A DNA stretch of 64,000 nucleotides from a virus, in the IMG/VR virus record IMGVR_UViG_3300023110_001943, positions 32,001-96,000 of that record; one strand, 5' to 3'. A program made the position numbers and the translations under genes. Position 1 is the first letter of the stretch. Every line of letters starts with the position of its first letter. Shown one piece after another: positions 1-64,000 of the stretch. The notes beneath the pieces were generated by a model. That model made no database searches. It was not told the DNA's origin and was given only the letters and a program-made list of their open reading frames with translations.

Positions 1-1
1 T

Positions 2-364
2 TATTGTAATTTAATATATCATTATATAAATTGGAGATTAGATACAAACCGAGTAGATGAAAGACATAGTTCTTATCATTGTATACCTGTTTATATTCTT
101 TTAAAAGAATTCTTTCAACCAAACGAAGTAACATTAGTAGATATAGATAATGAAAAAATATCTTTAAAAAATATTTTACAAGAATATTCTAAAGAAGAAA
201 TTACATCTGAAAAAAACCATTTTTCAAACGATAAAGTAAAGCAAGTTGTAAGAGAGTATTTACTAAGTAAATCAATGGATGAAAAAATCAGAAGAGGTAT
301 AAAATACGAAAGTATAATATATAAATTACTAAAAATGGATTATAGAAACTATGAGAAAATGTAA
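2..364 (+). CDS. 5'-truncated hypothetical protein, probable paralog of 4908..5753
   Basis: Frame 2 is open from the window start to TAA at 362-364; shares DExHxS, (I/L)VDI(D/E) and C-terminal ExxIY-like segments with 4908..5753. Confidence 0.6.
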   Translation, partial: YCNLIYHYINWRLDTNRVDERHSSYHCIPVYILLKEFFQPNEVTLVDIDNEKISLKNILQEYSKEEITSEKNHFSNDKVKQVVREYLLSKSMDEKIRRGIKYESIIYKLLKMDYRNYEKM

Positions 365-713
365 TGTATGTAAATTAAAAAAACCTAATTTTTGGTTTAA
401 GAAAAAACCAAATGGTGATTTAAAGAAAACTTGCAGAGGATGTGAGAGAACATGGTGGGGTGGATTTCTACGAATGTTGGTTAAAGAAAGACAACTAACA
501 CCAGCTGAAAGATTAGGTAACAGGCTCGGGTATATGGGAACGGCGTTTATTATGATGTCTCCTTACTTACTACCATATGATAATATTGGTGCTTATACTT
601 ATCTTGTTGGTGCAGTATTATCCTTACCACAAGTTTGGTTGGCTAAACAATGGAACTTAGTTGTTGTCAACCTAAATCTTCTCATTGGATACGGATTGTA
701 TCTTTTTTCATAA
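351..713 (+). CDS. Membrane protein with N-terminal CxxC...CxxC zinc ribbon
   Basis: CNVC/CRGC pair followed by about 3 hydrophobic helices. Confidence 0.6.
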   Translation: MRKCNVCKLKKPNFWFKKKPNGDLKKTCRGCERTWWGGFLRMLVKERQLTPAERLGNRLGYMGTAFIMMSPYLLPYDNIGAYTYLVGAVLSLPQVWLAKQWNLVVVNLNLLIGYGLYLFS

Positions 714-726
714 AAATTCTGTGAAG

Positions 727-760
727 GACTTGTTTTTCTCAAAATTTTTTCGTATTATTG
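727..760 (+). promoter_or_regulatory. Bacteroidetes-type early promoter (variant -7 box)
   Basis: GACTTG-N20-TATTATTG, same spacing as 11 other copies. Confidence 0.6.
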
Positions 761-799
761 TATTGTAATTAATTCAACAACACAATATAGTATATCACT

Positions 800-1066
800 A
801 TGACTTACCACACACTAACACCTGCACAAACAACCTCTCTCATCAAGATTCAACTTTGGTGGGCACAAACTTTGGTTACAAAAAATCGATTTCCACAAGA
901 AGATAAACGATGGATGTGGATGGAAAGTATCATTCAGAAACAAAAGTATAATGATAACGCCAAACAATTCCTAAATCAGATGAGAGAAATGTATATAAAC
1001 TCATCAAAAATTCCAAAACAACCATTCCGTTCAACAGTCAATGTTAATGGATTCCCAATGGTATAA
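800..1066 (+). CDS. Hypothetical early protein (related to 2416..2649)
   Basis: Shares LNxMRExYI motif with 2416..2649. Confidence 0.6.
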   Translation: MTYHTLTPAQTTSLIKIQLWWAQTLVTKNRFPQEDKRWMWMESIIQKQKYNDNAKQFLNQMREMYINSSKIPKQPFRSTVNVNGFPMV

Positions 1067-1101
1067 TAATTTTTTAATAAAGAACAAGAGAGTATATCAC
1101 T

Positions 1102-1302
1102 ATGGATTTTCAACAAGTCCAATTCCTCGTTCAAATGTTTTTCCAATACGAATTAGCAAATTATATAGAAGATGAAGATGACAAAAAAGAAATGGTTCGC
1201 CTCCTTTGGTATCTTATCGATAATCACCATGATTATGTTAAGGACATTTATGCACAAACACTAAATGATATGGATGTATATCCTTTCATTTATACAAACT
1301 AA
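1102..1302 (+). CDS. Hypothetical protein
   Basis: ORF track; leader shared with ORF at 800. Confidence 0.55.
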   Translation: MDFQQVQFLVQMFFQYELANYIEDEDDKKEMVRLLWYLIDNHHDYVKDIYAQTLNDMDVYPFIYTN

Positions 1303-1329
1303 AAAAAAATTATGAAGTTTTTGTGAAGA

Positions 1330-1363
1330 GACTTGTGTAATAAAAAAAGTTTTCGTATATTTG
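1330..1363 (+). promoter_or_regulatory. Bacteroidetes-type early promoter
   Basis: GACTTG-N20-TATATTTG. Confidence 0.8.
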
Positions 1364-1397
1364 TATTGTAATTGAGAGAACAAAACAAAATAAAACA

Positions 1398-1562
1398 ATG
1401 AGTGTTACAGAAAAAATTTATACTCAAGATGAGATTCAAGACCTTCTCACCGCTATCATTCACTTGGTAGATGACCTTAGTTGGGATTATGACCGACTGA
1501 GTTCAGGTGGAAAAGAAACTCTTGATAAACTACATGAACTTCTTGGAATAGAATGTCCGTAG
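1398..1562 (+). CDS. Small hypothetical protein (54 aa, MSVTEKIY...)
   Basis: Read manually; follows promoter with an A-rich leader. Confidence 0.6.
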   Translation: MSVTEKIYTQDEIQDLLTAIIHLVDDLSWDYDRLSSGGKETLDKLHELLGIECP

Positions 1563-1571
1563 TTAAAATAT

Positions 1572-1657
1572 GCCAGAGTGGTGGAATAGGTAGACACGAG
1601 GGACTTAAAATCCCTTGAACTGTAAAGTTCGTGCGGGTTCGATTCCCGCCTCTGGTA
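1572..1657 (+). tRNA. tRNA-Leu(TAA)
   Basis: Acceptor GCCAGAG/CTCTGGT, anticodon arm AGGGA-CTTAAAA-TCCCT, long variable arm, GTTCGATTC T-loop. Confidence 0.95.
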
Positions 1658-1664
1658 CACTCGA

Positions 1665-1788
1665 TGTGTGATGAGAGCAAGGATAACTCGGCTCCAAATG
1701 AGGAGGTAGCATCATACAAAACTGAGAAGGAGATGAAGAAACAGAAACGATTTCGGCTCCGCAAGAGTAAGGAGGTAGCCTTCTCAGT
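1665..1788 (+). ncRNA. Tandem pair of putative three-way-junction structured RNAs
   Basis: Two units share TCGGCTCC...GGAGGTAGC and have different but complementary closing stems (TGTGTGATG/CATCATACA; ACTGAGAAGG/CCTTCTCAGT). Confidence 0.6.
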
Positions 1789-1802
1789 ATTTTTTTTAAT
1801 AT

Positions 1803-1876
1803 GCACCCGTAGCTCAGTTGGATAGAGCATCTGCCTTCTAAGCAGACGGTCAAAGGTTCGAATCCTTTCGGGTGTA
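1803..1876 (+). tRNA. tRNA-Arg(TCT)
   Basis: Cloverleaf; anticodon arm TCTGC-CTTCTAA-GCAGA. Confidence 0.95.
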
Positions 1877-1883
1877 CAAAGAT

Positions 1884-1956
1884 GAATCCATAGCTCAGTT
1901 GGTAGAGCACCTCACTTTTAATGAGGGAGTCGTAGGTTCGAGCCCTACTGGATTCA
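1884..1956 (+). tRNA. tRNA-Lys(TTT)
   Basis: Cloverleaf; CCTCA-CTTTTAA-TGAGG. Confidence 0.95.
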
Positions 1957-1968
1957 CCCAAAGTATAT

Positions 1969-2042
1969 GGACTTGTAGCTCAGTTGGTTAGAGCAACCCG
2001 CTCATAACGGGTAGGTCATAGGTTCGAACCCTATCAGGTCCA
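1969..2042 (+). tRNA. tRNA-CAT, most likely tRNA-Ile2 (lysidine type)
   Basis: ACCCG-CTCATAA-CGGGT; paired G1-C72 and no GGG/CCC initiator stem; body resembles bacterial Ile2 tRNAs. Confidence 0.85.
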
Positions 2043-2154
2043 CCCATTCTAAATTCAAGAATACAGAAAATGATTACACTAATAATACTTTTTGTGATTA
2101 TGTGGACACTATATAAACTACCTCGACAATTATAAAAAATATATATTTATATGT

Positions 2155-2412
2155 ATGAAGATAGTAGAAATAATAGAAGGTTGGGCAAATGTAGTTAAAG
2201 ACCAATTTGATGCAGTTGACCCTGTTACAAAGGCGGTATCTAAAAAAAGATTACTCGAATGTAATTCATGTTCATTACGACAACTTAACACATGCTCACC
2301 ACTTTTATATGGTAATCACATAATTACAGGTGAAAGAAAAAATGGATGTGGATGTAACATTGCTGCTAAAACACTATCACCCTCATCTCAATGCCCACTT
2401 GGTAAATGGTAA
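2155..2412 (+). CDS. Small Cys-rich phage protein (CPLGKW C-terminus)
   Basis: CxxC...CGC...CPxGKW pattern; ATATTTATA motif directly upstream. Confidence 0.7.
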   Translation: MKIVEIIEGWANVVKDQFDAVDPVTKAVSKKRLLECNSCSLRQLNTCSPLLYGNHIITGERKNGCGCNIAAKTLSPSSQCPLGKW

Positions 2413-2415
2413 TTT

Positions 2416-2649
2416 ATGTATAACAACGCAACTTTTGTAGATAAGAAACAACTAAAACTTCTAAAAGATTTTGATAAATGGTTAGCAAATGAACCATGGC
2501 AATCTGAAGTAGAACTAAATACGGCTTTACAAGTTAGAGAATTGATAACCAAAATAGAAAAAAGAGGTTATTATTATGAAGGTGAGGCTGATGTTCTCAA
2601 TATAATGAGAGAACAATACATAGAACATAAAAAGAAAAGTGGAAAATAA
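2416..2649 (+). CDS. Hypothetical protein
   Basis: ORF track; related to 800..1066. Confidence 0.6.
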   Translation: MYNNATFVDKKQLKLLKDFDKWLANEPWQSEVELNTALQVRELITKIEKRGYYYEGEADVLNIMREQYIEHKKKSGK

Positions 2650-2860
2650 TTTAATAGATTTAAAAGATTGTAAAAAGAATAAGAGGTATGAGATAGTACT
2701 AACTTGTAAAGAACCTCGTTTCTTTGAAATTGGTATTTTTCCTACACAAAAGATTAGTGTTATTACTCACCAAAGTGGTATGTATAAAATACGAGTGGAC
2801 AACACGCAATGGGTTATAAGAGAAGAACAAGGTAGTTGTATAAAAGTTAAAGAAATATAA
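2639..2860 (+). CDS. feoA: FeoA-family (SH3-like) protein
   Basis: RFFEIGIFPTQKISVI...IRVDNTQWVIREEQGSCIKV matches the FeoA pattern RLxxLGxxPGxxVxV...AxxIxV. Confidence 0.7.
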   Translation: MENNLIDLKDCKKNKRYEIVLTCKEPRFFEIGIFPTQKISVITHQSGMYKIRVDNTQWVIREEQGSCIKVKEI

Positions 2861-2861
2861 T

Positions 2862-3620
2862 GTGGAAAATAAACATCTATTAATCTTATTTGGACAATAT
2901 AGAAACTTTGATTCTATTGCACCTCAACTAAAGTTTGATGGATTTGATGTTATTGCTTCTACTTGGGATATGGCTTATAGTGGGATGGAGGCTGGAACTG
3001 CTGGTAATTGGAGAATTCCAATATCTAAAAATGATATAACGAAGTTTATTCCTAATGCAAACGTCTTAGTATGGGAACATTATCTATCAGATGAAATGTT
3101 TGAGTTTAGAAATACAGCTAAAATGTTGTTTCATTTTAAGAATGCTTTAAAACAAATAGAAGATGGTAAAGTATATGATACGATAACACTTCAAAGATTT
3201 GATTTATTTTCTAATATACATGAAATACAAAAATTAGAATTGGAAGATGATATTCTATATTGTGATGATACTGGTGAAAATGAAAGCTACAATCAGAAAG
3301 ATTTAAGAATCCAAGATTGGATGTTTTTTGGTAAACACGATATTGTAAAAAAATACATAGAACTATTTGAATATGATGATATAAAAGATGCTGAAGCTCA
3401 TTCTGTTCAAGGTAGACATATAACAAAACACAATATAAAAAGAAAACCAATAAAGGGAAGTGGTATAAAATATACACTACTAAAAGATTTTGATGGTGAG
3501 GGATATACAAGATTTTTAAATGATTTTAATAAATATTATAAATTTTTTGATTTATTACCAAACACAAAACCATACAAAAAATTTGTAAAAAATATAGGAC
3601 CAAGATGGTATAAAGAATAA
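2862..3620 (+). CDS. Hypothetical protein, possible glycan-modifying (GT-like) enzyme
   Basis: N-terminal LILFGQYRNF, STWD, RFD and DWMFFG motifs resemble phage GT-like families. Confidence 0.45.
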   Translation: MENKHLLILFGQYRNFDSIAPQLKFDGFDVIASTWDMAYSGMEAGTAGNWRIPISKNDITKFIPNANVLVWEHYLSDEMFEFRNTAKMLFHFKNALKQIEDGKVYDTITLQRFDLFSNIHEIQKLELEDDILYCDDTGENESYNQKDLRIQDWMFFGKHDIVKKYIELFEYDDIKDAEAHSVQGRHITKHNIKRKPIKGSGIKYTLLKDFDGEGYTRFLNDFNKYYKFFDLLPNTKPYKKFVKNIGPRWYKE

Positions 3621-3622
3621 TT

Positions 3623-3976
3623 ATGGAAGATTTCAATTGGGAAGATTACGAAGCTGATAATAATAGGCAAGATGATATAAGAAAAGGTTTGGATAAACTA
3701 CAAAGACTAATGTTTATACATGATTTGGAACTACATAGAACTCAGATAGTTCCACTTGACCCATCTGAATTTATAGATTTATTCGGTGAACCAACTGAGG
3801 AAGATTTAGAAATAATGACTCAAATACTAATAGATGATATTCACAGATTAACCCATTTAAAGGTAGTTGATAAGTGGGGATTAGATTGGATAAAACATAT
3901 TTTAGATTTTAATGAAAAAGTTGAGGAGTATGAGTTGTGTGCAGTATTTAAAGAAGTAATAGATGATGTAATATGA
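3623..3976 (+). CDS. Hypothetical protein with C-terminal UVR-like motif
   Basis: EEYELCAVFKE resembles the UvrB/UvrC coiled-coil ExYExAAxxRD. Confidence 0.55.
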   Translation: MEDFNWEDYEADNNRQDDIRKGLDKLQRLMFIHDLELHRTQIVPLDPSEFIDLFGEPTEEDLEIMTQILIDDIHRLTHLKVVDKWGLDWIKHILDFNEKVEEYELCAVFKEVIDDVI

Positions 3977-4911
3977 AAAAGATACACATATTGGGTACAT
4001 CATTTTCTGTGGGTGGTGGATTAGATTGGGGTTCAGCTGGAAGAAATGATATTTTGCATCACATATATAAGTTTGTTGATGAACCAAAAACAATTGATAA
4101 CTATTCTTGGCCAGGCCAAATGAAAAGATTAATCAAAGATAATAATGTTGAAATAATCAATCATGCTAAATGTGGTTTTGGAAACGAATTAATTTATCGA
4201 AAGATATTTGAGATTACACAACAAGTTGGATTTAAAAAAGAAGATAATTTATTTTTAATTGAATGGTCTTATTTTGGTAGAAAAGAATTTTATTCACAAA
4301 AATATAAAGATTATTTTATTGTAAATTATAATGAATCTGATATGAAACACTTATCTTTTTCATTTGATTATCAAGATTTTTCATTTAATCAAGAATATAA
4401 TGAAAAGAACCAATATCTAAATAAACTTAAAAAATCATCAAGAGAGTTTTTAGATGAAACATTATATTATAATGCAAATACAGATTCATTACACGATTTA
4501 CCTTTTTTACAAAACATTTCTTTTTTTGTTTCATTTTTAAAATTAAATAAAATTAATTATTTATATACATCCCCACCTGTCGTAGATGTTAATCAAATCA
4601 AAAATGGAATAGAAACTTGGTTTGTAGATAAAAACAATAGAGTTGAAAATATAAAATATAAAATGGAAGGTGAAGATGAAGAGGTTGAATCATTTGTTGC
4701 TTTCTTTAATATGCCAGAACACGAAAAATATAGATTACATATTACAGGAGAAACACATGGAATGATAAATGATTTACATCTTGGGTTATGGGGAGCTAAG
4801 ATTGTAGCTCAACAAACATATAATAGATTGGTAGATGATGGGTGGATTAGTGGAGAGAAAGCTGAGTTTCCAGAAAAACCTATAATTAACTTAGAGGCGT
4901 ATAAACAATGA
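3973..4911 (+). CDS. SGNH/GDSL-hydrolase-like protein
   Basis: GTSFSVG, SWP, NHAKCGFGN and C-terminal DLH. Confidence 0.65.
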   Translation: MKKIHILGTSFSVGGGLDWGSAGRNDILHHIYKFVDEPKTIDNYSWPGQMKRLIKDNNVEIINHAKCGFGNELIYRKIFEITQQVGFKKEDNLFLIEWSYFGRKEFYSQKYKDYFIVNYNESDMKHLSFSFDYQDFSFNQEYNEKNQYLNKLKKSSREFLDETLYYNANTDSLHDLPFLQNISFFVSFLKLNKINYLYTSPPVVDVNQIKNGIETWFVDKNNRVENIKYKMEGEDEEVESFVAFFNMPEHEKYRLHITGETHGMINDLHLGLWGAKIVAQQTYNRLVDDGWISGEKAEFPEKPIINLEAYKQ

Positions 4912-5753
4912 TATGTTTTATATATTCGGATAAAGCTATTATAACTGGTGCTAAAAGAGCATCTCGACTTATAGAGCAAAATACAATACCTATTGATGTT
5001 ATAGAATTGTGGGGAGGTGAGCTTTTGAATATGGGGTTAATATTAGAAAATGTAAAAAAAGTACAAAGTATATCTAAAAGTAAAAAAATATATTTGTTAA
5101 ACCGAGAACCGTTAGGTCATATTAAAAGTGGTTTCGTAAATATATTTGAAAAGGCAAGTAATAAGGGGTTTCAATCTCCATTTGCATCTGATATGTATAG
5201 ATTAATCAATTCAACCTTACAACATACATGGGTTAACCTAATTTATCTTTCAGCAAATAAAGATAGTTTCGAGTATAACTTTAAAACAAATAAATTAAAA
5301 GATGATATATCTGAAGATGAACTACTTGGTTTATTAAATTGGTTTGTTGATTTATATAATACTAAATCCGATGATTTTTATTTATACTTAATAGGAGATG
5401 AACACACTTCACCAAAACATCATTTAATAAAACAAATGAAAGATTCAATTGATTGTGAAATTGTTGATATAGAAAGACATGACAATTTATTAAAATATCT
5501 TGGATTTAATTGGAGTGATAGTGATAATAATACTAAGAAAAATACATACTCTCAAAAAGAACCTAAACTATTTTTTGATATTTTGTTAGATTATATTTTA
5601 ACACAAGATAAAAATATAGTAGCAAATCACTTTAAAAGTATCTATGGAAAATCAAGTGTTGTTAGGGGGTCTACTTTAATTAACATTAAAAAGAATGATA
5701 AGGTTTTAGAAGTTCTTAATAATGAAATTAAAATATACAATGAACTTAAATAA
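4908..5753 (+). CDS. Hypothetical protein, possibly sulfotransferase-like fold
   Basis: KRASR and LNREPxxHIKSG resemble PAPS-binding segments; weak. Confidence 0.4.
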   Translation: MICFIYSDKAIITGAKRASRLIEQNTIPIDVIELWGGELLNMGLILENVKKVQSISKSKKIYLLNREPLGHIKSGFVNIFEKASNKGFQSPFASDMYRLINSTLQHTWVNLIYLSANKDSFEYNFKTNKLKDDISEDELLGLLNWFVDLYNTKSDDFYLYLIGDEHTSPKHHLIKQMKDSIDCEIVDIERHDNLLKYLGFNWSDSDNNTKKNTYSQKEPKLFFDILLDYILTQDKNIVANHFKSIYGKSSVVRGSTLINIKKNDKVLEVLNNEIKIYNELK

Positions 5754-6396
5754 CATTCCATATTATAAACTCAATATCGATTTAGATTTGGGTAAGTTAA
5801 AAGAAGAGTGTAGTAAAGCTCTTAGATATACAGGTACACAAGATTACGAATCAACGTTTAAATTAGCAAGAAAAAAGTATCGTAAAGCTTGGAGTGGTGT
5901 TTCTCTTTGGGGTAGTGAAGGTGAATTGTTTTCTGATTTTAAAGAAGGTGATTATAAAGGTAAGTTAGAACCTACTGCATTAGAACCACACATGCCTTAC
6001 ACATATTCGGTAATTAAAAAGATATATGGTAGCTCACCTATGAGTAGGGTAAGGTTAATGAGAATAAGACCTGGTAAATCTTTACTTTGGCATTCTCATG
6101 TACAAGAACATGGACAGGATGAGAATGAACTAACCATACAAATACCAATCAATGTACCAAAAGGATTTAAGTATTGTGTTGTAGATAAAGATGAGTTTAG
6201 TTGGTACAAAAGATTATACCCACCAAGTTGGTTTAAATCTGCACAATGTTTTGAGTTAGAAGAAGGTAATGCATATTATTTTAATTCATATCATTATCAT
6301 AATGTATATAATCCTACGAGTGAATGGAGAGATACACTTATGTTTTATGTAGATTATAATCATAAGGATATACAAAGATTATTCGAGAAAAGATAG
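5740..6396 (+). CDS. 2OG-Fe(II) oxygenase, aspartyl/asparaginyl beta-hydroxylase-like
   Basis: RVRLMRIRPG...WHSH...IPI...EEGNAYYFN...HNVYNPTSEWR. Confidence 0.75.
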   Translation: MNLNNIPYYKLNIDLDLGKLKEECSKALRYTGTQDYESTFKLARKKYRKAWSGVSLWGSEGELFSDFKEGDYKGKLEPTALEPHMPYTYSVIKKIYGSSPMSRVRLMRIRPGKSLLWHSHVQEHGQDENELTIQIPINVPKGFKYCVVDKDEFSWYKRLYPPSWFKSAQCFELEEGNAYYFNSYHYHNVYNPTSEWRDTLMFYVDYNHKDIQRLFEKR

Positions 6397-6532
6397 CATC
6401 CTCGAACTCTTATATGAGATTAAAAGGTGAATACCAAAAAAACGACCTTTTCAATTTGATAGTAAACACAATGGCGGTAACTATAATAATTAAGAACGGA
6501 TACAATCAATAACTATAATTAATAACATCAGT

Positions 6533-6739
6533 ATGAAAGAACAAGATAATATATTAAAGACGATATTTCTAAAACCTCGTGAGTATTCAGACCACGATAG
6601 GTATAATACAAGAGATACAAGAGAACTCACCCCTATATGGGATACTATATTTACTTTATATAAAACACAAAGAGAAAGACAGGTAAAAATGTCCTCAATA
6701 ACTCTCCCTACTAAGGGGAACTCTAAATACCACAGATAA
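6533..6739 (+). CDS. Hypothetical protein
   Basis: ORF track only. Confidence 0.4.
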   Translation: MKEQDNILKTIFLKPREYSDHDRYNTRDTRELTPIWDTIFTLYKTQRERQVKMSSITLPTKGNSKYHR

Positions 6740-6741
6740 TT

Positions 6742-7026
6742 ATGAATCCATTAGAAGAACTTGTTAGATTATATTGGTTAGAAACCATAGGATGGATAGC
6801 TAACTTTGTAATAGTAATACAATTTCTACAAAAAGATATGTGGAAGTTGAGGGTATGGGGTATCGTAGGAGCAACACTATGGGGAGTTTATGCTGTAGGG
6901 ATTGGAAGTATTCCTTTATTGTGCTTGAATCTACTGATATGGATAATTCAATTTTATCATCTGAGAAAACTATCAAAAGAAAAGAAGGAGAAAAAATCTT
7001 TTGGGAACGACCGAAAAAAATTTTAA
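6742..7026 (+). CDS. Small 3-TM membrane protein (YgjV/PQ-loop-like)
   Basis: ETIGWIA...KLR...WGVYA...N pattern. Confidence 0.6.
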   Translation: MNPLEELVRLYWLETIGWIANFVIVIQFLQKDMWKLRVWGIVGATLWGVYAVGIGSIPLLCLNLLIWIIQFYHLRKLSKEKKEKKSFGNDRKKF

Positions 7027-7155
7027 AAGACCGACACTGTCTTAGTGTCTTAAGTAGTAGGTTATTATATTTCTTTTTAACCTTGTTCTTTTAAGTTGTC
7101 TGGAGTTGCTGCAGTTATAACTATAAGATTTTTGAAAAAATAAATTAAAAAAGTT

Positions 7156-8055
7156 ATGAACAATTTATCAACAATACAATTAGAGTTATTTCTGAAAAAG
7201 AAATATGTTCATATTTTTCCACAAACTGAAGATGTTTCTAAATCGATAGATAGGATTAAACTATACGCAAAGAATCAAAACGATTTTCTTATTTATGTTT
7301 TTAAAGAGATTATCCCTTTCCAAGAGTATTTCGAAAAGATTGAAAACCTCGTACAATCTCTACCAAACAATATATGGATAATGAGTTCAACGGCCTCACC
7401 CCATCCCTTATGTGTAAATCCTTTATTAAACACATTAATGTTCAAGGATGATAAGATATTAAATGATATTGATAAAGAAGGAAATGATTGGGTATTATAC
7501 TTTGATAAAAAACTTTTAACACCTTGTGAGAAAATATTCGATTCTATATTATCGGTGGTTAGACCAAATAAGCAAAGAGAATATTTGTTTAATAATATAA
7601 AACCAAACACACTTCATATTCAACGATACTATAATAATAATACGAGTAATATATATCCTACTTGGTCTGAATTAACACAAGAATATCTTAGAACTTATCT
7701 TGCTTGTGTAGTAGAAACGAACTACCCATCTACTACTTCATTTAATTGTATTACCGAAAAAACTTTACTTTCGTTTTTTTGTAGATGCATCCCCCTCGTT
7801 CTTGGAAAAAAACATATTGTAAGAGATTTAAAAGATATGGGATTTTGGATTTCAAATGAATCATTAGGATTTGGAGATGCCGATAACTATGAAGATGATG
7901 ATATGAAGAAAGTTGATTATTATATTAAGTGTATTGAACGAATCAATAATATTGATGTAAAAGAATTTTACTACGATAATATAGAAAATATCAATAATAA
8001 CCAAAAAATAATTTCAGAAATTTATTCAAAAAAACTTACAAAAAGACTTGTGTAA
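7156..8055 (+). CDS. Glycosyltransferase-like protein
   Basis: C-terminal VVET...ITEKT...PLVLG...LKDMGF segment, shared with 24532..25668. Confidence 0.55.
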   Translation: MNNLSTIQLELFLKKKYVHIFPQTEDVSKSIDRIKLYAKNQNDFLIYVFKEIIPFQEYFEKIENLVQSLPNNIWIMSSTASPHPLCVNPLLNTLMFKDDKILNDIDKEGNDWVLYFDKKLLTPCEKIFDSILSVVRPNKQREYLFNNIKPNTLHIQRYYNNNTSNIYPTWSELTQEYLRTYLACVVETNYPSTTSFNCITEKTLLSFFCRCIPLVLGKKHIVRDLKDMGFWISNESLGFGDADNYEDDDMKKVDYYIKCIERINNIDVKEFYYDNIENINNNQKIISEIYSKKLTKRLV

Positions 8056-8078
8056 TTCAAATATTTTTCGTATATTTA
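8043..8078 (+). promoter_or_regulatory. Bacteroidetes-type early promoter
   Basis: AAGACTTG-N20-TATATTTA. Confidence 0.8.
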
Positions 8079-8100
8079 CTATGTAAATGAGAGTTAAGAT

Positions 8101-8259
8101 ATGAAAAACTTAAAAGAATTATCAAGAGAAGAATTAGAAGAAGTATTACTTAACAAGAATTTTATTGGTGATTTTGAATCAATTAGTTCAATGATGAATC
8201 CAAAAGTTCTTTATACTGTACTTAACAAAATTCAAAAAATAAATAACATTAAACTTTAA
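8101..8259 (+). CDS. Small early protein (52 aa)
   Basis: Read manually; first ORF after the promoter. Confidence 0.6.
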   Translation: MKNLKELSREELEEVLLNKNFIGDFESISSMMNPKVLYTVLNKIQKINNIKL

Positions 8260-8262
8260 AAC

Positions 8263-8571
8263 ATGAAAACAAAATTTGAAATCTGGCTTGAAAAAGTTAA
8301 CAAAGAACGAAAGGAGTATTGGGATACGAATTTCAATTACAAGGATTATACTCCCCTTATTGTTAAGAAGGGTAAGAAGTATATGAAACTTATTGATGGA
8401 ACTTCTGTTTGGGGATTCATCTCTATGTTTGAAGGAGAATATAAAGGTATTCCAATTAAGGAAGGTGATTTAATGAAACCAGCTTCTTGGAACTCACCAG
8501 CTAAACACTCACGAGGTAATATCTTCGATGGTACTGATAAGTGGGAATACTACGGACCAAAATATTTATAA
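8263..8571 (+). CDS. Conserved phage hypothetical protein
   Basis: GDLMKPASWNSPAKHSRGNI motif, which I recognise from T4-like marine phage small proteins. Confidence 0.75.
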   Translation: MKTKFEIWLEKVNKERKEYWDTNFNYKDYTPLIVKKGKKYMKLIDGTSVWGFISMFEGEYKGIPIKEGDLMKPASWNSPAKHSRGNIFDGTDKWEYYGPKYL

Positions 8572-8590
8572 AACTTAAAAGATAAAAGAT

Positions 8591-8818
8591 ATGACAATTA
8601 AAGAGTATTACATGAACAATTACCCACAAGATGAGTTGGGTGTAGAACTAAATGAGAACGCAACTTTCGTAGGATTACTAAATTGTTTGTATGAAGGTAA
8701 TGATGTTTATGATTACATTGGTGAGGGTGATAGTTTAGTAAGAGAAAGATTATTCTCAGAATTAGCAAACCAACTAAACACGAGTTACGATTATGTTTAT
8801 AACTTGTGGTTAAATTAA
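8591..8818 (+). CDS. Hypothetical protein
   Basis: ORF track; DSLVRERLF motif. Confidence 0.65.
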   Translation: MTIKEYYMNNYPQDELGVELNENATFVGLLNCLYEGNDVYDYIGEGDSLVRERLFSELANQLNTSYDYVYNLWLN

Positions 8819-8824
8819 AATATA

Positions 8825-9184
8825 ATGAACGAAAATTTTAACTTTAAACTCCTATTCTTAGGAGTTTTACTTACCTTTGCAGGTCAAATATCCGTATGGT
8901 TTCAACACAACTATCAGTTTGTAAACCCAAAATACAAACCAGAATGGTGGGGTTGGTATGTTATGGCAATACCAATCACTTGGTTGTTCTTAAAAGGAAC
9001 TCAATATGGTGTAACTGCATTTGATGGACAAGTATGGCCTAATAGATTCTTAGGATTTATACTTGGTATTATAAGTTATGTTTATTTAACAAACCACTTT
9101 TTAAATGAACCTGTAACTTGGAAAATAGGAGCACAACTTTTTTTGTGTTTCGGAATAATACTAATACAAGTTTTTTGGAAATGA
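8825..9184 (+). CDS. 4-TM membrane protein (DMT/SMR-like topology)
   Basis: Four hydrophobic segments in 119 aa. Confidence 0.6.
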   Translation: MNENFNFKLLFLGVLLTFAGQISVWFQHNYQFVNPKYKPEWWGWYVMAIPITWLFLKGTQYGVTAFDGQVWPNRFLGFILGIISYVYLTNHFLNEPVTWKIGAQLFLCFGIILIQVFWK

Positions 9185-9399
9185 ACGAAATAGATTTACA
9201 TGGATTTACACATACCGAAGCTTTATTTGCAGCAGAGAACTTCGTTCTAACCCAATCACAAGACCCAATGTTTCAATGTAGAATCATTGTAGGTAATTCA
9301 TCACATATGCAAAACCTAATAACAGGTATGTTAGATATGCATAAATTTAGATGGTATATCCCAAGTTGGAATGTTGGTGAAATAATTGTTTCAAATTAA
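9181..9399 (+). CDS. Stand-alone Smr domain protein
   Basis: EIDLHG and IIVG motifs; ATG at 9181 overlaps the previous stop. Confidence 0.7.
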   Translation: MNEIDLHGFTHTEALFAAENFVLTQSQDPMFQCRIIVGNSSHMQNLITGMLDMHKFRWYIPSWNVGEIIVSN

Positions 9400-9403
9400 A
9401 TAC

Positions 9404-9898
9404 ATGAACTACATCAAAGATACATTATCGGAAAAAGAATTAAATTTTTTATTAGAACAACTTGATACAACAAAAGTTCTTACTGGTGAAGAACTAAATC
9501 CATTTAAAAAGGCACATCCATATGTTTTGAATAACCAAAGTGGATTATATCCAAACACCTTTACAGTTTATGATACAAATAATGAAACATTTAATAATTG
9601 GATATTTAATAAGTTTTCAAAAAATGAATTAGTTGAATCTATATACTCAATGGAGTATGGTAAAGAAGCCTTTTCAAAAAAGCATAAAGATTATTTAAGA
9701 AAGGTTTGTATTATATTAATAAATGATGATTTTGATGGTGGTAGATTTTTAATAGAAGATACAGATATAAACTTAAATAATTTAGGTGATTATGTTATAT
9801 TGGATGGCCAAAAATACAAACATGAAGTTACAAAAATAACAAGAGGATTACGAAAGGTTTTAGTTATCTTCTTTAGACCAAAACAAAACTTATTATAA
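9404..9898 (+). CDS. 2OG-Fe(II) oxygenase
   Basis: HKD...INDDFDGG...HEVTKITRGLRKVLV. Confidence 0.8.
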   Translation: MNYIKDTLSEKELNFLLEQLDTTKVLTGEELNPFKKAHPYVLNNQSGLYPNTFTVYDTNNETFNNWIFNKFSKNELVESIYSMEYGKEAFSKKHKDYLRKVCIILINDDFDGGRFLIEDTDINLNNLGDYVILDGQKYKHEVTKITRGLRKVLVIFFRPKQNLL

Positions 9899-9902
9899 AA
9901 AA

Positions 9903-9934
9903 TTTGGATAATTCAAAAAAATTTCGTATATTTG
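9903..9934 (+). promoter_or_regulatory. Bacteroidetes-type early promoter
   Basis: TTTG-N20-TATATTTG. Confidence 0.8.
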
Positions 9935-9960
9935 TAAAAATAAATTTAAATTAAATAATT

Positions 9961-10341
9961 ATGAGCGAAAAATTTTATGTAAGAAGGTGTGAGAAATACA
10001 CCTTATGGGAAGCAACAGAAGAACCGATTGAGGTTGATGTTGACAAACTAAGAAAATGTGAACCTCCTTATGAGGGAAATACATCAGAAGAACTTTGGGA
10101 CTATTTAGAAGCGAATATCTACAATTGGGATAACCAAGATGAGTTCATTGAAACTAATAAAGAAGTTTATGGTGAAGATGAATTACAAGACCTTTTATTA
10201 GAAGATGGATATCACGATAGAAAAATCTATTCTGATACAAGAGAAAAGTATGGAGATGATTGGGTAGAACTTGGACACAAAAACGAAGAGTATAGAAAAA
10301 CAGGTGGATTCCAATCTCTACATGATAATGGTAATTGGTAA
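9961..10341 (+). CDS. Acidic hypothetical protein
   Basis: ORF track. Confidence 0.65.
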   Translation: MSEKFYVRRCEKYTLWEATEEPIEVDVDKLRKCEPPYEGNTSEELWDYLEANIYNWDNQDEFIETNKEVYGEDELQDLLLEDGYHDRKIYSDTREKYGDDWVELGHKNEEYRKTGGFQSLHDNGNW

Positions 10342-10344
10342 GTT

Positions 10345-10509
10345 ATGAATATAGATAATATAAAAAACAGTTCAGAGTATATCTTAAATTCTTTGAACAC
10401 TTATAAGTTAGAAGATATCTCTGATGGTATGTTAAAAACTTATTTAATTCATGCAACAGGTATTGCAAACGAAATAGCAAAAGAACTTAATAATAGACAA
10501 TACAAATAA
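10345..10509 (+). CDS. Small hypothetical protein (54 aa)
   Basis: Read manually; fills the gap between flanking ORFs. Confidence 0.5.
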   Translation: MNIDNIKNSSEYILNSLNTYKLEDISDGMLKTYLIHATGIANEIAKELNNRQYK

Positions 10510-10512
10510 GTT

Positions 10513-11085
10513 ATGGCAATGGAAATGGAATCCTATGTGAGAATTCACAATGGAGATAAAAAAGTAGCTGAAAAATTAAAAGAGATATTTGGTAATGGGG
10601 ATTCATCAATTCCTCTTATCAATAATCTTTATGGTACAAACTATACTTGGGATATAGACCTAAGTCGAGAAGAAAACCAAGAGGCTGAAAACACTTGGCC
10701 TGATTGGGATTGGATGCAAGAGAATGTTGGTTCTAAATGGATTCAATGTGAATTTGATTACGATGATAATCCTGAAAACATTCACTTAGTTTTAACAACA
10801 GCATACTCAGTACCACAAGGTTATCTTAAAAAACTTTCTGAAGTACTTATTGATATCAAAGAAGATTGTTATATCACAGGTACATACGAAGAAGAATCAT
10901 ATGAACCAATGGGTGCTTTCCTTTATGGAAAACTTTGGGATGATATTGAAGATTACGATGATGTAATCGACCAAGATAAAATGTGGGAAGATGATTTCTA
11001 TATGGAAAAGGTTAGAGAAGAAGTTGAACAAATGAGAGTAGATATTGAAAAAGTTTATCTTGAAGATTTAGAAGAAAACGAATAA
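10513..11085 (+). CDS. YubB/DUF1281-like ferredoxin-fold protein
   Basis: WMQENVGSKW and TAYSVP resemble WxxxNWGTKW and TAWSPP. Confidence 0.6.
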   Translation: MAMEMESYVRIHNGDKKVAEKLKEIFGNGDSSIPLINNLYGTNYTWDIDLSREENQEAENTWPDWDWMQENVGSKWIQCEFDYDDNPENIHLVLTTAYSVPQGYLKKLSEVLIDIKEDCYITGTYEEESYEPMGAFLYGKLWDDIEDYDDVIDQDKMWEDDFYMEKVREEVEQMRVDIEKVYLEDLEENE

Positions 11086-11273
11086 TGAAAAAACTAATAT
11101 ATAAAATTACAGAAGATGATAAACAATATTCTTTAGAGTTTATCACCGATAGAACTCCTGAATGGACAGAGCAACAATATACAAGACATCGTATTAATTG
11201 TAAAATGGAATTAATTTCAAATGAAACCACAGAAGAAAAAGAACCACTATCAAGAGAAGTTAGATTGGGATGA
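11085..11273 (+). CDS. Hypothetical protein
   Basis: ORF track. Confidence 0.55.
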   Translation: MKKLIYKITEDDKQYSLEFITDRTPEWTEQQYTRHRINCKMELISNETTEEKEPLSREVRLG

Positions 11274-11392
11274 TATGACGTATGGTGAGGCATCTCATCA
11301 TATTGGTAAAAAAACTACCGAGAAAGTTCATAAATCCAAAAAAGATTATTCTCGAAAAGGTAAGTATAAAAAAAGATGGGATTCTTATTTAG

Positions 11393-12181
11393 ATGATGAA
11401 TAACATAATAGTAACTGGATGCTCTTACTCCACAAAAGCTGGAGTACGTTCTTCTTATGTGGATTTATTAAAATTACATTTAAAAAATACAAATGTAACA
11501 AACCTTGCATGGCCAGGTCAGTCTAATGATACTATTATTAGAAATGTTAAAGAACAAATACGAGATGGAGTAACCGATACTTTATTTATTTGTCAATTAA
11601 CTCATCTTCATCGAATATCTCAGTTTTGTCATATAAACCAAAAGTGGTTAGATTTCCAACCAGCCTATGTTAATACACAACCATTACTAAAGGATGATAA
11701 ATTACATTTCGAAATAATATTTTGGTATAAAGAAAAAAATAGACCACCTATCGGTAAAGGAAATTTTGGAGCAGTTGGGATATATGGAGCCACCAAACAT
11801 GCTGATTTAGATTTATCGGATGATATAACAAAGGAGTTATTGGATTGGTATGAAAAATATCTTTTTTATTTATATGATGATTCCAATGCATTTGTTCAAT
11901 TAAATCATAAAATAGATGAATTATCTAAACAAGTATTAGATAGTGGAAATGAAATACTTTATTTATATTGGCCAGAAGTTTTATATGATTCAACTTTATT
12001 TGATGATAATAACTTCTTATCGATTGATGGTGAGTATTCTATGTTAAAATGGTCAACTAAAAATAAATTAACCCAAAAATCAGATTCACACCTATCCACC
12101 GAAGGACATTATAAATTACTAAATAATATCATAAGTTATATAACAAAGACATCTTCCAATATACCAGTACCAATAATCTAA
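11393..12181 (+). CDS. SGNH/GDSL-hydrolase-like protein
   Basis: GCSYS, NLAWPGQSN, DSHLS. Confidence 0.7.
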   Translation: MMNNIIVTGCSYSTKAGVRSSYVDLLKLHLKNTNVTNLAWPGQSNDTIIRNVKEQIRDGVTDTLFICQLTHLHRISQFCHINQKWLDFQPAYVNTQPLLKDDKLHFEIIFWYKEKNRPPIGKGNFGAVGIYGATKHADLDLSDDITKELLDWYEKYLFYLYDDSNAFVQLNHKIDELSKQVLDSGNEILYLYWPEVLYDSTLFDDNNFLSIDGEYSMLKWSTKNKLTQKSDSHLSTEGHYKLLNNIISYITKTSSNIPVPII

Positions 12182-12205
12182 GTTATATATACTTATATAC
12201 TGAAA

Positions 12206-12279
12206 GGGGGATTAGCTCAGCTGGCTAGAGCATCTGATTTGCATTCAGAAGGTCATCGGTTCGACTCCGATATCCTCCA
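12206..12279 (+). tRNA. tRNA-Ala(TGC)
   Basis: G3:U70 pair; TCTGA-TTTGCAT-TCAGA. Confidence 0.95.
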
Positions 12280-12298
12280 CAACTGCCAGGCAAGCGTT

Positions 12299-12370
12299 GG
12301 CCCGTTCGTCTATCGGCTAGGACACCACCCTTTCACGGTGGAGAGAGGGGTTCGATTCCCCTACGGGCTA
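12299..12370 (+). tRNA. tRNA-Glu(TTC)
   Basis: CCACC-CTTTCAC-GGTGG. Confidence 0.95.
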
Positions 12371-12372
12371 CT

Positions 12373-12802
12373 AACTATCGTTCATTGAAATATTGTTTAA
12401 TTTAATAAAGAAAGAAAATTATGGAAACACTTTATATTGTTATAGGTGCATTCTCATCGATTTTTGTGTTCCTATTGGGGTACTCGGTGAGTGGTGTATT
12501 TAATGGTAAGAAAAAAGTAGATGACTTGGAAAAGTACATCGAAAGTACTGATATGAGAATATCAGAAGTAGAACGAGAATTAAGTCAAAGACTTGATAAA
12601 GAAATCGAAGATACACATCAAACATTTAGAGATGTAGAAATCGATTTAAGAAGTCAGTTAGATTCGAGACTGGATAAACTTACGAATCAAATTATAAAAA
12701 AGATTCCACCTACCAACGAAGAGTTGATAGAACGAATCAAAAAAATGGAAGAAGAATCTTATAGATTAAGAATGAATCTATAAGTAAATTAGAACGATAG
12801 TT
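12373..12802. repeat. Perfect 11-bp inverted repeat flanking ORF 12421..12783
   Basis: AACTATCGTTC (12373-12383) / GAACGATAGTT (12792-12802). Confidence 0.75.
12421..12783 (+). CDS. N-terminally membrane-anchored coiled-coil protein
   Basis: TM helix followed by a heptad-rich region. Confidence 0.7.
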   Translation: METLYIVIGAFSSIFVFLLGYSVSGVFNGKKKVDDLEKYIESTDMRISEVERELSQRLDKEIEDTHQTFRDVEIDLRSQLDSRLDKLTNQIIKKIPPTNEELIERIKKMEEESYRLRMNL

Positions 12803-12804
12803 TC

Positions 12805-12878
12805 GCCTCCATAGCTCAGTTGGCTAGAGCAGCTGATTTGTAATCAGCAGGTCGTGGGTTCAAGTCCCTCTGGAGGCT
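12805..12878 (+). tRNA. tRNA-Thr(TGT)
   Basis: GCTGA-TTTGTAA-TCAGC. Confidence 0.95.
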
Positions 12879-12890
12879 CAACATAATTTA

Positions 12891-12975
12891 GGAAGGATGG
12901 CAGAGTGGTCGATTGCACTGGTCTTGAAAACCAGCGAGGGTAACACCTCCGAGAGTTCGAATCTCTCTCCTTCCG
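12891..12975 (+). tRNA. tRNA-Ser(TGA)
   Basis: CTGGT-CTTGAAA-ACCAG, long variable arm, G73. Confidence 0.95.
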
Positions 12976-12979
12976 CTTT

Positions 12980-13053
12980 GGTCTGGTAGTTCAGCTGGTT
13001 AGAATACATGCCTGTCACGCATGGGGTCGCGAGTTCGAGTCTCGTCCAGACCG
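12980..13053 (+). tRNA. tRNA-Asp(GTC)
   Basis: CATGC-CTGTCAC-GCATG. Confidence 0.95.
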
Positions 13054-13073
13054 CGAAACAAAAATAAATTATT

Positions 13074-13220
13074 ATGAAAGATTTTTACATGGGTATCTTA
13101 TTATTTATATTGCTTGCATGGGGTATCTCTGTGGGTACACCATTAAACTTTATGGAATCATTTGGTACTGTATTTATTATGGTTCTTATAAAGAATTTAT
13201 ATGATGAATTAAAAAATTAA
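13074..13220 (+). CDS. Small 2-TM membrane protein (48 aa)
   Basis: Read manually. Confidence 0.55.
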   Translation: MKDFYMGILLFILLAWGISVGTPLNFMESFGTVFIMVLIKNLYDELKN

Positions 13221-13221
13221 A

Positions 13222-13428
13222 ATGCCAAGATTTCCATCTTATAAAAGACCTATTGATTATATCAATAACACTCCTTACTTAATTCACGCGGTCTATCCAA
13301 TTGATAGGGTAAAAAATGCACCAATGATAAAAGAGTGGTTGGGGGTTGATACCGCATTCAAGAGTAATAGAGATGGTACTTATATATTTTGTGAAGAGAT
13401 AAAGGAAGCAAATTGGGAACAAATATAA
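13222..13428 (+). CDS. Hypothetical protein
   Basis: ORF track. Confidence 0.6.
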   Translation: MPRFPSYKRPIDYINNTPYLIHAVYPIDRVKNAPMIKEWLGVDTAFKSNRDGTYIFCEEIKEANWEQI

Positions 13429-13437
13429 TTATATAAT

Positions 13438-13893
13438 ATGAGATGGGTACAATATTTTAGAGAACTGGCACATACAGTCAAAAAGAAATCCAAAGATGAA
13501 AACACACAAATAGGTGCTGTTATTGTTGGTAAGGATAAAGAAATTGTATCTACTGGATATAACTCTTTTCCACGAGGATTGGATGATAGTATTAAAGAAA
13601 GACAAGAACGACCTGAGAAATACTTTTGGTTCGAACATGGAGAAAGAAATGCAATCTATAATGCAGCAAGAATAGGAGTATCAACTAAAGGTTGCACAAT
13701 GTATCTAAGTTGTGGTATTCCATGTTGTGATTGTGCTCGTGGAATTATCAATGCAGGTATCACAAGAATCTTTTGTGAACGAGGTACAACTACAAAAGGA
13801 AATCATTGGGAAGAAAACTACGAAAGAAGTTGGAAGATGTTAGAAGAAGCTGGAGTAAATATTCAGTTTTATGATGATGAATTTTTAGGATAA
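13438..13893 (+). CDS. dCMP deaminase
   Basis: GAVIV, GYN, HGERNAI, PCCDC zinc motif. Confidence 0.92.
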   Translation: MRWVQYFRELAHTVKKKSKDENTQIGAVIVGKDKEIVSTGYNSFPRGLDDSIKERQERPEKYFWFEHGERNAIYNAARIGVSTKGCTMYLSCGIPCCDCARGIINAGITRIFCERGTTTKGNHWEENYERSWKMLEEAGVNIQFYDDEFLG

Positions 13894-13925
13894 CTATATT
13901 TATACGATACAAGGAGGTTGTATCA

Positions 13926-14090
13926 ATGGGATTCACAAGCGAAGAATATTCAGAAGAATTATTATATAAATCACATTCATTAGGAATTAAGGATGAATTG
14001 TGGAAAGTAGTTGAGCAACTCAGAAAAGATGACCCCTTTCTTACCATACACGAAGCAATAGAAAAAGCCTACTACACACTTACTAACTAA
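13926..14090 (+). CDS. Small late protein (54 aa)
   Basis: Read manually; ATATTTATA plus AAGGAGG upstream. Confidence 0.6.
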   Translation: MGFTSEEYSEELLYKSHSLGIKDELWKVVEQLRKDDPFLTIHEAIEKAYYTLTN

Positions 14091-14126
14091 TCGTATTCCT
14101 TAATATTTATATAAAAGGAATAATTT

Positions 14127-15257
14127 ATGTCTGTATCTCAATACTTACAAGAAAAAGGAAAACCAACTCGTAGAATTGTTGGAGGATTCGCTGGTGGTAC
14201 TCGTGAGGTTACTTATTTTGATTTAAATCCAAGAGAAAGACAGGATTATAATAGATGGCTAAATTTAAAACAAACAAACGCTTCTCAGATTAAACAAGGT
14301 TCTTTTACAAGTGCACTTTTTGGAAGAGGTGGTACGAATGTAAGTAGTGTAAATATTGCACCACCTGATTTATCATTCTCTACTTTTTTAAAAGAAAAAG
14401 GATATAAGAATTATGTAAGAACCGGCTTGTTTAGAAGAAAAAGAGCTAAAACAATAGGAAGAGCATCTTCCAAAGAAAAACGAGAATATGAATCTTGGAA
14501 GGCAGATAAACAATTCAAGTATAACAGAAAAGTAAAAGAAGCGGCAGAAAATAACGTTCGCTCAGCTGGAGGTTCTAATTCTTTTAATTTCGAAACCGCT
14601 AATATTGAAATCAAATCAACCCCATCACAAAGAGAGTTAGATAATAAAAAAAGATTAGAACAGATTGAAAGAATAGAAGCTGTAGATTTAAGTTTAGATT
14701 TAGGAAATTATATTGGTGATAAGACTTTAGAAGAAAGGTATCCTGGTTTAGTACAATCTATTGCTGAACAAGTAGTATCATATGGAAACACATTTAGAGC
14801 CGATGAAGAATATGCGGAAGTTGTAGTAACAAATACTATAAACAATGCTTTAGAAGTTGCTAATCACATTAATTGGTTAATCACTCCACCAAATAATATA
14901 ACCGATGTTGAACTAAGAAGTATAGATGAAATGGGAAGTTGGTCAGTACAAACAACAGAATCAGTAGGTCTTGGTACAAAATCAGATGGCACATTAAACT
15001 TAAATTTAAAAGAAGGTGAAAAACCTAAAGAAGTACCACAAAAAATATTTCCACGAGAATTATTTTCACCTATTTTAGAAATTAAAAAAGATGCTAAACT
15101 TATTGAAAAAACAAAAACACTTCCATTCGATGTTCGAAGTGGTATTGTTGGGTCTGAATTTTTAAATGTTAGTAGTAGATTTAGAACAACATCTCCAAAC
15201 CAATCACTTGATAACTCAGATGGTTTTAGAATAAAACGAACTCAAAGAATAAAATAA
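14127..15257 (+). CDS. Hypothetical late protein with duplicated basic N-terminal module
   Basis: SxSx(Y/F)LxEKG...ExxxYxxW occurs twice; late motif upstream. Confidence 0.65.
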   Translation: MSVSQYLQEKGKPTRRIVGGFAGGTREVTYFDLNPRERQDYNRWLNLKQTNASQIKQGSFTSALFGRGGTNVSSVNIAPPDLSFSTFLKEKGYKNYVRTGLFRRKRAKTIGRASSKEKREYESWKADKQFKYNRKVKEAAENNVRSAGGSNSFNFETANIEIKSTPSQRELDNKKRLEQIERIEAVDLSLDLGNYIGDKTLEERYPGLVQSIAEQVVSYGNTFRADEEYAEVVVTNTINNALEVANHINWLITPPNNITDVELRSIDEMGSWSVQTTESVGLGTKSDGTLNLNLKEGEKPKEVPQKIFPRELFSPILEIKKDAKLIEKTKTLPFDVRSGIVGSEFLNVSSRFRTTSPNQSLDNSDGFRIKRTQRIK

Positions 15258-15261
15258 GATT

Positions 15262-15615
15262 ATGATTGCAAGAACATATTCTACCGTAGATTGGAGAAAA
15301 TATTTATTGGAAGAATCTAGTCCAAGAGTAAAAACCTTTTTAGATAGTAGAGGGCTTGAGGTATTTAATCAGATTTGTTCATCTATAAATCAAGCTGTAA
15401 TTCATAATAGAGATAAAGTAGTAATGTTAATACATCCAAATGCTGGTAATGTTATATTGATTAACCGAAGTGAGTATATGGAAGTATATAACATAGCAAT
15501 GAAATGGTTTGAAAAAAATGAACACTATGAAATGTGTTCTACACTAAAATCTTGGAAAGATAACTTAAATAGCAAAAAGAAGTTTGCTAAAGAAAATATT
15601 AAAAGTTTTATTTAG
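15262..15615 (+). CDS. Hypothetical protein with UVR-like motif
   Basis: EHYEMCSTLKSW. Confidence 0.6.
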   Translation: MIARTYSTVDWRKYLLEESSPRVKTFLDSRGLEVFNQICSSINQAVIHNRDKVVMLIHPNAGNVILINRSEYMEVYNIAMKWFEKNEHYEMCSTLKSWKDNLNSKKKFAKENIKSFI

Positions 15616-15616
15616 T

Positions 15617-15625
15617 ATATTTATA
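15617..15625 (+). promoter_or_regulatory. Putative late promoter ATATTTATA (representative of 12 intergenic copies)
   Basis: Also at 2143, 13896, 14103, 17722, 26549, 40037, 40943, 44055, 56819, 58791, 59957. Confidence 0.7.
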
Positions 15626-15648
15626 TAAAAGAAAAAAGAAGGCCAAAT

Positions 15649-17556
15649 ATGAAAGGTACATTTATATCTGCAGACTTTGTTGAAGATTCTAACGGAAATA
15701 TAAAATTCTTAGAATTCAATACAGATACAGCTGCAACTCAGGCATTATTGAGTAACAACCCTTGGGTTAATCTAATAGAACTAATAAGTGGGTCTGCACT
15801 AACAGGTCAAGAAATTACAAAGTTTCATGTAATACACAAACCTTCGGTTCATCAAAATATTGTAAATAATCTATCACAATCATTAGCAGAATCTGCATCT
15901 CATATAACAAGTTTTACGGAACATCGAGAAGAACTTGAAACAATATATCCTACCAATGTTACTGATGCTGATGATACTTTTATTTTAAGAATAGCCTATG
16001 ATGAAAACGCGATATTAGATTCTACATATTGTAAGGATGGTACTAACGCTTTACGATTGTTTAATGAAAATAATGATTTAGATTCGGCAGTACCTTATTA
16101 TTATTCAAGTTCTACTGAAATTATAAACTCACTTAACATAACTTTAAATCCAAATAATTATCCTGATTTTGCTATTAAATCAAACAACCCAACAGATTCA
16201 GTTAATTTTTTTAAAGCAGGTCCAGTATTATCAGGTAGTACTTATGTTTCATCTTCAGAGTTTACTGGTGAAAGAATATCAAATTTTACTTCAAGTTTTT
16301 TTGAAGGCCTTCAAAATGAAAATACAGTTATAATGAACTATCTGTATCCATCGGAAACCGATACCGATGGTACAGTATCTTCGCTACGAACATATCATAT
16401 TACTTATGGAAATACTTTAAGTAGTATTCATCTTGGTGGATATCGTGTGTATGCACCACTTTCATTACCAACTGGTAGTCAAATAGATTGGAACGAAAGT
16501 ACGAGTTCCATAGTTGAATTAGGTAAAAAACATTATCATGAATTTTCAACATCTAATATCAAAGAAAATGCATTTATGAAACCAGGTGTATTTGAAACAG
16601 AAAAAATAGTATCATCGAGTGGTGAAACAATTGATGTTGAATTTATATATGAAAATTATAGTGGTTCAAATATAGAACTAAAAACAATATTCATTAGTGG
16701 GTCACCTGACACAGATTCACCAAGTGAGTATCTATCTTGGTATCATGGTGGAAACGAATTACCAAGTGGTTCTTTTGTAACCTCATCTAATGTTGTAAGT
16801 GTTATACGAAATACCGCAGTAGATTTTACATTAGTTGGTATAAATATTTCAGGTAGTAGTGAAATTCAATATCTTTCACCTATTAGTAATGTACTTGTAT
16901 ATGAATCATCTTCAAATGAAACAAAGTTCTTACCAGTAAAGCAAATTAGGTCTAAAGATGAACCAGGATATTTTGCATATGGTACTGATGGTACTCTTAG
17001 AAAAATTATAGATAATGAATATATAGTTTTAAACAACAACACTACTGGTAGCTTCTATTCCGTTGATGTAGAAACTAATGATTATTATTTTGTGAGTGAT
17101 TTTGCAAGTGTAGCGTTAGGAATACACAACAACTTTTGCTTTGTTGCTGGAACGGAAGTTTTACTTTCAAATAACGATGTTAAAAATATTGAAGATTTAC
17201 AAGAAGGTGATGAAGTACTATCATTTGATGTTGAAAATAATAAAACAGCAATATCAACAGTTGGAAAGATTAGTTCACAAGAGGCAAATCAGGTAGTGAG
17301 ATTAACGATAAATAATGAAAAAGTAATAGTATGTACCCCAGAACACCCATTCTATGTAGTTGGTAAGGGGTATCAAAAGGCTAAAGATTTAGATTTTGGA
17401 TTTGATTTATTAGATTCAAACGGAAATTCTCAATTTATATCTACGGTTGAGATATTGGATGAAACTCGCATGGTGTATAATTTACATAATGTAGAACCAT
17501 ATAAAAACTTTTTTGTAGATAATTTATTAGTACATAACAAACCAGGACCAACATAA
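15649..17556 (+). CDS. Circularly permuted ATP-grasp-like domain fused to two tandem Hint domains
   Basis: DF...LEFNTD, PDFAIK, VIMNYL, LRTY; Hint1 ends YSVDVETNDYYFV...IHN; Hint2 has CFVAGT, TPEHPF and VYNL...LVHN. Confidence 0.75.
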   Translation: MKGTFISADFVEDSNGNIKFLEFNTDTAATQALLSNNPWVNLIELISGSALTGQEITKFHVIHKPSVHQNIVNNLSQSLAESASHITSFTEHREELETIYPTNVTDADDTFILRIAYDENAILDSTYCKDGTNALRLFNENNDLDSAVPYYYSSSTEIINSLNITLNPNNYPDFAIKSNNPTDSVNFFKAGPVLSGSTYVSSSEFTGERISNFTSSFFEGLQNENTVIMNYLYPSETDTDGTVSSLRTYHITYGNTLSSIHLGGYRVYAPLSLPTGSQIDWNESTSSIVELGKKHYHEFSTSNIKENAFMKPGVFETEKIVSSSGETIDVEFIYENYSGSNIELKTIFISGSPDTDSPSEYLSWYHGGNELPSGSFVTSSNVVSVIRNTAVDFTLVGINISGSSEIQYLSPISNVLVYESSSNETKFLPVKQIRSKDEPGYFAYGTDGTLRKIIDNEYIVLNNNTTGSFYSVDVETNDYYFVSDFASVALGIHNNFCFVAGTEVLLSNNDVKNIEDLQEGDEVLSFDVENNKTAISTVGKISSQEANQVVRLTINNEKVIVCTPEHPFYVVGKGYQKAKDLDFGFDLLDSNGNSQFISTVEILDETRMVYNLHNVEPYKNFFVDNLLVHNKPGPT

Positions 17557-17559
17557 GAT

Positions 17560-17715
17560 ATGACAGATTTAGAATTACAAAATAAAATATATAGAAAAAA
17601 ATTAATAGGAACATCTTCGGTTGAAGTAGAAAGAAGTATAACTGATGATAAACTATCCGCTGCTAATACTATTGTAACAAATTTATTGGGATATATTTTA
17701 GCCAAACATTCTTAA
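17560..17715 (+). CDS. Small protein (51 aa) directly downstream of the Hint protein
   Basis: Read manually: MTDLELQNKIY...LAKHS. Confidence 0.6.
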   Translation: MTDLELQNKIYRKKLIGTSSVEVERSITDDKLSAANTIVTNLLGYILAKHS

Positions 17716-17749
17716 TACTTTATATTTATATTCGTAAAGATGTTACTTT

Positions 17750-18280
17750 ATGGATATAAATAAAATTGTTCAATTAAGGCTACTTAAAGAAGATTTCAAG
17801 AAACTCCCCTTCTCAGAAAACTACACTACTTTATTTGTAGATAAATCTAATTACCAAAAATTCATTTTGGAACTACTTCGCGTATCAGATTTGATGCATG
17901 AAGATTTTGAATGGAAAGGTATTCCAAACGAAGATACACTTCACCGAAGATTTAATCACAACTCACATTGTTTATTTTGGATTTATAATGATGAGCCTAT
18001 CGGATGGGCTTGGTCTAATTATAATGTTACACCATTATGGGAAGAATCTATCCAAGAATTATCAGAAGGTGAAATATACGGAGGTGGTGCATTCTTATCT
18101 CGTAGAGTAAAAAGACCTCCAAACTCTGGTCTTATATTCTATAACTTAACATTTGATTATTGGTTAAACGAAATGAATAATGATTGTATATTACAATACT
18201 CTGATGATTGGAATCGGGTATCATCAATCATGAGTTACAAAAATGGTTTTAAAAACTATAACTTTATAAAGGAAGAATAA
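17750..18280 (+). CDS. GNAT-like acyltransferase
   Basis: PIGWAW, IYGGGAFLS, DDWNRVS...KNGF. Confidence 0.55.
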   Translation: MDINKIVQLRLLKEDFKKLPFSENYTTLFVDKSNYQKFILELLRVSDLMHEDFEWKGIPNEDTLHRRFNHNSHCLFWIYNDEPIGWAWSNYNVTPLWEESIQELSEGEIYGGGAFLSRRVKRPPNSGLIFYNLTFDYWLNEMNNDCILQYSDDWNRVSSIMSYKNGFKNYNFIKEE

Positions 18281-18942
18281 TGGCAGAGAACATTTCAAAA
18301 ACCCCACCAAGGGGTAAAATCAAATTTGATATCACATTATCAGAAGAACAAAAACATGCTAAAACGGCAATCTTATATCATCCATATAATTTTGTTTTGG
18401 GTAAAGCTGGTAGTGGTAAAACACTCCTAGCGGTACAGATTGCATTAGATATGTTTTTTACAAGACAAATAAATAAAATCATTATAACAAGACCAACAGT
18501 ATCAAATGAAGATAATGGATATCTACCAGGTTCACTTACAGAAAAGATGGAGCCTTGGTTAGTTCCAATTCGTTCTAACATGAGAAAGGTTTATAACAAA
18601 CCTGCTATATTACAAAAAATGGAATCGAATGAAGATATTGAATTAGTATCACTATCACATTTTAGAGGAAGAACATTTGATAATTCGGCGGTAATTGTAG
18701 ATGAGTTTCAAAACTTAACTAAACAACAACTTGGAATGGTGTTAGGTAGATTGGGTAAAGGTTCTACAATGATGTTATGTGGAGACCCACAGCAGATTGA
18801 TTTAAAGTTTGGTAATGATTCTGCAATACATGAAGTTCCTAAATTAAAAGGTTCTCAATATGTTTATTCTGTTAATCTTTTAGATAATCACAGACACGAA
18901 GCATTAGATGAGTTATTAAACTTATTACAACAATATGCCTAA
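18280..18942 (+). CDS. phoH: PhoH-family ATPase
   Basis: GKAGSGKT, GYLPG, RGRTF, DEFQN, GDPQQ. Confidence 0.95.
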   Translation: MAENISKTPPRGKIKFDITLSEEQKHAKTAILYHPYNFVLGKAGSGKTLLAVQIALDMFFTRQINKIIITRPTVSNEDNGYLPGSLTEKMEPWLVPIRSNMRKVYNKPAILQKMESNEDIELVSLSHFRGRTFDNSAVIVDEFQNLTKQQLGMVLGRLGKGSTMMLCGDPQQIDLKFGNDSAIHEVPKLKGSQYVYSVNLLDNHRHEALDELLNLLQQYA

Positions 18943-19558
18943 ACCAAGATTATTTATATGTGGTGATTCTTTTGTGGATTGGGATATTCCTACATACCAT
19001 TGGACTGATTATTTAAAAGAACACTATGATGTAATTATACTTGGAGAACGAGGTTCTGATAACATATCAATAATATTTCAGCTAGGAAACTTACCACAAT
19101 ATAAAGATGGTGATAGGATAATAATATATTGGTCAGACCCATCACGAATACAAAAACTTTATTGGGGAAAACATAAACCAAAAAGAAAAGGTAGATGGTG
19201 GGATTACTCTCATCTATTTGAAAAGGATAGAATACCTACTTTAGAAAAAATGAAAGTAGATAGAACTATTGGTTGGGAAACCGATGGTTTAGGTAATGAA
19301 GTGAAATTTATAAAAAAATTAAAAGATTTATTATCTCAATATAAACCAATATACGTTACCTGGAATTCTTTTTTTCATGAACATACAAAAGAGGTTACTG
19401 AATTAATTCAAGTTTCTTCTTTACAAGATGAGGTTGGTAATGGTGAAACTGTGGGAGATTGGCATCCTGGAGAAAAAGGTTGTTATGATATTTATAAAAT
19501 ACTTTTAAATAAGTTAGGTGATGAAGTGCCATTACCATTTAAAAATAATTTGTTATGA
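18935..19558 (+). CDS. SGNH/GDSL-hydrolase-like protein
   Basis: GDSF, GSDN, DWHP. Confidence 0.7.
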   Translation: MPKPRLFICGDSFVDWDIPTYHWTDYLKEHYDVIILGERGSDNISIIFQLGNLPQYKDGDRIIIYWSDPSRIQKLYWGKHKPKRKGRWWDYSHLFEKDRIPTLEKMKVDRTIGWETDGLGNEVKFIKKLKDLLSQYKPIYVTWNSFFHEHTKEVTELIQVSSLQDEVGNGETVGDWHPGEKGCYDIYKILLNKLGDEVPLPFKNNLL

Positions 19559-20175
19559 AAAGGTGTTGGTTCTTCGGTGATTCTTTTACTCGTGGTGATA
19601 TGTGTTATGAGGGTGATACTTACTACAATATGACATATCATGTAGGATGTAAAAGATGGACTGAAATTGTATCTGATTATTTAAATATGAAAGAAGAGAA
19701 TTGGGCTTGGGGAGGTAACTCCAATTTACATATACTATATGATTTGATTAGAAATGTAAATATCTTTGAAAAAAATGAGTGGGTAATTGTAGGAGATACG
19801 CGGCCAAATAGATTAATATCATTTAAAGAAAATGGTGATATACGAAATCAAATTAATGACCCACACTTTGGTTATAAAAAAGGAGATAAAGTAGTACTTG
19901 ATTATATACTTGAAGAAATTATTCCTAATGAAAAATATTATCAAGATTATTATGAAACTATGTTTTTAGAAATATTAAAATCTTTAGAAAAACGAGGGGT
20001 TAATACTTTATTTTGGAAACATACAGATTTTTGGTATCCCAACCCTAAATTAGAAAGTATTCAACAACATACTAATTATAAAATAAAAGATTTACATTAT
20101 TCTTGGAATGCTCATGCTAAAAAGGCTGAAATTATAATTTCAAAAATTAATAAAGAGGAAAAACAAATTTTATGA
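19555..20175 (+). CDS. SGNH/GDSL-hydrolase-like protein
   Basis: GDSFT, GGNSN, DLHYS. Confidence 0.7.
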   Translation: MKRCWFFGDSFTRGDMCYEGDTYYNMTYHVGCKRWTEIVSDYLNMKEENWAWGGNSNLHILYDLIRNVNIFEKNEWVIVGDTRPNRLISFKENGDIRNQINDPHFGYKKGDKVVLDYILEEIIPNEKYYQDYYETMFLEILKSLEKRGVNTLFWKHTDFWYPNPKLESIQQHTNYKIKDLHYSWNAHAKKAEIIISKINKEEKQIL

Positions 20176-20645
20176 AATTTTTAAAAATACTTTCAGAGAA
20201 ACGTTGTATAGAATATGTTAAGTATTTTGATAATTACAACTACGATGATGTACAGGTAACTGGCTCAAAAATTATTAGAAACTATCCTTTAGTTATGGAG
20301 TTATGTAAAGAATTAAAACCAATTATAGAAAAAAATATTACTTTTGATTTAGAACCAATACAAGGATGGATACGAAAGTATGTGAAGGGTAATATACTAC
20401 ATAGACATTGGGATGGTAAGGCAGATTGTGCTTTTAGTATTATGTTAAAACAATCCGATGAAAAAGAAAATCCATTACTTATATATTATGAAGATGTACC
20501 TGAAAGTATAATATTAGATGTTGGTGATGGTTATTTTTTTGAAGGAGGTACGATAGAACATGAACGACCAACCATACAATCGGATTATTTATATGGAATG
20601 TATCTTGGGTATCGAAAAATAAAAAGAGAAACAAAATTATTATGA
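20172..20645 (+). CDS. 2OG-Fe(II) oxygenase-like protein
   Basis: RKYVKGNILHRHWD...GDGYFFEG...HER. Confidence 0.7.
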   Translation: MKFLKILSEKRCIEYVKYFDNYNYDDVQVTGSKIIRNYPLVMELCKELKPIIEKNITFDLEPIQGWIRKYVKGNILHRHWDGKADCAFSIMLKQSDEKENPLLIYYEDVPESIILDVGDGYFFEGGTIEHERPTIQSDYLYGMYLGYRKIKRETKLL

Positions 20646-21667
20646 AAAATGATTTTATATGTAGTACTCCATTTAAGTATTCAGAAATAACTAACGATGG
20701 TCAGTTTTTATGTTGTCCTGGATGGTTGCCTGTAAATGTAAAAGATTCCGATAACTTTAAACAAAACTTTTATAATAAAAAATCTAAAGAAATCAGAGAA
20801 TCAATATTGGATGGTTCTTATAAATTTTGTAAAGAAAATCTTTGTCCCCATCTATCTTCATTTAACAAAGGAAATCTGCCATCTGCCTTTAAACCAAAAA
20901 CAAATCCTATATTTAAAAACCCAAAACTAAATTGGTTAACATTTGGATTTGATTTATCGTGTAATCTTGGATGTCCATCTTGTAGAAGTGAATTTATAAA
21001 CTTTGTAGGAGAACAAAGAATACAAATGGATAAGATAATGGATAATATAATAGAACAACTTGGTTCTGAATTAACAGGTCTTTCTATTTGTGGTGGAGCA
21101 GAACCTTTCTTTTCTAAAACAATGATGAGGTTTATGAGGGAGTTTGATGCAAGTAAGTTTCCTAAACTTAAAAAAATTCACCTACATACAAATGGTACTT
21201 TGTGGAATAAAAATTCATGGAAGGCAATAACACCAATTCATAAATACATCAGTACTTGTGAGATATCAATGGATGCTGGTACGAAAGAAGTTTACAATAT
21301 TGTTAGGTTAGGTGGTGATTGGGATAAGTTAATGAACAATATAGATTTTATTTTAACAATACCTACTATTAAATCAATTAGATTTTCTTTTGTAGTTCAA
21401 CAAAGAAACTATAAAGATATGGAAAACTTTTATAAACTTATTCATTTTAAGATGAAAGATAGTGATAAAACTTTTGAAATATTTTTTAATCCTATTGTAG
21501 AATGGGGAGAATTTGAACAACAAAATAATTTTAAAGAGCAAGAAATCCACAACCCATCTCATTCAGAATATTCTCAGTTCATAGAAGAATTAATGAAGGT
21601 ACATAGAAAACCAAATGTATCACATTCATTTCATGATAAAATTACTACAAAAAAAGTTTTAATTTAA
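20642..21667 (+). CDS. Radical SAM protein with N-terminal SPASM/twitch-like domain
   Basis: CNLGCPSC, GGAEPF, HTNG, ISMD; N-terminal C...CC...C cluster. Confidence 0.85.
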   Translation: MKNDFICSTPFKYSEITNDGQFLCCPGWLPVNVKDSDNFKQNFYNKKSKEIRESILDGSYKFCKENLCPHLSSFNKGNLPSAFKPKTNPIFKNPKLNWLTFGFDLSCNLGCPSCRSEFINFVGEQRIQMDKIMDNIIEQLGSELTGLSICGGAEPFFSKTMMRFMREFDASKFPKLKKIHLHTNGTLWNKNSWKAITPIHKYISTCEISMDAGTKEVYNIVRLGGDWDKLMNNIDFILTIPTIKSIRFSFVVQQRNYKDMENFYKLIHFKMKDSDKTFEIFFNPIVEWGEFEQQNNFKEQEIHNPSHSEYSQFIEELMKVHRKPNVSHSFHDKITTKKVLI

Positions 21668-21688
21668 TTAAAAATAATTCACTTTTTG

Positions 21689-21720
21689 CTTGGATATTTC
21701 ATATTTTTTTCGTATATTTA
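21689..21720 (+). promoter_or_regulatory. Bacteroidetes-type early promoter
   Basis: CTTG-N20-TATATTTA; downstream leader nearly identical to the one at 8071. Confidence 0.8.
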
Positions 21721-21742
21721 CTATGTAAATGAGTGATAAGAT

Positions 21743-21883
21743 ATGAAAGTAAAAGATTTAAAAAAGTTATTAGAGAATATGAATGGGGATTTACCTGTTG
21801 TATTCAAAGTAGATGGTTTCAATTTTAGAGAAGTTGAGACTGGTAAGATTAGTTACATTAGAAGAAAAGTAATTTTAGAATAA
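21743..21883 (+). CDS. Small early protein (46 aa)
   Basis: Read manually: MKVKDLKKLL... Confidence 0.6.
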   Translation: MKVKDLKKLLENMNGDLPVVFKVDGFNFREVETGKISYIRRKVILE

Positions 21884-21902
21884 TAATAAACCTTAAAACA
21901 AT

Positions 21903-22121
21903 ATGAAAACACTTTTAGAAAGATTGAAGCCTAAGATTGTTAAAAATTTATACAATCAAGAAAAAGATTATCCAATTACAGTTGGAGACTTACTAAAAAA
22001 GTTAAACGAGAGTGTTGCAGTTACTGAATTAACATTGGGTGAACTCAATAACTTATCGAGTTTTTCACCGAATCCAACAATTAAGATTCTCGATTTATAT
22101 AATATGTTTGAAAACTTATAA
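21903..22121 (+). CDS. Hypothetical protein
   Basis: ORF track. Confidence 0.6.
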   Translation: MKTLLERLKPKIVKNLYNQEKDYPITVGDLLKKLNESVAVTELTLGELNNLSSFSPNPTIKILDLYNMFENL

Positions 22122-22139
22122 AACCTTAAATTTAAAATT

Positions 22140-22316
22140 ATGATAAAAACAATTAAATCCAAATTATTAACTTACCTTTTCAAAGATTGGGTAATGAATG
22201 AAACAGATTTAGAAACCCTTAAAGTATCTAAGAACTTTATTAAAAAAAGAGAAATAGAAATTACAGGTCATGTACCAGTTTTAGGATTTAGGTCTCACCT
22301 TCAACAAGAAGATTAG
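22140..22316 (+). CDS. Small hypothetical protein (58 aa)
   Basis: Read manually. Confidence 0.55.
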   Translation: MIKTIKSKLLTYLFKDWVMNETDLETLKVSKNFIKKREIEITGHVPVLGFRSHLQQED

Positions 22317-22317
22317 T

Positions 22318-23556
22318 ATGAAAAAAATATTTTTATTAATATCTTTGCTATTAATTGGATGTAGTAAAGAAGAGTTGATTTTTTCAAATTCTGCTGGTAT
22401 TGATATTGATGATGTAGAAGTTGAACCACCACAAGCTCCACCGCCGTTTGAAATATATGGAACATCTTTTGAAACCCATGAATATAATAATGGATATTAT
22501 AGTTTACATACAACTAAACTACCAGATGACCCATGGCTTATTGTTGGCATAACATATGTTGATTTTAATAAAGATGGTTATGTTGATATAGTTGGTAAAG
22601 ATGAATATAACCCATCTGTTTTAAAATTATACACAAATCAAGGGGATGGCACCTACGAGGTATCTATACTTCCCTCTGAAAATGGATTTCCTTTTGATGA
22701 AGTAGGACCTCGAAAGGTAATATCAGCAGATGTTAACAATGATGGTGAATTAGATATTATAGTTGGGTTAGCACCAGATGATTTTGAAAACCCAAGAGGA
22801 TTGTATATTTTTGAAAATAAAGGGAATGGTGAAAGTTTTTATGGCCATACTATAATAAGTGGAGAACATGATTGGATTCATGCTGTATCTGCGGGTGATA
22901 TAAATAACGATGGTTTTATTGATATCTTTATGGGTGGCCTGAATTATGTATTTCTTGGAAATGGAGATTTCACTTTTACTAAAAAAGATTTACCAAACTA
23001 TATCAATAATGCGGTTTCATGTGAACTTGTTGATATAAATCAAGATGGTTTACTTGATGTACTACTTGGTTCACATAAACCAAGTTATGACCCATCAGCA
23101 GTTTGGGGTAAGTTTGGAAATTCACATTCAATACATTACGGTACAGGTGATGATAATCTTTTCTCTGAGGAATATGTTTTACAATCTAATTATGATGGTA
23201 CTAACATTACACTTGATTTTACTGTTATTGATTTTGATAATGATGGTGATTTGGATTTATTTGCTAATAGTAATTTTGATTATGGCAGTAAGTATGTTAT
23301 TCAATATTATGAAAACAACGGCTACATGAATTTTATTAATAAATCTTATGATGTATTTGAAAACGAATGTAACTTAGTTCCCAATCATAATGATATTGAT
23401 TGGATTAAATTTATTGATATGGATGATGATGGTATTAAAGAACTTATGGTAGAGGCTGCTAATTGGGATAAAACAGGTGGAGAATATTTAGAACCAAATT
23501 TTAATGGTTTTCAATTAAATGAAAATGGTAAATTTATTAGAAAAATGTTTAAATAA
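22318..23556 (+). CDS. FG-GAP/VCBS-repeat lipoprotein
   Basis: Lipobox LLIGC followed by SKEE; six DxNxDGxxD-type repeats. Confidence 0.85.
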   Translation: MKKIFLLISLLLIGCSKEELIFSNSAGIDIDDVEVEPPQAPPPFEIYGTSFETHEYNNGYYSLHTTKLPDDPWLIVGITYVDFNKDGYVDIVGKDEYNPSVLKLYTNQGDGTYEVSILPSENGFPFDEVGPRKVISADVNNDGELDIIVGLAPDDFENPRGLYIFENKGNGESFYGHTIISGEHDWIHAVSAGDINNDGFIDIFMGGLNYVFLGNGDFTFTKKDLPNYINNAVSCELVDINQDGLLDVLLGSHKPSYDPSAVWGKFGNSHSIHYGTGDDNLFSEEYVLQSNYDGTNITLDFTVIDFDNDGDLDLFANSNFDYGSKYVIQYYENNGYMNFINKSYDVFENECNLVPNHNDIDWIKFIDMDDDGIKELMVEAANWDKTGGEYLEPNFNGFQLNENGKFIRKMFK

Positions 23557-23557
23557 A

Positions 23558-23589
23558 TTAGGATATATGAAAAAAATTTCGTATATTTA
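23558..23589 (+). promoter_or_regulatory. Bacteroidetes-type early promoter
   Basis: TTAG-N20-TATATTTA. Confidence 0.7.
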
Positions 23590-23606
23590 CATTGTAAATA
23601 AGTGAT

Positions 23607-24095
23607 ATGACAGATAAGAAAAAGATAGTTTACATCGATATGGATGGAGTCTTAGTTGACTTCGGTAAAGCAATTGATGATTGGTTTCAAAACCATCCAC
23701 ACTTAGAAGATAGATACAAAACATTTCCAGACCACATACAAGGTTTATTCAGAATAGCTCCACCAATAAAAGGAGCTATCGAAGCTGTTAAGAAACTACA
23801 TGAAAGTGGTAAGTATGAATTGTTCATTGCTACTTCTGCTCCTTGGGGTAATCCACAATCAAATACTGATAAAAGATTTTGGATAGAAGATTACTTCGGT
23901 GATATCTTTCACAAAAGAATGTTTATTACTCACAGAAAAGATTTACTGATGGGTGATTACTTAATCGATGATAGATTGAAGAATGGTGCTGGGGATTTCA
24001 AAGGTAAACTATTGAGATTTGGATACGATTGGGAAAACGATAACAAACCAAATGAGTTTCCTACTTGGGATAGTATTTTAGATTATTTATTATGA
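23607..24095 (+). CDS. 5'(3')-deoxyribonucleotidase (NT5C, HAD family)
   Basis: DMDGV, K...W, LIDDR. Confidence 0.9.
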   Translation: MTDKKKIVYIDMDGVLVDFGKAIDDWFQNHPHLEDRYKTFPDHIQGLFRIAPPIKGAIEAVKKLHESGKYELFIATSAPWGNPQSNTDKRFWIEDYFGDIFHKRMFITHRKDLLMGDYLIDDRLKNGAGDFKGKLLRFGYDWENDNKPNEFPTWDSILDYLL

Positions 24096-24532
24096 TGAAC
24101 AAATTATTTGATTATTTAGTTGTTATATTTTTGGTATTGGTAATGATAATGGCTGCCTCATGTACCACTCCAACTGAAGATGATGAATTTTTTGGTATAC
24201 CTGAAATGGAACTTGATGGTAGATTACCAATAGATACAAATGGTTATTATCATTTGGAACTAAATTCTTCAACAAATCAAACAATACATACAATTGGTGG
24301 TAAAGTAACCAACACATATGAACCAAGTAAAGTAACATGGGGAAGTAATTTGTTTTGGGAATTTAATGGAGAACTCGTACCCACGATAAATGGTTCTTCT
24401 TATGTTCAAGATAATGGAGATATTAATACTGTTATTGCACCCATCTTTAGTATGAGAAATGATACATTAGTAGTTCAAGCAGAACTTAATGAATGGAATA
24501 TCATACAAACAATTAAGATTGTATTAGATTAA
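24092..24532 (+). CDS. Putative lipoprotein
   Basis: Hydrophobic signal ending AASC, followed by an acidic tract. Confidence 0.65.
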   Translation: MMNKLFDYLVVIFLVLVMIMAASCTTPTEDDEFFGIPEMELDGRLPIDTNGYYHLELNSSTNQTIHTIGGKVTNTYEPSKVTWGSNLFWEFNGELVPTINGSSYVQDNGDINTVIAPIFSMRNDTLVVQAELNEWNIIQTIKIVLD

Positions 24533-25668
24533 TGAATTTTGAAATTTGGTATCATCCTTACCTTGGTAAGCAACACCTTCATACTATTATAGAAGAATAC
24601 ACAGACCTTGAAATAAAAGAGTTTGGTAAAGACCTTATTGATACTTCTAAAATAAATTTAATTCCTTTTTATTGGGAAAATAAATTGGTAGATAGTAGAA
24701 GAATTATAAATACCAAAGAATTCTCAGATATTTTAATTGAGTTAGATAAAAATGATTTTTATTTAATTGGTGATTTTAGTGGAGAAGCTACTGAAAATTA
24801 TTCTGATGAACTATGGGATAACAATTTAAATATTATTTTTAGTAAATGTAAAAAGAATAGATTCTTAATAATACAAAATAATTTTGATATTGGTGAAGTA
24901 AAGGAAATATATTATGGCAGTTATAAAGTAAAAACAATACATCTACCATATTTTATTTTATCTACTCCTATTTTCATGAATGATTATATATCAGATTTAT
25001 CTCAGTATGAAAATTTAGAAAAGAAAAAAGATTTTATTTGTTTAAATCGAAGAGTAAAACGGCATAAGTTTTTATTTTTAAGAGAATTATATAATAGAAA
25101 TCTAATTGATAAAACATATTGGACATATGTTTCTAATTATGTAGATAAGAGTACATTTAACGAAGGCTCTTTTACAAATGATATGGGAATCTCATTTGAG
25201 GATTTCAAACCAATACAACTAACAGGAGATGTTTATTATGGACAAGAGCTTGATTATAAAGATGAATATCTTTACACTATAAATCCAAAATGGTATTTTG
25301 AATCAAAGGTGAATTTAGTAGTTGAAACATATAATCACAATCCATGTCATATTACAGAAAAAGTTCTAAAGCCTATTTATCTTGGAGTTCCTTTTGTTGT
25401 TTATTCATCAAAAAACTATTTAGATAAATTAAAAGAATTTGGATTTAAAGATTATACATCTATTATAGGAAATTATAATCCAAATAATATCGATTCAGTA
25501 ATTGATGCATCTATTATATTAAAAGATGTTTATAATAAAAAAGAAATTATTGATATTATAAATTATAATAAAAATCTTATTAGAAATAAATCACATTTGA
25601 TTAATATTTTAAATAATACTTTTTTTACACAACTAAAAAAAGTTACACAACCTAATAATCTTATATAA
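24532..25668 (+). CDS. Glycosyltransferase-like protein
   Basis: FICLNRR...H, LVVET...ITEKVLKPI...PFVV...LKEFGF. Confidence 0.6.
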   Translation: MNFEIWYHPYLGKQHLHTIIEEYTDLEIKEFGKDLIDTSKINLIPFYWENKLVDSRRIINTKEFSDILIELDKNDFYLIGDFSGEATENYSDELWDNNLNIIFSKCKKNRFLIIQNNFDIGEVKEIYYGSYKVKTIHLPYFILSTPIFMNDYISDLSQYENLEKKKDFICLNRRVKRHKFLFLRELYNRNLIDKTYWTYVSNYVDKSTFNEGSFTNDMGISFEDFKPIQLTGDVYYGQELDYKDEYLYTINPKWYFESKVNLVVETYNHNPCHITEKVLKPIYLGVPFVVYSSKNYLDKLKEFGFKDYTSIIGNYNPNNIDSVIDASIILKDVYNKKEIIDIINYNKNLIRNKSHLINILNNTFFTQLKKVTQPNNLI

Positions 25669-25997
25669 TGGCAAAAGAGTTTGTAGAATTTCCTTTTATA
25701 CCAATAACAGAAGAAACTTTTAAAAGACAAGGATGGGAACGAGTTACTGAAACCGAAGAGGATTCACAAGAATCAGAAACTTTTTCATATTATATCCTTC
25801 CTTTACCAAAAGATAATCCTGATGAAAATTGTCCTGTATTAATATCATCAGCTGATGATGAATGGAAAGAACTTGATATTAAAAAGGGGGAATACTTTGT
25901 TGAGATTGCGGATTTCTTTGGATTAGGATTGTGTTCTACTGAAGAAGAGTTAGAAATATTATATCGTTCATTAACAAAACAAGAAATAGAAAAATGA
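25668..25997 (+). CDS. Acidic hypothetical protein
   Basis: ORF track. Confidence 0.65.
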   Translation: MAKEFVEFPFIPITEETFKRQGWERVTETEEDSQESETFSYYILPLPKDNPDENCPVLISSADDEWKELDIKKGEYFVEIADFFGLGLCSTEEELEILYRSLTKQEIEK

Positions 25998-26077
25998 CAT
26001 AATGTCATACTATACCCTTACAAAACTGACAAATTGTCATATACTTTTTACAAAAACATAATTGGTACAAATTTGGT
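25994..26077 (+). promoter_or_regulatory. Two TGACA-N3-TGTCA palindromes plus a sigma54-like -24/-12 element upstream of hsp20
   Basis: TGACATAATGTCA (25995), TGACAAATTGTCA (26027), TGGTACAAATTTGG (26063). Confidence 0.6.
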
Positions 26078-26091
26078 AATATAAAAAGTAA

Positions 26092-26493
26092 ATGTTTAAT
26101 TTAAAAAAGGCAAAAACTATGATTTACACTATTAACAACAGATTATTTGATGATATCTTTACAGATTCATTTTTTAACACACCAGTAAAAACTAAATCTT
26201 ATTCATCGTTTGATGTGGAAGTTTTAGAAGATGGTAAACAAAAAGTTACAGTTAACACTATTGGACATAATCCAAAAAATATTTCAGTAGATGTAACCGA
26301 GGAAGAAATCACAATTAAATCTAAAAAAGAAGAAGGTGCTTCTCGTTTTGTAAAAGATATCGATTTAACTCTTACGGTTGGTAAGGATTATGATGGTACT
26401 AAAACAGAAGCTAAATTTGATAATGGGTTACTCACTCTCCTTATAGATAAGAAAATAAACAAGAAGGCTAAGACGTTAAAAATTTCTTACTAA
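26092..26493 (+). CDS. Small heat-shock protein (Hsp20/alpha-crystallin); start may be 26119
   Basis: ISVDV...ITIK...AKFDNGLLTL...LKI. Confidence 0.85.
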   Translation: MFNLKKAKTMIYTINNRLFDDIFTDSFFNTPVKTKSYSSFDVEVLEDGKQKVTVNTIGHNPKNISVDVTEEEITIKSKKEEGASRFVKDIDLTLTVGKDYDGTKTEAKFDNGLLTLLIDKKINKKAKTLKISY

Positions 26494-26512
26494 CACTCAT
26501 ATCAAAAAATAG

Positions 26513-26540
26513 AAAGAGGGGATGAAACTCCCCTTTTTTT
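26513..26540 (+). terminator. Intrinsic terminator
   Basis: AGGGGA-TGAAAC-TCCCCT followed by a T-run. Confidence 0.8.
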
Positions 26541-26581
26541 ATATTCTAATATTTATATTAGTACAACAAAATATATCATAT

Positions 26582-26761
26582 ATGAAAGAAATATATAAAG
26601 ATAGAGTTACGAACAACATCGAATCATGTATTACCAAAGCTAAAGTGGTAAAAGAAATGGTTACAGGTGAAAGGCCTGCAGATTCTAAAACTGCAGACAC
26701 TTATCTACAGCAAATGATTAGAGTACTTGAGGAAATCAAGGAGGTTGTAGAAAGAGGATGA
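26582..26761 (+). CDS. Small late protein
   Basis: Internal ATG downstream of the terminator and ATATTTATA motif. Confidence 0.6.
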   Translation: MKEIYKDRVTNNIESCITKAKVVKEMVTGERPADSKTADTYLQQMIRVLEEIKEVVERG

Positions 26762-26764
26762 TAA

Positions 26765-28036
26765 ATGAAATTCAGAACATTACTATTAGGACTATCAGCA
26801 TTATTCGTAGCATTTAATGCAGCATTCTTTTCGGTAAGTGGTTTATCAAAACTATTTGCTGGTGCTTCCTTTTCAGTAATGTTAATGGCAAGTTCACTTG
26901 AAGCTGCAAAACTTATTACCGCTGGTTATCTTTACAACTATTGGGAAAAGATAAACAAAGCATTTAGGTGGTATTTAGTATCAGGTGTTCTTATACTTGT
27001 ATTAATCACTTCACTTGGTATCTATGGATTCCTTACATCTGCGTTTCAAGATACCTTTAATCAATTCTCAGTAAATGAAAAAGAAAAAACATTCTTACAA
27101 CAAAAAGAAAAGTTCTACTCTGATGATGTTGCAAGATACGATGAAGAACTTCAAAGAATATCTAATAACATTAGTACTCTTTCCAATGCTAAATCACAAT
27201 CAATCCAAGTACGGGACACATCGGTTGTGGGGGGTGTTAGAACCACGATATCCACGGCTGAGTTACGTTTGGCACAAAGTAGAATCAATGTGGAAGAAGA
27301 AAATCGTAAAGGTGTTCAAGCGAAAAGAGAAGTAGCTGCTGATTCACTACAATCTATTCAGTTAAAGATTTTAGATTTAGATACAAACTTAGAAGGAGCA
27401 TCTGAATTAGGGCCACTGCAATACCTAAGTGGATTGACTGGATATGGAATGGATAAGATTATTAATTGGTTAATTCTAATTATCATCTTTGTGTTTGACC
27501 CACTTGCAGTTGCACTTGTAGTTGCATTTAACAACGCTTTAAAAGTGGATAAGGGTGAAGATGATAAAAAGAAAGTAGTTGAGAAAAGAGAACTTTATGG
27601 TGAAGAACCCGATGAAGAAAAATCTACTCTATGGGATGATACTTTACAAGATGGATTGGAAGATGAAGAGTGGGATGAATCACATGGATTAGACCAAGTA
27701 CTAAATGATATGGTTGAAGATTTAGATGAAAGTGATTTAGATTTAGATGGAGATGGTATTGTAACCGATGAAGAACGAGCAGCAGATACCGATGGTGATG
27801 GTATTATATCTGAAAAAGAATATGTAGAATGGTATGAAAATCAAGGTGGATGGAGGCAACCATATAAAGGAAGAGATTATTGGTTTCATCCAAACTTTGA
27901 TTGGGGTAAAAAAGAAAGATGGATAAATAATCAAAGAGCATCTCAACATTGGATTCAAAGTAGAGGGGGTTCTCAAACTAAGTTAAATCAGTTAAAAGAA
28001 CAATATCCAAACGATTTTACAAAAAAAACTTACTAA
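26765..28036 (+). CDS. Multi-TM coiled-coil membrane protein with DxDxDG Ca-binding loops
   Basis: 3 TM + coiled coil + TM (FDPLAV); DLDGDG and DTDGDG. Confidence 0.7.
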   Translation: MKFRTLLLGLSALFVAFNAAFFSVSGLSKLFAGASFSVMLMASSLEAAKLITAGYLYNYWEKINKAFRWYLVSGVLILVLITSLGIYGFLTSAFQDTFNQFSVNEKEKTFLQQKEKFYSDDVARYDEELQRISNNISTLSNAKSQSIQVRDTSVVGGVRTTISTAELRLAQSRINVEEENRKGVQAKREVAADSLQSIQLKILDLDTNLEGASELGPLQYLSGLTGYGMDKIINWLILIIIFVFDPLAVALVVAFNNALKVDKGEDDKKKVVEKRELYGEEPDEEKSTLWDDTLQDGLEDEEWDESHGLDQVLNDMVEDLDESDLDLDGDGIVTDEERAADTDGDGIISEKEYVEWYENQGGWRQPYKGRDYWFHPNFDWGKKERWINNQRASQHWIQSRGGSQTKLNQLKEQYPNDFTKKTY

Positions 28037-28071
28037 AGACTTGGATATATCAAAAAAATTTCGTATATTTA
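28036..28071 (+). promoter_or_regulatory. Bacteroidetes-type early promoter
   Basis: AAGACTTG-N20-TATATTTA. Confidence 0.8.
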
Positions 28072-28100
28072 CTTTGTAAATAAAACTTAAACGAAATATT

Positions 28101-29048
28101 ATGAATTTAGGATACGCTTGTATTAACATGACTTTGGGTAAACAAAAACCTAAAGTAACTACTAATCGTTCAATGATTAAGAGAACCTTCTTAGAGAAGG
28201 GTGTTGAATATGCTGGTGAGTTAGGATTACAAAACTCACGAGATTTATTCACTATATTAGAATGGAACAATCAGAACAATATCAAAGTATTCAGATTATC
28301 ATCTGAAATGTTTCCATGGGCTTCTGAATATAACATTGATGAATCACCATACTATCGAAGAATACAAACGGTACTTCAGGCATGTGGTCATTACGCTAAA
28401 CAACATAGTATCAGAATTACCGCACATCCTGGTCCATTCAATGTACTTGTATCTCCAAGAGAAAATGTTGTAAAGAATACTATTACCGATTTGGAAATAC
28501 ATGGTAAAATATTTGATATGATTGGTTTATCTCGTACACCTTACAACAAACTTAATATTCATTGTAATGGTGTGTATGGTGATAAACAATCTGCTATGGA
28601 TAGATTCTGTAAGAACTTTGAGAAACTCTCTCCAGCAGTACAAGGTAGATTGACAGTAGAGAATGATGATAAAGAATCTATGTACTCAGTAAAAGATTTG
28701 ATGTACATACACGAAAGAATTGGTATTCCTATTGTATTTGATTATCATCACCATAAGTTTTGTACAGGTGGTTTAACAGAACAAGAGGCACTTGAATTGG
28801 CAATCTCTACATGGCCAAAAGATATCAAACCAATTGTTCACTATTCAGAATCAAAACAATTACATGAAAACAATGAGAAACTTAAACCACAAGCACATTC
28901 AGATTATATTAATGAGTTACCTAACTTATATGGTAATGATGTAGATGTTATGGTTGAATCCAAGGCTAAAGAACTTGCTATTCTTCCTTTTATTAAATCA
29001 AACAAATGTGAGTATAGTGGATTATTAAATGTAGAAAGTTATGTCTAA
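28101..29048 (+). CDS. uvsE: UV-damage endonuclease
   Basis: LGYACIN, FRLSS, HPGPF, ENDD, FDYHHH, HYSES, AHSD, ESKAKE. Confidence 0.93.
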   Translation: MNLGYACINMTLGKQKPKVTTNRSMIKRTFLEKGVEYAGELGLQNSRDLFTILEWNNQNNIKVFRLSSEMFPWASEYNIDESPYYRRIQTVLQACGHYAKQHSIRITAHPGPFNVLVSPRENVVKNTITDLEIHGKIFDMIGLSRTPYNKLNIHCNGVYGDKQSAMDRFCKNFEKLSPAVQGRLTVENDDKESMYSVKDLMYIHERIGIPIVFDYHHHKFCTGGLTEQEALELAISTWPKDIKPIVHYSESKQLHENNEKLKPQAHSDYINELPNLYGNDVDVMVESKAKELAILPFIKSNKCEYSGLLNVESYV

Positions 29049-29232
29049 ATTAAATAAGGATTTAAATATGGATAGAGGTAAAAGATTACAAAAATCAGAA
29101 TCTGCAAGAGAGAAAAGAAAAAAAGTTAAAGAAACCTTAGAAACAATAGAAAAAAGAAAATATGCTGATGCTAGAAATCTTAAAAAGAAATACAAGAAGA
29201 TTAAAGATAGACATCACGATAATAAACTATAA
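29041..29232 (+). CDS. Small basic protein
   Basis: ORF track. Confidence 0.55.
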   Translation: MSKLNKDLNMDRGKRLQKSESAREKRKKVKETLETIEKRKYADARNLKKKYKKIKDRHHDNKL

Positions 29233-29235
29233 GTT

Positions 29236-29499
29236 ATGAATAAATTAAAAATAGTAAAAAATCTAAAACAGATTAAAGAATTAATAGAAGAAGATGCTCC
29301 AATAATGGCAACTGAAAGAATAAAGTGGTTAATATCTGATATTGAAAAAGATTATACCATGTCTAAAGATGATATGGAATACAGACAAGGTAGAACTCAA
29401 TCACAAGTAGAATCAAATTACAAAGTTATGGAATGGGCTATTTATGGTTTAGTTCTTGTTGGTGGTTTCATTCTATTAAATGCATTATTATTGGGTTAG
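29236..29499 (+). CDS. Hypothetical protein with C-terminal TM helix
   Basis: ORF track. Confidence 0.6.
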   Translation: MNKLKIVKNLKQIKELIEEDAPIMATERIKWLISDIEKDYTMSKDDMEYRQGRTQSQVESNYKVMEWAIYGLVLVGGFILLNALLLG

Positions 29500-29714
29500 T
29501 GGGAAATTTAAATGCAAGTGTACCGGTAGTGGTAGTTCACAAGGGCCCTCGTAAAAACTCTAAAATTAAATTAGAGGTATTTAACCATATCCGACCGGAT
29601 GACATTATTGATTTAAATAAAAGAAAACCACTCATACCAAAGGAAAATGAAATTCTTGAAATAGGATGGGGTTCTTCATTTGAAGAGAAATATAAAAAAA
29701 AATATAAGTTGTGA
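29499..29714 (+). CDS. Hypothetical protein
   Basis: GTG start overlapping the previous stop preferred over 29433. Confidence 0.5.
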   Translation: MGNLNASVPVVVVHKGPRKNSKIKLEVFNHIRPDDIIDLNKRKPLIPKENEILEIGWGSSFEEKYKKKYKL

Positions 29715-31093
29715 AACTAAGAGAGAATCAAATAGAACCAGTAGCAATTGGAGTTGAGTTTTTTCGAACTCCAAAGATGAAACCATCGATTATCGTGGCA
29801 CCAACTGCCTTCGGTAAATCGATTGTTATCGCTGCAATTGCAAAAGAACTTGGTGAAAAGATTCTCGTATTACAACCATCAAAAGAACTTTTAGAACAAA
29901 ACTATAACAAGTTTATAACTCTCGGTGGAGAGGCATCTATCTATTCTGCTTCAATGGGAAGTAAAGAATTAGGTGATGTAACTTATGCAACAATTGGTTC
30001 AATAATCAATATTGCGTATAAGTTTAAAGAGATGGGGGTCACTAAGATTATCATAGATGAGTGTGATAGATATCCAAGAAACAAATCAGGTCAGCTGAGG
30101 AGATTTGTGGATGGTATGAAAGCAACTCATGTACTTGGTCTTACTGCAACCCCCTTAAAATTACAAACCAATATGGGAGATACTGGCCCATACTCAAAGT
30201 TGGTAATGTTAACAAATCGTTCTAAACATGGAACTTTCTTCAAGTATATTCTTCATGTTTCTCAGATTCAAGATATTGTTAAGTTAAACTATTGGACTCC
30301 ATTAGAATATCAATCTTATGATTTCGATACTGGTGCACTTGTTTACAATTCAAGTGGTGCTGAATATACACAAGAATCTATTGCTCGTTCTTATGAGAAC
30401 CAAAACATTGGTGATAAGATTGTAAAGAAGATTGAAGAAGTATATGATAGAAAATCTATTTTAGTTGCAGTACCAACAATAGAACAGGCAACTGATTTGG
30501 CAAGAAAGATTCCACAAGCAGCGGTAGTTCATGGTGGAACTCCAACTGCAGAGAGAAACAGAATCATAGAAGAATTTAGAAACCAACAAATACGAGTTAT
30601 CGTACAAGTAAATGTACTTACAGTTGGATTCGATTATCCTGAATTAGATTGTTTGATTACAGGTAGACCAACAGCATCAATCTCTTGGTGGTATCAGTTC
30701 GTTGGTAGAGGAACTCGTATCCACGAACAAAAGAAAGATTGTTTAGTGGTTGATTTCGTAGGTTCAGTAGAAAAGTTTGGTAAAGTAGAAGAACTTTATT
30801 ACAAAGATACTGGTGGTGAAGAATGGGAATTATTTGGTGAAGGTAAAAAACAAATCACAGGTATCCCAATGCATGAAATAGGAATCCACTTAGAAGGTGG
30901 TATCAATCTTGCAGAGAAAACAAACGAAGATGGTGATATAGAAAAGGTTTATATGACCTTCGGAAAATATAAAGGTAAGCCAGTAGCATCAATACCACCT
31001 TATTACAGAAAGTGGCTGATTGATAATATTACTTGGGGGCCTTGGAATATGAAAGTAAAAGAAGAGATAGAAAGATTAGGAAATTTAAAATAA
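29711..31093 (+). CDS. Superfamily 2 helicase (UvsW/RadD-like)
   Basis: APTAFGKS, DECD, GLTATP, LTVGFD, QFVGRGTR; C-terminal MTFGKYKG module. Confidence 0.9.
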   Translation: MKLRENQIEPVAIGVEFFRTPKMKPSIIVAPTAFGKSIVIAAIAKELGEKILVLQPSKELLEQNYNKFITLGGEASIYSASMGSKELGDVTYATIGSIINIAYKFKEMGVTKIIIDECDRYPRNKSGQLRRFVDGMKATHVLGLTATPLKLQTNMGDTGPYSKLVMLTNRSKHGTFFKYILHVSQIQDIVKLNYWTPLEYQSYDFDTGALVYNSSGAEYTQESIARSYENQNIGDKIVKKIEEVYDRKSILVAVPTIEQATDLARKIPQAAVVHGGTPTAERNRIIEEFRNQQIRVIVQVNVLTVGFDYPELDCLITGRPTASISWWYQFVGRGTRIHEQKKDCLVVDFVGSVEKFGKVEELYYKDTGGEEWELFGEGKKQITGIPMHEIGIHLEGGINLAEKTNEDGDIEKVYMTFGKYKGKPVASIPPYYRKWLIDNITWGPWNMKVKEEIERLGNLK

Positions 31094-31107
31094 TTTTCGT
31101 ATATTTG
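31071..31107 (+). promoter_or_regulatory. Bacteroidetes-type early promoter
   Basis: TTAG-N20-TATATTTG; ATG only 4 nt downstream. Confidence 0.75.
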
Positions 31108-31111
31108 TAGT

Positions 31112-32128
31112 ATGAATACATTAGATAAACAATATCAAGATTTACTCCAATACATTTTAGAGTATGGAGTATCTAAAGAAGATAGAACTGGTACAGGTAC
31201 AATCTCTACATTCAGTAGACAAATCAGACACAACTTAAATGATGGATTCCCATTACTCACCACAAAGAAAATGGCCATTAAATCTGTAATGACCGAACTA
31301 AAATGGTTCTTAAAGGGAGATACTAACATTAAGTACTTGGTGGATAATGGATGTAACATTTGGAATGGTGATGCATATAAGAATTACGCAAGTATTGAAT
31401 GCAATCCACCACACGACCATTCATTGAGTATGATTGAATTTATTGATAAGATTAAGACCGATGATGAGTTTGCTAAAAAATGGGGTGAATTAGGTCCTAT
31501 CTATGGTAAACAATGGAGAAAATGGTCTGTTTATAACTTAGAAAAACTTATAGTTCAAGTTGACCAAATTTCAAATCTAATCAAGGAACTTAAAACAAAT
31601 CCTGATAGTAGAAGATTAATGGTATCTGCTTGGAATGTTGGTGAGTTAGATGAAATGGTTTTACCCCCTTGTCATTATGGATTCCAAGTTTATACACGAT
31701 TACTTGATTTAGATGAAAGAATTGCGTATTACAATAACAACAATGTACCTCTTGGTAAATCATCAGATTACTTCCACGAACATTTAGATGATATGGGTGT
31801 TCCTCGTAGAGTTGTTTCCCTAATGTGGAATCAACGAAGTGTAGATACATTCTTGGGATTACCATTTAATATAGCATCTTATGCTATGTTATTACACTTG
31901 ATTGCAAAAGAGGTAAATATGATACCTGGTGAAATCATTGGTAATCTTGGTGATACTCACTTGTACAAAAATCATATCGAACAAGCAGAAGAACAAATCT
32001 CACGAGAACCAAAACCACATCTACCAAAATTGAAATTGAGTAATGTGGATATTTTAAATGGTGAGTTTGATTATGAAATTTTACACTACCATTCTCACCC
32101 AACAATTAAAGCACCTTTAAGTAATTAA
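31112..32128 (+). CDS. thyA: Thymidylate synthase
   Basis: DRTGTGT, LGPIYGKQWR, LPPCH, QRSVDTFLGLPFNIASY. Confidence 0.97.
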   Translation: MNTLDKQYQDLLQYILEYGVSKEDRTGTGTISTFSRQIRHNLNDGFPLLTTKKMAIKSVMTELKWFLKGDTNIKYLVDNGCNIWNGDAYKNYASIECNPPHDHSLSMIEFIDKIKTDDEFAKKWGELGPIYGKQWRKWSVYNLEKLIVQVDQISNLIKELKTNPDSRRLMVSAWNVGELDEMVLPPCHYGFQVYTRLLDLDERIAYYNNNNVPLGKSSDYFHEHLDDMGVPRRVVSLMWNQRSVDTFLGLPFNIASYAMLLHLIAKEVNMIPGEIIGNLGDTHLYKNHIEQAEEQISREPKPHLPKLKLSNVDILNGEFDYEILHYHSHPTIKAPLSN

Positions 32129-32129
32129 T

Positions 32130-32300
32130 ATGGAACATTTAAGATTATACGAGTTAAAGATTAAAGAACTCGAAAAAGAAAATTTAGAATTAAGACAACA
32201 ACTTGAAAAACAAGAGTTGATTAAACAAGGATATAAAGAAGAAGTTGCAAAATGGAATAAAAAGTATAAAGATTTAAAATCACAGATTCAAAATGGATAA
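32130..32300 (+). CDS. Small coiled-coil protein
   Basis: Read manually. Confidence 0.5.
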   Translation: MEHLRLYELKIKELEKENLELRQQLEKQELIKQGYKEEVAKWNKKYKDLKSQIQNG

Positions 32301-32395
32301 GGAAGAAAAAATTCAAAAAATCTTAGAGTTAAAAATGGTTAAACCACAAACTCAAAAAATTAAAAAAGAAATTCAAAAATTACAACAAGAATTAG

Positions 32396-32578
32396 ATGAG
32401 AAAATTTAGAAGAAGTAAAACTGAAAGAAGTTTAGCTGGTATATGTGGTGGGTTAGGAAACTATACTGATTCAGACCCATTGTTATGGAGATTACTTTTT
32501 ATACTCCTTTTCTTTATACCATCAGTGCCAATTTTTATTTTATATATTATAACAACTCTGATAACTAAATCAGAATAA
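32396..32578 (+). CDS. pspC: PspC domain protein
   Basis: RSKTERSLAGICGGLGNY...DPLLWRL. Confidence 0.85.
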   Translation: MRKFRRSKTERSLAGICGGLGNYTDSDPLLWRLLFILLFFIPSVPIFILYIITTLITKSE

Positions 32579-33201
32579 TGAAACGAGTTAAGATTGTAAT
32601 TGGTTCTAACTATAATTTAGAGTTTTTACAGGAAGCATTAGAAGATAAAAATCTTTTAGTTTATTCATTTGAACCAAATCCTAAAATAGTAAAACAATGT
32701 ATTACAAATAACATTATTCCAAATAATTACAACTTAATAGAAAAAGCGGTATCAAACAAAAAAGGAAAATTTAAGTTTAATATATCAAATGATTCTTATT
32801 CTGTATTTTCAAGTTTAAATAAAATTAAAAGAAAAAATAATTTATTTTTTGAAAATATTTTTGTAGAAACAATTACAATGAAAGATTTTATTGAATTAGA
32901 AAAAATAAAAGAAATAGAATATTTACACATCGATTCACAAGGAAGTGATTTGGATGTATTAAAGGGATTTGGTTCTAAAATAGATATAGTAAAAGAAGGT
33001 GTTTGTGAAAGTATGGCACCTGATTTAGATTGGACTTTATATGAAAATCAATCTTCATTTGAAGATTTTCAAGAATTCTTTTTTTCAAAAGGATTTGATA
33101 TATCTTACAAACCAAATACAGGTGGTATAGGAGAAAACGAAGTGAATATATTTTTTAAAAAAACAAAAGATAAACCAAAATTAATTAAAACAATCATATG
33201 A
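32578..33201 (+). CDS. FkbM-family methyltransferase
   Basis: SFEPNP, KAVS, YLHIDSQGSDLDVLKG. Confidence 0.8.
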   Translation: MKRVKIVIGSNYNLEFLQEALEDKNLLVYSFEPNPKIVKQCITNNIIPNNYNLIEKAVSNKKGKFKFNISNDSYSVFSSLNKIKRKNNLFFENIFVETITMKDFIELEKIKEIEYLHIDSQGSDLDVLKGFGSKIDIVKEGVCESMAPDLDWTLYENQSSFEDFQEFFFSKGFDISYKPNTGGIGENEVNIFFKKTKDKPKLIKTII

Positions 33202-34163
33202 TTAGAACAGCAGAATGTGTATCACCGATGCACCCAGATAAAATGTGTGATAGGATTTCAGACACACTTTTAGATTTATACTTAGAAGGAGACCCAAACT
33301 CACGATGTGCAATTGAAACCTGTGGGGGATTGGGAGAAGTTTATATAACAGGTGAAGTTACTTCTAATACAAATGTAACAAAGGATGAAATTATCAAAGC
33401 TGTACATCAAGTAACAAATGATAATACAATCAAAGTAATTATAAACTTAAATTCACAATCACCAGAGATTGCTCAAGGAGTTGATACTGGTGGAGCAGGA
33501 GACCAAGGAATTATGATTGGTTATGCTTGTAGAGATAACGAACAATTCTTACCTCAAGAATATTATCTATCAAGAGAACTAAATAAGTTCGTATTTGATA
33601 AGTATCCTTATGATGGTAAAACACAAGTAACAATGAATGGTAACTCATTAAGAGTTGTATGTTCATTTCAGAATGCACCAGCAGGTGAATTAGAAAAATT
33701 AGTAATGCAATACTTTGAAGATTTCCCTCAGTATCATATTGAATCATTACATTGTAATCCTGCAGGTGATTGGAACATTGGTGGGTTTACCGCCGATGCT
33801 GGGTTGACTGGTAGAAAGTTAGCAGTTGATAATTATGGCCCAAGAGTTCCACTTGGTGGTGGAGCATTTAGTGGTAAAGATTGTACTAAAGTTGATAGAA
33901 GTGCAGCTTATATGGCAAGAAGAATTGCAGTAGATATTTTAGAACAAAGACCAGAGGTACAAGAAGTTATGGTTCAACTTGCTTATGCAATTGGATATGA
34001 CCAACCACTTCAAGCAACTGCTATCGTCGATGGAGAACACGAATTTATCAAAGGATATGATTTATCACCAAAAGGAATTATTGATTTCTTAGATTTAAGA
34101 AAACCGGTATTTGGTGAAAGTGCTTCATTTGGACATATGGGTGCTGGGTTCTCATGGAAATAA
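33198..34163 (+). CDS. metK: S-adenosylmethionine synthetase
   Basis: HPDKMCDRISD, GAGDQG, GLTGRK, GGGAFSGKD, KVDRSAAY. Confidence 0.96.
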   Translation: MIRTAECVSPMHPDKMCDRISDTLLDLYLEGDPNSRCAIETCGGLGEVYITGEVTSNTNVTKDEIIKAVHQVTNDNTIKVIINLNSQSPEIAQGVDTGGAGDQGIMIGYACRDNEQFLPQEYYLSRELNKFVFDKYPYDGKTQVTMNGNSLRVVCSFQNAPAGELEKLVMQYFEDFPQYHIESLHCNPAGDWNIGGFTADAGLTGRKLAVDNYGPRVPLGGGAFSGKDCTKVDRSAAYMARRIAVDILEQRPEVQEVMVQLAYAIGYDQPLQATAIVDGEHEFIKGYDLSPKGIIDFLDLRKPVFGESASFGHMGAGFSWK

Positions 34164-34747
34164 AAGATGGAGGCATATTAATAATATCAGGACCTCGTAC
34201 AGGTTCAACTAATCTTTTAAAAAGTATTAGTTCTGCTTATAATAAAAAAGAAAGGTTCGAACCTGATATTGTTAAAAAATGGCCACCATATGATTCGAGT
34301 AGTGATGTAGTAAAGTTTGTGCCATTGTGGGCTCACCATCTTAGTAAGGATGGAGATTTACTTTCTAATCATACTCCGTTTTACAAAGGAGTTATAGATA
34401 GTACAAAAGAATTTAATACTGTAATTTTACTAAGTAGAAGAAACAGAGAAGAGCAACTTGAATCTTTATATGTACTTGGTAAGTATCAATATACAGTAAA
34501 TAAAAAGTGGGGAATCGAAAAAGAAATAGATAAAGAATCTCATTATTGGAAATATATTACAAATTGGATGAATCATTTGGATATTGTAATGAATAATTTA
34601 TCACAAGATTTAAATCTTCCAATCGATTATTACGAAGATGTTTATAAAAATAAATCATTAATAAATAAAAATATAAAACTTGATTTAGAATATTTCAAAC
34701 CAAAATATAAGTTGAGGCAAGAAATAAAACCAAAAAGACTTGTTTAA
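34154..34747 (+). CDS. Sulfotransferase-like protein
   Basis: GPRTGST PAPS loop, EP, LSRRN...S, YYED. Confidence 0.65.
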   Translation: MEIKDGGILIISGPRTGSTNLLKSISSAYNKKERFEPDIVKKWPPYDSSSDVVKFVPLWAHHLSKDGDLLSNHTPFYKGVIDSTKEFNTVILLSRRNREEQLESLYVLGKYQYTVNKKWGIEKEIDKESHYWKYITNWMNHLDIVMNNLSQDLNLPIDYYEDVYKNKSLINKNIKLDLEYFKPKYKLRQEIKPKRLV

Positions 34748-34770
34748 TTAATAAAAAATTCGTATATTTG
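34734..34770 (+). promoter_or_regulatory. Bacteroidetes-type early promoter
   Basis: AAGACTTG-N20-TATATTTG; ATG 4 nt downstream. Confidence 0.8.
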
Positions 34771-34774
34771 TATT

Positions 34775-35251
34775 ATGAAAAAATATAAAGTTATTTTAAT
34801 TAGTGGTGGATTTGACCCTGTTCATAAAGGCCACATAGAATGTATCCAAAATGCAAAAGAACTTTCAGATGAAGTTTGGATTGGACTCAACAATGATAGA
34901 TGGTTGAGAAATAAAAAAGGAAAATCATTTATGGATGAAAAAGAAAGAGCATTCGTAATGGATAATATAAAGGGAGTAGATTGGGTTTATATTATGAATC
35001 CCAAAATTCAAAACGATGAAACCGCTGTAGATTTCATTGATGCTGCCAGACACAAATACATGAGAGAACGAGGTACATGGGAAACTGGTATCATGGCTTT
35101 CGGTAATGGTGGTGATAGAGTTGCAGGTGGAGTTCCTGCAACAGAAGAAGATGTTTGTAAAGGATATGGAATCGATATGGTTTGGGGATTAGGAAATAAA
35201 GTTCAATCATCTTCTTGGTTACTTGAAAAATACCACAATACCGCAGTTTAA
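34775..35251 (+). CDS. Cytidylyltransferase-family nucleotidyltransferase
   Basis: GGFDPVHKGH, NGGDR, KVQSSS. Confidence 0.88.
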   Translation: MKKYKVILISGGFDPVHKGHIECIQNAKELSDEVWIGLNNDRWLRNKKGKSFMDEKERAFVMDNIKGVDWVYIMNPKIQNDETAVDFIDAARHKYMRERGTWETGIMAFGNGGDRVAGGVPATEEDVCKGYGIDMVWGLGNKVQSSSWLLEKYHNTAV

Positions 35252-35271
35252 TTTAATACAATATAACCACT

Positions 35272-35511
35272 ATGAATATAAATGAATTAGTAGAAACCTA
35301 TCCAAATGATATGGAGTTGGGTTCTAAAGTTAGAGAATTATATTGGAAAGAAAGAAAACTTTCCGATGAGTTAAATGAAAAAATGAAAGATGCAAAAATT
35401 TATGAATCACCAGATGGGGGTAAAACAATTTACGAAAGACCATGGGGTGGTAATGTATCTGAAAGAAAGCTTGTAACAAACCAATTAAATTTATTCGATG
35501 AAATTAATTAA
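35272..35511 (+). CDS. Hypothetical protein
   Basis: YPNDMELG and IYESPDGGKTIY motifs. Confidence 0.65.
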   Translation: MNINELVETYPNDMELGSKVRELYWKERKLSDELNEKMKDAKIYESPDGGKTIYERPWGGNVSERKLVTNQLNLFDEIN

Positions 35512-36115
35512 AGACCCAAATAAATTAAAAACTCCATTGGAATCAAAACCAATGACACAGGAAGAGATAAATTCTATATCTACAACTCTTTTACAAGAAC
35601 TAACAAGACATGGTGGTATTGGATTATCAGCAAATCAAATTGGGTTAGATGTTCGTGCTTGTGTAATTAATGTAAAAGAACCTTTGGTATTGATAAACCC
35701 AAGAGTAACTGAAGTATCTGATGATGTAGTTGCTTATGTAGAACAATGTTTATCAATTCCTAAATCAATGCGTAAACCTGTTAAAACCGTAAGACATAAA
35801 TCATTTACAGTAGAGTGTGATAACTTGGGAACAGTTATATTTTCACCAGATTCAGAAACAAATACATGGAAAGATTCTAATGAATTTTTTTCAGATGAAG
35901 GATTATTAGAGTGTGTTTGTGCTCAACACGAGATTGACCACTTAGATGGTATATTGATAACTGATTCACGAAGAAGATATTCTGCAACATATACTGCACC
36001 AAAAAAGTATGGTAGAAACGAAAGAGTAATGGTAAAATTATCCAACGGAACTACCGAATTTATGAAATACAAAAAAGCAGAACCTTTATTAAAGTTAGGT
36101 GCTGAAATCTTATAA
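35498..36115 (+). CDS. def: Peptide deformylase
   Basis: GIGLSANQIG, EQCLS, QHEIDH. Confidence 0.93.
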   Translation: MKLIKDPNKLKTPLESKPMTQEEINSISTTLLQELTRHGGIGLSANQIGLDVRACVINVKEPLVLINPRVTEVSDDVVAYVEQCLSIPKSMRKPVKTVRHKSFTVECDNLGTVIFSPDSETNTWKDSNEFFSDEGLLECVCAQHEIDHLDGILITDSRRRYSATYTAPKKYGRNERVMVKLSNGTTEFMKYKKAEPLLKLGAEIL

Positions 36116-36126
36116 TATTACGAAAA

Positions 36127-36390
36127 ATGGGAAAACTTATATTTAGATATACCGATGAAGAGTTCTTAAATATACAAAGAGAAGCTTCAAAAATAGAATT
36201 CGATGTACCGGATGATATGGATATGAATGAATTCAAAGTTATGTGTGTTAGATTAGCTTCAGCTATGGGTTATCATGAAAAATCTATAAAGAGAGCTTTT
36301 GGAGATTTAATTTTTGGAGATGATAATCCAAACACAATAAAGGAACTATTAGATGACCTCAATATCAAAGTTAGCAATAAAAAATCTTAA
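36127..36390 (+). CDS. Hypothetical protein
   Basis: ORF track. Confidence 0.6.
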   Translation: MGKLIFRYTDEEFLNIQREASKIEFDVPDDMDMNEFKVMCVRLASAMGYHEKSIKRAFGDLIFGDDNPNTIKELLDDLNIKVSNKKS

Positions 36391-36610
36391 CGATAGAATT
36401 CTTACTCAGAACATAATCATGCAAACTCTTATGGATATTATTCTTGAGAATGGATTGGTTACGGAAAAAGAATTAGAATTAAGAATACAAAAAAATATAG
36501 AAGGGTTAGAAAATACCCTTACTCGATTACGAGAAGATTCCTCTGAAGAATCAAAAATCACAGAAGAGGAACTGAACGGTCTTTACTTCGGGCCGGTTGG
36601 AGAAGCATAA
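36353..36610 (+). CDS. Hypothetical protein
   Basis: ORF track. Confidence 0.6.
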   Translation: MTSISKLAIKNLNDRILTQNIIMQTLMDIILENGLVTEKELELRIQKNIEGLENTLTRLREDSSEESKITEEELNGLYFGPVGEA

Positions 36611-36627
36611 AAGTTTTTATCAATTTA

Positions 36628-36659
36628 TTAGGAATATTCGAAAATTTTTCGTATATTTG
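36628..36659 (+). promoter_or_regulatory. Bacteroidetes-type early promoter
   Basis: TTAG-N20-TATATTTG. Confidence 0.75.
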
Positions 36660-36694
36660 TAAGAGAAGTATGTTTAAAAAAAGGAGTAATCCCG

Positions 36695-37279
36695 ATGAAA
36701 AAACAGATATTAATAATAATCATAACAATGATTACATCATTAAGTTTAGTTAGTTTTACACATAACTACTTAAAGGCAAACACAACAAAGGTTTCTAAAA
36801 TAGAAACAAAACCAATTAAAACAGTTAAAGTTGAAATAAAACCTATTGAAATAGAAATAAATCAACACGATATGTTTCTTGATGCAATAGGACACCGAGA
36901 ATCATCAAACCGATACGATGTAGTAAATGGTTGGGGTTATATGGGAAAATACCAATTCGGTAGAAGAACTCTAAAGGCATTAGGTTATGATGTTTCAAAA
37001 AAAGAGTTTCTTAATTCACCTTACTTACAAGAACAGGCAATGTTAGATTTACTTAATCATAATAAAAAAATACTCAACAATTATATTGAATATTGGGATG
37101 GTAAGAAAATCAATGGTAACGTAATTACTGAAAGTGGAATATTAGCTGCAGCACACTTAGCAGGGCCTGGTAATGTTAAACGATTCTTAAAAAAAGGAGA
37201 AGAGTTTAAAGATGGTAATGGTACAAAGTTAACTTCATACCTTACCGAATTTAGTGGATATAAATTAAATTTAGATTAA
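36695..37279 (+). CDS. Lysozyme-like/lytic transglycosylase with N-terminal signal or anchor
   Basis: RESS...N...GYMGKYQF...AAAHLAG. Confidence 0.75.
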   Translation: MKKQILIIIITMITSLSLVSFTHNYLKANTTKVSKIETKPIKTVKVEIKPIEIEINQHDMFLDAIGHRESSNRYDVVNGWGYMGKYQFGRRTLKALGYDVSKKEFLNSPYLQEQAMLDLLNHNKKILNNYIEYWDGKKINGNVITESGILAAAHLAGPGNVKRFLKKGEEFKDGNGTKLTSYLTEFSGYKLNLD

Positions 37280-37280
37280 T

Positions 37281-37556
37281 ATGTTAGAAATATTTACTAC
37301 CTACAACATCATTGTGGGTATCTCAGTAATACTTAATATTATTTTACTGATTGGTGTTAGAAACTTACTACGCCAAAATGAACAACTTGAAGATAGATTA
37401 GTTAATACTAATTTATCAGTTCAAGATAAAGTACAGAATGCATTAAATGAAATGCGAAAGATAGATACAAGACAGGCATTTGAAAAAGATGATGAGGTTG
37501 GAGTTACATTTGATGGGTTAAAAAAAATAGTAGAGGACTTAAATAACGAATTATAA
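37281..37556 (+). CDS. Membrane-anchored coiled-coil protein
   Basis: N-terminal TM helix. Confidence 0.6.
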   Translation: MLEIFTTYNIIVGISVILNIILLIGVRNLLRQNEQLEDRLVNTNLSVQDKVQNALNEMRKIDTRQAFEKDDEVGVTFDGLKKIVEDLNNEL

Positions 37557-37560
37557 AAAT

Positions 37561-38289
37561 ATGCCAAGACCAAGAAGAAAAAAATCCAAAATATATTTTG
37601 GTACTCCTGCACAAGAAGCAATTATAGAATATAACAACTCTAAAGACCCCGCAGAAAGGTCTAAAATTTACGAAGAAAGAATTAAATATCCATTCGAAAA
37701 ACTTGCAGAAAATGTTTTAAATACATTTAAGTTTACTTACTTTGATGTTCCAAAAAAAGATATCCAAATGGAAGTAGTTTCTACGATGGTAGAAAAAATG
37801 CATATGTTTAAAGAAGGTAAGGGTAGGGCATTTTCTTACTTTACTATTATTGCAAAGAACCATTTAATTTTAAAGAACAATGGTAATTACAAAAGATGGA
37901 AACAAAACGCGTTACTATCACAAATGCCAGAAACTTGGAATCCTGAAAATGATTTTTATGAAGTAGAAGAAAATACTGAGTTTAAAGAATTTAAAGATAT
38001 TATGTTGGAGTATTGGGATAGAAATCTAACAATAATTTTTAATAAAAAAAGAGATATACAAATCGCAGATGCAGTATTAGAATTATTCAGAAGGTCAGAA
38101 CATATAGAAAACTTTAATAAAAAACATTTATATCTACTTATAAGAGAAATGACCGATTGTAAAACTCATTATATTACCAAAGTTGTAAATGTAATGAAAC
38201 AACATCAGAAAAAAATGTTAAATGAATATTTAGAAACAGGTCAGTTTAATGATATTCAACAAGAATTTTGGGATAACGAAAATTATTAA
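37561..38289 (+). CDS. Phage sigma-factor-like protein (candidate late sigma, gp55-like)
   Basis: Region-2-like F...KGRAFSYFTIIAKN. Confidence 0.65.
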   Translation: MPRPRRKKSKIYFGTPAQEAIIEYNNSKDPAERSKIYEERIKYPFEKLAENVLNTFKFTYFDVPKKDIQMEVVSTMVEKMHMFKEGKGRAFSYFTIIAKNHLILKNNGNYKRWKQNALLSQMPETWNPENDFYEVEENTEFKEFKDIMLEYWDRNLTIIFNKKRDIQIADAVLELFRRSEHIENFNKKHLYLLIREMTDCKTHYITKVVNVMKQHQKKMLNEYLETGQFNDIQQEFWDNENY

Positions 38290-38298
38290 AAAAAAAGA

Positions 38299-40002
38299 AT
38301 GGGTTATATTTTAGGAATATCATGTGGTTATCACGATAGTGCAGCCGCACTAATTAAAGATGGTAAAGTTTTGGGTGCAGTTGAAGAGGAAAGATTTACT
38401 GGCATAAAACACGATTCTTCATTTCCAATAGAAACTATTAAATGGTTGTACTCTGAATTTAAAGTACAAAAGGATGATATTGATGCAATTTGTTTTTACG
38501 AAAATCCTTCTTTAAAATTAGATAGAATAGAAAACTCTACAAAACGAGGTGGGTTATTAAATTATTTTAAAAGAAATAAAATAATATCTCGTAATAAAAA
38601 AGAATACGAAAAATTATCTACTACACTAAACTCAATTATAGGAGAAAATACTAAAGTAATTTATGGTGACCATCACCTTTCTCATGTTGCATATTCATAC
38701 TACACTTCTCCATTTAATAAAGCAACAATTCTTTCAGTAGATGGTGTTGGAGAGTGGGAAACAACTTCAATGTATTATGGTGAAAAAAATACACTTACAA
38801 AGTTAGGAAGTGTAAACTTTCCACATTCATTAGGAATGTTATATTCAGCCTTTACTGCTTTCTTAGGTTTCAAACCAAATGAAGGTGAGTATAAGATAAT
38901 GGGATTAGCTCCTTATGGTGATTCTACAAAATACAAAAAAGAATTTGAAGAATTAATTTCTAAAACAAATGATTCATATGAAATCAATATGGATTATTTT
39001 GTTTATGATTATTCAGATGAAATAATGTTTAATGAAAAACTTGGTAAGTTATTTGGAATTCCTAATAGATTACCAGAAGATGAATTAACACAAGAACATA
39101 AAGATATTGCAGCAGGATTACAATCTGCATATGAGAAAATATTTTTTCATTTGTTAAATAAATTATATGTAAAAAAATCAACTCACAATCTTTGTTTAAG
39201 TGGTGGGTGTGCGTACAATGGAACTGCAAATGGAAAAATTATAAAAGAAACAAACTACAAAAAAGTTTACATTCCACCTGCACCATCTGATGCCGGTTCT
39301 GCTATTGGAGCAGCATTACATTATTATTATAATGAAAATTCCAATTCAAATAGAGTAACCAATAACAATCCTTATCTTGGTCCTTACTATTCCAATGAAG
39401 ATGTAGAGAAGGCGTTGGAAGAACTAAAGGTAGATGTGTGGTATGAAAAGAAAAATCATTCTGAAATTATAGAAATTGTAGCAAAAGAAATCACAGAAGG
39501 AAATGTAATAGGTTGGTTCGAAGGAAGAATGGAATTTGGTGCAAGAGCATTAGGAAACCGAAGTATTTTTGCAAATCCATGTGACCCTCAAATGAAGGCA
39601 AGAGTAAATAGAGTAATTAAGAAGAGAGAAGGGTTTAGACCTTTTGCACCTATTGTTAAATTAGAAGAACAATCTAAGTACTTTGATTATCCACATGATG
39701 TTCCTTATATGAATCAGGTGGTTCAAGTAAAAGAAGAACATAGAAAGAATTTACCAGCCATTACTCATGTTGATGGTTCTGCAAGAATACAATCACTAAC
39801 TCAAAGACAACAACCACAAGTTTATAAACTATTAAGAAAACTTCATGAGTTAAATGGATATCCAATTGTATTAAATACTTCATTTAACCTTAAAGACCAA
39901 ACAATGGTATTAGACCCTAAGACTGCTATCCAAACATTTTTGAATTGTGAAATGGATACTCTTGTGATTCATAACTATATTATCAAGAAAAAAGTACTTT
40001 AA
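38299..40002 (+). CDS. Carbamoyltransferase (NodU/CmcH family)
   Basis: HDSAA, EEERF, HHLSH, DGVGE, EYKIMGLAPYG, FGARALGNRS, LNTSFN. Confidence 0.95.
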   Translation: MGYILGISCGYHDSAAALIKDGKVLGAVEEERFTGIKHDSSFPIETIKWLYSEFKVQKDDIDAICFYENPSLKLDRIENSTKRGGLLNYFKRNKIISRNKKEYEKLSTTLNSIIGENTKVIYGDHHLSHVAYSYYTSPFNKATILSVDGVGEWETTSMYYGEKNTLTKLGSVNFPHSLGMLYSAFTAFLGFKPNEGEYKIMGLAPYGDSTKYKKEFEELISKTNDSYEINMDYFVYDYSDEIMFNEKLGKLFGIPNRLPEDELTQEHKDIAAGLQSAYEKIFFHLLNKLYVKKSTHNLCLSGGCAYNGTANGKIIKETNYKKVYIPPAPSDAGSAIGAALHYYYNENSNSNRVTNNNPYLGPYYSNEDVEKALEELKVDVWYEKKNHSEIIEIVAKEITEGNVIGWFEGRMEFGARALGNRSIFANPCDPQMKARVNRVIKKREGFRPFAPIVKLEEQSKYFDYPHDVPYMNQVVQVKEEHRKNLPAITHVDGSARIQSLTQRQQPQVYKLLRKLHELNGYPIVLNTSFNLKDQTMVLDPKTAIQTFLNCEMDTLVIHNYIIKKKVL

Positions 40003-40003
40003 T

Positions 40004-40031
40004 TTTACAATTTCTTAACAATTTCTTAACA
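40004..40031 (+). promoter_or_regulatory. Three TT(A/T)ACA hexamers at 11-bp period (Pho-box/OmpR-family-like)
   Basis: TTTACA 40004, TTAACA 40015, TTAACA 40026. Confidence 0.5.
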
Positions 40032-40059
40032 TAGGTATATTTATACTAAAGGAGGAATT

Positions 40060-40431
40060 ATGAATGAACAATTATTCAAAGTAAAGATTGTTCAAATAAT
40101 AGCAATCCTATTATTTTCTCTGTGTACCATTCCGCTCTTTGGACAAACTTCCAAAGTTATTACACAGATAGATGACAATCTTTACCAGTATAGAGCTTAC
40201 AACGAAGATGGTAAGATTCAACAAAAAGGTTACTACAAGAAAATCGATGGTAACTACGAAGAACATTGGTATTGGAGAGATTATGCTGGTACAGTAGCAT
40301 ATTTCGAAAATGGAAAAATGTTATGGATTAAACCTAAAGGTCATAAGAAATATACTTATGAAGAGATAGAGTACCATAGAATGAAATCAGAAATAGAAAG
40401 ATTAAAGGCTATTGTAGCTCTTAAAGATTAA
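40060..40431 (+). CDS. Secreted small protein
   Basis: Signal peptide ending LFG-Q; MORN-variant-like strands. Confidence 0.65.
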   Translation: MNEQLFKVKIVQIIAILLFSLCTIPLFGQTSKVITQIDDNLYQYRAYNEDGKIQQKGYYKKIDGNYEEHWYWRDYAGTVAYFENGKMLWIKPKGHKKYTYEEIEYHRMKSEIERLKAIVALKD

Positions 40432-40465
40432 AATCACTTGGTCGTAGAATAAAGTGGCTAAGAAC

Positions 40466-40496
40466 AAAAACCCAACTCAAAAAGTTGGGTTTTTTT
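40466..40496 (+). terminator. Intrinsic terminator
   Basis: AAAAACCCAACT/AGTTGGGTTTTT followed by a T-run. Confidence 0.85.
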
Positions 40497-40641
40497 ATTG
40501 ACACCCAATATTGTTTACCCATTGGGTGTGAAAATCAAAACTTAACTTTTTATTTCATATATACAATAGTTATTTATTGGATATCCGCTGTTTTGGAATA
40601 TGAAAAAGTTATTTTTCTTAAAATAAACAAAGGAGAACAAT

Positions 40642-40872
40642 ATGGATTTTTTAAAGAAAATTGGCTCATGGGCCGATGAATTAACAAAAATCGGTATTAG
40701 TATCATCGCTCTTGGAGTAGTACTTGAAGTATTATTCAAAGGTGCAAACATTCCTTTCTGGCCAAATGTATCAGTAGTTGATAACATCATGGGTATATTG
40801 GGAAGTTTGAGTGCTGAAGGTCTATTAGGACTGGTTGGTGCTTTTGTACTTTACCACATTATTAAGAAGTAA
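40642..40872 (+). CDS. Small 2-TM membrane protein in a stand-alone transcription unit
   Basis: AAGGAG leader; flanked by terminators. Confidence 0.75.
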   Translation: MDFLKKIGSWADELTKIGISIIALGVVLEVLFKGANIPFWPNVSVVDNIMGILGSLSAEGLLGLVGAFVLYHIIKK

Positions 40873-40908
40873 ATTTTAAACTTAATAATTTCAGAACGCG
40901 TTAAGAAC

Positions 40909-40935
40909 AAAACCTCACTTCGGTGAGGTTTTTTT
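40909..40935 (+). terminator. Intrinsic terminator (UUCG tetraloop)
   Basis: AAAACCTCAC-TTCG-GTGAGGTTTTTTT. Confidence 0.9.
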
Positions 40936-40973
40936 ATTCAGTATATTTATATACAACATAATGTATAAAAATC

Positions 40974-41384
40974 ATGAGTACAGATTTTGAATTATTTCCA
41001 GGAAAGAATCTAAGTGGATTGTTCAAGGATATCTACGATAACCAACAAAACAAGAAACAAAGAATCTCAGAACTGATTGCTGAAATGAAAAAGGTAATCA
41101 GACATGCAGGTGATATGGCTGTTATTGGTCCTATTATCAAAGACCTTGTTGATACATCAGTAAAGAACGATGATGCACTAATCAAGATGGCTGCAATTGC
41201 CCAACGAATCATTGGTGCACAACACAAAGCAGAAGGAGATAGTGGATTCCTTTCTGATGAAGAAAAAGAACAACTTCTAAAACAATTAGATGAAACCATC
41301 GCAGAAGTGGCCGATGAGCAAGATTTAAAGGTTGATGAACTTACAAACGAAATAGAAGAACTTAAACAAAAGGTAAATAAATAA
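40974..41384 (+). CDS. Conserved helical late protein
   Basis: First gene after the late motif at 40943. Confidence 0.7.
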   Translation: MSTDFELFPGKNLSGLFKDIYDNQQNKKQRISELIAEMKKVIRHAGDMAVIGPIIKDLVDTSVKNDDALIKMAAIAQRIIGAQHKAEGDSGFLSDEEKEQLLKQLDETIAEVADEQDLKVDELTNEIEELKQKVNK

Positions 41385-42631
41385 TGGCAAATCGTTTAGT
41401 ACAATCACTTAGTTCAAGTAATACAAATAAAAGTATTAGACCAACTCAACTACCAACTGGTCTTGTAGTTGATGTTATTCTTGATGAAACTCACGAAAGA
41501 TTGGTAAAATACGAAGAAGCATTTAAAGAGCTATTTACAGATGGAAAAGATGCTGGTTTTAAAGTTGGTGCAGTAGTTGTTCAACCATATGATGATAGAA
41601 TTTCAGAACCCGAAAATTTACCAATTTATTTACCAGAAGGTAGTGGCTTAGATTTTGAACTTCCACTTATAGGAGAAGAAGTAATTTTAACAACGATAGG
41701 TGGAAAAAAATATTACAAAAGATTTCCAGCAAGAACTTTAAATGTGGGTGATGCAAGACCAGAACAAATTGCTGGTTTATATCCTGAACAAAACAAAGAA
41801 GAAAAAAATCAATCATACTCAAGTGTTTCCCAAACCGGAACTCCTACTTCCAATGTAAGTAATAGTGAAGAGTATAAGGTTGGAAAATATTTTGAAGAAA
41901 CTCCTATTAATAAACTAAAACTTTATGAGGGAGATAGATTAATACAATCAAGATTTGGACAATCAATACGATTTAGTGGATATAATAATGAAGATAAAGA
42001 ATTTTCACCAACAATAATTTTTAGAAATAAACAAGCAGAACCTGAAACAGAAATAAAAGAAGGTGATTTAATTGAAGAAGATATTGTTAATGATGGTTCT
42101 ACTATTGTACTATCAAGTAACAAATATAAATTACCATTTGTACCAGGTAACAGAGATGTAAAAGTTGAAACAGCAGAATCTGCAGAATATTATGAAGCAC
42201 CAGAAGAGTTAGACGGTAATCAAATTTTAATAAATAGTGATAGGATTATCTTATCTTCAAAAACTCAAGAAATGATTTTCTTTTCCAAAGGAAATATTTC
42301 GTTTATATCGGATGGTAAATTTACACTTGATAATGGCCAAGATGGTGCTTCCATTGATTTGAATGGTGAGTATAGAACTACAACTAATGATAACGATATG
42401 TACTTTTTAGGTGGGAGTGGGGATATATATCTTAATACTGAAAGTCAAGATGAACCACTTGCAAGAGGTCAAACTCTAATTGATATATTAAGTGAAATAC
42501 TTGATGAGTTACAAAAAGAAATTCATCCTACTCCAGCTGGTCCATCATCTCCTCCAACAAATGCATCGGCGTATGCGAAGATACAAAGTAAATTAGATAC
42601 AATATTATCTACACAAAATTTTACAGAATAA
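41384..42631 (+). CDS. Baseplate hub/spike protein (gp5/Gp138-like)
   Basis: OB-fold-like LPLIGEEV, EGD...SRFGQSIRF, beta-strand repeats, C-terminal HPTPAGPS. Confidence 0.7.
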   Translation: MANRLVQSLSSSNTNKSIRPTQLPTGLVVDVILDETHERLVKYEEAFKELFTDGKDAGFKVGAVVVQPYDDRISEPENLPIYLPEGSGLDFELPLIGEEVILTTIGGKKYYKRFPARTLNVGDARPEQIAGLYPEQNKEEKNQSYSSVSQTGTPTSNVSNSEEYKVGKYFEETPINKLKLYEGDRLIQSRFGQSIRFSGYNNEDKEFSPTIIFRNKQAEPETEIKEGDLIEEDIVNDGSTIVLSSNKYKLPFVPGNRDVKVETAESAEYYEAPEELDGNQILINSDRIILSSKTQEMIFFSKGNISFISDGKFTLDNGQDGASIDLNGEYRTTTNDNDMYFLGGSGDIYLNTESQDEPLARGQTLIDILSEILDELQKEIHPTPAGPSSPPTNASAYAKIQSKLDTILSTQNFTE

Positions 42632-42634
42632 AAA

Positions 42635-44035
42635 ATGTCTTTCGCTATATTCAAACAAAATATGTTGAGTTATATGGGAAATCAACCAGGTATAAATTCC
42701 TATAATGATTTCGCAAAAAAACTTACTGATGAATATGATATGGCGGTTCGTAGAGGATACCAAACAATAAATCAAATACCTATTGCTAAAGATAACAAAC
42801 CACTAATGCAAACGTTGGTTACTTTAGCTTGTAGTACTGCATTAAGTAAACGAGAGGGACAACATACTTTTATAGATGATATTGGAAAAGGAGTTGTTGG
42901 TTATTGGACAGGAGCAACTTTAATGACGGGAATTCCTCCAATCATACCAGCTACAGGAGCTATACAAAACGTAACTACGGTATCCGCATTTGTAACTACA
43001 CCTGGTCAGTTTCCAACTGTTGGTCCTTTAACTACTACAATGGATTCGGGTGTATTTTTGGACAAGTTAATTAATGCAATGCAAATTCATCTTACATCAA
43101 TCGAAGGTTTGTATATAACAATATCTTTATATCCTGGATTTCCTCTTGTACCACCAGCACCTGGTATTAGAAGTTGGACTGGGTTTACAATACCTCCTGC
43201 AGGTCCAAGTGTTCCATTCGAACCACCACAGGCAGGTAATACACTACTTGGTGCTATTACAAAATTAGCATCTGCAATTCTTGAAGGATTGATAATGAGT
43301 GAGGCTGATAAACAAGAAGCTCAACGAGAGGCAGATGAGGCAGATGCTGTTGCAAACGATACATCCTTACCTCAAAATGGTAGAACATCTGCAAAAGAAT
43401 ATTCTAACTTAAAAAAATCTGAAATAAACACAGGAGAAAAAAATGCAGCAGCTGTTGAATTATCAGAAGAAGAATTGAAAGCTATTGAAGAAACCACACC
43501 ACCTGAATATAAATGTGAACAAGGTACTAAGATTGTTGCAATTGCAAAAAGAGATATTGGTATTTTAGAAACAGGTACACCTCCTGGTAAAAACTATGGC
43601 GGGTTTCCTGGTGGAGTTCAAAAAAATGAACGAGGTAGGATTGATGATATGTTTGATAATGTAGGATTGGATAATCAGGCTAAAGTTAAAAAAACAGGTA
43701 GTGGTTATTATTGGTGTGCTGCCGCTGTTGCAACTTGGTGGCAAGAAGCAGGTTTAGAAACACCAAGTGGTGGGGCAAGTTGTGATAATTGGATGAATTG
43801 GGGAAAACAAAACGGATATTGGAGTACCAAACCAAAAGTAGGTGCAGCTGTTTTATATGGTTCACCCTCCGATGCACATCATATTGGTATTGTTGCTGGT
43901 GTAACTGCAACTGGTGGTATTATTACAATCGAAGGAAATACAAGTGGTGGTGGATTTAATAGAAATGGATGTGGTGTATTTCAGAAAGTACCAAAAAAAT
44001 ATTTAGGATTTGTAAACCCACCTGATTGCTCATAA
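42635..44035 (+). CDS. Virion-associated protein with C-terminal CHAP peptidoglycan hydrolase
   Basis: WCAA, HIGIV, IEGNT. Confidence 0.8.
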   Translation: MSFAIFKQNMLSYMGNQPGINSYNDFAKKLTDEYDMAVRRGYQTINQIPIAKDNKPLMQTLVTLACSTALSKREGQHTFIDDIGKGVVGYWTGATLMTGIPPIIPATGAIQNVTTVSAFVTTPGQFPTVGPLTTTMDSGVFLDKLINAMQIHLTSIEGLYITISLYPGFPLVPPAPGIRSWTGFTIPPAGPSVPFEPPQAGNTLLGAITKLASAILEGLIMSEADKQEAQREADEADAVANDTSLPQNGRTSAKEYSNLKKSEINTGEKNAAAVELSEEELKAIEETTPPEYKCEQGTKIVAIAKRDIGILETGTPPGKNYGGFPGGVQKNERGRIDDMFDNVGLDNQAKVKKTGSGYYWCAAAVATWWQEAGLETPSGGASCDNWMNWGKQNGYWSTKPKVGAAVLYGSPSDAHHIGIVAGVTATGGIITIEGNTSGGGFNRNGCGVFQKVPKKYLGFVNPPDCS

Positions 44036-44088
44036 CCATAAACTCATAAAGAATATATTTATATTAAGATAAAAGAAAACAATTTATA

Positions 44089-44670
44089 ATGGATACTAAG
44101 AAATTAGCAAAATTAATTAAAGTAATTGTAGAAGCTGAAGTGGCTAAAAATCACGAAAGATTTCTTACTAAAACCTTTCCTAAGATTTTAGAAGAAGAAG
44201 TATCTCGTAGAATGAAAGTTCTATCGGAGGAGAGGGGAGGTGTTGCTGCTTCCTCCACGCAAATCGTGGAAGAGGAAGTAGACCCATTTCAAATGGCAGA
44301 ACAAGCACTACAAGAAGAAAGACAACAACCTAAAAAACAGTTTACAAAAAATGCTGTTTTAAATGAGGTACTAAATAATACAAAACCATTTTCAGCAGAA
44401 CAAAGAAAAGGTGGAGTTGAACAAAAATCTGTATTAGATAAATTTCAACAACCTGTAAATGAAAGTATGGATAAAACAGTTTCATTTACTCAAACAACTG
44501 CAGGAGGTGGTCTTGAAAGCATGAGAGCTCAAATGGCATCTCAAATGGGTTATGGTGATATAAAAAGGGGACCAAGTAAAACAGGTCTTGGAGTTCAAAC
44601 AGGATTGCCTGGATTAGATAGAATTTTAAACAGAGATAATTCAGAACTTGTTAAAAAATTTAAGAGATAG
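44089..44670 (+). CDS. Hypothetical late protein
   Basis: ATATTTATA at 44055; FTKNAVLNEVLN motif. Confidence 0.7.
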   Translation: MDTKKLAKLIKVIVEAEVAKNHERFLTKTFPKILEEEVSRRMKVLSEERGGVAASSTQIVEEEVDPFQMAEQALQEERQQPKKQFTKNAVLNEVLNNTKPFSAEQRKGGVEQKSVLDKFQQPVNESMDKTVSFTQTTAGGGLESMRAQMASQMGYGDIKRGPSKTGLGVQTGLPGLDRILNRDNSELVKKFKR

Positions 44671-44679
44671 GAATAACTG

Positions 44680-45111
44680 ATGGCTTATGTTCTTGATAGA
44701 AAAGTTGTAAAAGATACCAAAGAATTTAATGACTTTGCGTATGGTATAACCTTGCCTTTAAAAAGAGGTAATACGGGTTTCTTTGAACAATCTTTTTCTT
44801 CATTTGAACAGGCTAAGACAAATTTAAAAAATCTTTTGTTAACTAAACAAGGTGAAAGAGTAATGCAACCAAACTTTGGTACTGGATTACATTCTCTTTT
44901 GTTTGAACAAATGACAGATGATTTTGAAAATAAGTTAACAGAAACCATAACTAAGAGTGTTGGTTATTGGTTACCATATATAAACATAGAAGAAGTTGAT
45001 ATTAAAATGACTGATGAAATGAAAGATATGCACAGAGCAGATATGAACATTAAGTTTACAGTTGGTAACCAAATAGAAACACAAGAGATAACATTTAGAA
45101 TTCAGGAGTAA
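44680..45111 (+). CDS. Baseplate wedge protein, gp25/GPW family
   Basis: NLKNLLLTKQGERVMQPNFGTGL. Confidence 0.9.
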   Translation: MAYVLDRKVVKDTKEFNDFAYGITLPLKRGNTGFFEQSFSSFEQAKTNLKNLLLTKQGERVMQPNFGTGLHSLLFEQMTDDFENKLTETITKSVGYWLPYINIEEVDIKMTDEMKDMHRADMNIKFTVGNQIETQEITFRIQE

Positions 45112-45117
45112 TAAAGG

Positions 45118-47136
45118 ATGGCTTTAAATAGTGTAACAAAAAGAAGTAATCAAGGGAGAGATATAAAATATCTTAATAAAGATTTTGCTAAATTCAGACA
45201 AAATCTAATTGATTACGCAAAAGCATATTTCCCAAAAACTTATTCTGATTTTAATGAATCATCACCAGGTATGATGTTTATTGAAATGGCATCATATGTG
45301 GGTGATATACTTTCATACTACACAGATGATACTTTAAAAGAATCATTGATGTTGTATGCAGAAGATAAGGAAAATGTTATTGCATTGGCCTCTTATTTAG
45401 GATACAAACCAAAAGTAACTTCACCTGCTATTGTTAAACTATCTGTTTACCAATTAGTACCAGCTACTGGTAGTGGTAGTACAATACGACCAGATTATGA
45501 TTATTCATTAAGAATTAAAGAAGGTATGGTATGTGAATCAAATGGTGGAATTATTTTTAGAACAACCGAACTTTTAGATTTCAATGATGAAACAGATAGA
45601 GAAGTTGTTGTATATCAAAGAGATTCAAACACAAACGAACCAACACAATATCTAATAAAAAAATATGTAAATGCAATTTCAGCTGAATTAAAAACAACAT
45701 CTGTTCAGTTTGGTACTGCTCAACAATTTTCACAAATAAGATTAGCAGATACAAATATTATTGATATCTATGATGTAAGAGATTCAAATGGAAACAAATG
45801 GTATCAAGTTCCTTATCTTGCACAAGAAATGGTTTATGTGGATTATCCAACTTCAGAACAAACAGATAAAGATTTAGCACAATTTAAAGATTCTGTATCA
45901 AGTGTTTTAAAACTTATAAAAACATCAAGAAGATTTACTACAAAGGTAAATGAAGATAATACAACTTCAATAATATTTGGAGGAGGTAACTCAACATCAT
46001 CAGATGAAACATTAATACCAAACTTTAAAAATGTTGGATTAGGATTAAATTCATCCATAGATAGATTGGGTGCATCATTTGACCCTTCTAATTTCTTAAA
46101 AACTAAAACATATGGACAGGCTCCTGCAAATACAACATTGACTGTTTCTTACTTAGTAGGTGGTGGAGTTGAATCCAATGTTGCTTCAAAAGAAATAACA
46201 AGAATTAATTCTATTTCGTTTGATGAAGATACGAGTGTATTTGGTTCGGCAGAATTAGCACTTTATAACAGAATGAAAGCTTCTGTTGCAATAGAAAACG
46301 AATTACCAGGTAGAGGAGGTAGAGGTGCAGAATCTATCGAAGAGATTAGAGAAAATTCATTAGCAAACTTTGGTTCACAAAACAGAGCGGTAACAAGAAA
46401 AGATTATCAAGTAAGAGCGTTATCGTTACCTCCAAAGTATGGTGGTGTTGCAAAAGCATATTGTGCACCAGATGGAGAGTTAGATAATAATTCACCTTCA
46501 TCTATTTTAAATAATCCTGATTCATTAGAAGAATTTGCAGGATTAGTTCAATCATTAGGAAAACAAAACCTAACAGAACAACAAACAAAAGATGAATTGA
46601 GAAAATTCTTAAGTGGAAAGAAAAATAACATAAACGAAAAGAATAATCCATTTGCAATTAACTTATATGTACTTGGATATGATTCAAGTAAATATCTAAC
46701 ATCATTAAATAAGGCTATTAAAGAAAATCTAAAAACTTATTTAGGAGAATATAGAATGTTAACTGATGGTGTTAATGTTATTGATGGGTTTATCATAAAC
46801 ATAGGTGTAGATTTTGAAATCAGAGTTTATGGTGGATATAATAAAAGAGAAGTTCTTACACGATGTATAAATGAATTGAAAGATTACTTTAACATCGATA
46901 ATTGGACATTTAATATGGCAATCAACATTTCTGAAATAGAATTACTGATTGCAGGAGTAGAGGGAGTACAATCAGTACCTAAGTGTGAAATTACTAACAA
47001 GTGTTTAGGAAACTATTCATCGCATTCATATAATATACAAGATGCAACTAAAGGTAAAATGGTTTATCCATCTTTAGACCCATCTATATTTGAAGTGAAG
47101 TTTCCTAACAAAGATATTAAAGGGAGGGTTGTATAA
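45118..47136 (+). CDS. Baseplate wedge protein, T4 gp6/baseplate J-like
   Basis: DF...YSDFNESSPG, LGYKP, GG...ESIEEIR, QNRAVTRKDY. Confidence 0.88.
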   Translation: MALNSVTKRSNQGRDIKYLNKDFAKFRQNLIDYAKAYFPKTYSDFNESSPGMMFIEMASYVGDILSYYTDDTLKESLMLYAEDKENVIALASYLGYKPKVTSPAIVKLSVYQLVPATGSGSTIRPDYDYSLRIKEGMVCESNGGIIFRTTELLDFNDETDREVVVYQRDSNTNEPTQYLIKKYVNAISAELKTTSVQFGTAQQFSQIRLADTNIIDIYDVRDSNGNKWYQVPYLAQEMVYVDYPTSEQTDKDLAQFKDSVSSVLKLIKTSRRFTTKVNEDNTTSIIFGGGNSTSSDETLIPNFKNVGLGLNSSIDRLGASFDPSNFLKTKTYGQAPANTTLTVSYLVGGGVESNVASKEITRINSISFDEDTSVFGSAELALYNRMKASVAIENELPGRGGRGAESIEEIRENSLANFGSQNRAVTRKDYQVRALSLPPKYGGVAKAYCAPDGELDNNSPSSILNNPDSLEEFAGLVQSLGKQNLTEQQTKDELRKFLSGKKNNINEKNNPFAINLYVLGYDSSKYLTSLNKAIKENLKTYLGEYRMLTDGVNVIDGFIINIGVDFEIRVYGGYNKREVLTRCINELKDYFNIDNWTFNMAINISEIELLIAGVEGVQSVPKCEITNKCLGNYSSHSYNIQDATKGKMVYPSLDPSIFEVKFPNKDIKGRVV

Positions 47137-48200
47137 TGTATTATTTTGTAACGGCATCAAAAGATGCAACGATTTACTTACAACAACCAACACAAAACAC
47201 AGGGTTGGATGAGATATTAGAAGTTTCTAAAACTTATTATGGAAACTTAAAAGATATTGCTCACACACTAATCAAGTTTGATACAACATCACTTTCTCAA
47301 TCAATAGTAAGTGGAGATGTAACTATGAGTTCGGCTGAACTTATTCTAAGAGAAGCTGATTCATCTGATGAAATACCAACAGATTACACAATATATGCAT
47401 ATGCGGTAACCCAATCATGGGATATGGGAATCGGTACAAGATTTGATGAAATCAGTACAGATGGTGTTTCTTGGGATAAAGTTAGAACAGGTGTTAATTG
47501 GATGACACAAGATTCACATTCAGCAGATACTACTGGCTCATTTAATGGTAAAGGTGGAACTTGGTTTACTGGTTCATATTCAACTCAATCATTTTCATAC
47601 GAAACAACTGATATTGAAATGGATGTTATTGATACAATGACTTCGTGGATTAGTGGTTCTATACCAAACGAAGGATTTATTTTAAAATATTCATCTTCAT
47701 TAGAAAATGATACAAATGATTACGGTCAATTAAAATTCTTTTCAAAAGAAACAAATACTATTTACCAACCTAAATTAAGAATTGGTTGGGATGATTCTTC
47801 GTTCTCTACTGGCTCTTTAACAGAACTTACCGCTGATGATATTCATGTAACATTCAAAAGATTAAAGACCAGATATAAGCGTGGAAGTAAACCTGAAATC
47901 AGAGTTTTCGGTAGAGAGAAATATCCTCTCAAAACATACACCAACACATATTCTTACACAGATGTAAAATATTTACCATCTACTACTTATTACCAAATAA
48001 AAGATGTAATCACAGAAGAGATAATTATACCATTCTCAGATTACACAAAAGTTAGTTGTGATTCGAGTGGTAACTATTTTAAATTAAACTTAACAAGCTG
48101 GGAATACAATAGAGATTACTATATTGAAATTAAAGTAGATAGGGATGGTGTTATAGAATACTTTGTAGATAAGGATTTAACTTTTACAATAGAGAAATAA
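47136..48200 (+). CDS. Virion structural protein
   Basis: In baseplate operon; DATIY...NTG..., FFSKETNTIYQPKL jelly-roll-like pattern. Confidence 0.65.
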   Translation: MYYFVTASKDATIYLQQPTQNTGLDEILEVSKTYYGNLKDIAHTLIKFDTTSLSQSIVSGDVTMSSAELILREADSSDEIPTDYTIYAYAVTQSWDMGIGTRFDEISTDGVSWDKVRTGVNWMTQDSHSADTTGSFNGKGGTWFTGSYSTQSFSYETTDIEMDVIDTMTSWISGSIPNEGFILKYSSSLENDTNDYGQLKFFSKETNTIYQPKLRIGWDDSSFSTGSLTELTADDIHVTFKRLKTRYKRGSKPEIRVFGREKYPLKTYTNTYSYTDVKYLPSTTYYQIKDVITEEIIIPFSDYTKVSCDSSGNYFKLNLTSWEYNRDYYIEIKVDRDGVIEYFVDKDLTFTIEK

Positions 48201-48201
48201 A

Positions 48202-49413
48202 ATGAGTTTACAAGATAGATTTAGAATAGATGAACTTGTTAAAAAAGGTTCAAAGGCAACGAAGATAGATACATCTAAAGGAATTGTTGTGCGTAAAGTT
48301 GATGGAAAGGAAGTAAAACCTGCTTCATTAAAAAAAGATAAACCATTTGGAACTGAACAAATTAGAGGAAAACAAATACAACCAAAATTAAAAACCGATT
48401 TATTAGAACCACAAGAACAAATACAGGAAGAACAAACATCATTTAGTGGTGAAACATCAGCTCCTTTAGAAAGACCGTATTACGATGAAGAGCAATTACA
48501 AAAGGCAATTGATATAAAAGTTGATGAGTTAATAAAAGAAAAAAAACCACCAAGAGGTAGGTATATTAAATATGAAAAATATGAAGATAAACTTACTGAA
48601 ATTGAAAGATTAATAAATAAAAATGGTGAGTTAACAGTTGAAAATGCCGATTTATCTTCTATAATATCAACACTTGAATCTGAAATATCAGATTTACAAA
48701 ACCAAGTAATTGCTGCTGAAACATTAACACGAACTGTTCAATCAGAATTTGATGCTTTAACTAAACGATATGAACAACTATTATCTGATTTCCAAAACTC
48801 GGTTTTAAAAGGAACTAAAGAAGGAATAGAAAGAGTATCGTTAACTGCACAAACACGAGGGTTGGGTGCACAAAAAGAAACACTAGCATCTCAATTAGAA
48901 TCTGAAAAAGAGATTGTTAAATCGTTACAAGCTGCAAATCAAACACTCCAACAAACAATTGAAACAAACCAGCAAATTGCTCAACAACAGATTCAGGCAG
49001 CAAACCAACAAGTTAAAGCAGCTCAAGCAACAGCATCAACCGCGGCAAACTCTAAGAAGAAAAAAATTATTTGTAATGAACTTTATCATCAAGGGTATTT
49101 ACCACAACACATTTGGGATGCGGATGAACGATGGGGTGATAAAAGATTCGTTACAGACCCTAAGTTGGTTATTGGATATCAAATGTGGGCAAGAAAAGTT
49201 GTGGAGTTTATGAGAAGAAAACCTCAATACACTCCAATTATATATTTCTTATGTAAACCATGGACAGAATGGATGGCATATGATTTAGGTGTATTACCAA
49301 AAAATAATTTAAGAGGACAGTTTACTCAATGGGTGGGTAGATATTTCTCTTATATGGTTTATGATTTATATGGTGGAGATAAACTTTACCAAAGATACTT
49401 AAACTCTAACTAA
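48202..49413 (+). CDS. Coiled-coil protein with C-terminal KKIIC-initiated domain
   Basis: Long coiled coil, Ala/Gln linker, then KKKKIICNELYHQG...GYQMWA. Confidence 0.7.
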   Translation: MSLQDRFRIDELVKKGSKATKIDTSKGIVVRKVDGKEVKPASLKKDKPFGTEQIRGKQIQPKLKTDLLEPQEQIQEEQTSFSGETSAPLERPYYDEEQLQKAIDIKVDELIKEKKPPRGRYIKYEKYEDKLTEIERLINKNGELTVENADLSSIISTLESEISDLQNQVIAAETLTRTVQSEFDALTKRYEQLLSDFQNSVLKGTKEGIERVSLTAQTRGLGAQKETLASQLESEKEIVKSLQAANQTLQQTIETNQQIAQQQIQAANQQVKAAQATASTAANSKKKKIICNELYHQGYLPQHIWDADERWGDKRFVTDPKLVIGYQMWARKVVEFMRRKPQYTPIIYFLCKPWTEWMAYDLGVLPKNNLRGQFTQWVGRYFSYMVYDLYGGDKLYQRYLNSN

Positions 49414-49414
49414 G

Positions 49415-51472
49415 ATGGCTATAGAAGGATTTAAAGAAATAGTAGATAGAAGAGGATACAAAGTAGAATCTGAAGATAGAAAAATCTTTGAGAGAGAGAT
49501 TGGTAAGTCTTATTTCGGTCTTGGTAATGCTGATATGATTGAATTTATATTATTTGATTCAAATGAAAATCAATTACCACAAGGTGAAGATGGTAAGTTA
49601 GTTAGATACATAAACTTAAATGATTCTAATATTAATGAATATTTTATTATTTCAAATAATAACTTTACAAAAAAATTAAACGGTGCTTCTGAGTTTATAG
49701 TTGATATTGAAAAATTAGTAAAGGAAGCTGGGTATTCAAGTGGTATTTTTAAAACTCAGGTAACTTTATTAAATAGAAGAGCTGGTTCTGAACCTGGTAG
49801 TAATGATAAATTATGGATTCATGAAATTTCACCATCAAGAACTGAAATTAGAGTTTTACCTTTAAAAAATAAAAAACAACCAAACCCTGATTTAGATTTA
49901 AGATATAATTTATTTATTGGAAATTCACAATTTAGAGATGATACGATTTATTATGCAAAACAATATATTCAAAACATAACAACACAAAAAGTAATTGATT
50001 CTTTTTCTCGAATAAAAGGAACGCAAAAAGATACATCAACTTATCATTCTTTAATAAAAAAAGAATTTAAAATTGAAAGTATTGAACTTTTTATTCAAAA
50101 AATTAGAGAAAAATTTATTGAATCTATGAATTATTTTATTGATGATAGAGAATGGAATATTGTAGATTTAAATTATGGTAAGCCAAAAAATAAATTAGAT
50201 ATTGTTGAATTATCGATAAAGACGATACATCAAGTATTCGAACAATCACTTGGATTAATTATTCAGTATTATTTACCCAAAAGAACAATACAAGAAGATA
50301 ATGAATTAACACCAGAACAACAGGTTACATTTGATGAGGTAAAAGAAATTTTGAAATCGAGTGTATCTAATAATTTATACGAAGCAACTCAGCCTGATAA
50401 AATAGATGCTGTTATACGAGGTTGTATGGACCCTGATGCTTTAAATTATAATCCACAAGCAAAAGAAGATGATGGGAGTTGTAAATATCAACAAAATGAC
50501 CCAGACCCAATTGAGATTAAAGGTTGTACGGATGCTAGTGCGTTAAACTACAATCCAAAGGCAACACAAGATGATGGAAGTTGTAAATACAAAGATAAAG
50601 TTTCACAAAAAACTCAAACGTATTATGTTTGGTCTCAAGTAGCGAGTATAAAATACAAACAAGATGGTGTAATAAAAAATTTACAAGGTATTGAATATGA
50701 TTCATTTACAATAACATACGATGATAATACTTTTAAATTTAAAGGTGATGTAAGAACAGTACCGAAAATAAAAGAAATAAAACCTGTACTTGCAAGTTAT
50801 AGAATTACAAATGTAAGTAAAAAGAAAACGATAGTACAAAGGAATCGTCTAAAAGAACCATATCTAAGATATCCTGGTGATGAGTTTAGAGGATTTGGAT
50901 ATGGTGATAGAGATAGGTATGGATATGATTACGATAGGTTGGATTACATTGATGAACCAATAGAAATATTTAAAGGCCAATCAATATCATTTACTTATAA
51001 AGATTCAAGTGGAAAACTTAAAACATCAGTTCCTTTGGCACCAAATAGTACAACTACTATTTGTGCACAATTAGGTTCTGTGGTAACACCAGCTGGATTA
51101 AAAGCAACTCAACTTGGAGCTTGTGGTGGGATATTAACTGATGGTGGTGGGATATTAACTGATGATAGAATTGACTTAACCGAAAATGCAAATACTGGTA
51201 TTGGTGCTGGTGCACTTGGTGGGGTTGAGTTGGATTTAAGTGACCAAAATGAAAAGGCTTTATTTGATATTGTAACCGATACATATGACCAGGTAAATCA
51301 AACATCCACAAAACAATTTTTTGAGGACCAGAACAACAAAGCACTTGAACAATTTGCACCACAAGAAGAAACACGAGGTCAGAGCACAAGTGGTCAAAGT
51401 GCAGGACAAGGAAATTCGGTTAATAGAACATTAGATGGTAAAATAAAGGATAGACAAGTAAATCAGATATAG
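49415..51472 (+). CDS. Putative structural protein with GCxD...NYNPxAxxDDGSC repeats
   Basis: EISPSRTEIR motif; two Cys-bounded repeats. Confidence 0.7.
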   Translation: MAIEGFKEIVDRRGYKVESEDRKIFEREIGKSYFGLGNADMIEFILFDSNENQLPQGEDGKLVRYINLNDSNINEYFIISNNNFTKKLNGASEFIVDIEKLVKEAGYSSGIFKTQVTLLNRRAGSEPGSNDKLWIHEISPSRTEIRVLPLKNKKQPNPDLDLRYNLFIGNSQFRDDTIYYAKQYIQNITTQKVIDSFSRIKGTQKDTSTYHSLIKKEFKIESIELFIQKIREKFIESMNYFIDDREWNIVDLNYGKPKNKLDIVELSIKTIHQVFEQSLGLIIQYYLPKRTIQEDNELTPEQQVTFDEVKEILKSSVSNNLYEATQPDKIDAVIRGCMDPDALNYNPQAKEDDGSCKYQQNDPDPIEIKGCTDASALNYNPKATQDDGSCKYKDKVSQKTQTYYVWSQVASIKYKQDGVIKNLQGIEYDSFTITYDDNTFKFKGDVRTVPKIKEIKPVLASYRITNVSKKKTIVQRNRLKEPYLRYPGDEFRGFGYGDRDRYGYDYDRLDYIDEPIEIFKGQSISFTYKDSSGKLKTSVPLAPNSTTTICAQLGSVVTPAGLKATQLGACGGILTDGGGILTDDRIDLTENANTGIGAGALGGVELDLSDQNEKALFDIVTDTYDQVNQTSTKQFFEDQNNKALEQFAPQEETRGQSTSGQSAGQGNSVNRTLDGKIKDRQVNQI
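51123..51164. repeat. Perfect 21-nt tandem duplication
   Basis: (GTGGTGGGATATTAACTGATG)x2, in frame. Confidence 0.85.
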
Positions 51473-51480
51473 GATAGATA

Positions 51481-54400
51481 ATGATTAGACAAGAGTTTGC
51501 TATATACGATGATAATTTCAACAACGGATTCAACGAAGGATTCGATGATACTCTTCGTGTCGATGAGTTTGATTATGGAGTTGGAGGTGGTGGTGGTAGT
51601 ATCATACGAGGTGGTGGAGGTACTACTATTATAAATGGATGTACAGACTCTAAAGCAAAAAACTATAATAGATTTGCAACAAGAGATGATGGTAGCTGTA
51701 GATATAATCCTCCAGCGTTACCAGTATTACTTGATAAAAGTAAAAGTATTACATTTACTATTGGGGTACAAAATGGAAAAGCAGCTAACGTATTTGTTGA
51801 TGGTGTTTCTAATACAGTTACTAAGGCAGGATTAACTTTTACTGAAAAGGAATTATTAACTCCTAAATTAATAAATGTAGTTTCAAATAACAAAGAAAAA
51901 TCAATTGAAACGTATCGAATCAAAACATTACATAAAACAATATTTAAAAATATTAAACCCGTACTTGAAAAAGATTTTGATGATGATACGGTAATTAGAG
52001 ATTTTGAAGATAGAATTAAATTTCGTTCTGATATAAATTTTAGACCAGATTTTAATATTTTTGAATCTGGTAGACAACCTATTTTTAATATTGGTGGATT
52101 TGGAAACACAAGAATTCCTGCTATTGATTATGATAGACCAACAACAAGACCAACTCTTGGAATTGCACCGTATATACCACCAACAAACTTTAAGAAACCA
52201 TCTTTAACATTTGGAACGTTTGAGTGGACTACTTATGAGTTAATAATTGAAAAAAGAGATACAAATGGTTCATTTATGCCATTTCCTACACCAAAGCCTC
52301 AAAAAATAAATGGAATAGAATTAATTGAAAAGGCAAGAGTAGTACCTTTATATTTTAGATTTCCTCAACTTCCTCCTCCACTTCCTATTGTAAATGTATT
52401 TGATATAAAAATAAAAGGAGATGTAAGTAGTGATGAGATTATTAGATATACTACTTCTGATGGACAAACTGGTTTAGTTCGTAATGGATTAAATCAAATA
52501 ACAGTTAATAAAGTTGGAAAAGATACATCTTGTTATATACAATTTAATGGTATTGGTATAAATGATTATTCTCATCAAGTAGAATATAAGTACGAAAACA
52601 ATACAGATAAAACAAGAGGAGAAACTAAAAAAGGAATTGATTCTACTTTTAATTTATCTGTTGGTGAAAACTTTTTTAAAGTAACCGCAAATAAACAAGT
52701 ATTTACTCCAGACCCAAGTTCACCTACAATTAAGGTAGAAAATAATAATGTAATTTTTAACATTGCTAATTCTGATGATGTTAACGTTGTTTATGATACA
52801 ACATTTGCAGATAAAGTAATTTATACATTAGGTAATGTAGAACGAGAAATAGGACCAAGTGGTGTAATTAATTTACAAAACTCAGATTTTCCAAATGGTG
52901 TTGGTAGGTATGTACTATATTTACAACCTGTTTCAGCACGAGGTGGTAGTGGTGAACTTGAAAAAGTTATCATTACGGTAGAAAGTAAAGCTTATCTACC
53001 TGGTCCTGATATTACTCATATTAACTTTCCTCAAAATATCAAAGGTGCTGATTTTAAAGAATACAATATTGATTTTGAGGTTTCTTGGCAATCTATAAAC
53101 ACAAACTATATCTTAGTATATGCTGGTAAAGTTAGTGAAAGTAATTTAATTAAAAAAATCCCACCATCAGGAAACATTTCATTAAATGTAGCTGAAGTTA
53201 TAAAAATTATTGGTAGTGATTTAGATGAAGATAGGGATGTTACTCAATTTAAACTTTTATTCATTCCTTATAATGAAGAGGGTGATGAAAGAACAGCAGG
53301 TAAAACTGAAGAAGCTACTATTACGTTTGATAAAGGAGATTTAAAATTAAGAAGAGCAAATGTAGTAAATGATTTAAAATCTGCATTTATTTCAAATAGA
53401 AATGTTTCTGAATTTGATGATTACGTTTCACCACTATTAACACATTATTTACATCTTGGTGATGGTGATAATAAATTAATTGGTACCTGGGCAATTGATG
53501 ATAGAACTTTTTCTGAAGAATATAGAGATGAAGAAGATAATCAAATAAAATATAGAAATATTGAACCATCTCTTGTATTAAAATTATATGAACCTCTACC
53601 AATAACTATAAATGTTAATGATAAGGTTTGGATTTCTAAAGTTCATTCAATCCCATTAATTGACCAAATAACAATTATTGATGATGTTACAAAACATTGT
53701 ACACCTTTAACACCAAACTTTGATTTAGAAGTTGGAGATGATATCGGATATCAGATTCTTGATGATTTAATTGCAAGTGGTTCAACGTCATCAACACAAG
53801 TTATTAATGAGTTTGTTTCATCAAGTGAATTTTCATTAGAAAACTTAAATATAAATTTTGTATCATCATCTACAATGGTAAGTGGTGGAGTTGTTGTTGA
53901 TACTACCAACGATTACAATTGGAAAGATTTTGTAAAATATTCATCAGCAGTAGAAAGAGTAGAAAATTTCTATTACAAAATAAAACTAATTAATCAATAC
54001 GAAGCAAGATACGATTTATTAACATCTGGTTCAGATTGGACAGGTTCTGTTGCGGTAACAAATGAAGCAAACAAACAACTTGAAAAAATAAATGATGTTA
54101 AAAAAGGATTCGATGCTTTTGAAAAATTCTTATTTACATCGTCATCTGCCGATAACTTTACATATCCAAAAACAAACAATACTGGTAGTTTAATAAATGC
54201 ATTTAGTTCATCTGCTGTATCTTGGTATAATGGTGCTATAGAATCTGCAGAAATATACGATGAATCAAATACATCAAGATTAACATATAACTTACCAAAA
54301 CATATACAAGAAGATGATAAGGGTCAAGAGTTCATTTTATTCTTTGATATGATTGGTCAACATTATGATATCTTATGGACTCACATAAAAGGATTCTCAC

Positions 54401-56787
54401 AATCTAAAAAATTAGAACACAAGTTCGATGGTGGTATTACAAATGATTTAGTTTATCATATGTTAGAATCTCTTGGTTGGGATGCTGATATGGGAGTTCA
54501 ATCTCAATTACTTTGGGAATATGCCTTCGGACAACACTCAGATGGAACTCAGATAACCGAGATGAGTGGTAAGAGTAGACAACAAGAAGTTTGGAGAAGA
54601 TTACTAAATAACTTACCATATCTTTATAAACACAAAGGAACTAAAAGAGCTTTACATGCGGCAATGTCGTGTTACGGTGTACCCGCTTCTTTATTAACAG
54701 TAATCGAATTTGGTGGACCAAATGATGTAGATACTTCTGGTACTACTAAATTTACATTCGAAGATAGAACTGCAGCAATTAACATAAGTGGTTCTCAGAG
54801 AATAGATGTACCTTGGAAAGAATATTCAGGTACTTCAGAATATCCAAATTCAGTTGAATTAAGATTTAATACAGAAGTTAGAGGAAATCAACAACTAATT
54901 AGTGGTAGTGATTGGAGTTTAAATTTATTAGCAGATACTGGTTCATTAGCTAAGATTCAATTAGTGGTAGGTTCTGAATCAGCATCTACTGATACAATTC
55001 CATTCTTTAATGATGAATATACACAAATAGTTGTAAACAGAGAAACGGGTAGTTCTGATACATTTGAAGTATTTGTAAAAGAAGGATTCCAGGAAAGAAT
55101 TAGAAACCAAGTTTCTGCTTCATTAACTACATCAGAAAAAGGATGGACGAGTGGTTCATATATTTCAGTCGGTGGAACTGATATAACAGGTTCAGTTGAT
55201 GAATTCAGATTATGGACAACTGCTATTTCTGAATCTAAAATAGATAACCACACTTTATTACCAGATGCAATCGATGGTAATCATGTTTCATCTTCAACTG
55301 AAGATTTAATTTTTAGATTAGATTTTGAATATCCAAAAAATAGAAGTACGAGTGGAGACCCAAATATTAAGAATGTTTCTATAAATCGTTCTTATGGAGA
55401 ATCTTATGCAACCGCATCTTTATTTGATAATAATACTACCTATCCATATCACTACACACCATATGATAGAACAGTAACTGCGGATGTACCTTCAAGTGGA
55501 TTTAACTTTAGTAACAAAGTAAGATTTGAAACTCAAACAAAGATTACAGAATTATCTTATAGAAGTAGAGCAACTAAAAAATCGTATGACCAAGCACCAA
55601 TCGATTCGGATAGATTAGGATTATTCTTCTCACCAATCAAAGAGATTAATATGGATATCCTTAAATCTCTTGGTTCATTTAATATTGATAATTATATTGG
55701 TAATCCACAAGATGAATATTCTGATGAATATACTGAATTAAAACAACTAAGAAATTATTACTTTGATAGATATAATTTAAATTTATACGAATATATTCAA
55801 CTTGTAAGATATATTGATAAATCATTATTTGAAACACTTGAATCTCTTGTACCCGCAAGAGCAAAAGTATCAAGTGGATTATTGATTGAACCACATATTC
55901 TTGAAAGAAGTAAAACTAAATGGAACAGACCTACATCTGAAAAGAAAGATTATTCAACAATAATAGATGTAGAAAGTGATGTTAATGTAAGTTCAACAAA
56001 CCCACAATATTCAATGAGTTTGGATGTTGAACAAGATGTTAACTTAAGTGGAACATCACCATTTTATTCATCTACCATCAATGCAGAGGCCGATGTTAAT
56101 CTAACAGGTACAGCTCCTTTTTATTCTTCAAGTATAAACACAGAAGAAGATATTAATTTAATTGGAGAAATGACCGTAAACTCTGGCTCTGATATGGGTG
56201 GTATTGTATTTAACATTGATGCAAAAATTACAGGTTCTATACAAGGTCAATATGATTCTACAAAATATCAACAAATAGGAATGGACCCTGATTCATTATC
56301 AAGATTAGGATTTGGATTATATGGTGAAAATGGAAATTCACAGAGAACTTATATAGATGCATTTGGTAATGTTCAAAAAGATAGAGTTAAGATATATTTA
56401 TTAAAACAATCTTATACTGAAGATGTACCGCAAAATAGAGATTTCTTTGATGCATCAAGAGGTAGAGAATTTGTAACACAAACAAAATACAGATACAAAG
56501 TAAATATATTACCATTTACAGGTTCAGATGGAAATGAGATGAGTTCTTCTGTTGGGGGTGATATTGTTGAAGTAACACCACTTGATGGATACTTCCCACT
56601 ACATTATAGAAATGTTGGTGATTTGACAAGTGGATTGGAAAATTCATTTCATAATGGTTCAAAACAAACTGCAGCTACAACTACCGATGGTGGTTCACCT
56701 GTACAAACATTTACAACAAATCCTAACACATTGAGAGTAAACGATAGTGGTAGAGGAAGTGGAGAACCAATTTTAGAAGTAGATTAA
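51481..56787 (+). CDS. Large baseplate/tail protein (1768 aa) with LamG-like region
   Basis: LPYLYKHKGT (P2 gpI/tail-like), GSVDEFRLW (LamG-like), VPARA. Confidence 0.7.
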   Translation: MIRQEFAIYDDNFNNGFNEGFDDTLRVDEFDYGVGGGGGSIIRGGGGTTIINGCTDSKAKNYNRFATRDDGSCRYNPPALPVLLDKSKSITFTIGVQNGKAANVFVDGVSNTVTKAGLTFTEKELLTPKLINVVSNNKEKSIETYRIKTLHKTIFKNIKPVLEKDFDDDTVIRDFEDRIKFRSDINFRPDFNIFESGRQPIFNIGGFGNTRIPAIDYDRPTTRPTLGIAPYIPPTNFKKPSLTFGTFEWTTYELIIEKRDTNGSFMPFPTPKPQKINGIELIEKARVVPLYFRFPQLPPPLPIVNVFDIKIKGDVSSDEIIRYTTSDGQTGLVRNGLNQITVNKVGKDTSCYIQFNGIGINDYSHQVEYKYENNTDKTRGETKKGIDSTFNLSVGENFFKVTANKQVFTPDPSSPTIKVENNNVIFNIANSDDVNVVYDTTFADKVIYTLGNVEREIGPSGVINLQNSDFPNGVGRYVLYLQPVSARGGSGELEKVIITVESKAYLPGPDITHINFPQNIKGADFKEYNIDFEVSWQSINTNYILVYAGKVSESNLIKKIPPSGNISLNVAEVIKIIGSDLDEDRDVTQFKLLFIPYNEEGDERTAGKTEEATITFDKGDLKLRRANVVNDLKSAFISNRNVSEFDDYVSPLLTHYLHLGDGDNKLIGTWAIDDRTFSEEYRDEEDNQIKYRNIEPSLVLKLYEPLPITINVNDKVWISKVHSIPLIDQITIIDDVTKHCTPLTPNFDLEVGDDIGYQILDDLIASGSTSSTQVINEFVSSSEFSLENLNINFVSSSTMVSGGVVVDTTNDYNWKDFVKYSSAVERVENFYYKIKLINQYEARYDLLTSGSDWTGSVAVTNEANKQLEKINDVKKGFDAFEKFLFTSSSADNFTYPKTNNTGSLINAFSSSAVSWYNGAIESAEIYDESNTSRLTYNLPKHIQEDDKGQEFILFFDMIGQHYDILWTHIKGFSQSKKLEHKFDGGITNDLVYHMLESLGWDADMGVQSQLLWEYAFGQHSDGTQITEMSGKSRQQEVWRRLLNNLPYLYKHKGTKRALHAAMSCYGVPASLLTVIEFGGPNDVDTSGTTKFTFEDRTAAINISGSQRIDVPWKEYSGTSEYPNSVELRFNTEVRGNQQLISGSDWSLNLLADTGSLAKIQLVVGSESASTDTIPFFNDEYTQIVVNRETGSSDTFEVFVKEGFQERIRNQVSASLTTSEKGWTSGSYISVGGTDITGSVDEFRLWTTAISESKIDNHTLLPDAIDGNHVSSSTEDLIFRLDFEYPKNRSTSGDPNIKNVSINRSYGESYATASLFDNNTTYPYHYTPYDRTVTADVPSSGFNFSNKVRFETQTKITELSYRSRATKKSYDQAPIDSDRLGLFFSPIKEINMDILKSLGSFNIDNYIGNPQDEYSDEYTELKQLRNYYFDRYNLNLYEYIQLVRYIDKSLFETLESLVPARAKVSSGLLIEPHILERSKTKWNRPTSEKKDYSTIIDVESDVNVSSTNPQYSMSLDVEQDVNLSGTSPFYSSTINAEADVNLTGTAPFYSSSINTEEDINLIGEMTVNSGSDMGGIVFNIDAKITGSIQGQYDSTKYQQIGMDPDSLSRLGFGLYGENGNSQRTYIDAFGNVQKDRVKIYLLKQSYTEDVPQNRDFFDASRGREFVTQTKYRYKVNILPFTGSDGNEMSSSVGGDIVEVTPLDGYFPLHYRNVGDLTSGLENSFHNGSKQTAATTTDGGSPVQTFTTNPNTLRVNDSGRGSGEPILEVD
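55951..56166 (+). repeat. About four 19-aa repeats (YSxxI(D/N)xExD(V/I)NLxG)
   Basis: Visible in the translation. Confidence 0.7.
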
Positions 56788-56856
56788 TAAAGAAAAATAA
56801 CTAAAAATAATAAATGTTATATTTATATATTGAACAATAACAAGGAATTTTAAATT

Positions 56857-57486
56857 ATGGCTTATTTAGATAATACCGAAATCACAGTAGATGCAATTCT
56901 CACAAAGAAGGGTAGGGAGAAGTTAGCAGCTGGGCAAGGTTTAAACATCACAAAGTTTGCTTTGGGTGATGATGAAATTGATTATACCCTTTACGAACCA
57001 GCACACCCAAAGGGAAGTGCTTATTATGATGCTTCTATTAAGGCAATACCTGTAACTGAAGCTTCACCAGATGAAACTCAAGTTTTAAGATATAAATTAG
57101 TTACCTTACCTAAAGGTACAACTAAAATTCCTAAAGTTGAGTTTGGAGTCCCTTCAATTTCTACAACTCAAAATGGTGGACAGGTGAACTTATCACCAAC
57201 AACTTCACCAAGTGGTAATACACAAAGTGGATATACGGTAATTCTTGCTAACAAGAATGCTGGTTCAATCGTTGGTAGTGGATTAGCAGATGGAGCAGGA
57301 GGAACACCAACATTCTTAGGTGATGAATTAACTGCAACGGCAGCAGTTGAGACTGGATTAACATTCACATTTATCCCTAACCCAAATATTACAGCAACAA
57401 TTAAAACAACGATTACAGTATATGGTAACGAAACTGGTGGTTCACAATCTATTCCAGTAACAATTACTTATGTACAACCAACATAA
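56857..57486 (+). CDS. Virion structural protein
   Basis: DAILTKKGRE...ITKFALGDDEIDY, tail-collar-like N-terminus. Confidence 0.7.
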   Translation: MAYLDNTEITVDAILTKKGREKLAAGQGLNITKFALGDDEIDYTLYEPAHPKGSAYYDASIKAIPVTEASPDETQVLRYKLVTLPKGTTKIPKVEFGVPSISTTQNGGQVNLSPTTSPSGNTQSGYTVILANKNAGSIVGSGLADGAGGTPTFLGDELTATAAVETGLTFTFIPNPNITATIKTTITVYGNETGGSQSIPVTITYVQPT

Positions 57487-57506
57487 AAAACGGAGAATAA
57501 TATAAA

Positions 57507-58736
57507 ATGGCACAAATATCAGGACAGGCAGGAGCAAACTTAACCCAAGAGTTAGCCAATTATTTATCCGCTCAGCAGGGGAACTTAACATCGGAACAAA
57601 TTGCATCGATTGTTAACCAATATCTTGTAGGTGGTGATAAATTAGCAACTCAAGGTGCAAGTGTAACATCGGGCATCTATAAAAGATTTACAGAGTTCGA
57701 CCAAATTAGTGGTAAAGTTGAAATCGTTACAACTGGTCTATGGAGTGGTGATACAGGAAGTTTAACTTCATTCTATACATCATCTACTCAGGCATCAGCA
57801 GCGAGTTCAGATTACTATGTTAATGTTTATAATGCAGACCCAGCAACGAATTCATCAGCAGCTGTACAATATGCTGTTGCTTATGGACACAAACACGCAA
57901 GTGGTTCTGTTTCATTATCAAATTCAGATTCATCAACATTAGCAACAAAAGCAACTTATGCACAATATCGTTCAATTCTTTTAGACCAAGATGATGAATT
58001 ATTTACATTCGTATCTTCTTCATCTGCAGGACTACATGATTCTTCAGATATCTATGTAATCAATGTATCACGTGCCAGATACAAAGAAAAAATGGATGCT
58101 GGAAACTGGTCATTAGTACTTAGTGGTTCAACAGGAACACACACTTTCATTGATGATAGTGGTAAAAAATTCTCAGATAGAGTTGGTAAGGCCGGTAGAA
58201 TCTTTAATGTAGGTAGTGGTTCATTAAACTTAGGTTCAGAATCAGAAGCAACTGTTAATTCATTAACTGCTTCAAATGGACAAGGATTCGGATTATTTTA
58301 TCCTGACCAGGGTTTAATCGTTTTAAATCCAGATGCAGTACATGATTTAATTGGAACATCAATTGATAGTGGTTCTAACGAAGGTGCATCTGTTTATAGT
58401 GGTGTTAGTAGAGAAGGTCAAAACCATTTCTTATTACACAATGCAATTGTAGGTGGTGGAGATTTTGAGGCAAGAAGAACTGAAAATGTATCTACACAAC
58501 ACTTCTTCGTAAGAGCAACTAACAGAGAATTTAACTTCTCTAACAACCCAACATTCGTAACAGGTTCAGATGGTTCTTTTGCAGAATCAACTTTTGAAAG
58601 AGACCCTAAAACATTTATTACAACCGTTGGTTTATATAATGATGCAAATGAAATGATTGCAGTAGCTAAAACTTCACAACCAATCCCTAAATCATTTGAT
58701 AAAGAAATTTTAATTAAAGTTAAACTTGATTTCTAA
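57507..58736 (+). CDS. Virion structural protein
   Basis: C-terminal EFNFSNNP...ITTVGLYN...AVAK...PI; paralog of the next gene. Confidence 0.7.
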   Translation: MAQISGQAGANLTQELANYLSAQQGNLTSEQIASIVNQYLVGGDKLATQGASVTSGIYKRFTEFDQISGKVEIVTTGLWSGDTGSLTSFYTSSTQASAASSDYYVNVYNADPATNSSAAVQYAVAYGHKHASGSVSLSNSDSSTLATKATYAQYRSILLDQDDELFTFVSSSSAGLHDSSDIYVINVSRARYKEKMDAGNWSLVLSGSTGTHTFIDDSGKKFSDRVGKAGRIFNVGSGSLNLGSESEATVNSLTASNGQGFGLFYPDQGLIVLNPDAVHDLIGTSIDSGSNEGASVYSGVSREGQNHFLLHNAIVGGGDFEARRTENVSTQHFFVRATNREFNFSNNPTFVTGSDGSFAESTFERDPKTFITTVGLYNDANEMIAVAKTSQPIPKSFDKEILIKVKLDF

Positions 58737-58756
58737 AATATTTGAAATTTTAAAAT

Positions 58757-58782
58757 AAACCCCACTTCGAGTGGGGTTTTTT
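58757..58782 (+). terminator. Intrinsic terminator
   Basis: AAACCCCACT-TCG-AGTGGGGTTTTTT. Confidence 0.88.
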
Positions 58783-58816
58783 ATTTCAACATATTTATAT
58801 AGAGGAATTACTGTAT

Positions 58817-64000: not shown

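What the first reader, a model, noticed from the sequence alone, without database searches (positions are those of the whole stretch)
1665..1788. Tandem three-way-junction RNA between tRNA-Leu and tRNA-Arg
Unit 1 (1665-1718): TGTGTGATG-AGAG..CTC-GG-CTCC-loop-GGAG-GTAG-CATCATACA. Unit 2 (1721-1788): ACTGAGAAGG-AGAT..TTC-GG-CTCC-loop-GGAG-GTAG-CCTTCTCAGT. The cores (GAGA, TCGGCTCC, GGAGGTAGC) are identical while the closing stems and loops differ completely yet keep pairing, which amounts to built-in covariation. Unit 2 is followed by an 8-T run. Inference: a tandem aptamer, a protein-binding/antitermination element or a processing RNA controlling the downstream tRNAs. I do not recognise the family.
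Basis: seen in the sequence. Interest (0 to 1): 0.72.

Follow-up and report, generated by a model that had tools for sequence, protein, structure and literature searches.

The report
Small folded RNA behind phage tRNAs
Two neighbouring copies of a small, uncatalogued folded RNA sit between two tRNA genes of an uncultured marine T4-like phage; the same RNA recurs behind tRNA or tRNA-like genes in one related phage lineage, and its function is unknown.

Summary
Units 1665-1718 and 1721-1788 (+ strand) lie between tRNA-Leu(UAA) and tRNA-Arg(UCU). They share GAGA, TCGGCTCC and GGAGGTAGC, and their closing stems differ in sequence but still pair. An 8-T run follows unit 2.

No Rfam 15 family, tRNA model, cultured-phage record or bacterial genome matches. 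A covariance model built without unit 2 finds it at E 2.8e-7.

Metagenome scans gave 16 distinct sequences in two phage lineages (about 64% protein identity). Every copy starts 2-7 nt after a tRNA, a non-canonical tRNA-Gly-like gene, or another unit. Units occur singly, and close relatives join the same tRNAs with no element. This argues against an obligate tandem aptamer or a dedicated controller of the downstream tRNAs.

The closing stem P1 covaries. P3 never varies, and P2 is weak and fits better in a shifted register.

Best reading (about 0.5): an accessory small RNA cassette co-transcribed with tRNAs, cut out by tRNA-processing enzymes and sealed by P1. It is analogous to, but not homologous with, T4 rnaC/rnaD and E. 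coli 3'ETS-leuZ. The molecular target is unknown.

Unit 2 plus the T-run may also terminate transcription. Core invariance outside this window is partly circular, because homologues were fished with the exact core.

The parts
1351..1363 (+). Promoter-like motif TTTCGTATATTTG, the likely start of the transcription unit (small ORF, tRNA-Leu, units 1 and 2, three tRNAs)
   Evidence: Found 5 times on the + strand of the window against 0.03 expected. The same motif precedes the RNA arrays that hold the element in the second lineage. Promoter function is inferred.
1398..1562 (+). 54-aa ORF between the promoter-like motif and tRNA-Leu
   Evidence: ORF list; no Pfam or PHROG match.
1572..1658 (+). tRNA-Leu(UAA), with no encoded CCA; unit 1 starts 7 nt after its discriminator base
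   Evidence: ARAGORN and Rfam; sequence.
1665..1718 (+). Unit 1. P1 is 1665-1673 with 1710-1718. P2 is 1675-1677 with 1687-1689, or in the shifted register 1673-1675 with 1687-1689. GG is 1690-1691. P3 (CUCC/GGAG) is 1692-1695 with 1702-1705. GUAG is 1706-1709.
   Evidence: Sequence and fold; covariance-model score 78.6-83.5 bits; pair counts.
1721..1788 (+). Unit 2. P1 is 1721-1730 with 1779-1788. P2 (GAGAU/AUUUC, shifted register) is 1730-1734 with 1750-1754. GG is 1755-1756. P3 is 1757-1760 with 1771-1774. GUAG is 1775-1778. It contains UAAGGAGGU (1768-1776).
   Evidence: Sequence; found at E 2.8e-7 by a model that did not include it. A competing local hairpin exists at 1770-1784.
1790..1797 (+). 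T8 run starting 1 nt after unit 2's P1; possible intrinsic-terminator tail or 3' end of the small RNA
   Evidence: One of only 16 runs of T>=7 on the + strand of the window; three others follow compact GC hairpins. A run of 6-8 T is kept in all unit-2 copies, and a T7 follows one unit-1 type copy (L318).
1803..2046 (+). tRNA-Arg(UCU), tRNA-Lys(UUU) and tRNA-Met(CAU) downstream on the same strand, with no promoter motif between them and unit 2

Best explanation
Units 1 and 2 are two diverged copies of a compact (about 50-66 nt) structured RNA cassette. Two lineages of marine T4-like phages carry it directly behind tRNA or tRNA-like genes.

Shown: the motif is real, it lies on the + strand, it is absent from catalogues, its P1 covaries, it always abuts the 3' side of a tRNA(-like) gene or another unit, and it is gained and lost as single units.

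Inferred: it is co-transcribed with the tRNAs from the TTTCGTATATTTG promoter. It is released when RNase Z or RNase E cuts behind the CCA-less upstream tRNA and RNase P cuts at the next tRNA. For unit 2, termination at the U-run may set the 3' end instead. P1 seals both ends against exonucleases. The conserved core then acts in trans, most likely as a binding site or decoy for a host or phage protein. That core comprises G-AGA, YUCGG, the CUCC/GGAG helix and GUAGC, and may form a loop-E-like non-Watson-Crick junction.

In kind this resembles T4's stable RNAs rnaC/rnaD and E. coli's 3'ETS-leuZ spacer RNA, but it is not their homologue. The target is unknown.
For: The motif is statistically real. 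No Rfam or tRNA match was found.

There are 16 distinct sequences in two lineages. P1 has changes on both sides in 6 of 8-9 pairs; 0 of 500 shuffles reach the observed covariation score, and slid controls score far lower.

G-U pairs (P1 position 4 in unit 1, P2 in unit 2) fit only the + strand, which is also the strand of all flanking tRNAs and of the promoter motif.

Position rule: the element starts 7 nt after tRNA-Leu, 4 nt after tRNA-Leu (unit 2 alone, L290), 2-4 nt after tRNA-Gly-like genes (12 contigs), or 2 nt after unit 1.

The cassette is accessory. 0, 1 or 2 units lie between the same tRNAs in near-identical phages, and it is absent from about 80 related viral records, including about 10 complete ones.

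Unit 1 is 44/54 identical between lineages whose helicase and baseplate proteins are 64% identical.

A second tRNA-flanked insert in this window is closed by a perfect 11-bp stem 3 nt from each tRNA, so sealed inserts in tRNA arrays look like a habit of this phage.

Precedents: T4 rnaD and rnaC lie 1 and 6 nt behind tRNA-Arg and their roles are unknown (PMC3014915). [quoted passage not shown]
Against: There are no expression or end-mapping data, so processing and stability are inferred from position only.

The family is narrow and its members are close relatives. Independent covariation events are few: essentially unit 1 against unit 2, plus four variants of the outer P1 pairs.

P3 and the junction never vary, which gives no structural evidence for them. 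Among the metagenome hits that invariance is by construction, because they were fished with the exact core.

P2 is 3 bp, ambiguous, and not predicted by RNAalifold.

No candidate protein partner emerged. Only 7 ORFs are shared solely with the other element-bearing genome, and those annotated are an FkbM methyltransferase, a PspC domain and a MORN-like protein.

Folding z-scores are modest, about -2.2.
Confidence: 0.5

Rival explanations
1. Cis-acting intrinsic terminator or attenuator. Folding of unit 2 (P1 followed by A and U8) stops transcription before tRNA-Arg/Lys/Met, perhaps tunably (ligand, protein, or the competing hairpin 1770-1784). Unit 1 would be an accessory domain.
For: P1 of unit 2 ends 1 nt before T8, and T>=7 runs are rare (16 in 64 kb). 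Real terminators in this window use the hairpin-plus-T7 design. The T-run travels with unit 2 in all copies, and a T7 follows one unit-1 type copy directly before an ATG (L318). A mutually exclusive local hairpin exists. No promoter motif lies between the T-run and tRNA-Arg.
Against: Thirteen of 14 distinct unit-1 type sequences have no U-run. The closing stem spans a 48-nt interior, unlike the compact terminators of this phage. Efficient termination would silence three tRNAs that relatives express contiguously. The competing hairpin is not conserved in unit-1 types.
Confidence: 0.15
2. Decayed remnant of a tRNA-like gene (acceptor-like P1, D-arm-like GAG..CUC, no T-arm). It would be kept only as a self-contained spacer that does not disturb folding and processing of neighbouring tRNAs, with no function of its own.
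For: It lives inside arrays of non-canonical tRNA-Gly-like genes. By eye there are short resemblances to them: GAGUUGAGAGAAACUC against GAGAGUAAGGAUAACUC, and CGGCUCC in their T-arm. The other insert in this window is also merely stem-closed.
Against: Twenty-one core letters are identical between units 1 and 2 while the rest has diverged to about 28% identity with pairing kept, which indicates selection on the core. Unit 1 is far better conserved between lineages than their proteins. The tRNA models do not match.
Confidence: 0.12
3. New small self-cleaving ribozyme that trims the 3' trailer of the upstream tRNA(-like) RNA, playing the role theta (HDV-like) ribozymes play in gut phages.
For: It always lies within 2-7 nt of the 3' end of a tRNA(-like) gene. 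The phage tRNAs lack an encoded CCA. The element is small with a strongly conserved junction. Theta ribozymes set a precedent for tRNA-adjacent ribozymes (PMC10879173).
Against: No match to hammerhead, HDV-like, twister, pistol, hatchet or twister-sister models, even at E<=10. The 5' and 3' ends pair with each other, unlike the HDV-like fold. CUGAUGA occurs in one homologue only and there is no GAAA. Unit 2 behind unit 1 has no tRNA to process.
Confidence: 0.08
4. Riboswitch-type ligand aptamer(s), working in tandem for cooperative control.
For: A junction-type fold with a conserved core and variable peripheral loops; tandem copies here; U-run after unit 2.
Against: Units occur singly in most contexts. 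There is no consistent expression platform or regulated gene: the downstream feature is a tRNA, a tRNA-like gene or an ORF. No known riboswitch model matches.
Confidence: 0.05

Closest known systems
Phage T4 stable RNAs rnaD (species 2) and rnaC (species 1)
   Same: Two small non-tRNA RNAs in tandem inside the tRNA cluster of a T4-type phage, 1 and 6 nt behind tRNA-Arg(UCU). They are co-transcribed with tRNAs and their function is still unknown (PMC3014915).
   Different: No homology: the element model scores at most 4.7 bits on rnaC/rnaD. The T4 RNAs are 119 and 139 nt, and rnaC ends in a tRNA-like T-arm. The units here are 54-68 nt with a different fold.
E. coli 3'ETS-leuZ and other tRNA-spacer-derived RNAs
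   Same: A short RNA (53 nt) excised from the trailer of a tRNA-Leu in a polycistronic tRNA transcript and acting in trans (PMC8166272). The element here also follows a tRNA-Leu, and unit 2 ends at a terminator-like U-run.
   Different: 3'ETS-leuZ acts by base pairing with the sRNAs RyhB and RybB through Hfq. No complementary target was found here, and the conserved part is a structured junction rather than a single-stranded seed.
Theta (minimal HDV-like) ribozymes next to phage tRNAs
   Same: Small structured RNAs placed directly at the 3' end of phage tRNA genes (PMC10879173).
   Different: Theta ribozymes have a double-pseudoknot HDV fold and proven self-cleavage. The element has paired termini, no HDV-family match, and cleavage has not been tested.
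Loop E / bulged-G (sarcin-ricin type) internal loops
   Same: From my own knowledge of that motif, GUA opposite GA (G42-U43-A44 against G11-A12 in unit 1 numbering) next to a Watson-Crick pair fits its signature. This would explain why GAGA and GGUAGC do not vary.
   Different: This is recalled resemblance only. It competes with P2 for the same GAG and cannot be tested with the tools at hand.

Membership tests
Any Rfam 15 family (4227 models) | Covariance-model score at or above the family's gathering threshold | tested here: not met
   Only tRNAs pass in the window. At E<=10 on 1500-2100, nothing meaningful overlaps 1665-1788; the best are snoRNA-type hits at 10-14.6 bits against thresholds of 45-60. 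Homologue loci also give no hit.
tRNA | Cloverleaf with T-arm and 7-nt anticodon loop, detected by ARAGORN or RF00005 | tested here: not met
   ARAGORN and RF00005 call the four flanking tRNAs but not the units. The P3 loops are 6 and 10 nt, and there is no T-arm.
Hammerhead ribozyme | CUGANGA and GAAA core strands around a three-way junction | tested here: not met
   No RF00008 or RF00163 hit. The junction strands are A / GG / GUAG. CUGAUGA is present by chance in one homologue only.
HDV-like / theta ribozyme | Nested double pseudoknot with the 5' end in P1 pairing to an internal strand, plus self-cleavage | tested here: not met
   No HDV-family hit. The 5' and 3' ends pair with each other. 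Self-cleavage itself cannot be tested here.
T4 rnaC / rnaD | Sequence and structure homology to the T4 RNAs | tested here: not met
   Model R2 on the T4 tRNA region with filters off gives a best score of 4.7 bits on rnaC and 3.6 bits across rnaD/rnaC.
T4 rnaC / rnaD (as a kind: stable RNAs embedded in a phage tRNA cluster) | Location within a few nt of tRNA genes on the same strand in a T4-type phage | tested here: met
Rho-independent terminator | Stable stem immediately followed by a U-run | tested here: inconclusive
   For unit 2, a 10-bp P1 is followed by A and U8, but the stem encloses 48 nt. The scan tool flags only the small alternative hairpin 1770-1784. Unit 1 and most homologues have no U-run.
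Known riboswitch classes (purine, glnA, glycine, others) | Match to the aptamer model and a consistent downstream expression platform or gene | tested here: not met
   No model match. The downstream features vary.
tRNA-spacer-derived trans-acting RNA (3'ETS type) | Excision from a tRNA precursor and accumulation as a discrete RNA | not testable with these tools
   Only positional evidence is available; no transcript data.

The most novel reading that the evidence does not exclude
The element is a new functional RNA class of marine T4-like phages. One possibility is a self-cleaving ribozyme that matures the 3' ends of CCA-less phage tRNAs and tRNA-Gly look-alikes. The other is a tRNA-processing-released decoy whose invariant loop-E-like junction and SD/anti-SD-like CUCC/GGAGGU helix sequester a host protein, such as a ribosomal, RNA-decay or defence factor. 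In either case it would belong to a wider set of uncatalogued structured RNAs housed in phage tRNA-like 'RNA islands'.
Probability: 0.1. Interest if true: 0.8.

Novelty: new member of a known kind. Interest (0 to 1): 0.45.

Why it matters
Phage tRNA clusters are usually read as codon-usage aids. This case adds a defined, uncatalogued small RNA that travels as a cassette behind tRNA and tRNA-like genes, alongside other unclassified stem-closed RNAs in the same arrays. After 50 years the roles of T4 rnaC and rnaD are still unknown. A compact 54-nt relative-in-kind with a clear conserved core would be an easier handle for asking what such RNAs do: a binding partner, a ribozyme, or a terminator. 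On present evidence it is a narrow family with no demonstrated function.

Tried and rejected
- **Rfam:** scanned at gathering score and at E<=10 on the window and on homologue loci. No family matched.
- **tRNA or tmRNA reading:** ARAGORN does not call the units.
- **Hammerhead, HDV-like and other ribozyme classes:** rejected on core sequence and topology.
- **Homology to T4 rnaC/rnaD:** none.
- **Cultured phages:** blastn of 1660-1800 against 50,697 records gave no match.
- **Host origin:** the exact-core pattern in 185,579 bacterial and archaeal species genomes gave 69 hits. All are GC-rich chance matches without P1, the best at 27 bits.
- **IMG/VR pattern scans:** the only true homologue is one phage, seen twice as L034 and L124. 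The other hits lie inside coding sequence, for example a primase zinc-finger in L024.
- **About 80 related viral records searched with the models:** only G039 is positive.
- **Link to tRNA-Gly-like genes as an obligate partner:** rejected, because the window's own genome record has none in the 141 kb held.
- **Link to the 95-aa ORF that follows the element in the other lineage:** that ORF is absent from this genome and has no family.
- **Protein partner by presence/absence:** G000 and G039 were compared with G011, G042 and G046. Seven ORFs are shared only with G039, and none is RNA-related.
- **Antisense target of GGAGGUAGC in the window:** none beyond chance.
- **Minus-strand RNA:** disfavoured by the G-U pairs and by context.
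- **Coding reading:** ORF 1631-1825 crosses both units, but a contig lacking unit 1 cannot keep it. This is an inference.

Full report
**Observation**

The window is part of a 141-kb IMG/VR record of an uncultured T4-like phage, estimated 76% complete.

Both units have a closing stem of 9 or 10 bp. Both carry the blocks GAGA, TCGGCTCC and GGAGGTAGC. T8 lies at 1790-1797.

The units sit between tRNA-Leu(UAA) 1572-1658 and tRNA-Arg(UCU) 1803-1877, which is followed by tRNA-Lys and tRNA-Met.

The joint pattern occurs twice against 0.00 expected in shuffles. Folding energies are modestly better than shuffles, z about -2.2. A covariance model made from unit 1 and one foreign homologue, without unit 2, recovers unit 2 at E 2.8e-7.

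Outside the shared blocks the two P1 arms agree at only 5 of 18 positions, yet both pair. This is hard to get by neutral drift after a duplication.

**Not a catalogued family**

Rfam 15 gives only the tRNAs at gathering score, and nothing meaningful over the units at E<=10. ARAGORN does not call them. No cultured-phage record matches.

**Relatives**

- Exact-core pattern scans of IMG/VR found one other phage, seen twice as L034 (107 kb) and L124/G039 (253 kb, complete).
After dropping identical copies, alignment A6 holds 16 distinct sequences: 14 of unit-1 type and 2 of unit-2 type.
- A scan of 185,579 species genomes gave only GC-rich chance hits without P1.
- Model searches of about 80 viral records related by helicase (42-97% identity), about ten of them complete, found the element only in G039.
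- G039 shares 64% identity with this phage in helicase and baseplate wedge proteins, while unit 1 is 44/54 identical.

The element is therefore rare, patchy and well conserved where present.

One caveat applies. The metagenome members were fished with the exact core, so their core invariance is by construction. The independent evidence for the core is the comparison of unit 1 with unit 2.

**Context rule**

In this phage's own lineage:
- Four contigs carry units 1 and 2 between tRNA-Leu and tRNA-Arg.
- One contig (L290) carries unit 2 alone there.
- A relative with 95% identical helicase (G006) joins the two tRNAs with 7 nt and no element.

In the G039 lineage, a single unit-1 type copy starts 2-4 nt after a non-canonical tRNA-Gly(UCC/ACC)-like gene. 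That gene has a T-loop GGCRGYU, and one copy reaches 40.5 bits on the tRNA model. The element is followed either by a second such gene or, about 9 nt later, by the ATG of a 95-aa ORF of unknown family.

The same promoter-like motif (TTTCGTAT.TT.G) precedes both kinds of array. It occurs five times on the + strand of the window against 0.03 expected.

The shared feature is 'directly behind a tRNA(-like) gene, same strand, same transcription unit'. It is not the tandem arrangement, and it is not a particular downstream gene.

**Structure**

On 16 distinct sequences:
- P1 shows changes on both sides in 6 pairs. The covariation score is reached by 0 of 500 shuffles and is well above the slid controls.
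- P3 (CUCC/GGAG) never varies, so it is uninformative.
- Shifting P2 by two, so that GAG pairs with CUC/UUC and extends to 5 bp in unit 2, gives 100% pairing.
- RNAalifold predicts only P1 and P3.

G-U pairs in P1 and P2 fit the + strand only.

By eye, and from my knowledge of loop-E / bulged-G motifs, GUA opposite GA could form such a motif in place of P2. This is untested.

**Mechanism**

The phage tRNAs lack an encoded CCA, so endonucleolytic 3' processing behind the discriminator base is expected. RNase P cuts at the next tRNA. An RNA lying 2-7 nt behind one tRNA and 6-14 nt before the next would be released with both ends sealed by P1.

The same window holds an ORF-bearing insert between tRNA-Glu and tRNA-Thr that is closed by a perfect 11-bp stem 3 nt from each tRNA. 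This suggests a general design in this phage.

T4 offers the closest precedent. Its rnaD and rnaC lie 1 and 6 nt behind tRNA-Arg(UCU) and their roles are unknown (PMC3014915), but they are not homologous to this element. E. coli 3'ETS-leuZ shows that tRNA-trailer RNAs can act in trans (PMC8166272).

I therefore favour a processed, trans-acting small RNA whose conserved junction binds a protein. The processing and the target are both inferences.

**Terminator question**

Unit 2's P1 ends 1 nt before T8. Runs of T>=7 are rare (16 in 64 kb), and three clear terminators in the window use a compact GC hairpin plus T7. The T-run accompanies every unit-2 copy, and one unit-1 type copy (L318) is followed by GG+T7.

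A terminator or 3'-end role for some copies is therefore plausible, and a competing hairpin (1770-1784) exists. However, most family members have no U-run, and strong termination would silence three tRNAs that relatives express contiguously.

**Other rivals**

- A ribozyme for tRNA 3' trimming has a precedent in theta ribozymes (PMC10879173). It fits the position but no known class.
- A decayed tRNA-like remnant fits the neighbourhood but not the conserved core.
- A tandem riboswitch is contradicted by the single copies and the variable downstream features.

**Partner search**

Presence/absence profiling compared the element-bearing G000 and G039 with three complete relatives that lack it. Seven ORFs are shared only by the two carriers. 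Those annotated are an FkbM-type methyltransferase, a PspC-domain protein and a MORN-like protein; none is RNA-related.

The phage rarely uses Shine-Dalgarno sequences. This makes the UAAGGAGGU in unit 2 noticeable, but it remains unexplained.

**Verdict**

This is a real, uncatalogued small structured RNA cassette of phage tRNA arrays. It is a new member of a known kind. Its distribution is narrow and its function is unknown. Notes of this scan flag the same stretch from an overlapping window; that follow-up was withheld, so this report is independent.

Noticed in passing
L306, L325, L294, L291, L298, L313, L297 (flanks of the element); L341-L374: Non-canonical tRNA-Gly(UCC/ACC)-like genes (D-loop GAGAGAA or AAGAGAA, T-loop GGCRGYU, C35-C36-A37 kept, sometimes A33). 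They flank the unit-1 type element and occur as tandem pairs 77 nt apart in many IMG/VR contigs. ARAGORN misses them, and only one reaches the Rfam tRNA threshold.
   Followed up: partly
L343 (- strand, between its two tRNA-Gly-like genes); L368 5711-5859; L359; L358: A different stem-closed RNA insert between tRNA-Gly-like genes, of the form P1 - UGAAGAUUGAGAUAAAACCG..CUCAAG ... ACCGG - P1'. Its hairpin loop ACCG can pair with the downstream CGGU, forming a pseudoknot. No Rfam hit. The 5' end of T4 rnaD (AUGAGAAACCGGGUCGCUACCGGU) looks similar, which may hint at a wider rnaD-like family.
   Followed up: partly
window 12373-12383 and 12792-12802: A perfect 11-bp inverted repeat (AACTATCGTTC / GAACGATAGTT) closes a 120-aa ORF-bearing insert between tRNA-Glu and tRNA-Thr. 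It starts 3 nt (1 nt by ARAGORN's end) after tRNA-Glu and ends 2 nt before tRNA-Thr. tRNA processing would excise an mRNA with paired ends.
   Followed up: partly
window 1351, 9922, 31095, 36647, 61923 (+ strand): The motif TTTCGTATATTTG occurs 5 times against 0.03 expected, often immediately before an ATG, which suggests leaderless or short-leader mRNAs. Shine-Dalgarno motifs are rare upstream of ORFs (5 of 60 have GGAG) and GC content is 30%. This suggests a host that does not rely on SD, for example Bacteroidota.
   Followed up: partly
L344 and L325, upstream of their tRNA-Gly-like genes: The sequence CUACUGGUG.UAAUGUGAGAGUAGUA...GGUUCACAUU has interleaved complementary segments (CUACU/AGUAG and AAUGUGA/UCACAUU). 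This looks like an H-type pseudoknot RNA in the same arrays.
   Followed up: no
window 26518-26540, 40471-40496, 40913-40935: Three textbook intrinsic terminators, each a compact GC hairpin followed directly by T7, on the + strand.
   Followed up: no

What the first reader, a model, noticed from the sequence alone, without database searches (positions are those of the whole stretch)
15649..17715. ATP-grasp-Hint-Hint protein: two Hint domains bracket an Asn-Phe dipeptide
Seen in sequence: the N-terminal ~310 aa carry ATP-grasp motifs in circularly permuted order (DF..G..K.LEFNT at the N-terminus, then PDFAIK, VIMNYL, LRTY). Hint1 (G313-N494) keeps the C-terminal block F/G (YSVDVE..DYYFV..HN) but has Gly in place of Cys1 and no TxxH. 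Only two residues (N495-F496) follow before an intact Hint2 (C497, TPEH, HN630) and a KPGPT tail. Established chemistry: HN drives C-terminal cleavage, Cys1 plus TxxH makes an N-terminal thioester, and Lys at +1 excludes canonical splicing. Inference: Hint1 frees an Asn amino group and Hint2 activates Phe as a thioester, so the protein self-generates an activated mini-peptide next to a peptide-ligase fold. This could ligate onto a protein, glycan or small molecule. A 51-aa partner ORF follows, and the gene has a late-type promoter. I do not recognise this architecture.
Basis: partly seen in the sequence, partly recalled or inferred. Interest (0 to 1): 0.88.

Follow-up and report, generated by a model that had tools for sequence, protein, structure and literature searches.

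The report
Phage ATP-grasp ligase with Hint tail
An uncultured marine T4-like phage encodes a probable ATP-using ligase fused to one half-disabled and one intact self-cutting (Hint) domain and paired with a 51-residue partner protein; I found this design in no paper or family library, but the Asn-Phe between the two Hints is a variable linker, not a hidden product.

Summary
ORF 15649-17556 (635 aa) has three domains. Residues 1-310 fold as a circularly permuted ATP-grasp of the glutathione-synthetase/GspS class (by fold only; no Pfam hit). Residues 313-494 are a Hint fold with Gly for Cys1 and no TxxH, but keep block F and the terminal His-Asn. Residues 497-630 are an intact type-A BIL-like Hint (Cys1, TPEH, HN, +1 Lys).

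The interpretation does not generalise. Among 188 homologues the HN-Cys spacer is 0 residues (30), 1 (13), 2 (100, mostly Ala-Pro) or longer. Asn-Phe occurs only here and in a 99% twin. About 10% of the family lacks the Cys1-Hint and ends in a short Lys tail, a Cys-rich peptide or an S74-like tail. On a tree of the core, BIL-Hints were gained or lost many times.

The constant unit is ATP-grasp-Hint1 plus the ~50-aa protein encoded just downstream (50 of 51 non-redundant viral loci). It is predicted to bind between ATP-grasp and Hint1 (score 0.80, best control 0.00).

Best reading: a two-subunit phage ligase made as a self-processing precursor, with Hint2 an optional self-removing module. Substrate unknown.

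This scan found the family before in at least seven other genomes, mostly with the same reading. I found no paper on it.

The parts
15616..15626 (+). Promoter-like motif TATATTTATAT, 33 nt before the ATG
   Evidence: Exact copies lie 29-39 nt upstream of the ATGs at 15649, 17750, 40974, 44089 and 56857. With one mismatch there are 30 matches against 15.7 expected, and no shuffle reaches 30.
15649..17556 (+). ORF of 635 aa: permuted ATP-grasp, Hint1, Asn-Phe, Hint2, KPGPT
   Evidence: More than 265 full-length homologues. 205 clusters at 50% identity among 1.84 billion representatives, always with the ATP-grasp module at residue 1.
15649..16578 (+). Residues 1-310: circularly permuted ATP-grasp ligase domain (glutathione synthetase / GspS class)
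   Evidence: Fold searches. Near-invariant in 232 sequences: D9, E22-x-N24, T25, R114, Y117, D124, P172, K177. No Pfam or NCBIfam hit.
16585..17130 (+). Residues 313-494: Hint1, a degenerate Hint fold (Gly at position 1, no TxxH, block F E475/D478 and terminal H493-N494 kept)
   Evidence: The domain ends in HN in 209 of 210 complete family members.
16681..16803 (+). Residues about 345-385: conserved insert in Hint1 between blocks A and B (SGSPDTD..EY..W..G..LPSGS..TSS)
   Evidence: hhalign gap relative to Hint2. W364, G368, S375 and S380 are near-invariant. Function unknown.
17131..17136 (+). Residues N495-F496: linker between the HN of Hint1 and Cys1 of Hint2
   Evidence: Variable in the family, 0 to more than 12 residues. 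NF is found only here and in a 99% twin.
17137..17538 (+). Residues 497-630: Hint2, type-A BIL-like Hint (C497, T563..H566, H629-N630)
   Evidence: Pfam. Best PDB sequence matches are BIL2 of Tetrahymena BUBL (6tmm/6y75) and the C. thermocellum BIL (2lwy), E about 1e-23. Catalytic residues are conserved wherever the domain is present.
17539..17553 (+). Tail K631-PGPT. The +1 residue is Lys
   Evidence: The residue after the last HN is K in 160 and R in 13 of 183 scored proteins. The protein's last residue is K in 127 of 210.
17560..17715 (+). 51-aa partner protein, predicted subunit
   Evidence: A homologue is present in 50 of 51 non-redundant viral loci and starts within 80 nt of the stop in 47 of 50. 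Alignments A4 and A6. Complex prediction 0.80 against a best control of 0.00.
17721..17731 (+). Next copy of the promoter-like motif. It closes the two-gene unit
15262..15615 (+). 117-aa upstream protein, a virus-only family and a frequent but not constant neighbour
   Evidence: Alignment A5. Found in 15 of 51 loci. Its nearest Atlas clusters are all viral and unnamed.

Best explanation
The gene encodes the large subunit of a two-subunit phage carboxylate-amine ligase that is made as a self-processing precursor.

The constant core of the family has two parts. One is a circularly permuted ATP-grasp domain fused to Hint1. Hint1 has lost the N-terminal nucleophile and TxxH, so it cannot make a thioester, but it keeps block F and the terminal His-Asn. 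The other part is a roughly 50-aa helical protein encoded immediately downstream, which is predicted to sit between the ATP-grasp domain and Hint1.

What follows the His-Asn of Hint1 is variable cargo. In this phage the cargo is one intact type-A BIL-like Hint, placed just before the conserved Lys of the tail.

Inferred chemistry: Hint2 makes a thioester at F496-C497 and cyclises N630. It thereby removes itself, either by plain cleavage or by amine-mediated (Lys or alpha-amine) ligation as known for type-A BILs. N494 of Hint1 can cut off whatever lies downstream.

The Asn-Phe dipeptide is a junction linker, not a product. The ligase substrate is unknown.

Shown here: the folds, the conservation, the architecture census, the synteny and the predicted binding. 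Inferred: every chemical step and the ligase activity.
For: - Folds: permuted ATP-grasp; Hint1; Hint2 as a BIL type.
- Purifying selection on a charged ATP-grasp core (D9, E22, N24, R114, D124, K177 in at least 226 of 232 sequences) and on the Hint2 catalytic residues wherever Hint2 is present.
- Hint1 position 1 is never Cys, Ser or Thr, yet HN is kept in 209 of 210.
- Census of what follows Hint1: one BIL-Hint 123, two 64, three 1, short Lys tail 12, other cargo 10.
- The short forms are complete internal genes and still have the small ORF after them.
- The tails of short forms (K, KPKQPKK, AKSY, YKLKPQF) look like the spacer plus K-tail of the long forms.
- Repeated gain and loss on the core tree: 24 changes for 1 versus 2+ Hints, at least 15 of them forced by supported branches; 7 changes for tail-only forms.
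- Small partner present in 50 of 51 loci.
- Complex model: score 0.80 in 3 of 3 runs, best of 3 controls 0.00. This mark was reached by 58 of 80 solved complexes and 2 of 110 mismatched pairs. The runs share at least 93% of contacts and the partner's pLDDT is at least 88. My own alignments were used, so the counts hold only roughly. The contacts lie on both the ATP-grasp domain (residues 8-20, 123-146, 236-272) and Hint1 (393-408, 430-436, 455-467).
- Type-A BIL chemistry as summarised in PMC4031507, and the Lys-isopeptide chemistry of BIL2 in PMC8616854.
Against: - There is no biochemical evidence for any step.
- If Hint2 only removes itself from a C-terminal tail, it is unclear why its catalytic residues are so well kept without a homing endonuclease.
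- The near-universal +1 Lys/Arg is not explained, and neither is the conserved 40-residue insert in Hint1.
- The ATP-grasp assignment rests on fold similarity of moderate strength (TM 0.35-0.58, Z up to 9.9). No sequence model supports it.
- I could not place the ATP-binding residues on a structure.
- The complex model is a prediction.
Confidence: 0.58

Rival explanations
1. Conjugation platform. The thioester made by Hint2 at the C-terminus of ATP-grasp-Hint1-NF is resolved not by water but by a specific amine. That amine could be the +1 Lys in cis or a Lys on a virion or host protein in trans. The enzyme would then become covalently anchored, as ubl4 is conjugated by Tetrahymena BIL2 or Hedgehog is joined to cholesterol.
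For: The closest solved relative of Hint2, by both sequence and structure, is BUBL BIL2. Its depositors report isopeptide formation to a Lys epsilon-amine (PMC8616854). The +1 residue after the last HN is K or R in 173 of 183 proteins. Catalytic residues are under selection. The promoter motif is shared with structural-module genes.
Against: About 10% of the family works without any Cys1-Hint. Arg, a poor nucleophile, replaces Lys at many inner junctions. No target is identified. The conserved Lys of the small partner is lost in distant members.
Confidence: 0.2
2. Peptide-release (RiPP-like) system. The Asn-lyase activity of Hint1 releases a C-terminal cargo peptide, which the ATP-grasp ligase and neighbouring enzymes (radical SAM, SGNH-like, 2OG oxygenases) then modify or ligate. 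In this phage the cargo has been replaced or interrupted by a BIL-Hint.
For: Some members carry Cys-rich peptides of 30-60 aa directly after the HN of Hint1. A radical SAM enzyme lies nearby in 24 of 51 loci and SGNH-like proteins in 37 of 51. The window's radical SAM enzyme most resembles twitch/SPASM types, below cutoff. Earlier scan note e1-5702621 argues along this line.
Against: In this window the only peptides are NF and KPGPT. Most members end at HN-K. Radical SAM, 2OG and SGNH genes are common throughout such phage regions and are not constant neighbours. No core peptide is conserved.
Confidence: 0.1
3. Hint1 frees the amino group of Asn495 and Hint2 activates Phe496 as a thioester, giving an activated Asn-Phe unit that the ATP-grasp domain ligates onto a target.
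For: The residues needed for both reactions are present. Two-residue spacers are the commonest class, 100 of 188.
Against: The spacer is absent in 30 of 188 and has 1 or at least 3 residues in 58. Its sequence is not conserved and NF is unique. Hint2 is optional. Output would be stoichiometric, one dipeptide per 635-aa protein. An amino-dipeptidyl thioester would tend to cyclise on its own.
Confidence: 0.04
4. Both Hints are catalytically silent structural domains, and the protein acts uncleaved.
For: Hint1 has lost two of the three catalytic blocks. Hint1 forms part of the predicted interface with the small subunit.
Against: C1, TxxH and HN of Hint2, and the HN of Hint1, are kept across about 200 diverged sequences. 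That is hard to explain without catalysis.
Confidence: 0.08

Closest known systems
Type-A bacterial intein-like (BIL) domains (C. thermocellum BIL, PDB 2lwy; BIL2 of the Tetrahymena BUBL locus, PDB 6y75/6tmm)
   Same: Hint2 has Cys1, block B TxxH and a C-terminal His-Asn, and it has no Cys/Ser/Thr at +1. These are its best matches by sequence (E about 1e-23) and by structure.
   Different: It sits at the very end of a phage ATP-grasp enzyme with only 1-7 residues after it. It follows another, degenerate Hint and occurs in tandem arrays of one to three. It is not flanked by ubiquitin-like or secreted-protein domains.
Circularly permuted ATP-grasp ligases: eukaryotic glutathione synthetase, glutathionylspermidine synthetase, YgiC/YjfC, CP_ATPgrasp (Mfla_0391), fungal Cp1B
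   Same: The fold and the permuted order, with the strand pair carrying E-x-N coming first.
   Different: It is only about 310 residues long, gets no hit to any Pfam or NCBIfam ATP-grasp model, needs a separate roughly 50-aa subunit (predicted), and is fused to Hint domains.
Pretoxin-HINT of polymorphic toxins, and Hedgehog/Hog autoprocessing proteins
   Same: A Hint domain separates a constant N-terminal part from a variable C-terminal part and is expected to cut them apart. Pfam PT-HINT matches Hint2 at 1.8e-17.
   Different: There is no toxin or signalling domain. The constant part is an enzyme. Hint1 lacks the thioester-forming residues on which Hedgehog and PT-HINT rely, and it keeps HN, which Hedgehog lacks (my own knowledge).
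Canonical mini-inteins
   Same: The fold, Cys1, TxxH and HN. The insertion-like placement, and repeated gain and loss on the host-protein tree.
   Different: +1 is Lys or Arg, so the standard transesterification step is impossible. There is no homing endonuclease. The 'C-extein' is often a single Lys.

Membership tests
ATP-grasp superfamily, circularly permuted glutathione-synthetase/GspS class | ATP-grasp fold | tested here: met
   Foldseek E 1.5e-5 to 1e-3 with probability 1.0 to glutathione synthetase, GspS and YgiC. VIA-align Z 7.8-9.9, 194-237 residues aligned, rmsd 3.9-4.9. Atlas TM 0.54-0.58 to glutathione synthetase and CP_ATPgrasp clusters.
ATP-grasp superfamily, circularly permuted glutathione-synthetase/GspS class | Permuted order: the strands bearing E-x-N precede the nucleotide-binding part | tested here: met
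   Permuted enzymes align from residue 1-3. Non-permuted ones align only from about residue 55. E22-x-N24 is near-invariant at the N-terminus.
ATP-grasp superfamily, circularly permuted glutathione-synthetase/GspS class | Match to a curated sequence model (GSH_synth_ATP, GSP_synth, CP_ATPgrasp_1/2) | tested here: not met
   No such Pfam hit in any of 29 members at E up to 1. No NCBIfam hit. No PDB sequence hit.
ATP-grasp superfamily, circularly permuted glutathione-synthetase/GspS class | ATP/Mg binding and acyl-phosphate ligase activity | not testable with these tools
   Only inferred, from near-invariant D9, E22, N24, K64, R114 and K177.
Hint superfamily (for Hint1, residues 313-494) | Hint fold | tested here: met
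   Foldseek E 1e-8 to 1e-5 and target TM 0.7-0.83 to BILs, inteins and Hedgehog. hhalign to Hint2 E 5.6e-6.
Hint superfamily (for Hint1, residues 313-494) | Nucleophile (Cys/Ser/Thr) at position 1 | tested here: not met
   Gly 192, His 10, Asp 9, Ala 4 and Val 3 of 232. Never Cys, Ser or Thr among the listed residues.
Hint superfamily (for Hint1, residues 313-494) | Block B TxxH | tested here: not met
   S410 and S413 align with T563 and H566. These columns vary across the family.
Hint superfamily (for Hint1, residues 313-494) | C-terminal His-Asn (block G) | tested here: met
   HN in 209 of 210 complete Hint1 domains.
Type-A BIL domain (for Hint2, residues 497-630) | Cys1, TxxH and a C-terminal His-Asn | tested here: met
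   C497, T563..H566 and H629-N630, conserved across the family.
Type-A BIL domain (for Hint2, residues 497-630) | No nucleophile at +1 | tested here: met
   K631. K or R in 173 of 183.
Type-A BIL domain (for Hint2, residues 497-630) | Autocleavage or splicing activity | not testable with these tools
   Needs expression and mass spectrometry.
Canonical intein | Cys/Ser/Thr at +1, allowing extein ligation | tested here: not met
   +1 is Lys.
Polymorphic-toxin pretoxin-HINT | A C-terminal toxin domain released by the Hint | tested here: not met
   Only 5 residues follow Hint2. Pfam PT-HINT itself matches at 1.8e-17.

The most novel reading that the evidence does not exclude
The family is a phage-encoded, self-contained protein or peptide modification machine. 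In it, Hint chemistry supplies activated or freed termini without E1/E2-type enzymes: an Asn-lyase at Hint1 and a thioester at the BIL-Hints. An attached ATP-grasp ligase with its small subunit uses them, either to anchor the enzyme covalently to a Lys of a virion or host target, or to release and ligate or cyclise C-terminal cargo peptides such as the Cys-rich tails seen in some members.
Probability: 0.2. Interest if true: 0.85.

Novelty: new variant of a known kind. Interest (0 to 1): 0.62.

Why it matters
Each domain type is known, but I found the combination in no paper and in no Pfam, PHROG, NCBIfam, INPHARED or BFVD entry. The combination is a minimal permuted ATP-grasp, a Hint that keeps only its C-terminal His-Asn, optional stacked BIL-type Hints, and an obligatory 50-aa partner.

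It is widespread in uncultured marine phages: 205 clusters at 50% identity, and 113 IMG/VR loci.

It offers three things:
- A natural series for studying how Hint domains lose and keep individual catalytic steps.
- A possible new source of self-cleaving or ligating tags that accept Lys at +1.
- An uncharacterised phage ligase whose substrate may reveal a new virus-host interaction.

Tried and rejected
- tblastn against 50,697 phage records: only the Hint part matched (Ruminococcus phages). There was no relative of the N-terminal domain.
- megablast of 10 kb: only tRNA matches.
- PHROGs: only Hint-related families.
- BFVD fold search with the N-terminal domain: nothing at E up to 0.001.
- phmmer of the N-terminal domain against PDB sequences: only insignificant hits (PafA at E 0.23).
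- The faint Pfam 'head completion protein' hit of the 51-aa ORF (E 0.04): rejected as chance, because the ORF belongs to its own conserved family.
- Read-through of the stop codon into the 51-aa ORF: rejected. The two ORFs are in the same frame in only some loci (coordinates).
- C-terminal K-H-S of the small protein as a ligase substrate end: weakened, because distant members lack the motif.
- 'GNAT' label for the 176-aa gene: no support from Pfam or NCBIfam.
- SGNH label for the 206/207-aa genes: only the motif pattern supports it. A profile search of PDB sequences found nothing.
- Peptidase_S74 in two cargo tails: hits are below threshold (E 0.0035 and 0.0065), so suggestive only.
- Sigma-70 promoters and terminators around the gene: not enriched.
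Full report
**What is there.** The window is part of a 141-kb IMG/VR virus record estimated at 76% complete. GC is about 30%, nearly all genes lie on the + strand, and there are two tRNA clusters. It carries T4-like baseplate-wedge, helicase, PhoH and carbamoyltransferase genes.

**N-terminal domain.** No Pfam, PHROG or NCBIfam model sees residues 1-496. An AlphaFold2 model of residues 1-316, built on 63 homologues, is confident (pLDDT 86, pTM 0.84).

- Foldseek's 30 significant PDB matches are all circularly permuted ATP-grasp ligases: eukaryotic glutathione synthetases, glutathionylspermidine and trypanothione synthetases, YgiC/YjfC, and the Mfla_0391/Mfla-type proteins.
- VIA-align, which does not depend on Foldseek, puts the same enzymes at ranks 1-10 (Z 7.8-9.9, 194-237 residues aligned, model residues 1-304). 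These include Cp1B, a fungal amide ligase of E-64 biosynthesis (PMC12568646).
- Non-permuted ATP-grasps (LysX/ArgX, RimK, TTLL, Ddl, PurK) align only from about residue 55 and score Z 4-6.6.
- The ESM-Atlas shape search agrees.
- In 232 family members the charged core is almost invariant: D9 231, E22 229, N24 229, T25 231, R114 230, Y117 231, D124 232, K177 226. This argues for an active enzyme.
- I could not superpose coordinates. Beyond the E-x-N motif, the roles of single residues are therefore inferred.

**Hint1.** The model of residues 301-500 (pLDDT 87.7) matches BIL domains, mini-inteins and Hedgehog (E down to 1e-8, target TM 0.7-0.83). A profile-profile alignment with Hint2 (E 5.6e-6) puts G313 on Cys1, S410/S413 on the Thr and His of TxxH, and H493-N494 on H629-N630. 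It also reveals a roughly 40-residue insert. Across the family:

- Position 1 is Gly, His, Asp, Ala or Val, never a nucleophile.
- The TxxH columns vary.
- E475 and D478 (block F) and the terminal HN are kept.

Hint1 therefore cannot make an N-terminal thioester. It keeps what an intein needs for C-terminal Asn cyclisation.

**Hint2.** Pfam PT-HINT matches at 1.8e-17 and Intein_splicing at 6e-13. The best PDB sequence matches are BIL2 of the Tetrahymena BUBL locus and the C. thermocellum BIL (E about 1e-23). It has Cys1, TxxH and HN, with Lys at +1, which is the definition of a type-A BIL (PMC4031507).

**The family and the spacer.** More than 265 full-length homologues exist. The N-terminal domain alone finds 205 clusters at 50% identity among 1.84 billion representatives, and the ATP-grasp always starts at residue 1.

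Among 188 proteins with a Cys1-Hint after Hint1, the HN-to-Cys spacer has 0 residues in 30, 1 in 13, 2 in 100 (Ala-Pro in 76), 3 in 11, and more in the rest. Asn-Phe occurs only here and in a 99% identical twin.

What follows Hint1 in 210 complete proteins:

| What follows Hint1 | Proteins |
|---|---|
| One BIL-Hint | 123 |
| Two BIL-Hints | 64 |
| Three BIL-Hints | 1 |
| Short Lys-containing tail | 12 |
| Other cargo | 10 |

The other cargo includes Cys-rich peptides of 30-60 aa and two tails with below-threshold Peptidase_S74 hits. The Hint-less forms are complete genes inside phage contigs and form sizeable Atlas clusters.

On a FastTree of the ATP-grasp-Hint1 core (164 sequences), 1 versus 2+ BIL-Hints needs 24 changes, at least 15 of them forced by well-supported branches (shuffled labels give 46-48). 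Tail-only forms need 7 changes, at least 5 forced.

The tails of the short forms resemble the spacer plus K-tail of the long forms. So the BIL-Hints look like optional modules inserted just before a conserved Lys. With a spacer of 0, Hint1's Asn cyclisation and Hint2's acyl shift act on one and the same bond. An activated dipeptide therefore cannot be the conserved purpose.

**The partner.** A 46-53-aa ORF follows the gene in every locus I inspected. In 51 non-redundant IMG/VR loci a homologue is present in 50. In 47 of the 50 with a complete main gene it starts within 80 nt of the stop codon, and all 47 match the family profile. It is not consistently in frame with the large ORF, so it is a separate gene. 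Copies of the motif TATATTTATAT at 15616 and 17721 bracket the pair.

A complex prediction of the full 635-aa protein with the 51-aa protein scored 0.80 in three of three runs. The best of three controls scored 0.00.

- This mark was reached by 58 of 80 solved complexes and 2 of 110 mismatched pairs.
- The runs share at least 93% of their contacts, and the partner's pLDDT is at least 88.
- My own alignments were used, so those counts hold only roughly.
- The interface covers the ATP-grasp domain (8-20, 123-146, 236-272) and Hint1 (393-408, 430-436, 455-467).

This makes the small protein look like a subunit that ties the two domains together. It is a prediction, not a measurement. The C-terminal K-H-S of the small protein is lost in distant members, so I do not favour it as a substrate end.

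**Other neighbours.** Within 8 kb on the same strand, in 51 non-redundant loci:

| Neighbour | Loci of 51 |
|---|---|
| 206-aa protein (SGNH-like) | 37 |
| 207-aa protein (SGNH-like) | 30 |
| Radical SAM enzyme | 24 |
| 117-aa protein | 15 |
| PhoH | 10 |

- The 206/207-aa proteins show the GDS, G, GxxN and DxH pattern of SGNH hydrolases, but no model or PDB sequence hit supports this.
- The radical SAM enzyme of the window (20642-21667) passes Pfam narrowly. It most resembles twitch/SPASM types, below cutoff.
- These neighbours keep a peptide- or protein-modification reading alive, but none is constant.

**Mechanism.** The best reading (0.58) is a two-subunit ligase made as a self-processing precursor, in which Hint2 removes itself and Asn-Phe is a linker.

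Rivals:
- A BUBL- or Hedgehog-like use of the thioester to anchor the enzyme to an amine (0.2). BIL2's reported Lys-isopeptide chemistry (PMC8616854) and the near-universal +1 Lys/Arg make this worth testing.
- A peptide-release system (0.1).
- Silent Hints (0.08).

**Earlier findings.** This scan met the same family in at least seven other genomes. Most follow-ups reached the same reading independently. One (e1-5702621) argued for a spacer peptide as a substrate of neighbouring enzymes, which my spacer census does not support for this locus.

Noticed in passing
L012:1284-7949 (G000:C1:98283-104948, outside the window): A 2221-aa ORF carries a second Hint-type domain near residue 1840-1970. 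It has no Cys1, keeps TxxH (TSENH) and ends SHN|P, followed by a roughly 250-aa C-terminal domain. It is probably a large structural protein that cuts off its C-terminal domain.
   Followed up: partly
window 18935-19558 and 19555-20175: Two adjacent paralogous genes of 207 and 206 aa. Their family consensus shows the SGNH/GDSL blocks (FGDSF, G, GxxN, DxH). The family lies near the ATP-grasp-Hint gene in 30-37 of 51 related loci. No Pfam, NCBIfam or PDB sequence hit.
   Followed up: partly
window 20642-21667: A 341-aa radical SAM enzyme (Pfam 2.5e-7). Its best NCBIfam resemblance is to twitch-domain and SPASM peptide-maturase types, all below cutoff. A homologue lies within 8 kb in 24 of 51 related loci.
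   Followed up: partly
window 2142, 15616, 17721, 40942, 44054, 56818, 59956 (+ strand): The exact 11-mer TATATTTATAT recurs 29-39 nt upstream of gene starts, including genes of the baseplate region. It is a candidate phage promoter element. Its reverse complement contains the T4 late-promoter word TATAAATA.
   Followed up: partly
homologues P0249, P0254, P0255, P0257, P0261, P0241, P0227; P0168, P0252: Some family members replace the BIL-Hint with Cys-rich peptides of 30-60 aa directly after the His-Asn of Hint1. Two carry a tail with a weak Peptidase_S74 (tail-fibre chaperone) match.
   Followed up: partly
window 22318-23556, 23607-24095, 13438-13893: An FG-GAP repeat protein (5e-29), an NT5C-type 5'-nucleotidase and a dCMP deaminase flank the region. 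The same genes recur near the homologues in other phages.
   Followed up: no
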